From assembly GCA_965645245.1 (NCBI GenBank), contig OZ287067.1, positions 1,550,001-1,614,000 on the forward strand: a DNA stretch of 64,000 nucleotides. Reading direction: 5' to 3'. How positions within the stretch are numbered: the stretch's first letter is position 1; each line of letters begins with the position of its first letter. The translations under genes were made by a program, and so were the position numbers. A model generated the notes under the pieces. The model was not told the DNA's origin and made no database searches. It saw only the letters and a program-made list of their open reading frames with translations. This DNA is from Massalongia carnosa (taxonomy: Eukaryota). This document shows positions 1 through 64,000 of this stretch, in pieces.

Positions 1-2
1 CA

Positions 3-257
3 ACTCCGCACTACCTGATCAACCTTGTTGTTGGGCTTCCCTGGTTTAATCCTCGCCGTACCGAGCAGGAAGGGACAGAGATCAACGGAAAGGCATGGGT
101 TCCTGATTCTGAATCGAACGCAGGCGGATCTTTTCAGGAGATGAGGCGAGTTGCCGGTAGTGGTGGTTATTGTGGGATGAGAGCATTACAAGTCATCAAA
201 GAAAGGCCTCAAAACGGCGAAAAGAACTGGGAGACAATGCCGCTTCCACCAGGCTGA
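3..257 (+). CDS. Possible 3' end of a gene entering from the left edge (unknown product)
   Basis: Frame is open from the window edge to TGA 255-257 (TPHYLINLVVGLPWFNPRR...ETMPLPPG*). No family recognised. Confidence 0.3.
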   Translation, partial: TPHYLINLVVGLPWFNPRRTEQEGTEINGKAWVPDSESNAGGSFQEMRRVAGSGGYCGMRALQVIKERPQNGEKNWETMPLPPG

Positions 258-577
258 ATATATGTAACAGTTTTTGCATTTTGTCATGCATGCCCCATAT
301 ACCCTTTGAGATATCCGAGTTTTGGAGTTGCAGTTGGACAATATGAGTTGGATGGAAACTTGGTAGCTAAAGGAGTACAAGAACAGTTGTTTGGTCATCT
401 AGTGCAGTGTATTTCTTTGAGAGTCTTCATTTTATGACTGATTTGTTGAGCTGATGAAAGATGGAGTCATGCAGCGTTCAAAGGTGTTAGGCACGCAAAC
501 CGTTCCCCTATCTCCTTAGCTTCCTCATTACTGCCTTAGGGTTAGATGCCCACAAACATTACGTGAATCAATATTTA

Positions 578-715
578 CATCCACATCACCATCACCATCA
601 CCACCATCACCACCATCACCACCATCACCACCATCACCACCATCACCACCATCACCACCATCACCACCATCACCACCATCATCACCATCACCACCATCAA
701 CATCATCAAAATCAA
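578..715. repeat. CAC/CAT microsatellite, mainly a (CCACCATCA)n 9-mer
   Basis: Visible tandem array; it produces the poly-His and GGD-repeat ORFs in the track. Confidence 0.95.
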
Positions 716-990
716 CAATCAACACAACTACTACGTGGACTTACCTTCCGCTAGCTTCCGTCTTCCGTCTTTTACTTTCTTCATTTACTTCTAGCTAAAG
801 CTAAAGACAACGGCTTTCTTCCGTCCTGCATTTTCCACCTTCACCCAGCACTTGGGCACATTTCCTGCAGCTCATCCATGTTGTATGCGTTTACAATCTA
901 AAGCACTTTTCGGTTGAAGAATAATAGAGGTAACTATACCTTTGATCCTCTCGGTTACTATGCTAATCCCCGAAATCTTAGAATTAGACC

Positions 991-3303
991 ATGTCGGTCT
1001 CAAAGACACCAATACCTCTGGATGATGAGGAGACTATCAGACGTTTCACAGAAGAGATGAGACGAAAATCGGCTCCAACAGTTTCACATATACCTCCTCG
1101 CAAAGTCCAAGGATTTGCATGGCCTAATGAAGAGGGTTCCACGTTTTCTCATGTTGAGCACCGCGCTACGCAAACGGAGCCAGTTATGGTAATTGGACCA
1201 CCACCAGCCGATGGGATCTCTCATGCCAGTTCTGATAGACATGTATCATCAAGTTTGTCATCCAAATATCTTCTTGCCTCTATGGATCTTAGCTAAGGAG
1301 AATCACCTGCCAGGCCAATCAAAGCCAAAGACGGTTTTAGATCCAGTTTCTTCACAGAGCCCCAAACTCAGCGGGGTCCTCGCACCCCCATCGACGCCAG
1401 AAACTGTTCCAGATCTGAGTCGACTCGAAATCACCCAAATTATTGCCGATGCTTTTGATGGACTATCTTCTGAGACGACCTTTGGCCTAGGAGAATCCCG
1501 GTACGCACCGAAAAACTCGTCGCAGCTGAAAGGTCGTCAACCTGGGTTGCGGTCATCCACCGGCGCAAATGAGTACCTTTCTACCTTTGAACTTCAGGCT
1601 GCGAATTTCTCGCCCCCTACTACGGCAAATATATCGCCGCAACCTAGCTCAGGCGAATCTGCCAGCACTTCCCCGACAACAAAGGTCAAGCCACCACCTT
1701 CGCCAGTCCTCGGAAAGAGTGTCTTGAGCTCTCGTTGGGCCTGCCCTTCTACTATCAAAGCACCAGAACTTTCATCAGTCGGATGGGCAACATCCACCTC
1801 ATTTTCTCCGCTTCCCGGTCACGTTATCGGCAAGTCAAAGAAGATATCAGCACATACGGCAGCTGAGCCTGTACTTGTGGAAAATTTAAAGCCAAGATCA
1901 CAGGAGCAGTTCTCTGAGGCGCATCCTACAGAGCAGACGTGGTCTACTGACCAAATGCATCTTACAAAGCAAATGCAGTCTGGGAGGAGCCAGCTGACAG
2001 AGCAAAAGCAGTCTACGGATAACAATCAATCTACAGAGCAGAAGCATCTTACAGAACAAAAGCAGCCTACAGCGCCAAAGCAAGGTTCAGTTAAACCTAT
2101 CGTGCCGAAAGATGATTGGTTGCCTCCCCACCTCCGACCTTACACTGGCTCAGCAAGAGACCCAAGGCTTTCTGTACCTAATAGAGCGATCAAACCATCC
2201 CAGGACCCTGCTGAAAATGTTGTCAAGGAGGCTATCAGAACCGAAGCGGAGGATATTAAATTTGTACCTCCCCATCTTCGTGCAAAATTGCAAGCGCCTG
2301 AGCCGCCAGCGAAAGTAACAGAGCAAGTGGAGCCAGTCAGAGAAATTTTGTCTAATATTCCCATCATACGACCAAGCGGTTCGACCAAACCCACTTCGAC
2401 CCTGCAGGATTCATCCGCGCAGGGCACTGCTCAAACTGGATCGGTCCTTTCGCTGCCATCAGCTGCTTTTTGCATAGTCTCTCCATCTAGTTCCGATATT
2501 CTTGCGAAATCGCATAAAGACCGGGAACATGCATCATGGTTCGACTCCTGGGGCAGACCGGAACCTAGGCTTAAACAGCGTATGTTTCTCCATCTCATTC
2601 TTACAGTAGAGTAGCAAATATAACCGTCTACAGCTGCCAGAGTTCGTAGAGTAATCATTTCATCGCTTCCTCAGGCAACTCCCTCGCTTGTCGCGTCACT
2701 TGTATGGGGCGGTCCTCTCGAAGAGATCCATGTCCAAAATAATTCAGCCGTTGTGACGTTTGCTTACGCATCAGACTGCCAGAATTACTACGATGCTACA
2801 GCGAATGGAGTAGCCTATCAGTGCGAAGGCCGCGAACAGGTTGCATTTGTTCACAAAGGGAAAGACGTCGATGTTGTTAGCGGCTCGTTGCACAATGCCC
2901 TTGAAGAGGGCTTCACCCGCTGCATTCGTGCCGTTGGCGATCATCCGGATCCATACACGCCTCAACAGCTTCGAGCTAAGGCGGAGTTTAAGAATCGAAA
3001 ACTTGAGGGAATGGAGATGGGGGTATTGGAGACGGGGGTACAACCACATTATTCTTGTGGTTATTTAAGACGAAAATATGAGCTGATTGGACAATACAGG
3101 TCTCCTACATCATCTTCCGCTTCTGCAACATGAAGCACGCAATTGAATTCAAGGGAGTGCTCACACGAGATGAGCAGTGGGAGCATTGTAGCATCCACCA
3201 CGTCACTGATCCGTAAGTTTTACCATTCGTTCAATTTTAATCCAAACCTTATTAACCTACGGATAGCTGCGCTCAAGCCAAAGGCGTCCATCTTGAAAAG
3301 TAG
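991..3303 (+). CDS. Fungal protein with a long S/P/Q-rich N-terminus and C-terminal RRM-like domains (multi-exon)
   Basis: ORFs 991-1296, 1193-2614 and 2753-3133 join through inferred introns (~1243-1292, 2580-2633, ~3038-3099, 3213-3266). The C-terminus RRVIISSLP..LVWGGPLEEI..AVVTFAYASDCQNYYDATANG..VSYIIFRFCNMKHAIEFKGVL..WEHCSIHHVTDPC is RRM-like. Stop TAG at 3301-3303. Confidence 0.7.
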
Positions 3304-4369
3304 CGCAACTCTCGAGTTCATTTAAGTTTTTCTCTTCGATTAGCCTCTTTAGTTGGTCTTTCAGACATCAGCCGTTGACTTGTTTCCTGACAGCCTTTCC
3401 TTTCCACTTCTGTTTGGTAACCACTAAGTGTTTTACAAGAGCTTCATCCGAATGGCAAACTGCTACATACATCATCATCACTTAATGGGCGGATAAGAGG
3501 GGGGGCGGTGGGCAGGTAATGCTGTATCTGTGCGGTTTTTTCTCTCTTTCAAACTGAAGGAAACACAAGAAGCCAGAAGAGTTTTTTATGTTTCTTCATT
3601 TCTTTCTTGTTCACCACTCTTTTCATTCCTCCCGAACTCTGTCACGAAAAGGAGAGAAGCCGTACGAGTACCCCACGTACCCGCTGAACCTAAACGTAGG
3701 TTGTAAATTAGGCACCTACTTTACACACAACCTAGATACTTACCTAGGTAAAGTAGATAGGATGCTAGGATAGATAGACAATCTCTTCTTGCAATCAATT
3801 CTCGACTTCCAGTTCCAGTTCCAGTTCCAACCCTTCTCTAGCTGTTGGCAAATACATTGGCAAATCCGTCCAGTAACTAGTTTTAGTTAGGTAGCCTGGT
3901 AACCTGGCAGTCTTTGCCAAATACACTTTCTTCCTTCTTTCTTCCAAATTCCACCACCCTAAAATTCCTCCCTCCCTCCCAGTTTCCCCATTCCCAGCCT
4001 CACGGTAACAGAGCTGGAGAAGCTGCAGAATTTCAATAGGTAGGTAAATACGTGGAGATGAGGGGGGGTTCTGTTCGAATGGACAAGAAAGGATGGATTG
4101 TCGAGCTGATTGGGAGGATGGTTAAATGGGAAGTGGAATAAGGTATAAAATGACGTTCTTCACTTTCTGTTTTCTCCGCTTGCATCAACTTATCAACAAT
4201 AATCACAGCCTCTTCTCTGCCCACTGTCATGACGAAACCCCCCAACGCTCACTTCTTACCTACCCCCCGAAGTCAAACCGGCATCGAATCCCAATCCTCA
4301 CCGTCGCACAAACACAGCTCCAAAACAAAAAAAAAGCTCACAACCACTCTTCCGAACCCTTGCCGTCGG

Positions 4370-4690
4370 TGCCTTTTTCCCTTTTACCCGGCCCTTGCCC
4401 TCCCCCTCCCGGCCGACCAAACCTGCCAAGCGCTCCGTCGGCGGCAACTGCGACCTGCGCGTCACGCAGCACCACGAGGACGAGTCCGGGGTGGGCGGAA
4501 GCTACAAGCACGCCATCCGCCTCGTTGACGACGTCAGAAGTCCCGATCGGCGGTGTGAACAGGCTCGAGATCGGCGATTTCTAGATCCACGGCGTCACTA
4601 GTGGAGTGCCCTACGTGTTGGAGATTATCTTGGGCATTCTCGACGTGATTCAAAGTAAATCGGGGTTTCTCCAATTTGAATATGGGTATT
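4370..4690 (+). pseudogene. Degraded small secreted-protein-like gene fragment
   Basis: KR-SVGGNCDLRVTQHHEDESGVGGSYKHAIRLVDD (frameshift) VPIGGVNRLEIGDF*IHGVTSGVPYVLEI. It resembles a Cys-containing fungal secreted domain (GxCxxHVxQ..F.v.l.D..IGG..S.LP..l.i). Recognised from memory only. Confidence 0.35.
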
Positions 4691-4994
4691 TTTTGCATAG
4701 TGCCATTTTTCTGGTCATGTTGACGTATGTTGATCGACTTTCCCTTTGACACAACGCTTGGAAATTAGCTGTATGATAGGCGTAAACCCGAAAATCAACG
4801 GTTTTGCATGAATATTCATATGGACTCAATCCACCAGCTCAATCAACTTGGCGATTAGTTCCCAAACGCGGACAAGGGACAGGCGAGATATCAATATGGA
4901 ATGCTGTCGACGCAGGCTTGATTGGCCTTGTGAATAATCAAGTTTTGAATGATCAATCGGGCTGTCTTGTAACTTTTTTTTTGTTGCGCGATTC

Positions 4995-6400
4995 TTAGTG
5001 AATATCATATTTAAATGGTTCTAGAATAACACAATGTATAAAAACAACGAATATCATGATGCATTGTCCTACTTCCAGGAAATTAACATTCAGCGTGTTG
5101 CTTGCACTGGTTTTTGCAGTTGGGGTAGAAGCGATAGCTGCAGAGCTCGTGGCTTTTGTAGCACCGCTGACCGTGGTCGTAGCAGTACTAGGTAACAAGG
5201 CTGTGCTGGGCACGTCTGAGCTGCTAACTTCAGGCAGAATACTCGAGATGCTGCATACGTGTCCGTTATTAGGGCATATTTCAGTGCGGTTCAAATCTTT
5301 GTCGAGCGGGCCCGTGGGTCCTGATTCATAGCGCCAGGAAACACCCAAGTTCAGGAAGTTGAGCTGCCGTGGATCATCATCGAGATACTGCTTATCGCCT
5401 CAACGGCCGAGAAAAGAGAGCCAAGACACAGATGCAGTAGGGTCTGGGCTGGTGAATGTGCCATGGATGGAAGAAGACGAGTAGACGTAATAATAATACG
5501 CAAAAATTATAGGATCCCATAAAGGACCCGCAGAAGTGGTGTCATTCACCACGATAGACGCAAAGGAGTGAGAGTGCGTTCCTGGGACGGCATAGTTGGC
5601 ATGAGTTCCCTTGGCGATATAAACAATGGGTCGACTGCCATTCTTTAAAACGGTTTCATACTTGAAAGCCTCGCCCATTCTGCCAAATTTGTCAATCTAA
5701 AGCTTCTCATGGCAAACATGTTACCAAGGGTTGGAGACAAAAACTCACATCATGCTAACTGAGCCATATGGCTGCTGGCACTCCACTTGCGAAACGGATC
5801 ATCGTATGCTCCCAATCTCCAACATGGTTTCCCAAAGTCTGGCCATCAACTGTGTCTCCTAAATTAAATGCGTAAAAGTACATGTAAAAAGCGTCCACAG
5901 AGCCACCTCCATGATCATTTACAATAACAACGCAGGACCTGGCTCCTACCGTCTCGTAACTTATAGGGTCTGGTATCACACCATGTAGCCATGGCGGGTT
6001 TGCTGTCACATTGTTCGAGGTCAAATATACTGGACATGAGTCAAAGTCGTTCGTAGTACAGTTGCCGACTGTGTTCAACTGATCCAAATTCGCCAAGACA
6101 AGAGGAGACAACCCACTTTTTTATGGGCGTGTAGCTTATTACCGGGTACGTGTTGTCGAGTTGTTTTTGAAGATCTGATGGATAGTATACCTCATCCTGG
6201 TCAAGATGAAGAAGGGGTGCTTTTATGCCGGTCAGTCATGATCCAGCAACAGGCAAAGCAGCTTCCAAAGTGGCGATTGTACCATAATTGTTCACGTAGG
6301 CTGGTACGTTGGCTGTCTGCGGCAATTGACTATGGTCACCCGAGACAGCGCAGGCATACTATGCTGCTTGGAGAAGACCGAGACCGAAGACGAGCGACAT
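4995..6400 (-). pseudogene. Vps62-domain secreted, probably GPI-anchored protein; pseudogene
   Basis: Motifs VPAYVNNYAPLLHL..YYPSD, VDAFYMYFYAFNLG..GNHVGDWEHTMIRF, RPIVYIAKGTHANYA, GPLWDP and GPTGP, plus a signal peptide and an S/T-rich hydrophobic tail. In-frame stops at 6359-6361 (TAG), 5755-5757 (TAG in S*H) and 5400-5402 (TGA in GR*GDKQY); frameshift in the A6 run at 6117-6122. Confidence 0.85.
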
Positions 6401-6789
6401 TGATCCAGTCTAGGGCCTGAAATGTAGGATGAGAATATGTAGATGGTCAAACATGGTAATGGCACGCCAGAGCCAGATGTTATCATGCTCCCATCCGAAG
6501 ATTGGAGATTTTCCGCTCAAATATTGACTTCATCAGCCGTCGTCGAAGAACCGGGTCACGTGACAGTGGAACCTTGGCAACATCCTGCGCTGCTGTGTAC
6601 ACAGTTAGAAAGAAAAGAATATTCAGATACGTTAGAGATCACTTGCAGCCCTTAGGTCTTTAAATCACATAATCTCTCCGGCTCGATGCGGAAAGAAATT
6701 TCCATATACATTGAATGCCCCCAAACCCTGCTGCCCATAAGAGCCAACTCCTCACTCCCCTTATCCACCTTTCTTATCTCCTCTTATCA

Positions 6790-9613
6790 TCAACTACCCG
6801 CGTTTCCGCTGGTACCACCACCCGTCATATTAGCCGTGGCCTTAGTCGTGACCGCCGCCACCCCCCGGGCAGTAGCAGCAGCCGCCGCCGCCGCAGCGAC
6901 TCTCCTGTCAACCTTTTCCCGATGAATGCGATTCTTCAAATGCACCTCGAAATTGTTAACGCCCATCTCTGGGCCCGGGGTGTATAGTTTGCCGGGGCAG
7001 TCCTTGCACTTGATGCGTGGGTAATACATGTACTTAACGTTGTCGGGCGGAGGTCCGTCAGGGCGGACCGAAATAGGTAAGTCAGTCACCGTACTAACGG
7101 CCGTGTAGCGCATGGTACCCTCAAAGATATCATTCGGGTAATGAAGCTGAAGCTTGCTAAGGGCGTTGTTGAGCCAGAGGGGGGGGGTAGGCTGGATTAG
7201 ATGGATAGTTAGTTTGGGTTGATGGAAAAGGAATGAGATCTAAGGTTTTGAACGATTTGGATTTCCGGCAAGAGCCCACAATGTGACAGGCGGAACCAGG
7301 AAACATGAAGGAGTGTGACTAAGTAGAAGCCAAATAGGAATGAAGGTAGCAAGGGGGAGAAAGCGGAAGAATGATGACACTTAATGTCATTATGATGTGG
7401 AACTGAACAGGTCTACTTACGATAGGGTTTTCCAAGCTAGGTGGCCCCACCGCATCCACCCTGCCTATTTGCGCAGCATGTGGATGGATTGACTGGGTTG
7501 GTGCCGCCGGCTGGCCTTCGCGCTGCTGGGCCGCGCTGCCATGATTTCGAGGAGTCGGCTGTTGGAGTGCGTTAGTTGTTGAAGGAGGGGGACCCATTTG
7601 CCCTGTCGCCGGGGTTCCTATGCCGGGGGTTGCGCTTTGAGATCGTCGGGTCGGGAGATGAGATTGAGAGGATGTGGAATGAAGCGGGTCAGGTCTAGTT
7701 CGGGGTTTCTGTTCTCGCAGAAATTGCTTTAATAGCTCTCGAGGTATTCGGAGTTTCACGATAAAGGCGGACGCCTCATCGACGCTATCTTCTCGGTAGT
7801 CTTTGCCACCAAATCGGCGTCCTGATGTTCGAGTCTCATGATGATGTAGAGTTGAAGCCTCAGGCGTTGCGGAACGGCCAATGTTTCCTCGCATGGCAGC
7901 TTGTGCTACGGTAGCAGCACCTCGCATCCCCCTAGTACGCGCCGTTCCGGCGAGTAGATGCGCGGGTACGGCCGGGGATTCAGCAGCCGACTCGTCACTT
8001 TCGGACTCTTCGGTATCGTCAAGACCATCCTTGGGACCTTGCCCAGGTCGCCGTGATTTCCCTAAGGCAGCGGCGGCCCGCTTGAAGAGTCTGCTATCCT
8101 CGGCCGTTTCTGCTGCGCCTGGAATCACCGATGAGATGACGAGCGTACGAATGGTCCGCCGGCGGTCTTTGAGATCAGGAAGGGCAGGCCCACCACGGCG
8201 ATTCACCGAGCGTTTCTGGCGGCGCTCTTCCCTCGACAGCGACAGCTCCGTTTTCTCTAACTCGCTCTCGTTAAGTTCATAAAGATAAGGAGTGAATTCT
8301 TTAGCTGCTTGGTATGGTCGGAACGGTGATGGCAGTGGCGAAGCAAGGAAACCAGCTTTCAGCTCCTGGTCTTCTACAGGCCGACCATCAAATGGATGCC
8401 CGGTCACATAGAGACTTCTTGTAAAGAGCTGGCTTTGCTCTCTAATCGAGTGCGCGATAGCAGTGGTGAATTCACCGGACAAAGAAAGATCCCGCGTCAT
8501 TTGGAGAGCGAAAACCTCTGGGGAATTCAGTGGATTGTTGATTTCCCATTCAAACTGATCGACAAGCGTGTGTTGGCCAATCGTGATGTTGAGTTTGATG
8601 ATGATGCGCATCTCGTCATCTTTATAAGCATTGTATGGTAGGTGAGGATCCAGCGCTTCCTCGTCTATAAACACTTGGGGATAAAAGTCTCGAATCTGCT
8701 CCTTGATCGTGTGGCACACCTGCTGCACCAGCGGAACACACTGATCCGGCGGGAGTCTAAAATCCTCGACAAGCTGCTCAGCAAATAATTCTGGAGTCAC
8801 GACCCGGTCGTGCAAGTTCCAAGTAAAGGTATCTCGTAGTCTGATTTGGTCCCATTCGATGTCTAATCGAATGGGAACGAGCTCGTCAAGCTGTTCGGCC
8901 TGGGTCGCAAGATCCTTTTTCGACACCCGTAACTCCCTTGTCTTCCCTCCTCCCGGCCGTCTCCTACGAGCCGGATAAAGCAACATCCACTCCCCCACAG
9001 GCAAGTGGGTGGTACCGTTTCCATACCCATCATAACCTTTCCCGAATTGATTGATCACATTTTGTCCAGATATTTCGCGGCCTTGTCTTTGATTCACGTA
9101 ATTTTCCTTTGTTACGACCTTCTCTTTCATAAACGCCTCGTGCTCATTGCTATCGTATACCATGGCGGCGGTATGCACTAACTCGCGCTCGACGAACTGA
9201 TGCAACATCATCGGTCTGTTGGGAATATCTTTCGGGGTTTTGCCAGGGGAGCCCTTCGGGTCGGAGGGCTGGGCTATTCGGGTTCCTGATCGCGACCGTT
9301 TTCTGCTTTGTGCTGTGCCATTGGGGAGCGCCTCCTTTGCTATTGGTATCTCCAGGCCATTTGAGCCTGATTCCATCGTAGTGTTCGATTGCAAGGGAAT
9401 GCCGGATGCAGCCATTATCGCCTTCGCCTTCTGCTTCCCTTCCTGAATCGCGTCCCCATGCTGGGCAGAGAAAGCATCCTCAATATGGTACGCACCATTT
9501 GATGTAATCGTGTCCGCTGCAATACCCGCTGATCCGTTAGGCGGCCGGTGTTGCGGAGCACTGTTGACCTGTCGGGGAGAAACTTGGGGTTGAATCGGGC
9601 TAGGAGGCGGCAT
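6790..9613 (-). CDS. SNF5: SWI/SNF chromatin-remodelling subunit Snf5
   Basis: SNF5 repeats LVPIRLDIEW..LRDTFTWNL..FAEQLVEDF and RIIIKLNITIG..LVDQFEWEI..GEFTTAIAHSIREQ. Intron 7192-7420 (GTAAGT..CTAAC..CAG). The last exon has the zinc finger PRIKCKDCPGKLY..NFEVHLKNRIH. Start codon uncertain. Confidence 0.93.
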
Positions 9614-10397
9614 CCTCGAGGAGCAACAGGATGGGTAGATTTAGGGATTCGACCATTGGACACGCCTAGGTAGGCATCTATGTGGGTTTCACCACACGTT
9701 TCATTAGCTATCTACCTATTAGAGATAGACGTAGGGATCTTGTGATCATAACACTGTCTCGCAAGCACGATGGTTGTTAGGCGCGATGAACGAGGTCTTC
9801 CTCTCATCTCGAGCAGTGTCTCGAGGGCAGGGCCTGCATCGCTCTCATGTACTGCAAACCTTGCCCTCAACAGCTACAGGAACAGCAGGTTGTGGTGAAG
9901 TGGGAATGGGGTAAGATTTTTGGGGGGGAGGGGGGAGGGGGTGGGGGGGGGAGACAGATGAGCGACAGCAGGATGGGGATAAATTTAAGTAATTCTCATG
10001 ACGAGGCAACATTAGGGTTAAGAAAAGGCAAGAAACCTACCAGGTTGTTTTAAATGTAGGGGAGCATTTTGTGATCAATAAATAGCGTACAGAGTAGTAA
10101 TAATAATAACTTGATCCGCTCGCGATAGGACGTTGAAATTAGATGGTTATCATTGGTGATAGTTAGGGATCGTTAGGCGTCGTTGGCTGATCATTGGGTG
10201 GCCATTGGCCTCGGCGTGTCGCAAGGCAAATACGGATGAATACCGAGATGGATACTCGCCGATCTGTACAGAGTACTGTACTCTGTGCTCTGTACTGTTT
10301 GTTACCTTGCTTTCATTTCCTTACGTTTCTGTCCAATACCAGAATCAATCAGAATGGGACAAAATAAACCACCGATCGCCTCCTGTGACAATCAAAA

Positions 10398-10461
10398 ACA
10401 AACTAGGTGTTACAAACTAGGTGTTACAAACTAGGTGTTACAAACTAGGTGTTACAAACTA
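10398..10461. repeat. Perfect 14-bp tandem repeat (ACAAACTAGGTGTT) x4.6
   Basis: Four identical head-to-tail units plus a partial unit, with no spacers. Confidence 0.95.
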
Positions 10462-10726
10462 CATTAACTACTTCGTAACTTGGAGGAAAGGAGCGGAGTA
10501 CTCGGTAACAGTATGTTAGACCATCTCTGTACAGAGTATAACTAAGTAGATTAGTGACTCGTACGGAGGTCTGAGTCAAAAATAATCGGACACGCTAAAT
10601 TTTAACCCCAGAGCTAGCTGTTTAATACGTGTTAGTTATTTTTAACGTGAAAATATAGTCATAGTAGAGAAAAAATTTTATATGCAGAGGATATCATAGA
10701 TTATTAAACATACAATCACTACAAAC

Positions 10727-12136
10727 ATGGCAGGCAAGAAGTATGATCTTTCGCAACGCGTACAAGCCTTTACATTCCTTGGTATGGGGATGAGAATTGA
10801 AGATGTTGGTCGAATCACAGGCTTTTCGCGTAGTGCACTCTATGACTTGAAGAAAAGGGCTATCGAACGTGGATATGACCATACAGTAACGCCGGTTTTA
10901 TATAATGTGCATGTTGAAGATGCAAAAAAAAGTGGGCGACCAGGTATTAGCTTGGAAAATCAACAAGAAATTATTGCAAAAGTCAGCAAAGATCAACATG
11001 GAAGAGAAAAATCAACCCTTGAGATAGCCGCGGAAGTAAAGGTATCTCAAAGTTCAGTAGCTCGCATACTAACTAAATAAGCATGGATATAAAAAAGTCA
11101 AACCAATATGGAAGCCAGATTAACTCCCGCTATGAAGAAATCCCGCCTAGAATTCACTATCAAGTACAAAGATTGGACAATGGAGGATTGGAAACGTGTA
11201 ATTTGGACAGATGAGACTAGTGTGGTATTGGGACATCGTCGAGGAAATAATCGAATATGGAGGACAGCACAGGAGGGACAAGAACCAGTAACTTCCACTA
11301 TACGAGAGAGATATAAAGGATTTACTGAGTTTATGTTCTGGGGTTGTTTTTCTTATGACTATAAAGGGCCATGTCACTGCTGGAAATCGGAAACTGCAAA
11401 GGAGAAAAAAATTGCCGAGAATCATATTAAAGGCCTGAATGATAGACTGGAACCTGCCGCAAGACAAGAGTGGGAATTAAATCAAGGTACTAGCCGGTTG
11501 GGGCTTCGAGGTGTTGGTGGTCCAAAGCCAAAATGGAGATTTAATGAAGCAACAGGGGCGTATGTTCGCAAAAAAGGAAGTAAAGGGATTGACTGGTAGC
11601 GATATCGAACAGTCATTTTGGAGCCTTTACTTATTCCTTTTGCAAAGATATGTAACCTGAACCAGCTCTTAATGAGTAAACTCCCCATGCTAGTTCAAGA
11701 AGACAAAGCCCCCGCGCATGCATCTAAATATCAAGATGAATTATTTCGGTTACACGATATCATGCGACTTTTATGGCCGGGAAATTCTCCGGACATGAAT
11801 TTGACTGAGCCGTGTTGGCCATGGATGAAACGGACAACAACTAAAAAAGGTGCTCCTCGAACTCGAAGAGATACAGAGGAACGTTGGAAAAAAGCTTGGG
11901 ATGACCTACCGCAGGAGAAAATTCAGGCTTGGATTGAGCGCATCCCCCGTCATTTACGGATTATCCGGTTCTTAAAAGGTGATAATAAATACAAGGAAGG
12001 AAGGGTAGATGGTCGAACAGATACAAAAGAAGGGAAGAAACGTCTTGCGGATCTGATAGCTGAGATGGAAAAGGTCGAATCGTTCGAAAAAATGAACAGT
12101 CAAGCAACATACCTGACCGCTCCCCGTCGCCATTAA
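10727..12136 (+). pseudogene. Tc1 transposase (DD34E), disrupted
   Basis: HTH N-terminus (..KKSGRP), VIWTDETSV, FMFWGCF and VQEDKAPAH..WPGNSPDMNLTE, with 34 residues between D2 and E. Lesions: a +4 insertion at ~11072 with TAA at 11078-11080, a -1 deletion at ~11117, and TAG at 11597-11599 in GIDW*RY. Confidence 0.92.
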
Positions 12137-12657
12137 CACTTTCCAATGATTTGTCAAGTTCGAGCGATTCAGATATCCCTTGTCCTTCTCTTGAAATGCT
12201 TAGATCAATCCGTTATTCTCGACTGTCACACCCACTCGAAAACTTATCCCGTAGTATTACACCAGATCTAACTATTCCTGGGACGCTCGATTATTATCTT
12301 GCTTCGGTTCCTGCTACACCTCAAAGAATGATTCCTGAGCCAAATGGTCTAACGGACTCGACTCCATATGCTCCGCCTCTCTCATCTGCCAACAACAATA
12401 TTAATAATAGCGATGCGGATATTTTCTCATTTGAGCATCTACCATCTTCGAATCAAGGCAAAAGAAAAGAACCTATTCGACCAAAGGAATCGGTGGCGAA
12501 TGGTATTATTGAAGTGCCAGAAGTGTCTCAATCAGTATCGCCTATTAAGAAAAGAATTCGACGTGCAAAAAGAACATCAGTTTTGCATACCACAGCTGCA
12601 AGTTCACGTCCGCGAAGAGATAAATCTTTGCCAACGAAACTTGCAAGTAAAGAATGA
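12064..12657 (+). other. Open -1 frame inside the Tc1 element: S/P-rich with a basic C-terminus; transposase tail or cargo ORF
   Basis: Stop-free from 12064 to TGA 12655-12657. It overlaps the transposase 3' end across the A6 run at 12087-12092 and contains KKRIRRAKR. Confidence 0.45.
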
Positions 12658-12766
12658 TGAGTTGCGCTGTTATTTCTTCCAATTTGACCTCCACCACCCG
12701 ATGCGGCCTTTCCACCACCCGAAACAGGGCCTTCTTAATAAAACTCCTTTTCATCATGATTTCATA

Positions 12767-14676
12767 TATTCGTGCCCCACACTTTCGCTCGGTCGACTCG
12801 CTTAGTGCTAGCCAGCCATACAGCCAGGACCAGCCATACAGCCAAAATCTTCAAATTTCTACCCACCACCTTTGAAAAATTCATTATCCACCACCATCAT
12901 GCCTGAATCTTATACTATAATTGAAAATCGTATTGCAAAGGCCATTGACGCCTTAAACTCACGCAAAAACGCCAAACTCAGTGCAATTGCGCGAGAATTT
13001 AATGTACCTAGAGGAAGGCTTCGTTCTCGGGTCAAAGGGGTGTCATCTAAAACGAAAGTACGAGGACTGCATAATAGACGTCTAAAACCCGATCAGGAGT
13101 TGGCCCTACGTCTATATCTTTTGAAACTGGATTCTTTGGACATTCCGGCTCGTCTGCATATGGTGGAAGTGGCTGCATACTCCATTCTTCGTCAAACGGC
13201 TTCCGATTCGACGCCTCCTCCTCCTCTCGGCTCGCATTGGATCAAAAGATGGCTAAAACGTCAGTCAGATCTTTACAAGGTTAAACGTAAGCCTCTAGCT
13301 GCTGAGCGCAAAAATGCGCATGATTTGGAGTTATTGATGGGGCATTTTGAAAAATATCAAGAAGTAGTGAACAAGTATGGAATAAATCCGAAGGATCAGT
13401 GGAATTTTGATGAAACTGGGTTTCGTATTGGTATGGCACGAAGTGATTGGATAATCACAGCAGATTCTTCTCGACAATCATACAGTTCCGATCCATCAAA
13501 TCGAGAATCGCTGACAGCGGTGGAGTGTATCAACGGGGCTGGTCAGGACATTCCCCCTTTTTTAATTGTGTCTGGCATCAACATCCTCGCTCCCTGGGTC
13601 AAAAACGATCTGAGCAATGATGTAGTCATTTCTACAGCTGAATCAGGCTGTACAAATGACTGGTTGAGTTTGCAATGGATCAAGCATTTCGACAAACACA
13701 CTGAAAAAATAAGAGAGGGGGCTTGGAGACTTTTGATAATGGACGGTTATGGATCTCATCATACTCGAGAATTTCTAGAATATTGTGAAACGAAAAACAT
13801 CATTCCATTCGGATTACCATCTCACACCACACATCTCTTACAACCATTGGATGTGTGTGTTTTTCAACCTCTGAAACACTGGCATTCGGAGGCCGTCAAT
13901 GAAGCAATTCAGAATGGAGATCAAACCTTTTCCAAAGTCGAATTTCTGAATGCATTTAGCAAGTTTCGATCGCTGGCTTTTAAACCTTCCACCATACAGT
14001 CTGCTTGGAGAAAAACAGGCTTGATTCCGTTCAATCCAGGCATTGTTCTCGACAAAGTTCGAGAACTTCTTCCTCCCCCTCCTCGTGAGTCAACTCCGTC
14101 TCATACAGCCCCCCTATCTGTACAAGAAACCCCTCGAACCGTGCGACAGTTGGCCACAGTAGCCACAGAAATCATGACGCATTCAGCTTGCTCGGATGAC
14201 CTCGTACAAATTGTTAGCAAATTTGTAAAGGGAGCTGTTGCCGAGGTTCGAAAAGGCGATCTTCTGGAACAACGCTGGGAACAATAAATCAAGGCCCAAA
14301 CTGCTCGGAAAGCTCGTAAACGAGAGGCCAATAAGATTCTTCATCACGGAGGCGTACTTACTGTTGGTGAGGCCCGTTCAATGGTTCGTGGTAGGGAGGA
14401 GCAGGAGGAGATAAGGGAGAAAGAGCGAAACGTCGCATGGGAAAAGCGTTATTGTACGGCTCTTACCAAAGTGGTTAGGCAGTCAAAAGCGCATAGAAAG
14501 ATGCTTATGACTAGAAGCATGAATAGTCACAAAAGATGGATGATGATCATGAAGGAATTGCTGAAAAAAACCTCGATGTATGTAGGATAGTTGATTTTTG
14601 GCTGTATGGCTGGTCCTGGCTGTATGGCTGGCTAGCACTAAGCGAGTCGACCGAGCGAAAGTGTGGGGCACGAATA
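12767..14676 (+). mobile_element. pogo/Fot1-family DNA transposon nested in the Tc1 element
   Basis: Perfect 81-bp TIRs (12767-12847 and 14596-14676) with the internal direct repeat CAGCCATACAGCCA. Flanked by TA; the boundary is ambiguous by 2 bp because both ends sit in TATA. Confidence 0.95.
12899..14590 (+). pseudogene. pogo/Fot1 transposase (HTH-psq, CENP-B HTH, DDE_1) with one premature stop
   Basis: AIAREFNVPRGRLRSR, WNFDETGF, LLIMDGYGSH and PSHTTHLLQPLDVCVFQPLK. A single in-frame TAA at 14285-14287, after which the same frame continues (GGVLTVGEAR) to TAG ending at 14590. Confidence 0.92.
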
Positions 14677-15280
14677 TAACCTATTACTTTTCGTAATCTT
14701 TTCTGACTATTGTATGTATAATAACGTACCTCTTATCAGTTTTATGCTAGATATTATCTGTACACAAGTTCTTCTGAATCCTCGTGATTATCTAATAAGG
14801 CAAGATTTAAATAGTACGAATAGACATCATGAGGATACCATTTAGAAGTAGGATTTACTACATGTAATATATTCTCACGCTAAAAATGACTAACACGTAT
14901 TAAAACAGCTAGCTCTAGTGCTAAACTTTAGCGTGTCCGATTACTTTTGACTCAGACCTCCGTACGTACCTACTCTATACTCTGTACCGAATCAACACGA
15001 CCGCCTGCGAAGTATACACCAGAGGTATATACGGCTGATCTAATTATGCCTGAACATCTTTAAAGAAAACTCTTTGTGAAATAGTATCGACTTCATCGTA
15101 TGGTTTTCATTGCTGTGGAGTACGCACACTCAAGTTCTTCCCTAATTCTCTCTCAACAGATCGATCTTAGCTGCCTCATTGCTTCGCGTTTCTGGCCTCG
15201 GCACCGATAATCTTTAGGTCAGGAAAAATTAACGTCTATCTTCAAGAAAGCCATTACGGTGATTCTCTACCAGGCGCATT

Positions 15281-16729
15281 ATGGGAGGTTCAGTACCCGA
15301 AATCCCTGGGGTTAAGGCGGAAGGAGACCTTTTAATGTCATTCCGCCGGGAGGTGGCGGAAATGCTTGGCCGATCTTCAATAGGCTTCCCAGGCGCCCAG
15401 CCAGTTAGTTTCGCCGCTCGGCATAAGCTGGAGCTACAGAAGCAAGACTACTACGTGTGTGAGAAATCAGATGGGATACGCTGCCTAATGTACCTAACCG
15501 GCGATGGCCCAGAAGAGATCACCTATCTGATCGACCGGAAGAATGATTATTATCACGTAAAATCATTGCATTTCCCTATCTCGAGTGATCAGGAACTGGA
15601 ATTTCACATGAGAACGCTTGTCGATGGAGAGCTAGTAAACGATACAATGCCAAACGGAACCACTCAGCTTAAGTACCTGGTGTTTGACTGCTTGGTTTTG
15701 GATGGCAGCAGCCTGATGCACCGCACTTTGGACAAGCGCTTAGCATACTTCAGAGATAAGGTGTACAATCCATATCGAGCGCTCTATAAGAAGTATCCCG
15801 AGGAGATTCAGTATCTTCCTTTCATCGTCGAATACAAAAAAATGGAATTCAGCTATGGGATCGAGATGATGTTCCGCGAGGTTCTGCCGAATTTACCGCA
15901 TGGCAACGATGGCTTGATATTTACCTGCAGAAACTCGCCATATCAGTTTGGCACAGACCAACACATCCTGAAATGGAAATCCGAAGACGAGAACTCTATC
16001 GACTTCCGGTTGATGTTTGAGTGGCCCATAGTGACTCCGGAGGATCCAGGCTTTGACGATGATGGGAGCGGGACTTTGTATCCCGACTACGATGCCATGC
16101 CCGTATTCCGCCTTGCTGTGTATCGCACAGACGGCAAGGATGATCGTTATGGCACCATGTCCGTCGAGGAATGGGATTGGACGAAAATGAAAGCTTTAGG
16201 CGAGCCCCTTGATGAGCGGATCGTTGAATGTTATCTGGATGCGCAGAACAGATGGAGGTTTCTACGCTTCCGGGACGATAAGACGCAAGCGAATCACATC
16301 AGTACTGTTGAAAGCGTTATGGAAAGCATACAAGATAAGGTATCGAAGGACGATCTCATTGGCCTCGCGAAGAGTATTAGAGATGAATGGAAGAAGCGAC
16401 AGAGTATGGAAAGTGCGAAAGCAAAGCAAGAGCTCGATGCACGGAGAGTATTGAGCGCACAGGATGCCACCAATAGTCCAAGTGGCGTGATTCACATTGG
16501 GATCAAGAGGAAAGCCGAAGATGATGAGGATTCTGTAGGCGAACACAATGCAACGAAGAGGAAGTTATCTCCTTATGGTTCGCGAAAACTTCTCCATCCT
16601 CACAACACCACCGATGGCGCGTCACAAAATGGTGACTTGAACGTAAAACGGAAGCTGGAAGATGACGAGGACTCCCTGAGCGAGCACAACGCTACGACGA
16701 GGAAAATGTCTCCTCAATCTGATTCATAG
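15281..16729 (+). CDS. CEG1: mRNA capping enzyme, guanylyltransferase subunit
   Basis: FPGAQPVSF, active-site KSDG, LVDGELV, DGLIF, ILKWK and WRFLRFRDDK motifs in a single 482-aa ORF. Confidence 0.96.
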   Translation: MGGSVPEIPGVKAEGDLLMSFRREVAEMLGRSSIGFPGAQPVSFAARHKLELQKQDYYVCEKSDGIRCLMYLTGDGPEEITYLIDRKNDYYHVKSLHFPISSDQELEFHMRTLVDGELVNDTMPNGTTQLKYLVFDCLVLDGSSLMHRTLDKRLAYFRDKVYNPYRALYKKYPEEIQYLPFIVEYKKMEFSYGIEMMFREVLPNLPHGNDGLIFTCRNSPYQFGTDQHILKWKSEDENSIDFRLMFEWPIVTPEDPGFDDDGSGTLYPDYDAMPVFRLAVYRTDGKDDRYGTMSVEEWDWTKMKALGEPLDERIVECYLDAQNRWRFLRFRDDKTQANHISTVESVMESIQDKVSKDDLIGLAKSIRDEWKKRQSMESAKAKQELDARRVLSAQDATNSPSGVIHIGIKRKAEDDEDSVGEHNATKRKLSPYGSRKLLHPHNTTDGASQNGDLNVKRKLEDDEDSLSEHNATTRKMSPQSDS

Positions 16730-17609
16730 CTTTGGCTTTGTTGGGTTCTTTCGGGCAAATCTTCGGAACGGGCCTTGTATGTTCAGACCGAAGGGATAAT
16801 CTGGTTACTGTCCCCGTAGGAGATAGTATTTGACCTTTGGTCGATTAGACGTTTCATGTCCAATGCATCGCTCTACTTCTTGCCATCTATTCGAAAATCC
16901 GCTGAGGGCCTAGCGCACCCTGGGTTCTTTCGCTCAGCAACCTCGTTCTGTTCCTATTGCTGAAACTGCAATGAAGCGGATGGGACTTGCTTTAAAGATG
17001 GGAACCAAAAATACGCTTTCACATTTTTAGATGCAGCTTGCTGTCGCCCTAGCCAGAGATAAAGAAAGGCCCCAAGTTTTGGTTATACCAATCTAGAGAA
17101 GTATCAGTCAGGATCCCAACTTAATTTCATGTGATAGCTTCACAAAGAGAGACTGCGGGTAATGAAGGATCTCTATCGCTTCCCGGTCAGCATTGAACCT
17201 GGTTTAGGTGGAGTTTCATTCGTTCTCTGTATGGAGCAATAGGGTCTTTCGGCAGCGCATGAGGAAGCTATCAGAGTGTCTTTCAATCATCATACAGTGT
17301 GGAGTTTAATAAGACTCTGGTACGGGTTTCCGGCTCTTATCTGGAGCCTTGGCCTAATGCCTCTGCAAGACGCAATCCACTTTATTTTAGGCGAGAACCT
17401 CACGACAAGAGAGAATCTATGGACCTACGACCTTCTTGGGCCACTGCACTGCGATACGCATACTGGGACATTGTGTAGACCGGCGGTTTCCGCTGCACCG
17501 GAAAAGCCTTCAAAAGTTATAGCTTTTGTCCGGAACTTTCGATAGTCCTTCCAACTTTCGCCTCAGCATTCACCTGTGCTTTCATGGCACTCAAATACCT
17601 ACCGAGCCA

Positions 17610-18450
17610 ATGGGCGGCTAGTCTCACCCTTACTGGACCGTTACCAGCGCAGTTTGCTCTCCTGCACCACCATAGGGAGGCGATACCTCCACGATACCTA
17701 CGCCGACCACATTAAGACTTTCCAGGCCCTTCAGAATCGGTCACCTCTATATTCGTTCATCCAATAAGTCCAGGAGCGTCTATGCCAGGTCACTGATTCG
17801 TACCGATGGTACAATAGCTTGTGATGGGGTTTAGAAGGTATTTTATATATCACTTAGAGATCGAGGCTCGGAATATAGGTCACTAAACTTAATTTAGCAT
17901 ATCGGTGCTAAGGCTCAGATACATCAGAACCTTGGTGCCAATCCTTTCGAGGACGGCGTTAATGTTTCCAAGGTACCAATATCATCGATATCGTCTACTT
18001 AGGTACGTAAATCCCCTCACGATTATCATCCTCATACTCGGCTCATCCCGAAAGGCGGGTATGCAAGCTCGCATTCACGAGGACTGGTTAAGGATGAGTC
18101 CTTCCTTTGACGCCACCTAGAATGTGCTTCTGTGATTGAATTCACCTCAAACCCAATTATATGCCAAGATTATCTGATTGGATTTCTGGGGTCCTGGTGT
18201 GCGTCAAAGTGTAGCACTGCTGCCGGTCCGCCGTAGATTTTGTCCAAGGCACGAAGAGCAGGCTAGGCAATACTGTGCTTCCCCACCTAGGGCGAGCGGT
18301 CTGGGTTCGGGGACTGTAGTCTGCTTCGATGCCGGCTTGCCGGGACCAAGCTTCTTGAAGGCTTTGTTAATTTGGCAAAGCGGGAGCACATTATCACAAG
18401 AGATTACGGGGTTATTTTGGAAGATCAAATTGCTAGCGATTACGAGTTTT
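17610..18450 (-). pseudogene. Agmatinase/ureohydrolase (arginase family) pseudogene
   Basis: Minus-strand fragments in the expected order: DNVLPLCQINKAFKKLG..PLALGG/HSIA*PALRALDKIYGGPAAVLHFDAHQD; FNHRSTF*VASKEGLI; YEDD..DDIDDIGT; AVLERIGTKVLMYLSLSTDML; PGIDAP..G*T..ILKGLESLNVVGVGIVEVSPPYGGAGEQTAL. Many stops and frameshifts. Confidence 0.85.
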
Positions 18451-18832
18451 AAGGGATGGAGGTTGATAGTTTGATTATGACAGTTAAACCTGCTATAACA
18501 ATTATCCGGGTCTAGCGATCTGTTTTCGTGGATTTGATTTCGTTTATTAGTCAGATTTAACGATGGTATCAATACCATTCTATCATTACAACTGATGCTT
18601 GTAATTTTCTAAGTAGCGTCATGCGCTAATTTAGTACAGAATAAAAATACCATATCCTGGAAATAACGCGCCGAGAAAGTCCAAATGTCGAAGTCGTTCC
18701 ATGCATCTCGTGTCTTCCAACAACATCGTAGATGGGAATGATAAGTTTTCCTTTTCAAATATCTAGAGAAACCAGTATGTGATCTACGCGTTCGGCCAAT
18801 CTCAAAATCCGCGCTATATGCATGAACTCAAA

Positions 18833-21800
18833 ATGCCAACCAGAACCGCACTTTCAAAAGCCACTCCCGTGGTCGTGGCAGAGGAAGCCGATGATCTGAT
18901 GACGCCAGGCCTGCAGTTTAATGAAGCCCTCTCATGGCGGGCAGGAAAACCGATCCCTATAGCAGATCTTCTGCGCAGACTTCAGATCCTGTTCAAAGAA
19001 ATGCGGGGCATGGACCAGGAGGAGAATGAGCGGGATTCATTTACGAAAGTCGCAAAAGAGCTAGCAAGTCCAAATCTGCTCAGCCACAAGGACAAGGGCG
19101 TCAAAGCGTGGACAGCCTGCTGTTTGGTAGAGATTCTTAGACTATGCGCCCCAGATGCCCCGTACACGGGGCAACAATTGAAGGTGCGTGGGGGCGGTCA
19201 GGGGCGATATATGGCAAATCAGAAACTAAGGGGCTTATAGGACATTTTCACCATGCTTATACGAATGGTTCTTCCAGCGTTGTCCGACCCATCGAATGCA
19301 TACAACAATCAGCATTTGCATGTTCTGGAATCTTTGGCGCAAGTCAAGAGCATCGTCCTCCTAACCGATATACCTTCTTCTGAAGAACTAACGCAACATC
19401 TCTTCACCTCATTCTTCGATATATTAAGCGGTTCTTCCAAGGCCTCGACAGGAGAACAACTGGGAAAGAATGTAGAACTTCATATGACTTCGATCTTGGG
19501 GATCATGGTGGACGAGTCAGCAGCTTTATCGACAGAGGTCATTGATGTGATAGTAGCACAGTTTCTACGAACGGATCCACGTGCCTCCAGTGGAGGTCCT
19601 GGGAAGAGTAAGAAGAACGGTGTCCAACCAGCCTTCGAAGGCAAACAAACTAAATTAGTATTCAAAGACCTGCCCCCGGCGTACAACATGGCAAAAACGA
19701 TATGCAACACTTGTCCAGAAAAGATGGCACGGCATATCAGTCAATATTTCAATGATGTGATTATGGACGCTGCGAGTTCTTCGTCTGCTAAACAGGGCAA
19801 TAAGAATCGCTCCCACCGAAGGAGCAGCGATAACATGGACGACTCGGATGACGAGCCTAATGGGCCTACTGAAGAAGACCTTAAAGAACTTCATAAGGCC
19901 CACCAGTTGCTTCGAGAGCTTTGGAGAGCGAGTCCTGCAGTATTACAAAACGTAATACCGCAGTTGGAAGCAGAACTCTCGGCGGAAAATGTTCAATTGC
20001 GACTGATAGCAACCGAAACCTTGGGTGATATCATTTCTGGCATAGGATCCGCAGGACCTCCTCCACCACCCACCATGGATGCAGCTGCATATCCCACCCT
20101 GAGTCTCTCGAACCCGGTCGACCCCAAAATATCTCAAAACCTTTCAACAAAACCATCGTCATTAATGTCTTTCCCACAAGCCCATCCTCAGGCATATTCT
20201 AGTTTCCTCCGTCGCAAAAAGGATAAGTCTCCCTTGATTCGAGTGGCATGGACGACTGAAATCGGACGAATCCTAACTACTTCCGCGGGTGGTGTCGGCT
20301 TAAGCCAGAGCGAAGAGCGAACTCTAGTTGAGGACCTTGCACATATGATGGTGGACGCGGACGAAAAGGTGCGAGTTGCGGCCATAAAGGTTGTCGGAAA
20401 TTTTAGCCTTAAAGACGTCATTGACAAGCTAGGCTCGTCGGGCGGCGTCACTACTTCCGATTCAGTGCTTGGGACCCTCGGGGACCGAGTACGTGATAAG
20501 AAGCATACCGTGCATGTTGAAGCGATGAGGGTCCTGAGTTGCATATGGGGTGTGGCTGCAGGAGAGATTGCGGCCGGAGAGGAAAAGGTCATTGCATGTA
20601 TCGGAGCAGTCCCTTCAAGGATTTTGGATGCATATTACGCCAATGACATGGATATCAATGCATCGCTGGATCATGCTATCTTTGAACAACTCTTGCCTAT
20701 GAACTTCCCTCCCGTGAAACTCAAAGCCACCAAGAACGTCAATGGCAATTCTCAGCTAGTGAGAGACAGCCAGACCAATGGAGAAATCGAGGCTGAGAGC
20801 CTGGACCCGGACAAAATCAGAACAGAGAGAATTCTAATTCTTGTCAAAAACTTAGATGAGAGGGCTAAAAAGGTCTTCTATGCAATTCAATCCCGACAGC
20901 TCGTGCTTGCTAAAATCATGACGGCATATTTACAGCGATGCGAGGATTTCAATGTAGGAGCATCGTTAGGCGACAATACTCAAATGCAGTGTGCTAACAA
21001 TAGATTCAGGCAGGCACCATGGATGATAATGAGAAGCAGATCAAAGACCATTTGACACGGCTCATAGACGAGTTCGGCAAACTTCTCCCAGATCCTGTGA
21101 AGACAAAAGCCGATCTCTGGAAGTTTGCGAGGCTGCACGATCGTCGCGCTTACCAGTTAATTCGCTTTTGTATGGGCCCGGAGAGCGAGTTTCGGACCGT
21201 ATTGAGGGCTATGGTGAGTTTTCATCGTACCCTTGGCTGTGAAAGCACAAATTAATTGGTCGACGCAGAAAGAGTTCACCAAGCGTATCGAAGGATCTGC
21301 TCCCGCAGTGCTCGATACGTTAACTCCGCTACTATACCGTGTAGGCGTCATTATCTACAACAAAAGCCATGTTCCTGCCATTATGGAATATTCAAAAAGC
21401 GATGAAAAGTCGCTGGCTGCCACTGCTCACGAAGTCCTACGAGAAATATCATCTCGAACGCCAGAGGTCTTGAAGGCACATGTCCAGGAGATATGTAGAA
21501 CCCTCGAAGAGGAAGCGCCGACTTTAAAGCAAGGAAACGGCCTCGGCGCAGTGGACGACCTAAAGGCATGCGCGTTATTCGCGCCCAAGTTTGCCAAGGA
21601 AATTCCGCGTGACCGGAAGTTCGTCCAAGCCATGACGAATTTTGCTCTAATGGGGACGCCCCCAGAAGCAGCCAAGCATGCTATTACTATCATCATGACC
21701 ACATCAGACAAAAAGCAGATGCTAGCTAAAGATCTGGTTCGCAAGTGTGTAAAAGATTTCCAATTCGGCACAGCTGGTTTCCTTTCTCGGCTTGCCACCC

Positions 21801-23707
21801 TATCGCAGTTAATGCTTCTAGCACCCAATGAGGTGGACGAGGAAAGCGATACCATCATCGATATAGCGATTGAGCGTGTTCTCCTAAAAGTCCGTACAAC
21901 ATCGACTGAAGCCTCGACCTTGTTGGGTTGGTCCGATAACATGGACGAGGAATGCGAGGCGAAATGCTGGGCTTTGAAAATCCTGGTTAATCGCATCCGC
22001 TCTCACCCCACGCTAGAAACCCTTTCAGACCACGCCACTCCAGTTTACAAACTCCTTTCAACTCTCTTAACCAAAGAAGGTGAAGTCGCCAACGAGAAAA
22101 ACACCCCAGACGCCCACAAATCTCGTCTGCGCCTGCTCGCTGCTCGCCTGTACCTTAAGCTTTGCACCAAGAAGCCTCATGATGCTTTGCTAACCCCGCT
22201 TGGTTTCAACAATCTGGCTCTTGTTGCTCAGGACGGCCAACTTCCGGTTCGCCGCGGGTTTATGCAGCGTCTTAAGAAATACCTAGGTCAGCAAAGATTA
22301 CCCCAACGATTCTATACCATCCCCTTCCTCATCGCCTTCGAGCCAAACGACGAGCTGAGATCGGAAACTACAACCTGGATCCGCAGTAGAGCGACTTTTT
22401 TCTCCAATCTCAAATCCCAATCGTCAAGTCTTCCCAACAGCGGAAAAGCAGCCATCGTAATGGAATCCGTGTTCGCCCGCTTAATCTCTCTTCTCGCTCA
22501 CCATCCGGACTACGGTGATAACCCTGAGGACCTAATAGATTTTAGCCGCTTCCTAATCTTATACCTCCAAAACGTCGCCACGGAAGAAAATATTTCGCTA
22601 ATTTACCACATAGCCCAACGCGTCAAGCAATGTCGCGACGCCGTCGTTCCTCGCGCATCGGTCGGCGAACCCTCCCCGTTTGACAACATTCTCTACCACC
22701 TCAGCGATCTCGCCCAGTTCACCATTCACAGATTCGAAGACGCTCACTCCTGGAACATCCAGACTCTGCCCGCTAAGATTCGCTTGCCCACTTCTCTCTT
22801 CGCCGAACTTACTTCCCACGACGAGGCACAGCAGATTGCAGAACGTAATTACCTTCCCGAGGACGTAGAAGCGAGCGTCGAAGCGCTCGTGCGCGCGAGC
22901 CTACGGAGCGGACGAGGCAGAAAGCGGAAAAGCGAAGGGGCGGACGTGCATGGTGAAGGGCGGGAGCACAAAAAAGTAAAAGGGCTACCAATAGGAAAGG
23001 CAGAGACGGGGGCCGCTAAAGAGAAGAAACCCCACGCCAAGGCCTCCGGGACGCCGGCGGTGGTGAAAACGCCGAAGAAGAAGCAGTCGACGCACGGGGG
23101 TAGTGGAAAAGCGAAGGCAGAGAAAGGGGAGGCGTCGAGCGAGCGGCGACGAAGCGACCGAGTGAAGTCAACGGAGGAAAAGAGTTATATCGAACGCGAC
23201 GATGACGAAGATGACGAGGAGATGGAGGTTTTGTCGTGGGAGTATATAAACGAGCAGCCGCGTGTGGAGGAAGAAGAAGAGGATGGGAGGGAGCTAGATG
23301 GCGTTGAGGAAGACGACGGAGACATTGAAGCCCACGAGGAGGATGAAGAAGTTGTGGAGCAAGATTCCGACGATATGCAAGAAGCGCCAACCGAGTCCCT
23401 AGCCCAACGCCCGGAACCGGCAAAAGGCCGGTTAAAAGGCCGAAAAACTCCCACCCCCAGGAAACCAGCCGAGGCCGCGAAACCCATCACCAGCAGCGCT
23501 ACGAAAGCCAAAGCGAAGCAAAAGCCCGCAACACGAACACCCCCAATGGTAACGGCGACGGCGGCGGCGACAAGGAATATGAGAGCCGGGGTCGGGGCGA
23601 AGGGGCGAGGTGCTGTTGTCATTGCAGAGGAGAAGACGCAGGAAATCAGAGAGAAGGACGAGGATGATGAGGACATCTCAGACCCGCTTTCCGAAGAGGA
23701 AGACTGA
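18833..23707 (+). CDS. PDS5: Sister chromatid cohesion protein Pds5 (BimD/Spo76)
   Basis: LLSHKDKGVKAWTACCLVEILRLCAPDAPY, HEAT repeats, RLISLLAHHPD and an acidic/basic tail. Introns at ~19184-19240, 20954-21009 and 21214-21268. Confidence 0.95.
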
Positions 23708-25166
23708 CCGGGCGACTGTGTAACCCCTTCCTTTCATTCCCTTTACCTATGTATGTATGTATGCTACTGTTTTCGCTTGTTGGAAAGGAAGGAAGGGAGG
23801 CACTGGGAACTTTTTTTTTTTTTTTGTGGGGGTTGGCTTTTGCATAATTGATGGATCTTTCGCATCTCTTGCTTCTTTTGAGGAGGTGGATGAGATTGTG
23901 GGGGCCCCTCAGGGGCGCGGGGGGGAGGGAGGGAGATGGGCATAGATAGGTAGATAGGATAGTGGATACCAAACTTTGCCTATATTCCGCAAAACAAAAA
24001 AACAAAAAATTCTCTCTCGTGTCTTTTCATTTGTCTATCCAATCATCTATTCTATTACCTACTATTTACCCACTCAAGCTTCCCGAGCCTCCCGATTTAC
24101 CTAACCTTCTCCAGATCTAGACCTGGATGCATAACCTATAGACTAGCGTGAAAGAAGGAGAAGGAGGAAGGGAAACGACTTACTACATACATACCATATA
24201 GGTGGTATATTGATTGGTCGATCGAAATCTCCCCTTCCTTTCCTCTCCTCTCCTACATACACTCATACCTTCCCAAACCCCCAACAGACATACATACACA
24301 CACACTTTCTCTCTCCCTCCCTTCTTCCTTTCACTTCTATTTCTACGTCAATCTTACTCTCACTCACCCATTCACACATACATACGTACGCACACACAAA
24401 ACCAAAGCAAACCATCAATCAGCCACAGAAAAGAGTATTTGGTTTCCGAAGCTAAAGTAACTGCGGCCTTGACAAACAAACTCGGAGAAAGATTCGAAAA
24501 ACTCGGGAAATCGCTGAACTCGGGAAATGTAAAGGTCAAAAAAAATCCAAACTCGCAAGTTCCCCCCCAAACCCCGTCGCTAAAACTCCCACTATCCTGG
24601 TGTATGGAACAAGAACAGAAAAGAAGGGAAGAAAAAAAAAAACATCGAGCCAGCTCCTTACCATCCCTTTCCACCTAATGATCCTATCTTGATCCTATCA
24701 AGATATTCTTCTATTATCAAATTGTGGAAGCTTCCTGACGCTCTGAATGCATTCCCCTCCTCCGTAGAAAAAAGCGCTAGAAAATAGCTCTTGAAAATGC
24801 GTCTTTAAATAATAGCCTTTGGGTAAAAGCCCTCTCGTCTCATCTTCTGGTCTACTCCGTTAGCTCTCTTGGTGACAATCTGCTGAGGATGGAGGGTGAA
24901 GCTGTGACTGGGCTTCGGTCGATGTGTCTGGATCGTTCGTAGAAGTCGAGGAGAGCGTATGAGAAGGTTGTGAGGGTGCGGAAGGGGATTGCTAGGAGCG
25001 CTCATAGAGAATAGAGAGAGGTCATCAACACCACGTATTCAATGCTCGTCAATAGATCTTCATCTCTTTCCTTGTCCTCAGATGGCGAATCGTCTTGACC
25101 CGCGTGCCCGAGTTCCGAGAAGGGCTCTTTGATTGTGGAAAAGTGAGTCTCTGCAACGCTGAACAC

Positions 25167-28100
25167 TCAAGATGCTTCCTCGCCGCGTAGTAGAAGCGCG
25201 AGTCGGCGGTTGATGAGTTCTCGAGTGTTCCGCAGTTGCTGTACTTCCACTTCCAATTCTGGGTCTACGACCTCCAGCCTCGAAGGCGCCGATATTGGAG
25301 CCGTTGGAGCCGTTAGACTAGAGAGACCTTCAGCCTCTCTCTCCTTGCCTTTGCCTTTGTCGGTAGCGAAGCCGTCGTCATCAGGGAGTGGCGTTGCCAT
25401 GAAGAGAGCTGCCACCTCGGCAGGAGCCTCAGCCTGTAGTTTTCAAAATTAGCGCTCACGTAAAGAACACCGCCAAGTTTTTTCCATCTGCTAGCATTTT
25501 CCGATTGGAGAGCTTACAATCAGGGCACCGATAAGGTTGTCAACCTGGGTGGAGCCCAAGCAGAGGTCGGCATTGCTACCGGATTGAGAGAACTGTGCCA
25601 GGTTCAAGGCGGCTTGACGGTCGAGAAATGGGCGGCGGTCGAACTCTACCTGCCTCTCCTTGTCGGCGGCACGTTGAGCTTGAGCTTGGGCCCTGGCCCG
25701 CAATCTCTTGGCATCACGGATGCGCGACTTCGATTCGGGCATTCCCCGCGCCTGCTCCGCTTCCGCGTTGCCCCTACATGGCGTGAGCATGAGCGTCAAG
25801 GCTAGAAGCACTACAATGCATAGGCTTACCTCTTTACTCGGTTAATGAAATCCATTTTGATTCCATCCTCTGAAAGCCGGTAGATTACACCACCGGCAAT
25901 CTTCTGCTCCGATCCGTCGTCCGGCTCATTGATGATCTCAATGAGGCCGTTGTTGACATGCCCACGGCGCATGGCCACATCCTGCAAAAGCGGATGCTTC
26001 GGGCGCCGAACCTTATACCGCCGGTTGGTCACAGGGTGCTTGTTACCAACGGCCGTGCTTGAGCCTTGAAGGTCTTGAAGGACCGGATCCACGTGATTGG
26101 GGCACATCCAGGAAGTTTTGGACTTAGTCGCGCTGACAAACTTCCTCGGTGCGGCCGCCAATGGTGGATCCAAGCAATCCAGGTGCCAATACAGGCTGCA
26201 GTGGTCGCACGGGATTATCTCCCGATGGCCCAAGGCTGACCCACCGCAGGAGAAGCACAGGATTACCTTATCCTTGGGATCCTTAAGCTTGAGATTATTT
26301 GGTGTATCCTCATAGCCAGCACGAGTCCTATGCCGCTGTCAGAGATGTTGAGTGGCGCAAAGTCGGCACGGTCAAAACTCACTTGACTTTATAGTCAATT
26401 GCCTCCTCATACTCCCCTTCCTCTCCCGTCCGCACCCCGTCGAAAAAATCTCTTACCTCGTGCGGAAGGTAATACGAGATGGGGTTCTTGTCTCCCAGAT
26501 TGTCTATCAACGAGGAGAACACTCCCCGCGGCGGTGCCTTGGCTTTTGGCTCTCGTTTCGCTACGCAATCGTAGCAGAACCACTCTCCCTCTGGTGGATG
26601 TAACGGATCCACCGGAGGGTCTAGGCAGGAGAAGTGGAACGACCGAGTACAGCCGTCACAACACAGCAGCTTCCCATTCCCCCCGCAGGAAGAGCACTGG
26701 TCGGCGTTTGCGTCCTGCGCTTGAGCATTAGTCACTTTGTTATAGCGCGCAGAATACCGTGTCAAGGGGAAGCAGAAGCTGGTGGAGGCGTCACGGTCAT
26801 CTCAAATATGAACACATGGGACTGGGCAGAAATATAACACGAGCAAGAAATTTTTTCTTACATCACCGTTGTCACCGGTGGCGCCGACAGCCTTATCTTT
26901 CCCGCCGCCCGCATGCGGCCTACCGGCAATGACTCCAGCCTTCTTTTTCATAGGCCTGCCATTGATAATTAGTATTCATATGTTTACGGATTGAGATAGA
27001 AAATCGATGCGGTTATCGCGTTATATTTATTTATATCAACCAGGAAAGATATTGGAAGGTAGTGTGATGGAGAGAGATGGGGGGATGTAAAAGTAAAGAC
27101 GGTAAGCAATCGGAATAAAATAACCCAAGCAAAGAAAAAGTGTTATTGGGGTAGGAGATTTGTCAACAAGAATCTTTCCATAAAAATAGGAACACAGCTG
27201 GAAAAGATCCCAATACTCCAAACATGAATACAAGTCAAGACACTTGAAACCTGATGACAACAATAATACCTCTACAATCTAAAACAATGATATGGTAACA
27301 GCAACGATTTCGCGACATCTCGAAACTGCAACATGCAAACTTGAAAGAAAAGACAATAGAGTAAAATAGAACTTACGACATCTTAATACGAGCCGCTCTC
27401 TTTGTCTGCTTCAATGTGCGACCTAGTTGTTGTGGAGTGTTGGCTCTCGAAGAGGATTGAGCACCTGCAGGTGGTGGTATGAGAAGCTCGCCTTGACCAG
27501 AGGAAGCTGGAGATCGGAGGTCCTCATAGTCATCCCTTCTGCTTCTCTGAATGCTACCATTGCGCAAGCGTGGCTGCTGGGTTCGTAGATTTGCTAGACT
27601 TGGAGAGAACGACGGAGGCTGGATCTGTGGCTTTGGGAGCGTTGGGGCTCGAATATCGCTGTCGTTGACCAAGTAGTCGTCAAAAGATTTTTCGAATTTT
27701 CGACGCTTAGCAATAATTTCGGCACTAGAACTAACAGTATTATCGGTGATAGCTGCTGCAGAGCGTTTGTTGGAAGGTTTTGTTATCGGTCCGGGTAGAG
27801 GATAAAGCGAGTCGTCATCGGGCAAAAGAGATGGTTGGACCTTGGTCGTTTTAGGTTGGTTTAATTTTAATGTAGGCGGGTTTATTTTCAATGTAGGCAC
27901 AAAGTCTTGGTCGATGGAAGAAAGTGATGAAAGCGTAGACGAGCTAGAAGCACTCTTCGAACGTTTCCTTCGCTTGGCTGGACGCTCTGATTTTGGGACG
28001 GTACCGTTGCTCTCCAGTTTCCTCGCTAGTGGTTTAGAAGATGAAGGTTTGGAAGACGAAGATTTGATTTGTAGTTTCGAAGATGAGGGAGCTGGGTTTT

Positions 28101-29004
28101 GGGTAGGTATCGTCGCTGTCGCATCCGGAAGGTCTTTTACAACTCCAGAATGGCGCGTAAGGCTGGGGCGCGTAGTCTTGGTAGGAGACTTAGAAGTAGA
28201 CTCCGATGCTGTCTCTATGGTAAATGAGTTTTTTCCGGTATTACCCTGTGACTTGATTTGCTTCTTAGCAATTTTGATATAGCCTTGAAAATCCGTAGCT
28301 TGACGTTGGGTTGGCTTCTGCGAAAGAACGCCGTCGAGGAGATCTGCCAAGGTACGGTTGTGAAGGCTCTCGTCGAATAGCTTCTTTACAGCAAGCCCTA
28401 GTACAGGATTTCCAAGCTCGTTAGCACGCGCTACAGCTGAATCAACCACCTGCTTTAACCTTTCTTGCCCAGCAGAAGTTCGTGAACTTGGGGTACCATG
28501 AAGCGAGGGTTGTGATGGGGATAGCTTGACCGGAGTGACCTTTGAAGCTCCTTTTGGGGTGTAATCTTCATCTTCATCTCTCTCGCGCGATGACTGTACT
28601 TTAGCAGATCGATCATCCGTTTTCCGTGGCTCAGATCGTCTCGACATGACCGGTGGTGTTGAACGTGAGGAGTTTGGCTCATCCTTTGTTATGTTCGCAT
28701 CGCCATTCCTAGCATGTGGCGGGCGCCGCGAAGGTTCATGTGTCTTCAGCCTCTGTCGTACTTTTTGATTTGGGAAAGTCCCGAGAGGTGCCATGTTTAC
28801 CAACACTCCTTGCCTCTCGAGCCCCTTATGGTCCTCGAAGCTTGGTGCTGGAGTTCGCAATCGCGGTTCTTCCCACTCTTCTTCGATTTTATTCTGTTCT
28901 CTTACGACCGAGGTTTCTTCTGCTGCTGGTAAGGATTCTTTGGTTGGGTTGTCCATTGGACTCGAAAGCCGAGAGGACTTGCGCATTGATCGTGATGAGG
29001 CCAT
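25167..29004 (-). CDS. RCO1: Double PHD-finger protein, Rco1/Cph1-like (Rpd3S HDAC complex)
   Basis: PHD1 CSSCGGNGKLLCCDGCTRSFHFSCLDPP..GEWFCYDC; linker NPISYYLPHEVRDFFDGVRTGEEGEY; PHD2 IIPCDHCSLYWHLDCLDPP..WMCPNH; NNGLIEI and GIKMDFINRVK. Multi-exon with a long first exon (29004-27377). Orthology is inferred. Confidence 0.8.
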
Positions 29005-29781
29005 TGGAAAGGCCCTCGGTTGGCGGGGGATCAACAGGCAGTCTATACCATATTAATTCAGGGCAACTTGATAGAATGGTCCTACAGGCAATGAATACTC
29101 ACCACCACAGCTACCGAGTAAACTAAGGACCAACTGAGAGAGTTATTACGCTTTTCTTCACGTAGTTCTTTGAGAATTGGGTGTTGCGGAAGACCTCGCT
29201 TGGTGCAGCGAAAAAGGCAGGGGCTTGCGCCTTGCGGCCAAGGAAACTCTCGCCAATCACGGGGTTTTCGACGATGATATATGATTGCACAAGTTGAAGT
29301 TATTGATATGATGATGGGTCTGAAGTGTCTTGATATCTATGATATTTTACAAGTTTCATTTGAAGATCATGGTTTTCAAGTGATGTAAAGAGAAGTCAAC
29401 ATAGGAAGAAAGTTAGGTTGAGAGAAATAATTAAGGGGCAACAACATTTTGGCATTGTGTGTATCATTAGTTCATCGCAAAGGATATCATTCACTTGGTT
29501 GAACAAGCTCCGTGACTCATATTTAGCCTAGCAGAGCAGCTTAGTCGTTACAGTGCACAATACGCGTAGAATAGAATTTTCATGCTATCCTAGTGACCTT
29601 TTGCCAGCTGCTTAACACATGGAGGCAACGGGGAAACCCGCTCGAAGTCCAACAGAAGAGAAACCCGAGACCGCGTCTTCTGGGTAAGCATATCCCATCC
29701 TTCCTTCCCCCTTAGCCGATGAGACGTCCGTAAGGAGTTCTTCAAATCAAGGAGAGTATGTAGATAGCTGTAGGCAAGGAC

Positions 29782-31328
29782 CTACTCATCTTCGCTGGAT
29801 TCTTCCTCCTCATCCTCGGCCGCCTTTTTCGCTGGCTTCTTCTTCTTCTTCTTGTTCTTACCTTTTGCCCCTGTTGACCTTGCCACCGGCTGATCGAGAA
29901 TCTTGAGAATCTCCTCGTCGGTGATCTTCTTTTCTGTCGGGTATCTGGATTTATCCAAGGCTGGTGGTGCACTCAAACGGATCAGTCCGTTTTTAGTAAT
30001 AGCTATGCGCGGTTAGTCTGAGGATGTCGTTGAATAGGCATGACATAATATACCAATCGTTGTGAGAAGCCTCGCGACTGGCGCTGCATCTTTGTCGGCA
30101 ACGACCTCATACTGCCGGAGCACGTTGGACCGAACACATTCCACCACTCCCACCTTGGCGGCTCTCTCGTCCTCAAGCTGCCGCAGACTGAAGGGAAAAG
30201 TGCCAAATTTCTTTACAATTTCTGACAACGTTTGCCGCGAACTCGGTCTCTTAAGACCATAGGTAATGGTCGTTCTTCGATGTAAAGTTGGGCGATTCTC
30301 CAAGGTCTTGATCTTGCCCGTACCCAAGCTCACACCAATCTCCACACCCCAAACATCTCCCACTTCAGGTACCCCTTCTCCTTTGCTGCCATCTGAAGGA
30401 GCTAGAACAATTTTCTTTTTCCCTTCAATCTCGTTACGCTCGAAAAGCCAAGAAGTCGTACCTTCCACTAGGTTGCAATCGTAGCTCTTGACCACTTTCT
30501 CCAGGAGATGGGTAATCTTTGACTGCGTTATGGGTTTCTCTGTCGCCGCCTTTTTCTTCTCCTCATCGGATCCGGAAGCAAGGAGTCCCGGGGGAACCAA
30601 GAGTCTAAGAAGAAGTTCGTTGGCATAGTACGCCGCGAGCAACAAGTCGGCTTCACGGCCAGATAGTTTCTCCCCCTTCTCTTTCTCCTGCTGAACGATA
30701 ATGGTGTCACAGACTATTGTGCCGAATCCGTCGATTTGAGCTCCCAACTGTATCTTGACAACTTCACCTGGTTTGAGAACCATCGAGGCATCTTCGGTGT
30801 CGGTAGACAGAGGGGTAAACGGAGTAATGAACGAACTCGGTGACACTGTTGTGGGGTGGGATATCCCTAACACAAAACCATTTAGCAACCGGGTACATGA
30901 GCATTTCCCCTCCCCCCCACACCGACCTTTCAGTATTTTCTTTCCCTTGTACACCTTCGCAACCTCTTCGTCCAACAATTTGTCGCCACGTTCACATATC
31001 GAAAGGATCTTCTCGCCCTCAATGCACCATCCTTAACATATGATCAACATAATGGTTGAACGGTTGGACCAGGAATCAGATGTACCCGTAACGGTCTCCA
31101 AGACTCGGTGCGAGATCTGAGCCGCAGTCTTGTATTTCGTAAGGGTATCAGGGTTATTGAGTGTGTAGTCTATCGAGATATCAGCGGAATCGCCAGGACG
31201 CACGTGATGTCCATATTCGTAGTTTCTGAAGTTGAACAGGAAGTAGTTATAGTTCCACAAGGCAGGAAGGAACAGAAGGTGGATCTCAGCATGGAAGAAT
31301 AAATACCGGTTGCCATCTCATCTGCCAT
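29782..31328 (-). CDS. cdb4: Curved DNA-binding protein / PA2G4 (Ebp1) homolog, M24 peptidase fold
   Basis: DYTLNNPDTLTKYKTAAQIS, GISHPTTVSP, KIQLGAQIDGFG, YGLKRPSSRQ..KKFGTFPFSLRQL and a lysine-rich tail. Several introns. Confidence 0.9.
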
Positions 31329-31695
31329 GGCTAGTAAGCGTTCGATATTCAACCTTAGAGCAACAATTTATCAAAGTGAGGACGATGTGTTTTGTGTGAG
31401 ATTTCGTTTAGAGGGGTAAGGGATTGATGTAGTTATGTATGGTGGGGGGGGCTGCTTAGGGGTAGCCCGCGTGCTGCAAGCTAACCATCTACTTAGGGGG
31501 CTGATTGGCTAGACACATCAAGCCCCCGTACAACTCGACAACTAAAGTCATGGATGCTGACATACCAAATCTGAAGATATCTGCCTCGCTGATGTCAAAT
31601 ATCTATCCCCAACCTTCATTCGTCAAAACCCAATGCTAATGCAAATGCACTAAAGCTTCAGTAGCAAGAACACCTCCATCGTAGTTGCTGGCAGT

Positions 31696-32595
31696 ATGGT
31701 CTCGACTGATCCCCTTCCCATCCGCCTGCTAAGCCACAACATCCGCTACGCCACCAAGTCACCCTTCAAAGGCGAAGAGAAATGGAACATCCGCAAGCCT
31801 TATGTTGTAGCTTCGCTCCGCTTCAACACAACCCATTGTCCTGAATCCTTCATTTGCCTGCAAGAAGTCTTGCACGAGCAATTGCTCGACATCCTTTCAA
31901 GCCTGAACGGCGACGGCGACGAAAAGACATGGGCGTACATCGGAGTAGGTCGTGAAGATGGCAAGGAATCGGGAGAATACTCGCCGATCCTGTACCAGCC
32001 AACGGTCTGGTCTGTAAAGTCGTCCCAAACGGTCTGGCTTTCCGAGACGCCTGACGTGCCGTCGAAAGGCTGGGACGCTTCGTGCACCCGGATTCTGACG
32101 ATTGGAACATTTCAGCACCGTCATAGCATAAAACATGTCGTGGCGATGAACACGCATTTGGATGATCAGGGTAGTAAATCGCGCCTGGAGTCCGCCAAGA
32201 TCATTCTTGATCGCGTTTCCTCCTACATGAAAGGTTCATCAACAGCTAAACCGATCTTTTTAGCTGGTGACTTTAACAGCGAACCTAATCAGGAGGCTTA
32301 CGAGGCCATTACGAATGAGGGGTTTCATATGTATGATCTTGAAAAGCTTGTGCCCAAGCAGCGCCGATATGGAGAATTAAACACGTTCACTGGCTTTGGC
32401 CATGAGAAGTACGCGCCAAAGAGAATTGATTTCCTCTTCCTTAATCAGTCCTCAATTCCGTCCCAAGACGATTCGTCTGTGAATAATAATCGCCGCTGGG
32501 CCGCCGACGGTTACGGAGTCTTGGCTAACGTGTTCGAGGATGGGGTTTATTGCTCGGATCATAGGGCGGTTATAGGTGACGTGCTCCTATATTGA
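31696..32595 (+). CDS. Endonuclease/exonuclease/phosphatase (EEP) family protein
   Basis: SHNIRY, ICLQEV, GVGREDG..GEYSPI, NTHLD, LAGDFNS, RIDFLF and SDHRAV motifs. Confidence 0.92.
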   Translation: MVSTDPLPIRLLSHNIRYATKSPFKGEEKWNIRKPYVVASLRFNTTHCPESFICLQEVLHEQLLDILSSLNGDGDEKTWAYIGVGREDGKESGEYSPILYQPTVWSVKSSQTVWLSETPDVPSKGWDASCTRILTIGTFQHRHSIKHVVAMNTHLDDQGSKSRLESAKIILDRVSSYMKGSSTAKPIFLAGDFNSEPNQEAYEAITNEGFHMYDLEKLVPKQRRYGELNTFTGFGHEKYAPKRIDFLFLNQSSIPSQDDSSVNNNRRWAADGYGVLANVFEDGVYCSDHRAVIGDVLLY

Positions 32596-33700
32596 GATTG
32601 ATGAAACCTTTACATCAAGCATCTATCTCTCATAGTCAGATGATGAGTTCTCTTTAATCTTTTCTACCCCTTGGTACTTACTCTTCAGCGGGTGTGATAC
32701 CGTCATTTACAAAAGCTGTCACGATGATATTCCCCTGTACCTGCTCCATACCACCTTTTATCCTTTCTTCTAGCGCGCGGTTTTGAAATCGAGCTCGCAT
32801 ATTTCACTAAGAAACACCCAATACTTCTAATCTCATTGACCCCTAAGCGACAACCAAACTACCCAACCATCTAGTAAGACGGCCTCCTGACAAGCTCCCT
32901 GTCGAAGCACGCCCTTAGATCTACTTCATACTAGCATTCCCTACACGCAACACCATGAAAACGTACCTGAGTACCACCAACTCGAAGCCTTCCCTTCCCT
33001 TTTCACCTACTTCAATCTCTTCTCCAGACCAGACCCCCCCCCCCCCCCCCCCCAACACCTATCCATCTATTCCCTCCCTCCAACCAATCCGGGATTCTGT
33101 ATCTGCGTAGATACTCGTCTGGGTAGCGGAGTGGTTAGGTAAGTTAGGTAGTTAGGTAGGTAGGTATGAAGGTGCCCAGCCGTTTAGTCTAATTACCTCT
33201 GTACTCTACTCTACTCCACTCCACTCTATGTTTTTCCAGCCACTCGATCATTCATTGCCTTTTCGCCTGCCCTATTTCCCTTGATTGGTTGGTTGATTAG
33301 TTATGTAGTTATATGGTTAAAAACGGAACGAACTCGAGCCAGACAGCACGGCGTGTTTATCATTACCCACCGGGCTAAAATATACTGGGATAGATACCTG
33401 TTGCCTGTTTATGGACTTTAAGTTTAAACGCATTCGCGTGGACAGCTGAAATACATAGGCCAGGGCCCGCTAGATAGATGGATGGATACCTACTTTTCCA
33501 GATATTCGGATGTGTGTATATGTATGAGAATTTGTGCGAAAAGTGGGATGGGTGTATGGCTACATAGATGTCTGGATAAGTAGGTGGGTAGGGGGGTTAG
33601 AGTAGGCGTTCCCCTGAACCCCCCACCCCCCCCCCCCCAAACAATCCCTCTATCGTAAATAGCTACCATCGTCCACACACCCCTACCTACCTACAATTCT

Positions 33701-33750
33701 TTATCTTCTTCTTCTTCTTCTTCTTCTTCTTCTTCTTCTTCTTTCCTTCT
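33701..33750. repeat. (TTC)n microsatellite
   Basis: About 13 tandem TTC units just past the DAO stop codon. Confidence 0.9.
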
Positions 33751-33780
33751 CCACCACCACGAAGCCTAGTGAGAATTCCT

Positions 33781-35875
33781 TCACAACTTCGCCCGCCCTC
33801 CCCCTTCCGCAGACAAACCCAGCTCGTCGATCAACCGGACCACCTTCCGCGCGCTCCCGAGCGAGTTCTGGTATCTACGTGTAGCGACATGTTGTCATTA
33901 TTGTTGTTATTGTCATTAGGATCGGAGTTTAGGGTCAGGGTCAGTTGGAGCAAGCGGCCATTCAACCCTCCCCCCCGGAGGAGGCGGTGTCTACTAAAAA
34001 AGAAAAAGGAAAAACTCACCCAGCACCCGCATGCCCATACGAATGCACGACCGCGTACTTGCCGTCCACGACCTCCGTTTCGAGCCTCGGGCCCCCCTGC
34101 CTCGACGGCCTAAGCCCGACCGGAACGGCCAGGACCTCGAAGTTGCCATCCTCATCCAGCAGCTCCGGCGCCAAACCTTTGCATCCTGCCAGGATCATGG
34201 CGGTTGTCTTGTCGTTTGGGGTGGTGTCCCTATGAGGAGGCCGTCAGTCGCCTTTTCCATCGCTGCTTAGGGCCTTTCTTTTCATTAAAAGGAGCGAGCG
34301 GTTGTCGAACCCCAGGAAACCCAACCCTGTAAGATCATATCGTGAACTTACCAATTCCCATCCTCCTTCGTCCCGCCCAATACCGTCTCCCCGCCTCCCT
34401 TTCTCGGCAACACGTAATTAATATACCCCTGACCCTCACTGGTCCTAATCGCCTTCGCCTCCCCCTTCACCAGCACCGTCTGCCCCCTAGTCGGATACAC
34501 GCGCGCATCGCCCACCAGCGCCCTCGCCCCCAGCCCCGTCGCGTTCACAAAAGCATCCACCTCTCCCAACCCGTCCTTCCGCGCCAGCGCCGCCGCGACC
34601 CCCAACGCGTGTCCGAAGCCGTGTTCCGTCGGCAAGCGCGCTTTTAGGAGACGGCAGCCGGCGGTCCGGGCCCTTTCGAGTAGGTAAACGAGATATATGG
34701 GTACGTTGATGGTGAGCGATTTAAATGATAAGCCGATCGCTGTGTTGGGAGGGAGGGCGGATGGGGGAAGGGCCGTGAAGGAGTCCACGAGGGGTTGCCA
34801 CCAGGTTTCTGTTGCGATAGCGGGGATAGGGTCGGCCCTAATGGTGGAAAAGAGAAAGGAGTTAATGGAGATCGGAACGGGGGAAGGAGGATATTACCTA
34901 CCAGTAAATATAAGATGTGTAGATCTTAGCGCCGCGAGGTGTAGCATGTTAGCTTCAAATCTCCTTTTCTCTTCCCTTTCCTTCCATTCGACAGGTAAAC
35001 CTCCAACAACAACAAGAATAATCCAAATAAATCCCCCCCAACTGCACCCACGCACCAGCTCTCGCTTACCGATTTAACCATCATAAATAAACCAAAAAAA
35101 GAATAACGAGATAAAGCACATACCCCTAACCCCGTCGCCGTCGTCGTCGTCATTGAAGCCCCTTTCCCACCCACCTTTGCCGCTTCCTTCTCCTTCTCCT
35201 CCCCCTGCGCCAGACTCATCCACGCCCGATAAGTCTTCGTGTCCCATTGCTGCAGTTCCGGCTCGTGGGCGCGCGCGTGTGTGCGCCAATGTGCGCCGGC
35301 CCTTTGAGGAGGGGTTTAGTTAGGGGTTTGGTTGAATAAATGGATTGCTTTTGCGTAGAATTAAGGAAGGAGAATGGGAAAGAACGGAGAGAGAGGAATG
35401 GAAGGGTTGTTTGGCTACGGCGAGAATGTGAAATGGGTGAGTAGGTAGATATTGGGGTAAAAACGTTCTTCCTTTGAAACGACGAGCTGATCCCGGGCTG
35501 AGATCCCCCATCTGGCTTTCTTCCGTTCCCCTAGCAGTCATGGTTCTAGCTATAGTTCTTTATCATCTCCAACGCAACGCAACGAAAGGAAACCTAGCAG
35601 AAAGGAGGAAAAAACGAAGAAAGCAGCAGCCTGCTTACCACGGAGAAGTATACTCGCCCGCACGCTCCCTTGGCCCGAATTCCGCAACGAGTGTGGTTCT
35701 GTAGCCCGCTTCGAGGAGGGAAACGGCTGTTTGTAGGCCAATTACTCCAGCTCTGTTTGGCTTAGGGGGGTGGTTAGAATTAGCTTTTTCTTCCCAAGAA
35801 AGATCGATTGAGATAAGGGGGAGGGGAGAAATCATACCCGATGACAACAATATGGAGGGGTGAAGGAGGAGACAT
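33781..35875 (-). CDS. D-amino acid oxidase (FAD-dependent), peroxisomal, multi-exon
   Basis: IVVIG/AGVIGLQTA FAD motif, YTSPW/AGA, VNATGLGARALVGD..YPTRGQTVLV, VLGGT, VGLRPSR..GPRLE and HSYGHAGAG/YQNS. The last exon ends ...GRAKL* (PTS1), with TGA at 33781-33783. Confidence 0.9.
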
Positions 35876-36880
35876 GGTGGAGTTTTTTCTTCTTGGGTTT
35901 GGGGAGGGGATGGGAAGTTGACTCATCGGGCGGGCGCACGGAGTTAAATACCTACTTGGAGCGAAGCGGAGGAGGTAGGAGTGTTTCATGTTGGGGTTCG
36001 GGGGCAGAAGACAAAATCAGAGAGGTGGGATTGATGCTATAATCTGGATACGGAATACTCTGTACCTGAGCACCTATATACCCCTCACTGCCGCTCAATC
36101 GGTCCAACCCAAACACTACATTCTTCACAGCGGTCGGGAGAATCCCAACCCACAAGCTACAGGAGCATACTTAGCTAGAGCCCGAGCTTGTAGGTTTGGT
36201 GGTTTTCTCTGCGCGACTGTTGCGCTTTCTAATCATGAGATCTCATCTGCTATCATTTCGTGAAGAATCCCCTATGTATTGGAGCAAAAGCACGCGGCTT
36301 AAACCTTGCGTAACTCCTTGTATAGAGTAAAGCTTGTGTTTTCGTTACTCCTTCAGCCAGATCTTGCATAGCAACGAGAAACAAAGCTCGTCTACCGTCG
36401 GCGTCGAGTTGATCCCAACGTACACCGCGAGAATTTTACTGTCAGAAGCTTCCAATATGGTCATGAGGTGCACAGAACTCAGCCTAGATAATGAAATATG
36501 TAGCCAATATCGCAAATTTTGGGTCTCCTGAAGGCTACCAGAAATCGATTTGGTGTTGATGCAGAGTTCCTCGAAGTTGCTCAAGTAAATCTTCGGTTCT
36601 ATCAATACAACAGCTGTGATTCCAACACCACGTTAAATCTCGATCGAGTACGGATTTGCAGAGAGGTGTCCAGGTATGAGTGATATGGGAGTAGGATTAA
36701 TAGAGTAGCGGGGACCGTCGATCGAAAATAACAAGGACATAACTAGATGCTGTTAGCTACGCAATACTCCAATGATTCTTAATAAATGCCTGCGACTGGG
36801 CTTGCCACATTGCTCAAACTCCGTACTTCACACAGAGTACTTCTGTACATCGACGGAAACACGAAATCCGCCAAGAGTGG

Positions 36881-38226
36881 CACGCGGGTGAAAAAAAAAG
36901 GGCAAGGTGAGCCGAAACTCCCCCACCAAAACTTACCCTTTTCTTCCCTTTTTTCTTCCCCATCTTCTTCCCCATTCAACATTTCAATTCGTATGACCAT
37001 TGAAATTCTACATACATTCTATTCAATAGCTAGTCATCGCACCCTCAGCCCTAATTACCTCTTCCAATCGTTTGGGCATTGATCGAACTCTTTCATTGAT
37101 GAATTCCTGCGTCACCCGTTCCCATCCATCCCTAATCAGCTGCTTCAAGCTGACATCGTCCCAATGAGGATACTTTCGAACATGCTGCTTCGCTGGCTGC
37201 CAGCAATTTTCTATAGGGGACAAATCAGGTGATGAGGCACAATTGAAATAATGCTTTAAATGATGATCTTCCTTTCATTTCTTGACGGCATTTCTTGTCT
37301 TGCCCGTGCCATGACCAGAGTCTCCATCTTCTTCAAGTACGAAGTCATCCCCGCGCTCCAGCCAGGGCTTGACGACGGGGTCAAGAACGGATTCAATATA
37401 CACCTGATGAGTCATTTTACCATTGCTGTTGCCCGGCACGTCATAAAAGATAATAGCCGACTTGAAATTGTAGCCAATTGCAGCCCAGCAATGTTTTCGT
37501 TTTCGATCTTTCTCAGGAGGCGGGTCACGATGCTGTATGCAATCCCAACGATATCGTGTTCCGGGCTGACGAATGATTCGTAACTGTCCTTCCGGCCCAT
37601 ATCCAAAATGAATCTCATCACTAAATCGTACGCGATCCCATTGCTCCGGTTTGGGATATCTGGTCAGCATCATGTGAGCAAATTCGACCCGTCTTTCCAT
37701 AGGTGGGTCGGCCAGCCATCCCTTGACGCAGGCCAGACATTTCTCATAGTTTAGAGCAGCCGACATAACATTGTGCATTGTACGACCGACAACGTCGGCC
37801 CCAATCTCCATAGCCAATTGTTCCCATGTGTATCGTTTTCCTTCCAACTGTAGCCCCCAATCTTGTAGAATGTGATCTGCCTCCTGTATTTGTGCTTCCG
37901 TGACTTTTGATTTGCGACCGCGTGTCTCAACGAGCGTTGAATGATGTCCTCTTCTAGAAGATGCTCCGTTTCGAATGATCTTATAGCCCTGTCTCTCGCT
38001 TCGGATGCCAAAATGCTGAAAAATCTCTCGAGGATCGATGGAAATGCCTTTTGCAAGAAGAAATTCATAAGCTCCCTGCACCTTGGCCTTTTGAGGTGTA
38101 TCGTAGTGGGATGGCATTTGAAATGTTGAATGAGGAAGAGGATGGGGAAGAAAAAGGGGAAGAAAAGGGGTAAGTTTTGGTGGGGGAGTTTCGGCTCACC
38201 TTGCCATTTTTTTTTTCACCCGCGTG
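36881..38226 (-). mobile_element. IS630-Tc1-mariner-type (DD38E) DNA transposon with CAC..GTG ends and a 5-bp TSD
   Basis: Imperfect TIRs of about 107 bp (36881-36987 and 38118-38226) starting CACGCGGGTGAAAAAAAAA. AGTGG is duplicated at 36876-36880 and 38227-38231, and neither end is flanked by TA. Confidence 0.92.
37023..38117 (-). pseudogene. Tc1-like transposase, DD38E, with a single in-frame TGA
   Basis: ETRGRK, RVRFSDEIHF, HCWAAIGY, VLEEDGDSGH..SSPDLSPIENCW (38 residues between D2 and E) and SMPKRLEEVIRAEG. TGA at 37275-37277 in KK*KE. Confidence 0.9.
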
Positions 38227-38549
38227 AGTGGTTAAAGTGCTAGGTAACTAGTTAGCGGCGGGAAGATGCGTTGTGACCTAATCAGATCATCAGATAACAC
38301 GCTCTATACCAGGTACTTTTCAACCCATTTCTTGCCCACTACCTTCTACAATCCTATCCCTTCGTTCTTCTTTCTAATCCTTATTACATAGTTTTAATCT
38401 ATCCAGATCAGGCGTCTGCTTTGAATTCTAGACAATCATGCCAAAGTCTTCAAGCTTGAGTTCGAACAAGAGCGTCCATTGATGGGAGACGACGGAGATC
38501 AATCATCCCTTAATCGTGCCAAAACACTAAACCCAACCGAGTTGTTGCT

Positions 38550-39580
38550 TTCTTGACCTTGGCGCTCAAGCTATTTTTGAATGTGTAAGGCAGCTAAGCA
38601 GCAGCTTCTTCCTCAATCATGGAAAGGGAAAAACATCTTTACCGGAGCCAAGAACCTATGGTATGAGTTGGATTTTATGGGCCTTCTGGTGCTCTCAACC
38701 GCAATCTCGTTGCTTTTGACACCCTTTGATCTTGGCGGCGACGGCGAAACACGGGTGGCACAATACTAGCATAATCGCCATGATCGTCGTAGGTTTTGTT
38801 TGTCTCATAGTGTTTCCCTTCTGTGAAACAAATGGTAAACTAGCCCCTCGGCCTTTCTGCCCCTACGGCTTCTCACCAATTGAACCCTCCGGGCAGGCTG
38901 TACCATTAGATTTTTACTTCGGTTAGCGCTTCTTCCATACATCTTATGCTCCAAGGTCGAACCAACACTAATCCCTCATGCCCGGACATGCAGCTATCTT
39001 TTACACCTCCATAAAACCATATTTCTTCTCCTACCTCCGTGTCGTCCAATCCAACTCCATCATCGCCGCTGGCCACATTACTCAAACTTTCAGCTTTACC
39101 TCCATATTTTCGTCTATCGTCATATCTCTCGCCATCAGATACTCACATGGATACAAGTAATTCATCACCACTGGCGCCGCCATCTACCTCCTTGGCATTA
39201 GCCTCATAATTCGGTATCGGGTGGAGGGTTCATCCATCTCTCAGATTGTCGGCGCTCAAATAGCCGTCGGGATTGGCGGCGGCATAATGAATGTTCCCGC
39301 TCAACTTGGTGTACAAGTTTCGGACTCGCACGAGGACGTGGCAGCTGCAACCACCATTCTCCTTACGATTGTCGAGACCGGAGGCGCAGTTGGATCAGCG
39401 TTGCCAGGAGCGGTCTGGACCGCGAATATCCCCAAGAAATTAGCTCATACCTCCTGCCAGATGCTCAAGCAGACACAGCCAATATTTTCGCCAACCTGAC
39501 CACTGCAACCACATCATATGTCATGGGAACGCCCGAGAGAGTAGCGATCAATCGGAGTTATCAGGAGACGATGGATGGAG
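38550..39580 (+). pseudogene. Siderophore-iron MFS transporter (SIT/MirB/Arn type), 5'-truncated pseudogene
   Basis: LWYELDFMGLLVLSTAISLLL, GWHNTSIIAMIVVG, PYFFSYLRVVQ..AAGHITQTFSF, QIAVGIGGG..VPAQLGVQ..HEDVAAAT..GGAVGSA..AVW and GTPERVAINRSYQET. Frameshifts at ~38725 and ~39450, TAA at 39158-39160; no N-terminal half found. Confidence 0.85.
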
Positions 39581-40395
39581 AGGCAGGTCAACAGAGGAAC
39601 GAATTCATTCATAGATCTGGAAGTTAACTGACGATATATGGAGAAAATGAGAACAAGGGAGGATGAGTTGAACTGTACATCGAGATTCCATATTCTCTAG
39701 ATAGAAGCAAACCATGAAGCAAAGTCTTTATTACCAAGAAATCAACTGTTGTCATAAGGAGATCTGGCAATTCAATCTTATCAATATATTATCCGGTGCC
39801 AGAGTGCCGGGTGCTACCCGAAGAAGTTTGCTCTGCATGATTACTATGTCACTGCCGTAACCAGGTGCAACCATCACAACTTTGGCCGAATCAAAGGGTA
39901 TTCTCTCCCAACCTACCACACCACTGGAAGCCAAATGACATATATTTCTAGAGCAAGAGAGCTGAAACGATAATAGTGCTCCGATGGTGTACTGATGTTT
40001 GTCAGCCACGGTAACGCCTCCGAGCATTCAGATGAAGATGCATCTCGTTTCATGACCGTGGTGATAGGTTGTTGCTCTTTTTATGGTCCAAACACCGTGT
40101 TGGACAGTTGCATCATTTCTTTCGTCTCATTGTCAGCTTGAAAAAGAGAAATGGAGGAAAGGGAGAAGGAAAAGGAAGAAAGAAAATGCGAATGCCCTGA
40201 CCCCTTTAAAAGGGATTTTAGTTTATCCGTACGGAGCCAGAACCAGAACCAGGGCCAGACCCGGACCCCTTGCCGCCGTCAACCGTGATAGAGCCGGGAA
40301 AGTTTGGATGCACTTTCAGTTTCTCCATTCGTCCTTCTGTCTGTCTACTTTGTTTACTTCAATATCCAGCAGTAGGCTGCATCTCCGGTGATTCT

Positions 40396-40446
40396 TACAG
40401 AGTACAGAGTACCGAGTACCGAGTACCGAGTACAGAGTACAGAGTA
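40396..40446. repeat. Seven tandem 7-mers: TA-CAGAG x2, TA-CCGAG x3, TA-CAGAG x2, closing TA
   Basis: Read directly; lies about 800 bp upstream of CDC42. Confidence 0.92.
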
Positions 40447-41244
40447 CGTCCACACGTCGAAACCGTCCTTGCCCGACAAGGGTTCTCAAGGTGTGGGCAA
40501 TTGCCTTCGATACGTCGAGGCAGCCACGGGCGCACGGCTTCAACCCCCCAGATCAAGCCCAAGAACCACCTCCCACCACCCCCGAACTCTGTGCACCCCC
40601 CTAACGCCCGCGTTCAGCCACAGCGCAATAGGAAAAGATACACCGACCCCCAATATCTTTGTATCGTGTACTCTGTACCTGAGAGATAGACTAATTTTCG
40701 TTGACGCCGAAAGTACTCGATACTTGTGCTCTGTACCCCCGGCTGAATATTCTAAAATTAATAGCTAAAGTTAAGGTAGCTTCAGTTTCATCTTTTCTTC
40801 CGCAAAAAGCGATTTGTGTCATATCGTCCAACACGCATCGCAGTTTACTCTACATCAAGGAGTCTGACCATCTGCGTAACCCGTAGCGGTTCTCCCGTGC
40901 GGTGTGTGTCCCCTCGACCGCTTTGTGTCGAAATACTATCCATGAGAATTTTGGTGGCATCCGTCGCAACTCCAAAATACCTAAAGCCGCCGCGGCCTGG
41001 AGCTCTCATCTCTTTCACTCAGTCAATCCACCCTTCTCCTCTCCCTACCTGGTGATTGTTGGTCCAGAGCTTTCGCTTTCGCTATCGCTATTGCTTTCGC
41101 TTCTGCTTCCGCTTCCGCTTATCCTACAGACCTCTTCCATACACCATCGCTTCGTATCGTGGTGCTATTTGATCGGCTTGCTCAATACCGGGAAGAAGTC
41201 TGCCAGGCAGAGTGGTTTACAATCTCTAGACGGGAACGGTCTAG

Positions 41245-42249
<1,005 letters not shown>

Positions 42250-45200
42250 TCCGCCATCTCGTGCGAGCCATCCCAAGCCATCCACCCCCCATTTCCATTT
42301 TGTCACAAGGGCGGCGGTGTTACAATTGCTAGGAACCATTTTGTGTGTTTAGTCCTCCTGGGATCATTGTTGTTTTGTTGTTGTTTCTATTTATTCACCC
42401 CCCCTTTGCACTGGCGGAGAATGGTGTCAATACGGGGGTTTTGAAATCGAGAAAACCCACCTAGGATAGGATAGGATAGGACAGGACAGGATAAAGTTGT
42501 GGTTACCTGAATTCCTCCCCCCCCCCGGTCCATTTTTCCAATGGGGGAGATTGAGAAGATGTAGCAGCGAATCAAGGGGGATTTTCCCATAGAATTGAGA
42601 GAAGTGAACAATCACGCTTTAAACCCAAATTTCGCCAAACTCCGTTGACGACGACGATGTACTTATCTGTTTACTTGGCCTCTCGAGTTCCCCCCCCCTC
42701 CTGTAAATTAACCACCAAACAATCACTCGAAAGAACGAGTAAGCGAGCTGGGTAGGGTTAATCATATTGATTAAATTCAAGAAGAATATATATATATATA
42801 TATATTTTTTTAAAAATTCTCCATTTGCTTGGATTTTCACCTCATTGTTCATTGTTCATGGTCCATGGTTTATTTCTTCCCTTTTTTCTCCCCCCTCTCA
42901 TCCCTAGTATTTACCAAATCCCTCCTGACCGCTTTGTGACTGCTTCAGGCTGGATATGTATTCATAGATAGGTAGGTAGGTAATCATATTCTCTTCTTCC
43001 GCCTCCTTCGAACTCACGCTCTTCCCCTCTCACTACATATTTCCAGAAAAGGGAGGAAGAAAGAAATAAAAATACATTTTGCGTATATTTCTTTTGGTGA
43101 GGAGGGATTAACGAGCTAGTACGAAAGATAACTTTTTTTCTTTCTCTTGATGATGGTGATAGTGGTGGTGGAGGAAGAGGAAGAAACCGGGGAGTTGGAA
43201 GAATACCTACGGGAGGAAAAAGACACGGAACTAGATTTTTGGTTTTAATTCTGTGAAACGGAGTGAGAAAGAGAGGAGAAAGGCGCCCCGGGGGGGAGAG
43301 AGTTCTTTCTGAGATGAAGAAGAGAGAGAGAGAGAAAGAAAAATGATGAAAAGCCGGTAAGTTGGCGCGTGGGATTGTAGTTCTTCGAGATATGGATCGT
43401 GTTTACGGAGTATATTATTGCCTTTTTTAAGGAAGGTACTCGGGAAATCGGGTAAGTAAGTGCGTGATAAGTACGTGAGAATAGGTGTTGAGTTATATGT
43501 TCATATCGGGACTGTTCGAGTTTCGGGGGGAGGGAATCCTGATGGGAAGATGGAGAAAGATTAAGTTACCGACACAATTACAGCATTTCTCGGACAGGCG
43601 GGGCAGACTGAGTACCTAGATTGGAAAGGCTGCTTTTCTTTTTAGGCTAAGGGATTCCCATTTGAAAATTAATCGAGTTAGGATTAGGCAGACTGTGGCT
43701 GGTTTCAATATGAAGCGGAGGAGTGCACGATAGTGTTCTTCCTTATGTCTGTTGTCTGTTCATTTCGTTGAGGGAATGCTGGGTTAAACCTCAATGTATT
43801 TGAATTCTGACCTGTTGAAACTCCTTTAATATAAATATGAAAGCGGGTTTGTTTGTCCTTTGCTCATGTCAAGATTGACGAGGTGAGCTTCAGCAAATCT
43901 GAAGTTTGACGATCTGGATCATCTTTTCATCAAATGATTTCCTCTTGATTCAGAGAGAAAAAGGAGTGCCAACTTTAGGAGCTTGGCGCAAGTGATACTA
44001 TTCCTGCTCAGGGGTTTCCGCATCGAAGTCGAACAGTCTGACACTCTGGCGATCTGTAGTCATCTTCCGGTAAGGACTCTCAAACTTAGCACGACATCAG
44101 TTGTCTTATTCCAGATCAGGGTTTCTCTCTTCAAAAGTCGAACGTCCTTACCCTCTAGCGTCCTGTATCTTTTCCAAGGACTCGGAAGTCGTGCTAATCC
44201 TGATCAGGGATTCTTTGTTGAAGATCGAACTCCCTCATACTTTAGCGGCCCATACCTTGCGAGAATGCAGAAACCATATTGACTTATGCTGGACCCTCTT
44301 CAAGTGAAAGGCTTGATTGAGATTAACGAGACTGTCAGCGAAAGATAACATATAGATAGTCAACACCCCATTTTGCTTAGACCTAAGGTAATTCTTCATC
44401 TCGATTAGAAGAATATATCAGCGACAATCTTTAGAGACCAGCAAAGCTCTTACGGGTAGATTTCATCTTGATCTTTCATTTTGATCTTTCAAATCCTTCT
44501 ATCTTTCTCAAGGTTTAGTAGATCGGGAGATGACACTTGTCCAAATACTATGCGGTATTCGAGATACCCCCGATTGTGACTGGTGGTGATCTTATCAAAG
44601 GCGGGTTAAATAACCTGGCACTCAATCGCACAATAAAAACCTGGCTCCGGGTTTCTGGGGAAGTCAAGCTCTCCTATAGAGGAAATTATAAGGCTGTACC
44701 AATTCTGTTCCTAGAGACACCGGAGAACAGTGATGATCTGTTCTTTAGTTCAACAGATATCTCAACGTGTGCAACGCATGAAAAAGCCTATTGACGTCTC
44801 ATTCTTCCTACTCTTTGAAATATCGAAAATCTTTTATCAACCGTGGCAATCAGCGATGCCTTCAAATGGAAATTCGTGGTCCACTCGGACAGATGGACGG
44901 CAGGACCCCTTTCCGGGAGTAACGGGCGGGTTTGCCGGCATATGGCTCAGGTGTGGCTGAGCCAGCTAAATTTGGTTCGACGTGAAATTAAGCATAGTGC
45001 ACATGTAGGGGCTGCTTAAGGTTTTGCAGAAGGGTGTAAGACTTCCATGTGTCCGTAAAAGCTCGTCCCTGAAGAAGGCAGCATATAACGTCAAAGCCTG
45101 GGATTTCACAACGAAGAGAATGAGATCTCAGAAGGATCAAGAAGGATCAACGGTATTGGTATCGGTATTTAGGGAGGCACAATCAGCCACCAAAGGCTTG

Positions 45201-46179
45201 TGTAACAAACATAACAAACACAAGTCTTGACTCCGTAACGAATGAGATGTAAGGTACAGAGTCCCGTCTCTAAGACCGAGATGGCTTAGCGCCGTCACTT
45301 AGAGAGGTGGCGTTGACATTAATGACGGAATATTTGAGATCTTGTGGCTGGTGAGAGCCGCAAATGGATAAGGGGTCGATGTTATGGGGGTAATTTTGGT
45401 ATGTTTAGGCGCGTCTTCATTTCGTTTGTGATGCTCCCTGTAATTGCTGTAAAGCGTCTTTTCATCTTTTCATCTTGTCATCTTGTCATCTTGTCATCTT
45501 TCCAGCTTTGCATCCTTCGCCGACTTCTTCTTCTTCCCCTCCGAACCTTTCGTCTCTTCACGCAACTTTATTTACTTGCAAATTACCTTGACTATTCCAA
45601 CACTACGTTCTTTAACACGCCTTGGGCAACTAATCATTCTTTACTTTCCTTCCTTTGCACTCCTGGAGGCTTCCTATTTCATTCTCTTTCACTATTAGTA
45701 GCTTCATCCTTTGCTCTCTTTACAAGCACAGCGCCAAATCCGTTTGTTTTCACAAACAACACTGGCTGAAAACGGCATTGCCCAACATCAACAAAGATAT
45801 TCTGTGGCCTGGGGTTGAAAGATCAAGTGGAAGAACCTGAAAAGTTAGCTAATACACCTTTACCTATTCGTTCGCTATTTTCCGCTTCGTTGATCTGTTA
45901 AATCTTCCAGAGGTTTGTCAGACTTCCACGCGTGTCATCATTTAGACAATCATCGGGCTAATCGACGCAGATTCTTAACTTCTCCATTCGAAGAGCGTGA
46001 CCACTCCTTCATGTACCATATTCCCAGCTAGGCGATAATTGACCTTGCATCCTATTAATACCTTCTTCCACCCTTTTCGACGTTCGGAGTCTACGAACCC
46101 GAACATCTAATCCTTCGCTACGGCTGCCATAGCATCTAATCATCAGGACAGCTTTGTCCTGCCTCCGCATTTACTCGGA

Positions 46180-48705
46180 ATGCAGCATCAAAATAATAAC
46201 TCGGCCCTCCCCTCTACCGGGCGTCTTTACGGTTCTTTCTCCAAATTATCCATTTCCAACAACGACAATACCGGCTTTTCCCACGGAGCTTATGCGTCAA
46301 ACCAACAAGCTGGTGGTTACGCAGATAGGCACCCACGCCGGGCGAACATAGCTTCCATCAACACCGCGTCGTACGGGCAGAACCAGAATGTGAATGATAT
46401 GGCTACGCCTGGAACAGCATTTGATATGAACTACACTCCCCTTTTGCCCTCTCAATTACTGCTTGGCAGCCCGTTCCAGCCTGGAACACCGTCGGCCTTT
46501 GCTTCGCCGCAGTTTGCAACCTTCGGGGGGTTTCAGCAACAGAATGCCGCCGCTAACCAGCAAAATCAGCAATCCCAAATGGCCAACCAACTCCAGAGTC
46601 AACAAGGAGGCCTCTCGCCACAGATGTACCAAAGCATGGTTTCTCCTTCCAACTTTGGGGTTTCACAATTCTTGGGTGGCCCTCAATCACCAACAACATT
46701 TGGCAGCATGGGAAACCAGAATTTCGGTGGACCGGCTTCGCAGATGCAAATGACTCCAGGGATGGTCAATTCCAGCAGTCGAACCGTGTACTTGGGAAAC
46801 ATTCCGCCCGAAACGTCGGCCGAAGAGATTTTAGGACATGTTCGAAGTGGACAGATTGAATCTGTGCGGCTTTTACCTGACAAGAACTGCGCCTTTATAT
46901 CATTTCTTGATGGTAGTTCGGCAACACATTTCCACTCGGATGCGATATTGAAGAAACTCTCCATTCGCGGCCAAGACATCAAGATTGGGTGGGGAAAGCC
47001 AGCTCAAGTACCTACATCTGTATCACTTGCCGTCCAGCAGTCTGGTGCTTCTAGAAACGTATATCTAGGCAACTTACCCGAAACCGTAACTGAAGCCGAG
47101 CTACGAGAAGACCTTGGGAAATTCGGCCCTATCGACACCGTTAAGATTGTGAGGGAAAAGGCGATTGGATTTGTGCATTTTCTTTCCATCAGCCATGCCA
47201 TCAAAGCTGTTGCCCAGTTACCTCAAGAGCCAAAGTGGCAGGCTCCACGTCGGGTCTACTATGGCAAAGATCGATGCGCCTACATCTCCAAGACGCAGCA
47301 ACAAAATGCTGCTCAGTATCTTGGGATTGCTCCAGGCTACTCGCACGCGCTCAACGGTGCGGACCGAGACTTGATATCTAACGCGCTGGCTCAGCAGTCT
47401 GTGGCAGCGGCTGCAGTTGCAACGACCGCTGGAGGTGTCAGCAACCTTGGTAACCGTACAGTCTATTTGGGGAACATTCACCCAGAAACCTCGATCGAGG
47501 AAATCTGTAACGTCGTACGTGGAGGTCTTTTGCACCATATTCGATATATTCCTGACAAGCACATTTGTTTTGTAACCTTTATCGATCCTACCTCAGCCGC
47601 GTCGTTCTATGCGCTAAGTAACTTGCAAGGTCTCATGATTCATAACCGGCGTTTGAAGATTGGCTGGGGCAAGCATTCAGGAGCCCTCCCTCCAGCCGTG
47701 GCGTTGGCAGTCAGCGGTGGAGCCTCACGAAACGTTTACATTGGAAATCTCGACGAATCCTGGACTGAAGAGCGTCTTCGCCAAGACTTTTCCGAGTATG
47801 GGGAGATCGAGCTTGTCAACGCTTTACGCGAAAAGAGCTGTGCGTTTGTCAATTTCACCAACATTGCCAACGCTATCAAAGCCATCGAAGCTGTCAGAGG
47901 GAGAGAGGAGTACCAACGGTTCAAAGTCAATTTCGGCAAAGATCGCTGTGGAAACGCGCCTAGACAAAACAACCACAATCAACAATCACAGCAAACCCAG
48001 CAATCTGGCATTCGAGAATCCATGACGCAGTCTCCGATCAACGGCAATTTGCACCAAACGCTGAGTCGCACAGGATCTTCTGTAAGCCCAACCAGACAAA
48101 CTCTTTCTCCAGCCCCCAACGGCCTACATAGACGCCAAAACAGCCACGTGCCGACGCCGTCAGCTATTCTCAATGCTGGCAGTAACAACCCTTTGACCAT
48201 GTTTCTAAATCAAGTCTCCGTCCAGCAAGCTCAACAGGAGCAAGATGCCCTTGCAGACCCGTATTCTGTGGCTACCCTGCAGCAACAGCAGCAGCAGGTT
48301 CTTGCCAATCAGCAAGCAACCTTGTATGGCAACTCGTCAGCTGACATCCTTGGAAGCTCCATGCTCGATATTCCGCAGCAAGGCCATAGCAATTCTTATA
48401 GCCAAGGTATGAACGGGGTATCATCTGCGTCAAACACCATCGGTGGCCTTCTTGCTCCTGCCCGAACCACTCAGCACGCTCGCGCTGTAAGTTTACCGGT
48501 TTTCTCGCAGGAGATCTTCGGCAATGGAAATGCCCAGAGTGGACAGCAGCAGCATCAGCAGCAACAGCAGTCGCATGGGTTGCAGCAACCGAGCCACCGT
48601 CATCAGCAGAGCAGCTTCTCTGGCATGAGCGGATTCGGCGGATTTCAGAATCCGGCATGGGGGCTTACAGGTTGGGCGGAAGAGGAGACCACCGGTGCGC
48701 AATAA
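46180..48705 (+). CDS. MRN1: Four-RRM RNA-binding protein, Mrn1/Nrd1(Msa2) family
   Basis: Four RRMs (SRTVYLGNIP, SRNVYLGNLP, NRTVYLGNIH, SRNVYIGNLD), GKDRC motifs and Q/N-rich termini in an 841-aa ORF. Confidence 0.9.
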   Translation: MQHQNNNSALPSTGRLYGSFSKLSISNNDNTGFSHGAYASNQQAGGYADRHPRRANIASINTASYGQNQNVNDMATPGTAFDMNYTPLLPSQLLLGSPFQPGTPSAFASPQFATFGGFQQQNAAANQQNQQSQMANQLQSQQGGLSPQMYQSMVSPSNFGVSQFLGGPQSPTTFGSMGNQNFGGPASQMQMTPGMVNSSSRTVYLGNIPPETSAEEILGHVRSGQIESVRLLPDKNCAFISFLDGSSATHFHSDAILKKLSIRGQDIKIGWGKPAQVPTSVSLAVQQSGASRNVYLGNLPETVTEAELREDLGKFGPIDTVKIVREKAIGFVHFLSISHAIKAVAQLPQEPKWQAPRRVYYGKDRCAYISKTQQQNAAQYLGIAPGYSHALNGADRDLISNALAQQSVAAAAVATTAGGVSNLGNRTVYLGNIHPETSIEEICNVVRGGLLHHIRYIPDKHICFVTFIDPTSAASFYALSNLQGLMIHNRRLKIGWGKHSGALPPAVALAVSGGASRNVYIGNLDESWTEERLRQDFSEYGEIELVNALREKSCAFVNFTNIANAIKAIEAVRGREEYQRFKVNFGKDRCGNAPRQNNHNQQSQQTQQSGIRESMTQSPINGNLHQTLSRTGSSVSPTRQTLSPAPNGLHRRQNSHVPTPSAILNAGSNNPLTMFLNQVSVQQAQQEQDALADPYSVATLQQQQQQVLANQQATLYGNSSADILGSSMLDIPQQGHSNSYSQGMNGVSSASNTIGGLLAPARTTQHARAVSLPVFSQEIFGNGNAQSGQQQHQQQQQSHGLQQPSHRHQQSSFSGMSGFGGFQNPAWGLTGWAEEETTGAQ

Positions 48706-51700
48706 TCGCGAACTTGTTAATTCCTATGTGCATGTATTCGCGGTACCATGTACCATATTGGCGGCAGGTTCCTTAGTACGATTTTTTATTCCTCTAGAGT
48801 ATGTCCTAATCCTTCCCGTTTGGATAGACTAATACCTTGATTGGCTTCTCGGGTTTCCATCAAAAAGGGAGAAACTCGATCATGCATAATCATCCCTACT
48901 CCTTCTCTTCGGCTTTTGTCTTAAACCAAAATTCACCCGGGGGATCTCTTTAATTCCTACAGTTTTCCAGTAATGTACTTTTAAAGCTCTAGCGTGTCCA
49001 GAGTCAAAATTCTATCTGTCGGCGGGCAGTTTTGGAGCAGCGAGCGTTGTTCTATTCATTGGATGTGAGAAGAATGGCATTTTTCAAGGGACGCATAGGA
49101 GGGATCGGGAGTGCGGGGGAAAGCGAGGAGCCTCTCGCAGCGCAGCGGTGCATCCAAGAACGGGGTGGTCGATATGGGCGAACGTCCTAGGTCGTATTCT
49201 GCGAAGAGAAACGTTAAGATCAAGAGGTGGTGGAGGAAAGGGGAGGAAGATAGCGATAGGAATGGATGGGAGATTGCGGGGGCAGGGAAGAATTAGCAAT
49301 CTCTCAAATCAAAGGGAAAATCCAGCTTGTTACTAGGTGCCTCTATTTCCCATTGACATCTCTTGGCTGGCGGCGTTGAAGCTATGCGTTTTTGTGCAAG
49401 CAACTTTTAGTTGGATGACTGCGGGTTCGGTTTTGACGGTTGATATTCATCCCATCTCATCTCGCCTTCCCTCATGACGTTTCGTTTTTCCTATTCGCCA
49501 CGCACGCGCACACACGCATGCACCGTCATGGCCCCTCCCTTTTTCTCTCCTCCCTTTGGTGTGTACATTGTTGCGAAAACCCCTGCTCTATCCCATCCTA
49601 TCCCTCCCAAAAGGAACCGAAACGCAAGTCCACCAGCCCGAGCTACCTATCGCATCGTATCATATCGTAGCGGTTCATCTTTCTTACCTTATTTCTCCGT
49701 CCCTTCAATATGCCTAGATAAATCAGTAAGCATTCCTTCCTTACTTCCCAGCTTCCTTCCGTTCTCGTGTCTTTTCTCTTTTCTTATATTCCTTACCTTG
49801 TGAACTAAATAAATAGATAAATAAGAAAAAAGGGTTCCATCAAAAGAACAAACGGCCCCAAAGAAAAACATTTGACCGATTACTTTTTTTGTGGAGCACT
49901 AAAACCCTAGCATATCTCACTCGCGCTGAGATAGAATGTCGTTAAGTTCTCTCTATCTAGAGGAACGAAGATTGGGCCTTGAGCTGTCTATGTAAGTTTT
50001 CTTTCATTCTTTTTCCCTTCCTGATGGCGATTCGTTTCATGTCATGGTTGCGATTGTGATTGTGGGTTTCGGGGTTCTTCTTTCCTTTGATTTTCTCTAT
50101 TGCGGTTTAGCTAATCCTCCATCATCGTCGTGGTCGTGGTCCTGGTGTTGACGGCGGTGAAGCTGCAGGCCTGACTGTTAGTATCGGCGGCCAGGGCTTC
50201 TGCTCCTCGCGCGATAGCAGCATTCTCAGCGTCCAGCTGGGCTTCGGTTTTGGGGGGGGGGGGGAGTATAAAAGCCGGTTTTTTTTTCGATTCGAAAATG
50301 TATTCATCTATCCAGTATATATTATTAATATTAATATCTATTTACCTGTTCAGCTATATGTCCATTCTCACACGCATTTCCCCACATCTCCCTGACATAC
50401 AGAGACGTCGTGATTGATTGAATGTTTCCTGTTCCCTTTTCCTTCCGCATAAACTTAAATTTTTATAAATATAAATATATGTGATACCATCGACGATGTC
50501 CCTTGCTGTGTGGGGGTCTGTTGAGTGCTCCCGCCGAGGGGGGAACTTTGGAGAGGGAACGGAACATGGTAGTGGTTGTGGTAGTAATGGAGTAGCGGTG
50601 GGTGGGTGGAAAGAAGTGTTGTGTATGGATGGTGGACGATGATTGGGGGGCTTCTCGACGAAGAGGAAAATAAAGAAAATGGTATGTTGGCGCTGTAGGT
50701 CCTAGGCCTTTGCTTATTTCGTTCATTCATTTATTGATTGATAGATAGATAGGTAGGTAGGTAGGTAAGTGTTATAGACATGGTAGGCTACATCGCGCGC
50801 TTTACCTTCTCCCATTTCCAATCTTCCCTTCCTATCGAGCTACCTACTAGCTACCTAAACTGCCTACTTCCCCACTCACCCGCTAACCAAACTGCTTCCC
50901 ACAAAACGAACCACCCAACAAACCATCCTTAACTCACCCTTCCCTCCCTTCCCCAAAAATGCGGCAAAGGCCACCCCCCCTCCCTTCCCCCGCGTGATCC
51001 CTGGGGCTGCGGGCCAGAGTGGGATCACGGGGAGAAGGTGGGGGGAAGGAGAGGCAAAATAAAAGAAGAAGTGGGGAAAGGGGAGAAGAAGAAGAAGGAA
51101 AATGATGGGAAACGGAAACGGAAACGGGAACGGGAGGAAATAGGGGAAGGATGAATATGGAAGGAATGACGGAATGAGAGCGAAAAATGAAGGATTGAAA
51201 AAAAAAGAAAAAGAAAAAGAAAAAAGAGCAAATATACACACACACATACATACATATATGTAGGTAGGTATGTAGGTAGGTGGTCTCGAGGTCCGAACTC
51301 CATCTCGTCCACTCTCCTAGCCCTTCCCCCTTTCCCCTACCTCCTACCCCCACCTCAAGGGAACGGGAGCGGGAACGGGAACGGGAATGAACGTATGAAC
51401 GAACGGGCCTTCGATTCTTATCCTGTTCTACTCCGGTCTATCCCAGAGTAGTAGTGGTAGTAGTAGTACTGTGCCCAATATCTATCTGTCAAGGGATATA
51501 TATCAAGGGATATATATCAAAATCAACATCAACATCCAAACTGAAAAGAAATAAGAAGAAGGGGGAAAAAGCGTAAAGAAAGAAGAAAGGAAAGAAAAAG
51601 AAGAAAAAAAACGGCCAGGTCGCTTAAGTATCTATCTAGGTACGGAGTATGGAGTATTGTGTTCGGTGTTCATCGATCGATCGATCGACCGATCGCGCAG

Positions 51701-52192
51701 CGAAGCGTAGAGGAGCAAAGAAGGGGAGAAAGAGAGAGAAAAAGAGAAAGAAAAGTGGCCGAGCGCAGCATCTTCTACTACCTACCGACCTACCTAAACC
51801 ATCCATCTGGCGGGACCCGTTCGGGAAGAGGTCAGAACGGGCTTGGCATGCCTGTGCACATGTACGGTAATACGTCATTGGGGACTTGGGAGTTCGAGGG
51901 TGTCGATTGAAGTGCTTTCATTACTTTTGGGGTTCCACTCAACCCCCGAGAATGAGGACTAACATGCTTTGCTCGTAAGCTAAATGCTAAATAGAATGAG
52001 ATGGAAAACCCAAAGATGCACTTCGCCTATGCATGTCTACTCACGAGGGATCGCTTCCCCGATGGACCGCCCTGTCTAGATGCAACGAGCGACATGTGCA
52101 GAGACCTACAAGGCGAAAAGAAACGTGGGTTGTGCGTCGTGGTCGTATGGCTTGACTTGAGAACCACCGAGACCGACCGGTCGGCTTTCGAT

Positions 52193-53320
52193 TCACATGC
52201 CTGTCCTGATACCGCCATCTTCTCCGACTGCCAATAATTTCTTCAAGCTTCCAGCTGCAGTTCCCAGGCTGTCCATAACCCATCGCTTTCCGAAGTTGGC
52301 GTCCTCAACGATGGCTGTATTCTGCATGTTATTCGGGCCCGTAGGCACCATCGTCTCAATGGCAGGGACGCTGAACGCACAGGGAATATGCGGGATGACA
52401 AGATCAACCGATTTAGCCCCTGCCGAAACCGAGTACGCAGGATCATGACGGGGGAGCAGAGGACGAGTGACGAACTCGTAAGGAGTGCCGGCGAGGGACT
52501 CATCAGAGGATGTGCTGGTAGTTGGGGTATGGGAGAGCGACGGAGTTGTGAGCACGGCCGAAGCGATGGTACTGTGGGTCTGAAGAGCCGGGCGACGAGT
52601 GGGGGTAAGGCTGGAAGAGGAGCGGTGAAACTGGCTCAGGTATTGAAAGGCTTCGGAACTGGCTCGATGAGATAAGTTGGGTTTCCATTCCGAGGGGTCG
52701 AGATCTGATTTGCCATCGTGGGCCATGTGAGGTATTCTCGTGGAGAGGGTGCGATCTGTAGCTTGTTGATGGAGGCACATGCTTCGAGCCTTGAGGCTGA
52801 GGATATCGTCGGAGGAGTCTTCGGCGTTGGACATGGTCGGAGAGGGATTGAAGAGGGAGAGGTAGGGACCTGAGGCGGGAGCCTGGCAACCATCTTTACG
52901 GCGGCAGCTATATGATTGTAAGCGAGGATGCATGCCGGGGTGACAGGACTCGCGCGCGTACTTCTCGGAGCAGTAAAGAATCGAGTTATTGGGTACGACA
53001 ATCTGCCTCTCGCACATGGCGCTGTGCAACCCGATCAGCACCAAATGTACCAGCAAGCCATATAGCACGAATTGAACCAACCAGTATTGCAGGAAACTAG
53101 AGCCCATGTCGTCCTCATCCATCACGATCTCTTCTCCGTTCCGAAGAGGGTTGTTGTTGATTTTGTGGGGTGCGGTCTTTAGGCGACTAGTACTATTAGA
53201 GGAGGGAGCCGGACGAGAGACTTTGGTTGAAGTCTTCCTCACACGAGGAGGAGGACGAGGAGGACGAGGAGGAGGACGAGGAGAAGGTAGATAAGCATGA
53301 GCATGACGAGTGGTTGACAT
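52193..53320 (-). CDS. ECL1: Ecl1-family lifespan regulator (zinc-binding)
   Basis: Removing introns 53022-53081 and 52908-52961 gives FLQYCAMCERQIVVPNNSILYCSENCRRKD (C-x2-C..YCS-x2-C-x3-D), followed by an S/T-rich C-terminus. Confidence 0.85.
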   Translation of the reverse strand: MSTTRHAHAYLPSPRPPPRPPRPPPRVRKTSTKVSRPAPSSNSTSRLKTAPHKINNNPLRNGEEIVMDEDDMGSSFLQYWLVQFVLYGLLVHLVLIGLHSAMCERQIVVPNNSILYCSEKYARESCHPGMHPRLQSYSCRRKDGCQAPASGPYLSLFNPSPTMSNAEDSSDDILSLKARSMCLHQQATDRTLSTRIPHMAHDGKSDLDPSEWKPNLSHRASSEAFQYLSQFHRSSSSLTPTRRPALQTHSTIASAVLTTPSLSHTPTTSTSSDESLAGTPYEFVTRPLLPRHDPAYSVSAGAKSVDLVIPHIPCAFSVPAIETMVPTGPNNMQNTAIVEDANFGKRWVMDSLGTAAGSLKKLLAVGEDGGIRTGM

Positions 53321-54000
53321 GAAGTCAAAAGCGGAACCCGGACCAGACAGCGGTGAGCTGCCTTGGGTTTTATAATGGGCCTTCGGCTTCTGTTCCGAAG
53401 ATGATGAAAATTCGGTTTCGACAAATTTCTTTTCCACAGCGTGCAGACGAAGCGACAGCGACCTGAGCACGTCTCGTGCTACTGCAAGTCAAGGGTTTGT
53501 GGAAAAGTAGAAACGGCGAGTCCAGAGTGGATTGGGCGGATAATCCGCGGGTGGACTCGATGCGGTATGGCTTAGTTATCCGGATCGGGAGAGCGATTCC
53601 CGGGTAGCGGGGCAAGAGCGGGCGTTTAGTGGAAGTGCAACAGCGACAGCATAGCGATCCAGAGATTCCACTTGTACCGAGTACCACGTATAGAGTATCG
53701 AATGCGTACGATGATCGTTCCTAGTTCTGGATATGGATGGATATGGATGGAGATGAAGAGAGTGATGGTGTTTTGCGCAGAGGGAACTACTCGTACGGTA
53801 TACTGTCTGTCGTTCAAGATAACGAAATCAGCTGACGAAGGCGACGATAACGATAACGAAGAACCGATAGCGTCGATGACAGAGTGCATTCCACCTTATT
53901 GGTCGGTCCAATCTTCAACTTTTTCATCCTTCATGGAGCAATCCATGGGCTGAGTAGCCTGTTGAACATCATACGTACATCAGTGCACCTTCTAGACGAA

Positions 54001-54075
54001 TTCTGGATTCTGGGTTCTGAGTTCTGGGTTCTGAGTTCTGGGTTCTGAGTTCTGGGTTCTAGGTTCTGGGTTCCT
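54001..54075. repeat. 7-mer tandem repeat (TTCTGGG/TTCTGAG)n
   Basis: About 10 degenerate units upstream of ECL1. Confidence 0.9.
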
Positions 54076-55367
54076 GGTGTTGGATGTTGGTTTCCCTTGT
54101 AGTTGGGTGGTGATTTCAAGAGGATGTATGCTACGAATGGGATCAACAGAAATATTCTTGGTTGAAAGAGACTTTATAGAGTGGAAGAACCCATCATGGT
54201 GCTACCGGAGTCTTTCAAGCACGTCATCCAATCGAATGATTACATCTTCTCGTCTACAGATTACAATATCCGTTTTCATCCGTTGCTCGCAACGTTCCAA
54301 TGTCGACAGACGGTTTGCAGCGAGTGAAGCCCACCCAAACAAACCCCCCCCAAAAAAAAAAAAAAAAAAAACCCCCCACCACGACGCTTTCGGAGTCATC
54401 GTCAATCCCACATGTCACCATCCGTAATCCTAATGGTGACACAGCAAACTCGATCCTGACAGCGACCGGATGACGATGATGAACACGGCGAAAATCTCTT
54501 TCGCTCCAGTGACTCGAATTCGAGCATTTTCCCACCAATGACGAATTTCTCGGTACTGGGTAGTGATGAACGGAGTCCAAAGTACAGAGTACATCCGCCG
54601 TGTCTCTCGCCAAATGTATCGTTTCGTGGGTCTCCAATACCTCTCATCCGCCCGGCGCTACGGTTACAGATCGAGAATTACGCTAATTCAAGGGGGGTCC
54701 GGAACAGAGACAATCCCACCCATGCATGGTTCATTCCTCAGAACTCCAACCTCGCACACAGCTTCGATGGCTTCTAGCGTATCCGATGCGGAAGCTGTTG
54801 CAATGCATGGAGTAGCGCGCAATCACGCGCCTGATCGGAGTGGTGGGCAAAGTGGGTCAAGTTTCAATGTGCGTGCTTTGAATCAGGGAAATGTACAGAG
54901 TAGGCATGAATGAGCGACAAGAGGTGGGGTAGAAGAGCTGTCGAGAACTACAAGATGGGTAGGTACACTGTAGCTAATCCAGTACTCCCAAACTGTCATA
55001 GGGCGGTATCGCAGGGCATCCTTAATCTTCAGTCATAAAGTCGAGGGAACTGACGACCACCGTGACGTGGCAGGGGGCGAACGGTCATCTGAACGCCCGA
55101 GACACCCGTCTGGCCACAAGCCGTGGACCGTTGAGACTCTGGCTAGTTGTGGGGTGTTGGAAGCTGGAATGGTATGAGTTTTCAGTTGCGAAAATGATCT
55201 TTCCTCTCACTTGGAGAAAGCCGCCGTTGCCCAGTAAGAGACCTGAGGTCCTCGGACCAAAATCCAGGCGTCAATTCTGAAACCACACAGGTTATCCGTG
55301 TGCAAGGCGGCCTCCACGTGTCTCATTCCTAAGCGGAATTACCTATGCGAAATAGACTCAATCCCAT

Positions 55368-57145
55368 CTATGCTGTCTTCCAGAACCGGTCTGGTACACC
55401 TCGCGCGACACTAGCGACAGGCCCTACATAGCATCCAAGGAGCGTACTCCATCGCGAGCCGCCGTTCTGAAGCCTTTGAATTTCTTTGTATGCGTACGAG
55501 TCAAGGTAAGCGAGGCCGGTCTTGGGGTCTCGGAATCTGGCTGGCTGTGCGGTGATGGCACAGAGTTCCTGAACCGGCTCTGTTCATGCAGTCAGTGAAG
55601 GCTGAAGACAATGGTACCATAGATAAGTGGCCTACTAGGAACTTTGCCATTGCGCTTTTTGAGTAGTACGTGGTTTTGCAATTCAGGCGTTCGCATAGCG
55701 TTAACATCAATGTTCTTCAGTGTTACTAGGTTACGAGCCGAATATTCTATCAATGGAGTCCAAGGTTGCCTTGAAACCTCCATGGGGAACTTCGGTTCCC
55801 GGCCTTGCTTGGGCAACAAAGCCTCTGGTGCGTTGGATAGAGATGACAGGGGATTGAAGTCATGTCCCAAATGATCCTGTACGCGTAGTTGAGGCGGTGG
55901 CACACTCACAGGTAAAGAAGCATAGTAGTGGATGCCATCGAGAAGTCGACCAACTCCTTGCGGCGATATCACCTGAGCTTGCTGTAGATTTTCAACGGGT
56001 GCCACTTCTGCCGGTTCAAGCACATGGGGTTCCAGCGCTTTTGGTTGAGTATGCTTGTCTTGGGTTATGGTGGAATCTGGATTTCCTGACAACGAAGACT
56101 CATCCTCCGCCCGTTTGGTAGGGACCCTCTTGCGGTCTTTACCATTAGCTATCATTTCTCGATCCTGGTCCTTTCCTTGTATGGCTTTCGCCCCGATCTG
56201 CCCGATCTTTCCGTCCACCCACCTTACCATCCCGCTCCACCTAGTTATCACAGGACCGCTGAGTTGCCGATTTTGTAATGCCTTCATCTTAGCCTCTTGA
56301 TCTTCAACTCTTTTCTTCTCTGTTTCCTCCCATCGATTAAGGCTCTTTGCGTTCTTCCTCTCTGTCCGAGCAGCCTCTTCTAGACGCTCGCGCTGAGTCA
56401 TGGTTTTTGGCTTCGACGCTTCCTTCCGCTTTGCTGCGGCTTCCATCACGCCGATTAGCTTTACACGGCGTTTCTCGCTCTGCAACATCCGTAGATGAAC
56501 GACCTCTTTGTTCTGAACCGTCTGCTTCCGAGTCGAGGAACGTGTAGGGCCTTCCTCTGGAGTCGGTATCCAAGAGACTCGCTCGGATTTTTTCCTTGGC
56601 CGATATGCTGGGGTTGTAGGTGCCGACTTGGTGTCTATCGGGCCGAGCTTCAACCTTTTTCGTAAACCACCAGATTTCCTAAACCCCTTCTGAGCTTTAC
56701 GTTTTTGCAACCGCTCGACCCTGTCCTGCTTTTCTAGCTCCCTCTCCCCATCTAGATCGCCTTCAATCCTCTCCGGTCCATGATCTTCGTCATCGGACGA
56801 GGAATCTAGCTGCACGTCAGAAGCTGCTTCAACGTCACCGTCCTCGAATTCGACGTCCTCCTCCTCGTCTTCCGCAAACAGCAACTCCAAATCATCATCG
56901 CCCTCTTTCTCGAGGAGCGACGATAGCCGATTGCCTGCCGTTACCCTTTTAGCCCTACCCAACACAAGCGATTCCACAGGGTCGTTATATTCTTTAGCAT
57001 CTTTATCGTCGTCGTCAAACTCATCACGTTCACCATCATCGCCACCATTTTCTTCATCCTCATCTTCATCCTCATTGAGGCTCCCTGTTGATACCGAGTC
57101 CTCTTCTTGACCGTTTGATGATTGTGTACGGGAATCCTGAATCAT
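55368..57145 (-). CDS. VPS72: SWR1 complex subunit Vps72/Swc2 (YL1)
   Basis: GRAKRVTAGNRLSSLL, an acidic tract, RSSTRKQTVQNK and MTQRERLEEAARTERKNAKSLNRWE. After an intron (~55579-55635) comes the YL1-C domain CAITAQPARFRDPKTGLAY..RWSTLLGCYVG; TAG at 55368-55370. Confidence 0.9.
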
Positions 57146-58858
57146 TTCCAGCTGGGCGAATGCCTGATGGGATTGAGTCAAGTGCTCGAGCAACAAACCA
57201 AGAGCCTGAGCAGTGTTTGGAGATCGACCCGAAATCGCCTAGTTAACCTCCAAGGCTGAAGTATTTTCTTTCGTCTTGGGTCATGTGGCTGAGCTCTTGG
57301 CATGTTTCATCATGAAGCTAATCCCAGGCAGTCATTAGCCTGTTTCCACTCTCCGTTGGATTTCCTTTCCCACACTAAGTTTTTCGCGCTAATCTCTAGT
57401 GAATCCCAGACTCATTCACAGACTACGGAGTACCTACCGATCTTCACTATCTGTACTCCGTACATCGCTTGGGAAAAAGGTTTGCCGTCCACAGCTGGCA
57501 AGCCCACACGCCCTCGACTGTGTGAAGCTAGTTGAACTGTGAAGTTGACAGATTGGGGAAGCAGGAGAGAGAGACCTGCCCGGTAACTATTGCGTGCATG
57601 ATTTCCATCAGGGATTCCCAGGGCTGGATCAGAATCAGGGGCTGAACCTACCATCCTTAAATTCCTCGGTACTCGTACGGGCATCGTTACTGTACTCCGT
57701 AGGTATCCAAACAGCACTCTAGGGCCATCTAGCGTTTTACCATTTATGCTCGCATCATGTTCGATACCTATGCCTATGTACAGAGTACTTTATATACTGT
57801 ATTCGCACTATACAGAGTACTATACAGAGTACCCGTGTGGAGTGCTGATTGCTTGACAGATAAAACATTGCAGCTATCAAAGGCACAAAACATCAGTGAC
57901 GACGGCCGCTGTTGGCTACCTTCCCCTGTATCAGTGGTATCAGTGGTACCTCGTTGCAACTCCCCCAACACTTTGCTAGGCTGAAAGTTACACGAATACG
58001 TAGGCGTCGTCCCTAGCGTATGCGAGTATCGGGTACCGGTAATCTACTCCTGACCAACCCTTCACGAATAAAAGATAGCGGCACCTCGACTCGCTTTTCG
58101 ATCTCCCCCCCAATCCCTTCTTCGTCCACCCAACTACTTTCATATCTACAATATTTGCATTGTTTGTTGACGCAAACCTGCCATCGTGATTTAATTCTTT
58201 AATCTTTTTCTTCTCCCAACACCGCTGGCTCTTTGCGCACTTCACCAGGCATCTCCCTTACCCGACAGCCTTCAATTCTTGTAGAGGAACATTTTTTTAC
58301 CCGGTCCCCTCGTGCCGCATCCAACTACGTTTCATGCTCTTCACCACCCAGTCCGCCAGCAGCACTGCATCGCCTTCGTTTACGGGCTGAGCATCGTGGA
58401 TGCCATTTTCCCCTCAACGTCGCCTGTGACCTCAAAAGTTTTTCTAAGTGGTCACTCTGCTCTAACTCGGCATATCACAACCCACTTGCAGATAGGCGAT
58501 TCCTCGCTCGGGCTTCTTTGCCGTTCTATCTTCCACGTGGGACTAATTATATCGATTGCAATATCTAATTTTTCTACAATACAATCTGGACGAGTCGATA
58601 AATGTCTTGATAATACAATAAGTCCAAAAGGAAAAAAGTGCTGTCAGCTCAAGCGAGCCGAGTGGAGTCAAGGCTGGCACACCAGTTAGTATGGAACTAT
58701 TCTTTCTAGATACGCTTTTGTGCTCTGCACCTAACCTATCTAGACGCAGCTATCGATCGACTTTAAGTACTCCCTTCTGGCCTACTATACATTTTACAGC
58801 AGCACCTCTCCATCAAAATCGAACAGCAAGGCTGCACAAAGAGATCTCATCGCCGGTC

Positions 58859-61800
58859 ATGGCCCCCTCGCCCAAGCCAGATCATCACTTGAATCTCAAC
58901 TATCTCCCTCAACTGTCAGCTACTCAGCCACCATCTGGATCGTCGACTGGAAATACATCTCCAGTCGAACCGCCGGCGGGCAATGTAACACGTATACCGT
59001 TTAACAATAACGGCAATAGCACCAGCATGGCTACCCCTCCAGGAATTGCTAGGTTAGGGGCTGGATCCCCGTCACTTGAGCTTGGAGTTGCTGGTAGACT
59101 TTATTCGAAACGGTGAGACTTGCATGGATAACCCTTCCAAGCAAGGCTAACTGGCAATCCAATGTCTAGTGCCCGAGAAATTCAAGCTCAAGAAGGTCTT
59201 ACTCCTATGTGGGGTCCACCTGCGAGCGGGGGCTCAACTCCGCTGAGGGAGACCATACCAGAGTCCCCAAGCCAGGACGGATTCCCTGATTTTATGCCCC
59301 CGTCCGACAGCAGTTCCCAAAGTCCTGCTCGTCGAGCACGAGCGGGAACAGTGCCCTCAAGGTTCTCTCCTGCAGATGCAGGAGCTTCTTCAGGTACCAT
59401 CAGTCCCGCGTCGCTGCCGCCCAAGACTTCAAGGCCTACCCCTTCAGCAAGCCCATTTAGATCATCGTCTTTGTTTTCTAACGATACCGGCGACAATAAT
59501 CCCTTGGTCCCTAATTCGACATCTACATTGCTCTCACGCTTGCGTGCAGGCTCTATGCCGCAACGAGCAAGCTTCGTCGAGCCCCTTAATCCCTTTGGCA
59601 CATCGCTGTTCTCTACCAACTGGAACAGCGGGCGTGATCGGACCTCCACCTTGCAAAGTATTCGCTCCTCTGATGCTCCGGGCTCTCCTGCTCAATCGTC
59701 TTACTCGAGGGAAGGGCTGAACGACATCAATGTGAACACCCTTGACTACCTTGGGCTTGCCGAGACTCCTCGACAGACTCAAGTTGGGCTTGTCCAACCG
59801 GGCATGCAAAGAATGCCAGTCCAGCCATTTCTAAACGACCTTGTTGGGCTAAACAAAACCTTTAATCGATTTCGATCTTATTCTGTCAACTCAAAAGAAT
59901 TGTACGCTGAACGTGAAGAAGAATACCTATATTCGGGACATCCGAGTGGAACCATGACGCCTTCGGAGGCTTCGGCCGCCGCGGCAATTCTAGCTACTCA
60001 GGCACAAATACATCAACATAATCTCGAAGTTCAGGCTTTTGAGCGCCAACAAGCATTTGCTCCGCGTCCACGCGCCCGAACAGCTGGTATCCTCGATTCG
60101 CCTTTAAGGATATCGGGAAGAAATTATCTTGCAACGCCCACCCGCTTAGATAGGAGCATGACTGCGGCCGACTTCGCTATGCCTGATGAACTCGAGCATG
60201 CGGCGCTTCCAGAAGCCGTACGAGCTCTTCATCTAGGATCTCGATCAAACCCCGATAATTCTGATGAGACCAGCCAGGAAGGCCCCACACGTGCATTGTG
60301 GCTTGGCAATATACCTACTTCCACCACCGTTACGTCGCTGCAGGCAATTTTCATCGTGTTTGGGAAGATTGAGTCGTCCAGAGTGCTAGTTCAGAAGAAC
60401 TGTGGGTTCATTAACTTTGAGTCAACCGAAAGTGCAGTTCAAGCGAAGTCTTCACTCAACGGGAAGGAGATCTTTCCCGGAGCTGGTCCTGTACGAATTG
60501 GCTTCGCAAAGGCGCCATCCTCTGTCAGTGGTGCGCCTAACCAAAATGGAGCGTTCCACTCAAGAAGCCCTGATCCCTATGGTAATGGTGAAACTGAACA
60601 TCGTGAATCTCAGGGTACAGGAACTGCTAGCCGAAGTCGATCTGTTAACGGCGTACATGCTCAGAGCACCGCTGCTGCTCTGCAAGTGCCCGAATTATCG
60701 GAGCTACGCGATGAAATGTTGCAGATAGTCCGAGATTTTGGGGCTGGCAATCAAGATCACGTCCACATTGCAAAGAGTATCGATGATGCAATTGCGTTCA
60801 AGAGCTTCGAAGCGGAAATATCCCCGGTACCCGAACCAAGCCATACTAGAGTTCATGACGCTCCTAAACTTCGGGAGATTCGAAAGCGAATCGACAATAA
60901 CGCAATTTCGCAGGCGGAGATTGAGGAAATCGCTATAGGCATGTTGCCGGAAATCGCTGAATTGGCTTCGGATTACCTTGGAAACACAGTTGTGCAAAAA
61001 CTTTTTGAATTCTGTACCGAATCCGTTAAAGAGCAAATGCTAGTCCAGCTTGATGCGCACCTTGCGCAGATTGGCGTCCACAAGAACGGTACTTGGGCTG
61101 CACAAAAAATCATTGATGTAGCCAAGATACCAAGTCAAATCAAGATAATTGTGAATAGCCTGCGGCCATACACCGTGGCGCTTTTCCTCGACCAGTACGG
61201 CAACTATGTGCTGCAATGCTGCTTACGATTTGGGTTTCCTTGGAACAATTTCATCTTCGAGACAATGCTTAGCCGCATGTGGGACATCGCCCAGGGACGC
61301 TTTGGCGCACGAGCAATGAGAGCTTGTCTTGAAAGCCATCACGCTACCAAGGATCAGCAACGCATGTTGGCATCGGCTATTGCCTTGCATAGTGTTCAGT
61401 TGGCAACGAACGCCAATGGCGCCCTCCTTCTTACTTGGTTTCTGGATACTTGCACCTTTCCACGTCGACGAGTAGTGCTAGCACCAAGGCTTGTTCCGCA
61501 TCTGGTCCATTTATGCACACACAAAGTCGCCTACCTTACCGTTCTCAAGGTAATCAACCAGCGCAATGAGCCTGAAGCTAGGGACATCATCCTTCAGGCG
61601 TTATTCTTCTCGGAAAATGACAAGACTTTAGAAGACATTTTGAGCGATCAAGCGTGCGGTGCCACACTTATATTCAAAATTCTTACCACACCGTTCTTTG
61701 ATGAGAACCTACGGTCCGAAGTCGTCCAGAATGTCCGAAATGTACTTTGTCGGCTGAAAGCGGCGCCGTCACAGGGTTACAAGCGACTCATGGATGAAGT

Positions 61801-62495
61801 GGGTCTTTCAGCTCGAGCAGGAAAAGGAGACCGAGAGAATCAACATACCAGCAGGCCAGATTCGCGCCAAGATAGAAACCGCTCGGCGTCTCGGCACACG
61901 TCTAGCAATGGCCGCAAGCATCAGACAGAAATGGAAAGACAGTACAGCGGCCCATACTATCAAGCATCTGGCTCACAACAATTTCCACCGCCTGGCCAAA
62001 CCTCGATTTCATCTCCAATGGAACCTAACGGGCTACCAACTTACGAAACATTTCCCCAAAATTATGCTTCGAATCAATTCAATCCTCAGTTCCAACAAGG
62101 ATTCGCTACCGGTTCCACCCGTGGTATCATTCCGGCGGATTTTTATGCCGGTATTCCAGGAGCAGGGGCTGGTGGCTACGCTTCTGTTTCTCCGTCCATT
62201 GATCCTGGATTCCGAAACATGCAGGCTCAGCAACCGCCTATCACCCAACGACCCATTCATATGAGCACAAGCCCTATGATTCAGCAATCCCCATTTGCTA
62301 ATCCGCCAGTGTTCAACCCGCTGCTAAGCAATGGTGGCATGCTTGGCGCATATCAGTATCCATTACAGTATTTCCCACAACAGCAACAACAGCAGCAACA
62401 GCTCATGCAGCAGCAGAACGGGGGAAGACGTGGTCGAGTAAGTGGTTATGCGCAATATTAGCCTTGAATCTCAGCTCATGGATTTCCAGAGGTGA
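58859..62495 (+). CDS. JSN1: RRM plus Pumilio-repeat RNA-binding protein, Jsn1/Puf1-Puf2 family
   Basis: RRM TRALWLGNIP..CGFINF; PUF repeats SDYLGNTVVQKLFE, HKNGTWAAQKII, DQYGNYVLQCCL and TNANGALLLTW. Introns at 59113-59169 and 62438-62489. Confidence 0.93.
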
Positions 62496-63282
62496 TCCCA
62501 GGTCGCTCCTCATGGAGACCATATCTCCATATCGTTCTGCAATAACAAATGCTGTTGACCTGGTCCTTTGCAGGCCACATTGGTATCACAGTACATGACC
62601 AGAATTAAGCCATATTAAAAACCGACCTTTCGCGCGCCCGGTTAGTTGTATTTTACACTATTTACCGTTCACGAGTTTCCTAGCTTCATCCTCCTTCTAC
62701 TTTCTTGTCTTCTAAGGTCAATATGAGGGTCGGGGGGTTGCGGGCCAATCCTCCACGAATTCGTTGTCTCCATACTCGGTTCTGTGGTTCTTGGCGGGAG
62801 GGAAGAAACTCCATGGTTTGGGTAGATATGGTAAGGGGTTTCAGCGGGCGCATCAATTGGGGCTGCGTTTTGTGCACCCCGCAATTCAAGAAGTCGGAAG
62901 TGAGGCACACAGACTGCGTGTGAATTGTTCCTGTTAAGCTGGTAGGGGAAATGGGCATTGGGAAGCTCTGAGCTATATGCCGTAGAAGTTATGAGTTAAA
63001 AATTCAACTTGAATCAAAAGGGGGACTTTTTTGCTACATGGGACTATATGGATTGTAGAGCATGTCTCAACGGACGGCAAGTACGTTACAGAGAGTTGGC
63101 CGATCCAAACATCATAAGTGTACAAAGAATCGAAATCCCGGAAACCTCAAGATAGACGCCTTTCTCCTCCCTTCGCCCAATCCCCACAGTAGAGAAGAAG
63201 GAAAGGGTGTTTTATATCGGTAAAAGGAAAAAGCTCATGATGGTTCGTAAATACCCATACGGTACTTGGCTTGACCAACCTC

Positions 63283-64000
63283 TCATTTCCGCCGCCGCCG
63301 CAGCTCCCAACTTCGCTCGTCATTATTCCCCCCAGGACTCCCATCCCAGCTAGATTCTCCTGCTGCCGGATTCGCGCTATGTGGCGCCTCCTCCTTTGTT
63401 GGTATTTCTTCCTCTTCTCCCTCTCCTTCTCTCCTACCCTTTCCCTTCTTTCCCCCTTTGTTCGCCCGGAATCGCTCCTCAGCCGTCTCGTGGGTTACCG
63501 CCCCAAGGCCCTTGCTTCCCAGCATAAACTCCCCGAGGTACTGTACAGCGCTAAAGGCCTCCTTGCCCGTTGGCACAATGTTTCGGCTCGGCAGCAGGAA
63601 GCCGTAACTGCCTGTATCGCGCAGCTTGATCTGGTAGGCGTAGTGCACGTGCAGTTCGTGGTAGAACCAGTCCAGGGCGCTACCTCCGCCGGTTTCCATT
63701 CGCGGCCAGTTTGCCCGCGTGTCGCTTTTCTTGTTCTTCTTTGTCTTTGCCTTCTTGTCGCTTAAGGATCCGCTGACCTCCTTGTCGTCCTCGTCACTTG
63801 CCGCTGCTACGACACTTCCCTCGCAGGCCGAGGTGACGCCGTAGGTGTGGCCGTTGGTGAGGCGAATGGCTTTCGCGAGCCCGACGGCGAGTTCCTCGAG
63901 GTTCTCTAGCGAGGGCGGGGCCGAGGCGCAGGAGTAGGAGTAGGGGTACAACACCTGCTGCGAGTAAGAGTGGAAGTCGAGGAATGCTACGACTTTCATG
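63283..64000 (-). CDS. ECM14: M14 metallocarboxypeptidase-like Ecm14, 3' part (runs off the window)
   Basis: [28 protein letters not shown] and [16 protein letters not shown]. Lys stands in place of the catalytic Glu, as is typical of Ecm14. Confidence 0.9.

Follow-up and report, generated by a model that had tools for sequence, protein, structure and literature searches.

A nonsense-mutated Tc1-like transposon with 5-bp AGTGG flanks in a lichen-forming fungus, and the case for a possible TA-independent integration

A lichen-forming fungus (Lecanoromycetes) carries, between genes, a compact DNA transposon of 1346 bp. It occupies positions 36881–38226 of the window, the 64-kb stretch of DNA analysed here, and is flanked by a direct repeat of AGTGG where its characterised relatives carry TA. 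We consider the element best explained, with a probability of roughly 0.6, as a nonsense-mutated and hence non-autonomous copy of a compact cut-and-paste Tc1-like transposon, whose lineage would integrate with a 5-bp, TA-independent geometry. The evidence comes from the exact positions of the element ends, the affinities of the transposase, and the way in which competing accounts of the flanking repeat fare against both.

Element ends and target-site duplication

The element starts with CACGCGGG and ends with CCCGCGTG, the outermost 19 nt of its two ends being perfectly complementary. End-to-end alignment of both ends shows that similarity between the terminal inverted repeats (TIRs) begins exactly at CAC and extends over some 107/109 nt, with 94.5% identity across 109 columns in a blastn comparison. 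The termini, CAC...GTG, thus have mirror-image stop positions, and the ends are intact, with a symmetry exact to the nucleotide. A first-pass annotation of this DNA had described CAC..GTG termini, TIRs of about 107 bp and AGTGG on both sides (36876..38231), a description that the sequence upholds in each respect (Table 1), and TA is absent both from the two junctions and from the first 40 nt of each element end.

Table 1. Positions in the window of the element's flanks, repeats, gene and diagnostic codons
Feature	Position	Strand	Basis or remark
AGTGG direct repeat on the left, a putative target-site duplication (TSD)	36876..36880	.	Sequence; chance ~1e-3
Left TIR, 107 nt	36881..36987	+	Starts CACGCGGGTG then A9; inner half CT-rich
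Spacer, 35 nt, from transposase stop codon to left TIR (3' untranslated region)	36988..37022	-	
Transposase gene, 364 codons plus terminal TGA (37023-37025)	37023..38117	-	ORF
E303 codon (SPDLSPIEN), catalytic Glu, 38 residues past D264	37209..37211	-	Alignment
In-frame TGA, codon 281	37275..37277	-	Trp in 83/83 aligned relatives
D264 codon (EEDGDSGH), second catalytic Asp	37326..37328	-	Sleeping Beauty alignment
D167 codon (RFSDE), first catalytic Asp	37617..37619	-	Alignment
Right TIR, 109 nt	38118..38226	-	Ends CACCCGCGTG; abuts transposase ATG
Right flanking direct repeat AGTGG	38227..38231	.	Sequence

A 5-bp AGTGG duplication is unlikely to have arisen by chance, at about 1 in 1000: base composition gives a probability of 9.8e-4 for a 5/5 flank match, and identical 5-mers at the element's offset occur across the window at a frequency of 1.18e-3. 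When the 64-kb window was scanned for paired inverted repeats bordered by direct repeats, 34 candidates emerged, among which this element alone has a flanking repeat of at least 5 bp, the other 33 having repeats of 2–4 bp and arms of 12–18 nt. An alternative register, GAGTG/G...T/GAGTG, exists because the base preceding the left end is identical to the element's last base; it also yields 5 bp, but the ends are then no longer symmetric. A longer duplication of 6 to 10 bp fails in the symmetric register.

Elsewhere in the window, blastn and tblastn match nothing other than the element itself, and neither a further copy, a solo repeat nor a miniature derivative turned up. A search with the terminal 15-mer allowing up to 3 mismatches located only the two ends and one 3-mismatch site, a number compatible with chance (3 found vs 1.99 expected). 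A pogo/Fot1-like element within the same window has canonical TA flanks, and AGTGG flanks are therefore no property of the assembly or of the host.

The transposase and its superfamily

The gene occupies the minus strand from 38117 to 37023, its ATG at 38117 being the first base past the right TIR, in agreement with the earlier account of a 364-codon transposase abutting its repeat. Because the ATG abuts the right TIR, the 5' untranslated region must lie within that repeat, which also contains a CT-rich block just upstream of the ATG and probably carries the transposase promoter. Neither the ORF list nor Pfam offers a second ORF with a transposase domain in the element.

The encoded protein consists of an N-terminal paired-like double helix-turn-helix, an RGRK linker (residues 66–69), and a DDE RNase-H-like catalytic domain. 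In its AlphaFold model (mean pLDDT 87.4) the N-terminal region forms two three-to-four-helix bundles, spanning residues 9–48 and 74–122. The linker residues R66-G67-R68 are at least 90% conserved among relatives, and the Pfam model HTH_Tnp_Tc3_2 is detected in 2 of 12 scanned family members and not in this copy. The previously noted SDE, EEDGDSGH and SPDLSPIE motifs are all found in the translation. In the Sleeping Beauty SB100X chain, the residue aligned with D264 is the leading D of a D-x-D-x-x-H motif (printed hDNDpkH), and 75 of 84 family members retain a complete D/D/E triad.

By its sequence and modelled fold, the transposase is a member of the IS630-Tc1-mariner (ITm) superfamily. Pfam DDE_3 scores 38.7 bits (cut-off 28.6) and is present in all 12 scanned family members, among PDB sequences the Sleeping Beauty catalytic domain matches best (5cr4, E 3.5e-9), and a spider protein named Tc1 transposase is 23% identical (E 8e-17). 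A Foldseek search with the AlphaFold model gave Mos1, Sleeping Beauty or SETMAR/Metnase chains as all of its best 15 matches (E 8e-11 to 1e-6), followed by a gap, after which come retroviral integrases at E≥1.4e-3. The DDE/D RNase-H-like catalytic domain of an ITm element is thus seen with DDE_3, 5cr4 and Foldseek alike, the bipartite helix-turn-helix with its basic GRPR-like linker appears in the AlphaFold model, to which Mos1 aligns over 363–391 columns, and TIRs surround a single transposase gene. These findings substantiate the initial identification of a Tc1-type DDE transposon. Insertion at TA and its duplication, which passages of PMC7325037 make part of the superfamily's definition, is the feature from which this one copy departs, with its AGTGG/AGTGG flanks. 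Combining a homologous enzyme with an atypical target duplication, the element is therefore classed as a variant within ITm.

Read from its coding frame, this copy is dead, disabled by a TGA at a conserved Trp codon. The earlier account suggested that reverting this TGA to TGG could restore the enzyme, and the codon does replace a Trp that is invariant among aligned relatives (Table 1). Among 76 columns conserved at 90% or more the copy departs in three (I244V, W281stop, E330D), so that W281stop is the one obvious lesion, which in itself is no proof about activity. Repeat-induced point mutation (RIP) was rejected as the origin of the stop, since TpA/ApT of 0.42 and (CpA+TpG)/(ApC+GpT) of 1.65 constitute no RIP signature, and is further disfavoured by the codon context, TGG to TGA not being a preferred RIP change.

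Relatives and their distribution

The family is a large one. Protein relatives number 388 at E≤1e-3 among 1591 candidates, and a profile search recovered 503 clusters at E≤1e-30. Named relatives among the 120 matches listed belong to Pleosporales, Helotiales and Colletotrichum, with Pyrenophora tritici-repentis, Clathrospora elynae, Bimuria novae-zelandiae, Botrytis deweyae and Colletotrichum sublineola among them, and all family members bearing names are Pezizomycotina. The protein cluster 97% identical to this copy contains 30 member sequences, from which many copies probably exist, and many relatives are predicted on contigs of 1.28–1.45 kb.

The spacing between D264 and E303 in this copy is 38 residues, a 4-residue surplus over DD34E in the Sleeping Beauty alignment. 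Across 84 aligned members the D-to-E spacing is 37 in 42, 38 in 27, and 39–43 in 15. The initial label DD38E consequently describes this copy correctly and does not extend to the lineage: as judged by the alignment, "DD38E" is no family signature, and 37 is the commonest spacing.

Beyond these proteins, a contig scan with a 12-sequence alignment, covering no fungal genome collection, matched 110 stretches and 0 relatives, while a second scan with the degenerate pattern PDLxxIENCW located 120 loci, all with bacterial titles and none a fungal family member. Of these loci, 91 give distant tblastn matches, to the C-terminal part of the transposase, the titles listed being mostly cyanobacterial, and among the 60 tblastn matches listed, alignments of at least 100 aa to these bacterial loci show 25–32% identity. 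The literature passages surveyed contained nothing relevant to 5-bp duplications made by Tc1-like elements; those met there concern LTR retrotransposons, unlinked miniature-element families, and Tn3. A literature search on DD38E, DD37E and DDE_3 in fungi produced no description of the present family, whose consensus ends and TSD may already have entries in Repbase or Dfam.

Comparison with characterised elements

Impala shares with the present element an ascomycete host, small size (its length is about 1.3 kb), and one Tc1-like DDE gene lacking introns. Passages of PMC7325037 and PMC3599309 place impala, from Fusarium oxysporum, and its mimp derivatives in Tc1 'group 9', designated DD37E, together with a Pezizomycotina protein clade, and 37 is likewise the favoured spacing here (42/84). 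The resemblance reaches the termini, since the first 16 nt equal the impala/mimp repeat consensus (as printed in part of PMC3599309) at 10 of 14 specified positions in a hand comparison, and the element end therefore sits where impala's end abuts its TA. In contrast, impala and the mimps need and duplicate TA and have repeats of about 27 nt (both from passages of PMC3599309), as against AGTGG and repeats of 107/109 nt in the present copy. The genera published for the impala clade, Fusarium, Aspergillus, Penicillium, Talaromyces and Rhynchosporium, do not overlap with those named among the 120 matches listed, and a DD37E relative (P0385, 341 aa, 32% identical to the transposase) gave 28 matches, none named impala or Fusarium.

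With the Tc1/Sleeping Beauty (DD34E) group the transposase shares its D...D-x-D-x-x-H...SPDL-x-PIE layout and C-terminal helices, 5cr4 giving a target-normalised Foldseek TM-score of 0.75, but its second D and E lie four residues further apart, and it is 23–24% identical and is associated with AGTGG rather than a TA duplication. The best full-length structural match is to the mariner element Mos1 (DD34D; 4u7b, 5hoo, 3hos and 3hot, E ~1e-10, 363–391 columns), and includes the N-terminal double helix-turn-helix region, yet identity is 15–16%. Mos1 has a DDD triad, not DDE, and targets TA strictly, the stagger seen in its strand-transfer complex being 2 bp.

The DD38E/Intruder (IT) group has the 38-residue spacing of this one copy, a minority spacing in the present family (27/84), but according to passages of PMC7731502 it was found in animals only, after searches including fungi, and has TA flanks. 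The NCBIfam IS630 model (NF033545, a bacterial equivalog) aligns nearly end to end, over residues 24–335 (E 1.5e-10), but its 41 bits are far under the cut-off of 100, and bacterial IS630 duplicates TA, as stated in part of PMC7325037. The likeness to Transib/RAG1, drawn in the first-pass annotation, holds for the 5-bp duplication and the CAC termini and is superficial. It does not hold for the enzyme: identity with Transib was rejected, as there is no RAG1 domain, DDE_3 is the only Pfam domain, and the fold matches are Tc1/mariner chains.

Integration mechanism and competing explanations

In the proposed mechanism, the N-terminal double helix-turn-helix of an intact family member would bind the 107/109-nt TIRs, which would also hold the promoter, and the DDE domain would excise the element and join its CA-3' ends to the target with a 5-bp stagger. 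Gap repair of this stagger would then leave the AGTGG duplication, and the lineage as a whole would employ a 5-bp TA-independent geometry, where Tc1, Sleeping Beauty, Mos1 and impala employ one of 2 bp at TA. Extension to the lineage is the weak step, because a single insertion underlies it, and no structural reason for the wider stagger was identified. Furthermore, the best-studied ascomycete relative needs TA, which follows 150 of 158 mimp/impala consensus matches in the data quoted from PMC3599309, and in a basidiomycete the duplication made by a DDE_3 element whose repeats measure 214 nt is TA too (PMC4905642). With TA in all these relatives, a 5-bp lineage has a low prior probability. A still broader suggestion is that a widespread Pezizomycotina ITm clade gave up the TA/2-bp target for a TA-independent 5-bp stagger, like that of retroviral integrases, Mu and Transib/RAG, and went unremarked because classification pipelines assume TA; this we put forward tentatively, at somewhat short of even odds.

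The uniform use of TA by characterised relatives (in the passages of PMC7325037, PMC3599309 and PMC4905642 already drawn upon), and the single copy seen here, would also suit an ordinary TA-duplicating Tc1-like family, in which this copy is a rare non-TA or aberrant integration and its five shared flank bases are coincidental. Such events are documented, about 1.4% of 2,018,489 Sleeping Beauty insertions occurring at non-TA sites, some without proper duplications, but the validated non-TA insertions described in these passages of PMC5801840 are dinucleotide targets and not 5 bp. A rare event and a chance 5/5 flank match (~1e-3) would be needed together, and an aberrant event sits poorly with two intact ends whose symmetry is exact. 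We regard this explanation as unlikely.

A second possibility is that host end-joining captured an excised or linear copy at a break with 5-nt overhangs, whose fill-in would generate the direct repeat. Such capture would square a TA-specific enzyme with a lone non-TA 5-bp repeat. Tc1-type excision leaves staggered ends, and joining by the host is usually accompanied by loss or gain of bases, whereas both ends of this element stop at exact mirror positions, CAC and GTG. The hand alignment of the element end with the impala end consensus (PMC3599309, in part) speaks against capture as well. Taken together, capture by end-joining appears quite improbable.

CAC ends with a 5-bp duplication are a hallmark of Transib, which invites the notion that the TIRs and the duplication stem from another superfamily, Transib-like or unclassified, with the Tc1-like gene as a passenger. 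Passages of PMC4522978 do describe two miniature-element families with 5–6-bp duplications in another ascomycete, but the notion is barely credible for an element too compact to accommodate a passenger (one TIR abuts the ATG, and 35 nt separate the other from the stop), devoid of a second ORF with a transposase domain, and found in a kingdom whose genomes, according to a published survey, lack Transib (PMC5751038), and the 1.28–1.45 kb contigs of its relatives would fit if compact size is typical of the family.

Significance

Duplication of TA is treated as a hallmark of ITm transposons and reflects a fixed 2-bp active-site spacing on sharply bent target DNA. Should the AGTGG flanks represent a one-off, the element would be an ordinary dead Tc1-like transposon of routine annotation interest. 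If instead 5-bp, TA-independent integration is a property of its lineage, this would be the first ITm lineage with such a geometry, TSD-based sorting of fungal transposons could misplace elements of this kind, and the lineage would provide a compact (~1.35 kb) Tc1-like tool with no dependence on TA sites. A homologous enzyme producing a 5-bp, TA-free duplication would, in that case, reveal how DDE transpososomes adjust their stagger.

Element boundaries and the flanking pentanucleotide

The Tc1-like element, 1346 bp in length (window 36881–38226), opens with CAC and closes with GTG between two copies of AGTGG, and TA is present at neither of its junctions. Its terminal inverted repeats are perfectly complementary across the outermost 19 nt and 94.5% identical over their whole length (109 columns, blastn), and an end-to-end alignment of the element ends begins to match precisely at CAC, the bases outside being different. 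The sequence and the end alignment thus bear out the first-pass annotation, which had described CAC..GTG termini and a 5-bp duplication in place of TA. Because a G occupies both positions, one other register, with boundaries shifted by one base, is possible, and it also yields a 5-bp repeat but forfeits the symmetry of the ends; duplications of 6–10 bp were rejected, their lengths being incompatible with the symmetric register.

Base composition gives a 5/5 flank match a chance of 9.8e-4, and identical 5-mers at the element's offset occur window-wide at a frequency of 1.18e-3. An inverted-repeat scan of the window (10-nt exact seed, outward-maximal pairs, flanking direct repeats of 2–10 bp) returned 34 candidates including the element, 33 of which have arms of 12–18 nt and 'repeats' of 2–4 bp, matching the chance prediction; long arms and a 5-bp repeat are combined in the element alone. 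No second copy was found within the 64-kb window. AGTGG is likely to be a genuine target duplication created at insertion, since the alternative demands a rare aberrant event together with a 1-in-1000 coincidence.

Features of the element and of the pogo/Fot1-like transposon (window coordinates)
Feature	Position	Strand	Remarks
Left terminal inverted repeat	36881–36987		107 nt
Right terminal inverted repeat	38118–38226		109 nt
Flanking direct repeat AGTGG	36876–36880 and 38227–38231		directly outside both element ends
Transposase gene	ATG 38117 to stop 37023–37025	minus	364 codons
In-frame TGA, codon 281	37275–37277	minus
pogo/Fot1-like transposon, unrelated to the element	12765–14678		83-nt perfectly complementary ends
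pogo/Fot1-like ORF	12812–14287	+	491-codon frame, DDE_1 and Tc5 HTH domains

Genomic context

The window also holds a control in the form of the pogo/Fot1-like transposon, which has TA on both flanks, each junction reading TATA, so that host and assembly display the canonical TA where it is expected. Its identical ends suggest a young and possibly active copy. The neighbouring genes belong to the ordinary housekeeping set of fungi (SNF5, mRNA capping enzyme, PDS5, YL1, RRM and PUF proteins), and from ORF inspection the element appears to lie in intergenic DNA. The cohesin-associated gene PDS5 extends over two long open frames (19241–21055 and 21218–23707), presumably an ordinary feature such as an intron or a frame change. 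Relatives of the capping enzyme (15263–16729) are overwhelmingly from lichen-forming Lecanoromycetes, the nearest being 72–76% identical and the best named one that of Pseudocyphellaria aurata (69%), followed by many lichen-fungus assemblies; judged by these relatives, the host belongs to the lichen-forming ascomycetes (Lecanoromycetes).

Identity and family of the transposase

Identification of the element as a Tc1-like transposon is secure. Pfam assigns DDE_3 to its transposase (E 1.1e-9, 38.7 bits against a cut-off of 28.6), as it does to 12/12 family members scanned, and the NCBIfam IS630 model spans residues 24–335 at 41 bits, below its cut-off of 100. Among solved structures, only the Sleeping Beauty catalytic domain gives a sequence match (E 3.5e-9); in this alignment the D of EEDGDSGH falls opposite the leading D of the D-x-D-x-x-H motif, and SPDLSPIE opposite SPDLNPIE, with four additional residues between D and E accounting for a spacing of 38 here and 34 in Sleeping Beauty. 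Across the catalytic domain, the element's transposase shares 23% identity with a spider protein named Tc1 transposase (E 8e-17). For an AlphaFold model built from an 84-sequence alignment (mean pLDDT 87.4), the 15 top-ranking PDB matches in Foldseek are exclusively Mos1, Sleeping Beauty or SETMAR/Metnase chains, the Mos1 matches being full length (363–391 aligned columns, E about 1e-10) and the Sleeping Beauty catalytic domain reaching a target-normalised TM-score of 0.75; after a clear gap, retroviral integrases follow at E>=1.4e-3. The two N-terminal helical bundles of the model (residues 9–48 and 74–122), joined by a linker carrying the conserved R66-G67-R68, form the predicted paired-like DNA-binding layout of Tc1/mariner enzymes.

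Of 1591 candidates from a word-indexed protein search, 388 proteins reached E<=1e-3. Among the best 120 of these, the closest, at 97% identity, represents a 30-sequence cluster, the next are 72–77% identical, and named matches belong exclusively to Pezizomycotina (Bimuria, Clathrospora, Pyrenophora, Macroventuria, Botrytis, Rutstroemia and Colletotrichum). A profile search of a 50%-identity library returned 16,568, 4,933 and 503 clusters at E<=1e-3, 1e-10 and 1e-30, respectively. The family alignment (n=84) comprises the window protein and 83 of the 120 matches, picked by eye for near-full coverage; the other 37, shorter or incomplete, were set aside, among them the 97% match, whose C terminus is truncated. 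The D/D/E triad is complete in 75/84 sequences, and the spacing from second D to E is 37 (42 sequences), 38 (27), 39 (3), 40 (6), 41 (5) or 43 (1). The proposed designation DD38E therefore describes the element's own copy but not its family. DD38E/Intruder was reported by its authors in animals only (PMC7731502), and our sequence and alignment results contain no link between it and this family. Many relatives among the matches listed are predicted on contigs of 1.28–1.45 kb (e.g., 1294, 1350, 1284, 1419 and 1317 bp), sizes near the element's own, as would follow if elements present in many copies were assembled as contigs of their own. Such sizes hint that members of the family may typically be this compact.

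Gene organization and state of the copy

The element amounts to little more than two repeats and one gene, since the transposase ATG, as previously proposed, directly adjoins the terminal repeat, of which it is the first base past the right copy, and 35 nt separate the stop from the left one. The 5' untranslated region must accordingly lie inside the right repeat, and the promoter is probably within it as well. The inner half of each repeat (38118–38175, 36930–36987) consists of a CT-rich block in which TCTTCCCC-like units recur and which stops a few bases short of the ATG. CT-rich blocks are common immediately upstream of fungal genes, and this one may be a candidate promoter, an array of transposase-binding repeats, or both; as it occurs at both ends, the left-end block could drive putative inward antisense transcription.

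Codon 281 is Trp in 83/83 aligned relatives, confirming that the TGA stands in place of TGG. The copy departs from the other 83 sequences at 3 of 76 columns conserved at >=90% (I244V, W281stop, E330D). No signature of repeat-induced point mutation was seen (TpA/ApT 0.42, (CpA+TpG)/(ApC+GpT) 1.65). The copy is dead, its ends are intact, and it could plausibly still be moved by an intact relative.

Comparison with known systems

The IS630-Tc1-mariner superfamily was assembled in part on a common TA target, and the same account places impala of Fusarium oxysporum, the reference element for ascomycetes, in the Tc1 family, DD37E group, alongside many Pezizomycotina proteins (PMC7325037, incl. supplementary file 4, part 1). 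For impala and its mimp derivatives, TA, described as 'the required target site', is next to the repeat consensus in 150/158 matches (PMC3599309). A TA duplication is likewise reported for a basidiomycete DDE_3 element whose repeats measure 214 nt (PMC4905642), and the ~1.4% of Sleeping Beauty integrations described at non-TA sites involve dinucleotides even so (PMC5801840). By hand comparison, the element's first 16 nt agree with the impala/mimp consensus (PMC3599309) at 10/14 specified positions, a match that is no more than suggestive, part of it coming from an A-run; it fits a homologous end that would adjoin TA in impala and AGTGG here. Transib shares the 5-bp duplication and CAC ends, but the likeness is superficial, its enzyme being unrelated to this DDE_3 transposase with Tc1/mariner-type fold matches; fungi are reported to lack Transib (PMC5751038).

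A first scan of a bacterial/archaeal contig collection found no relative. A PDLxxIENCW pattern scan of these contigs fetched 120 loci with bacterial record titles, mostly cyanobacterial among those listed (Nostoc, Scytonema, Leptolyngbya, others), and 91/120 gave distant tblastn matches, with identities, in the 60 rows listed, of 25–32% where at least 100 aa align and up to 44% in short alignments. This motif near the catalytic Glu is common to many bacterial IS630 transposases; the matches reflect the search pattern and are no evidence of transfer. The literature searched, excluding Repbase, Dfam and most subscription journals, does not describe any Tc1-like element that duplicates 5 bp, and gave nothing on hupfer, a Beauveria element named in the first-pass annotation as a possible case.

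A heritable 5-bp target geometry of the element's lineage is the best reading of one insertion, at a probability of about 0.6. Should it fail, the element would be a routine dead Tc1-like element; if true, it would represent a new variant inside a known superfamily, of real interest for transposon specialists.
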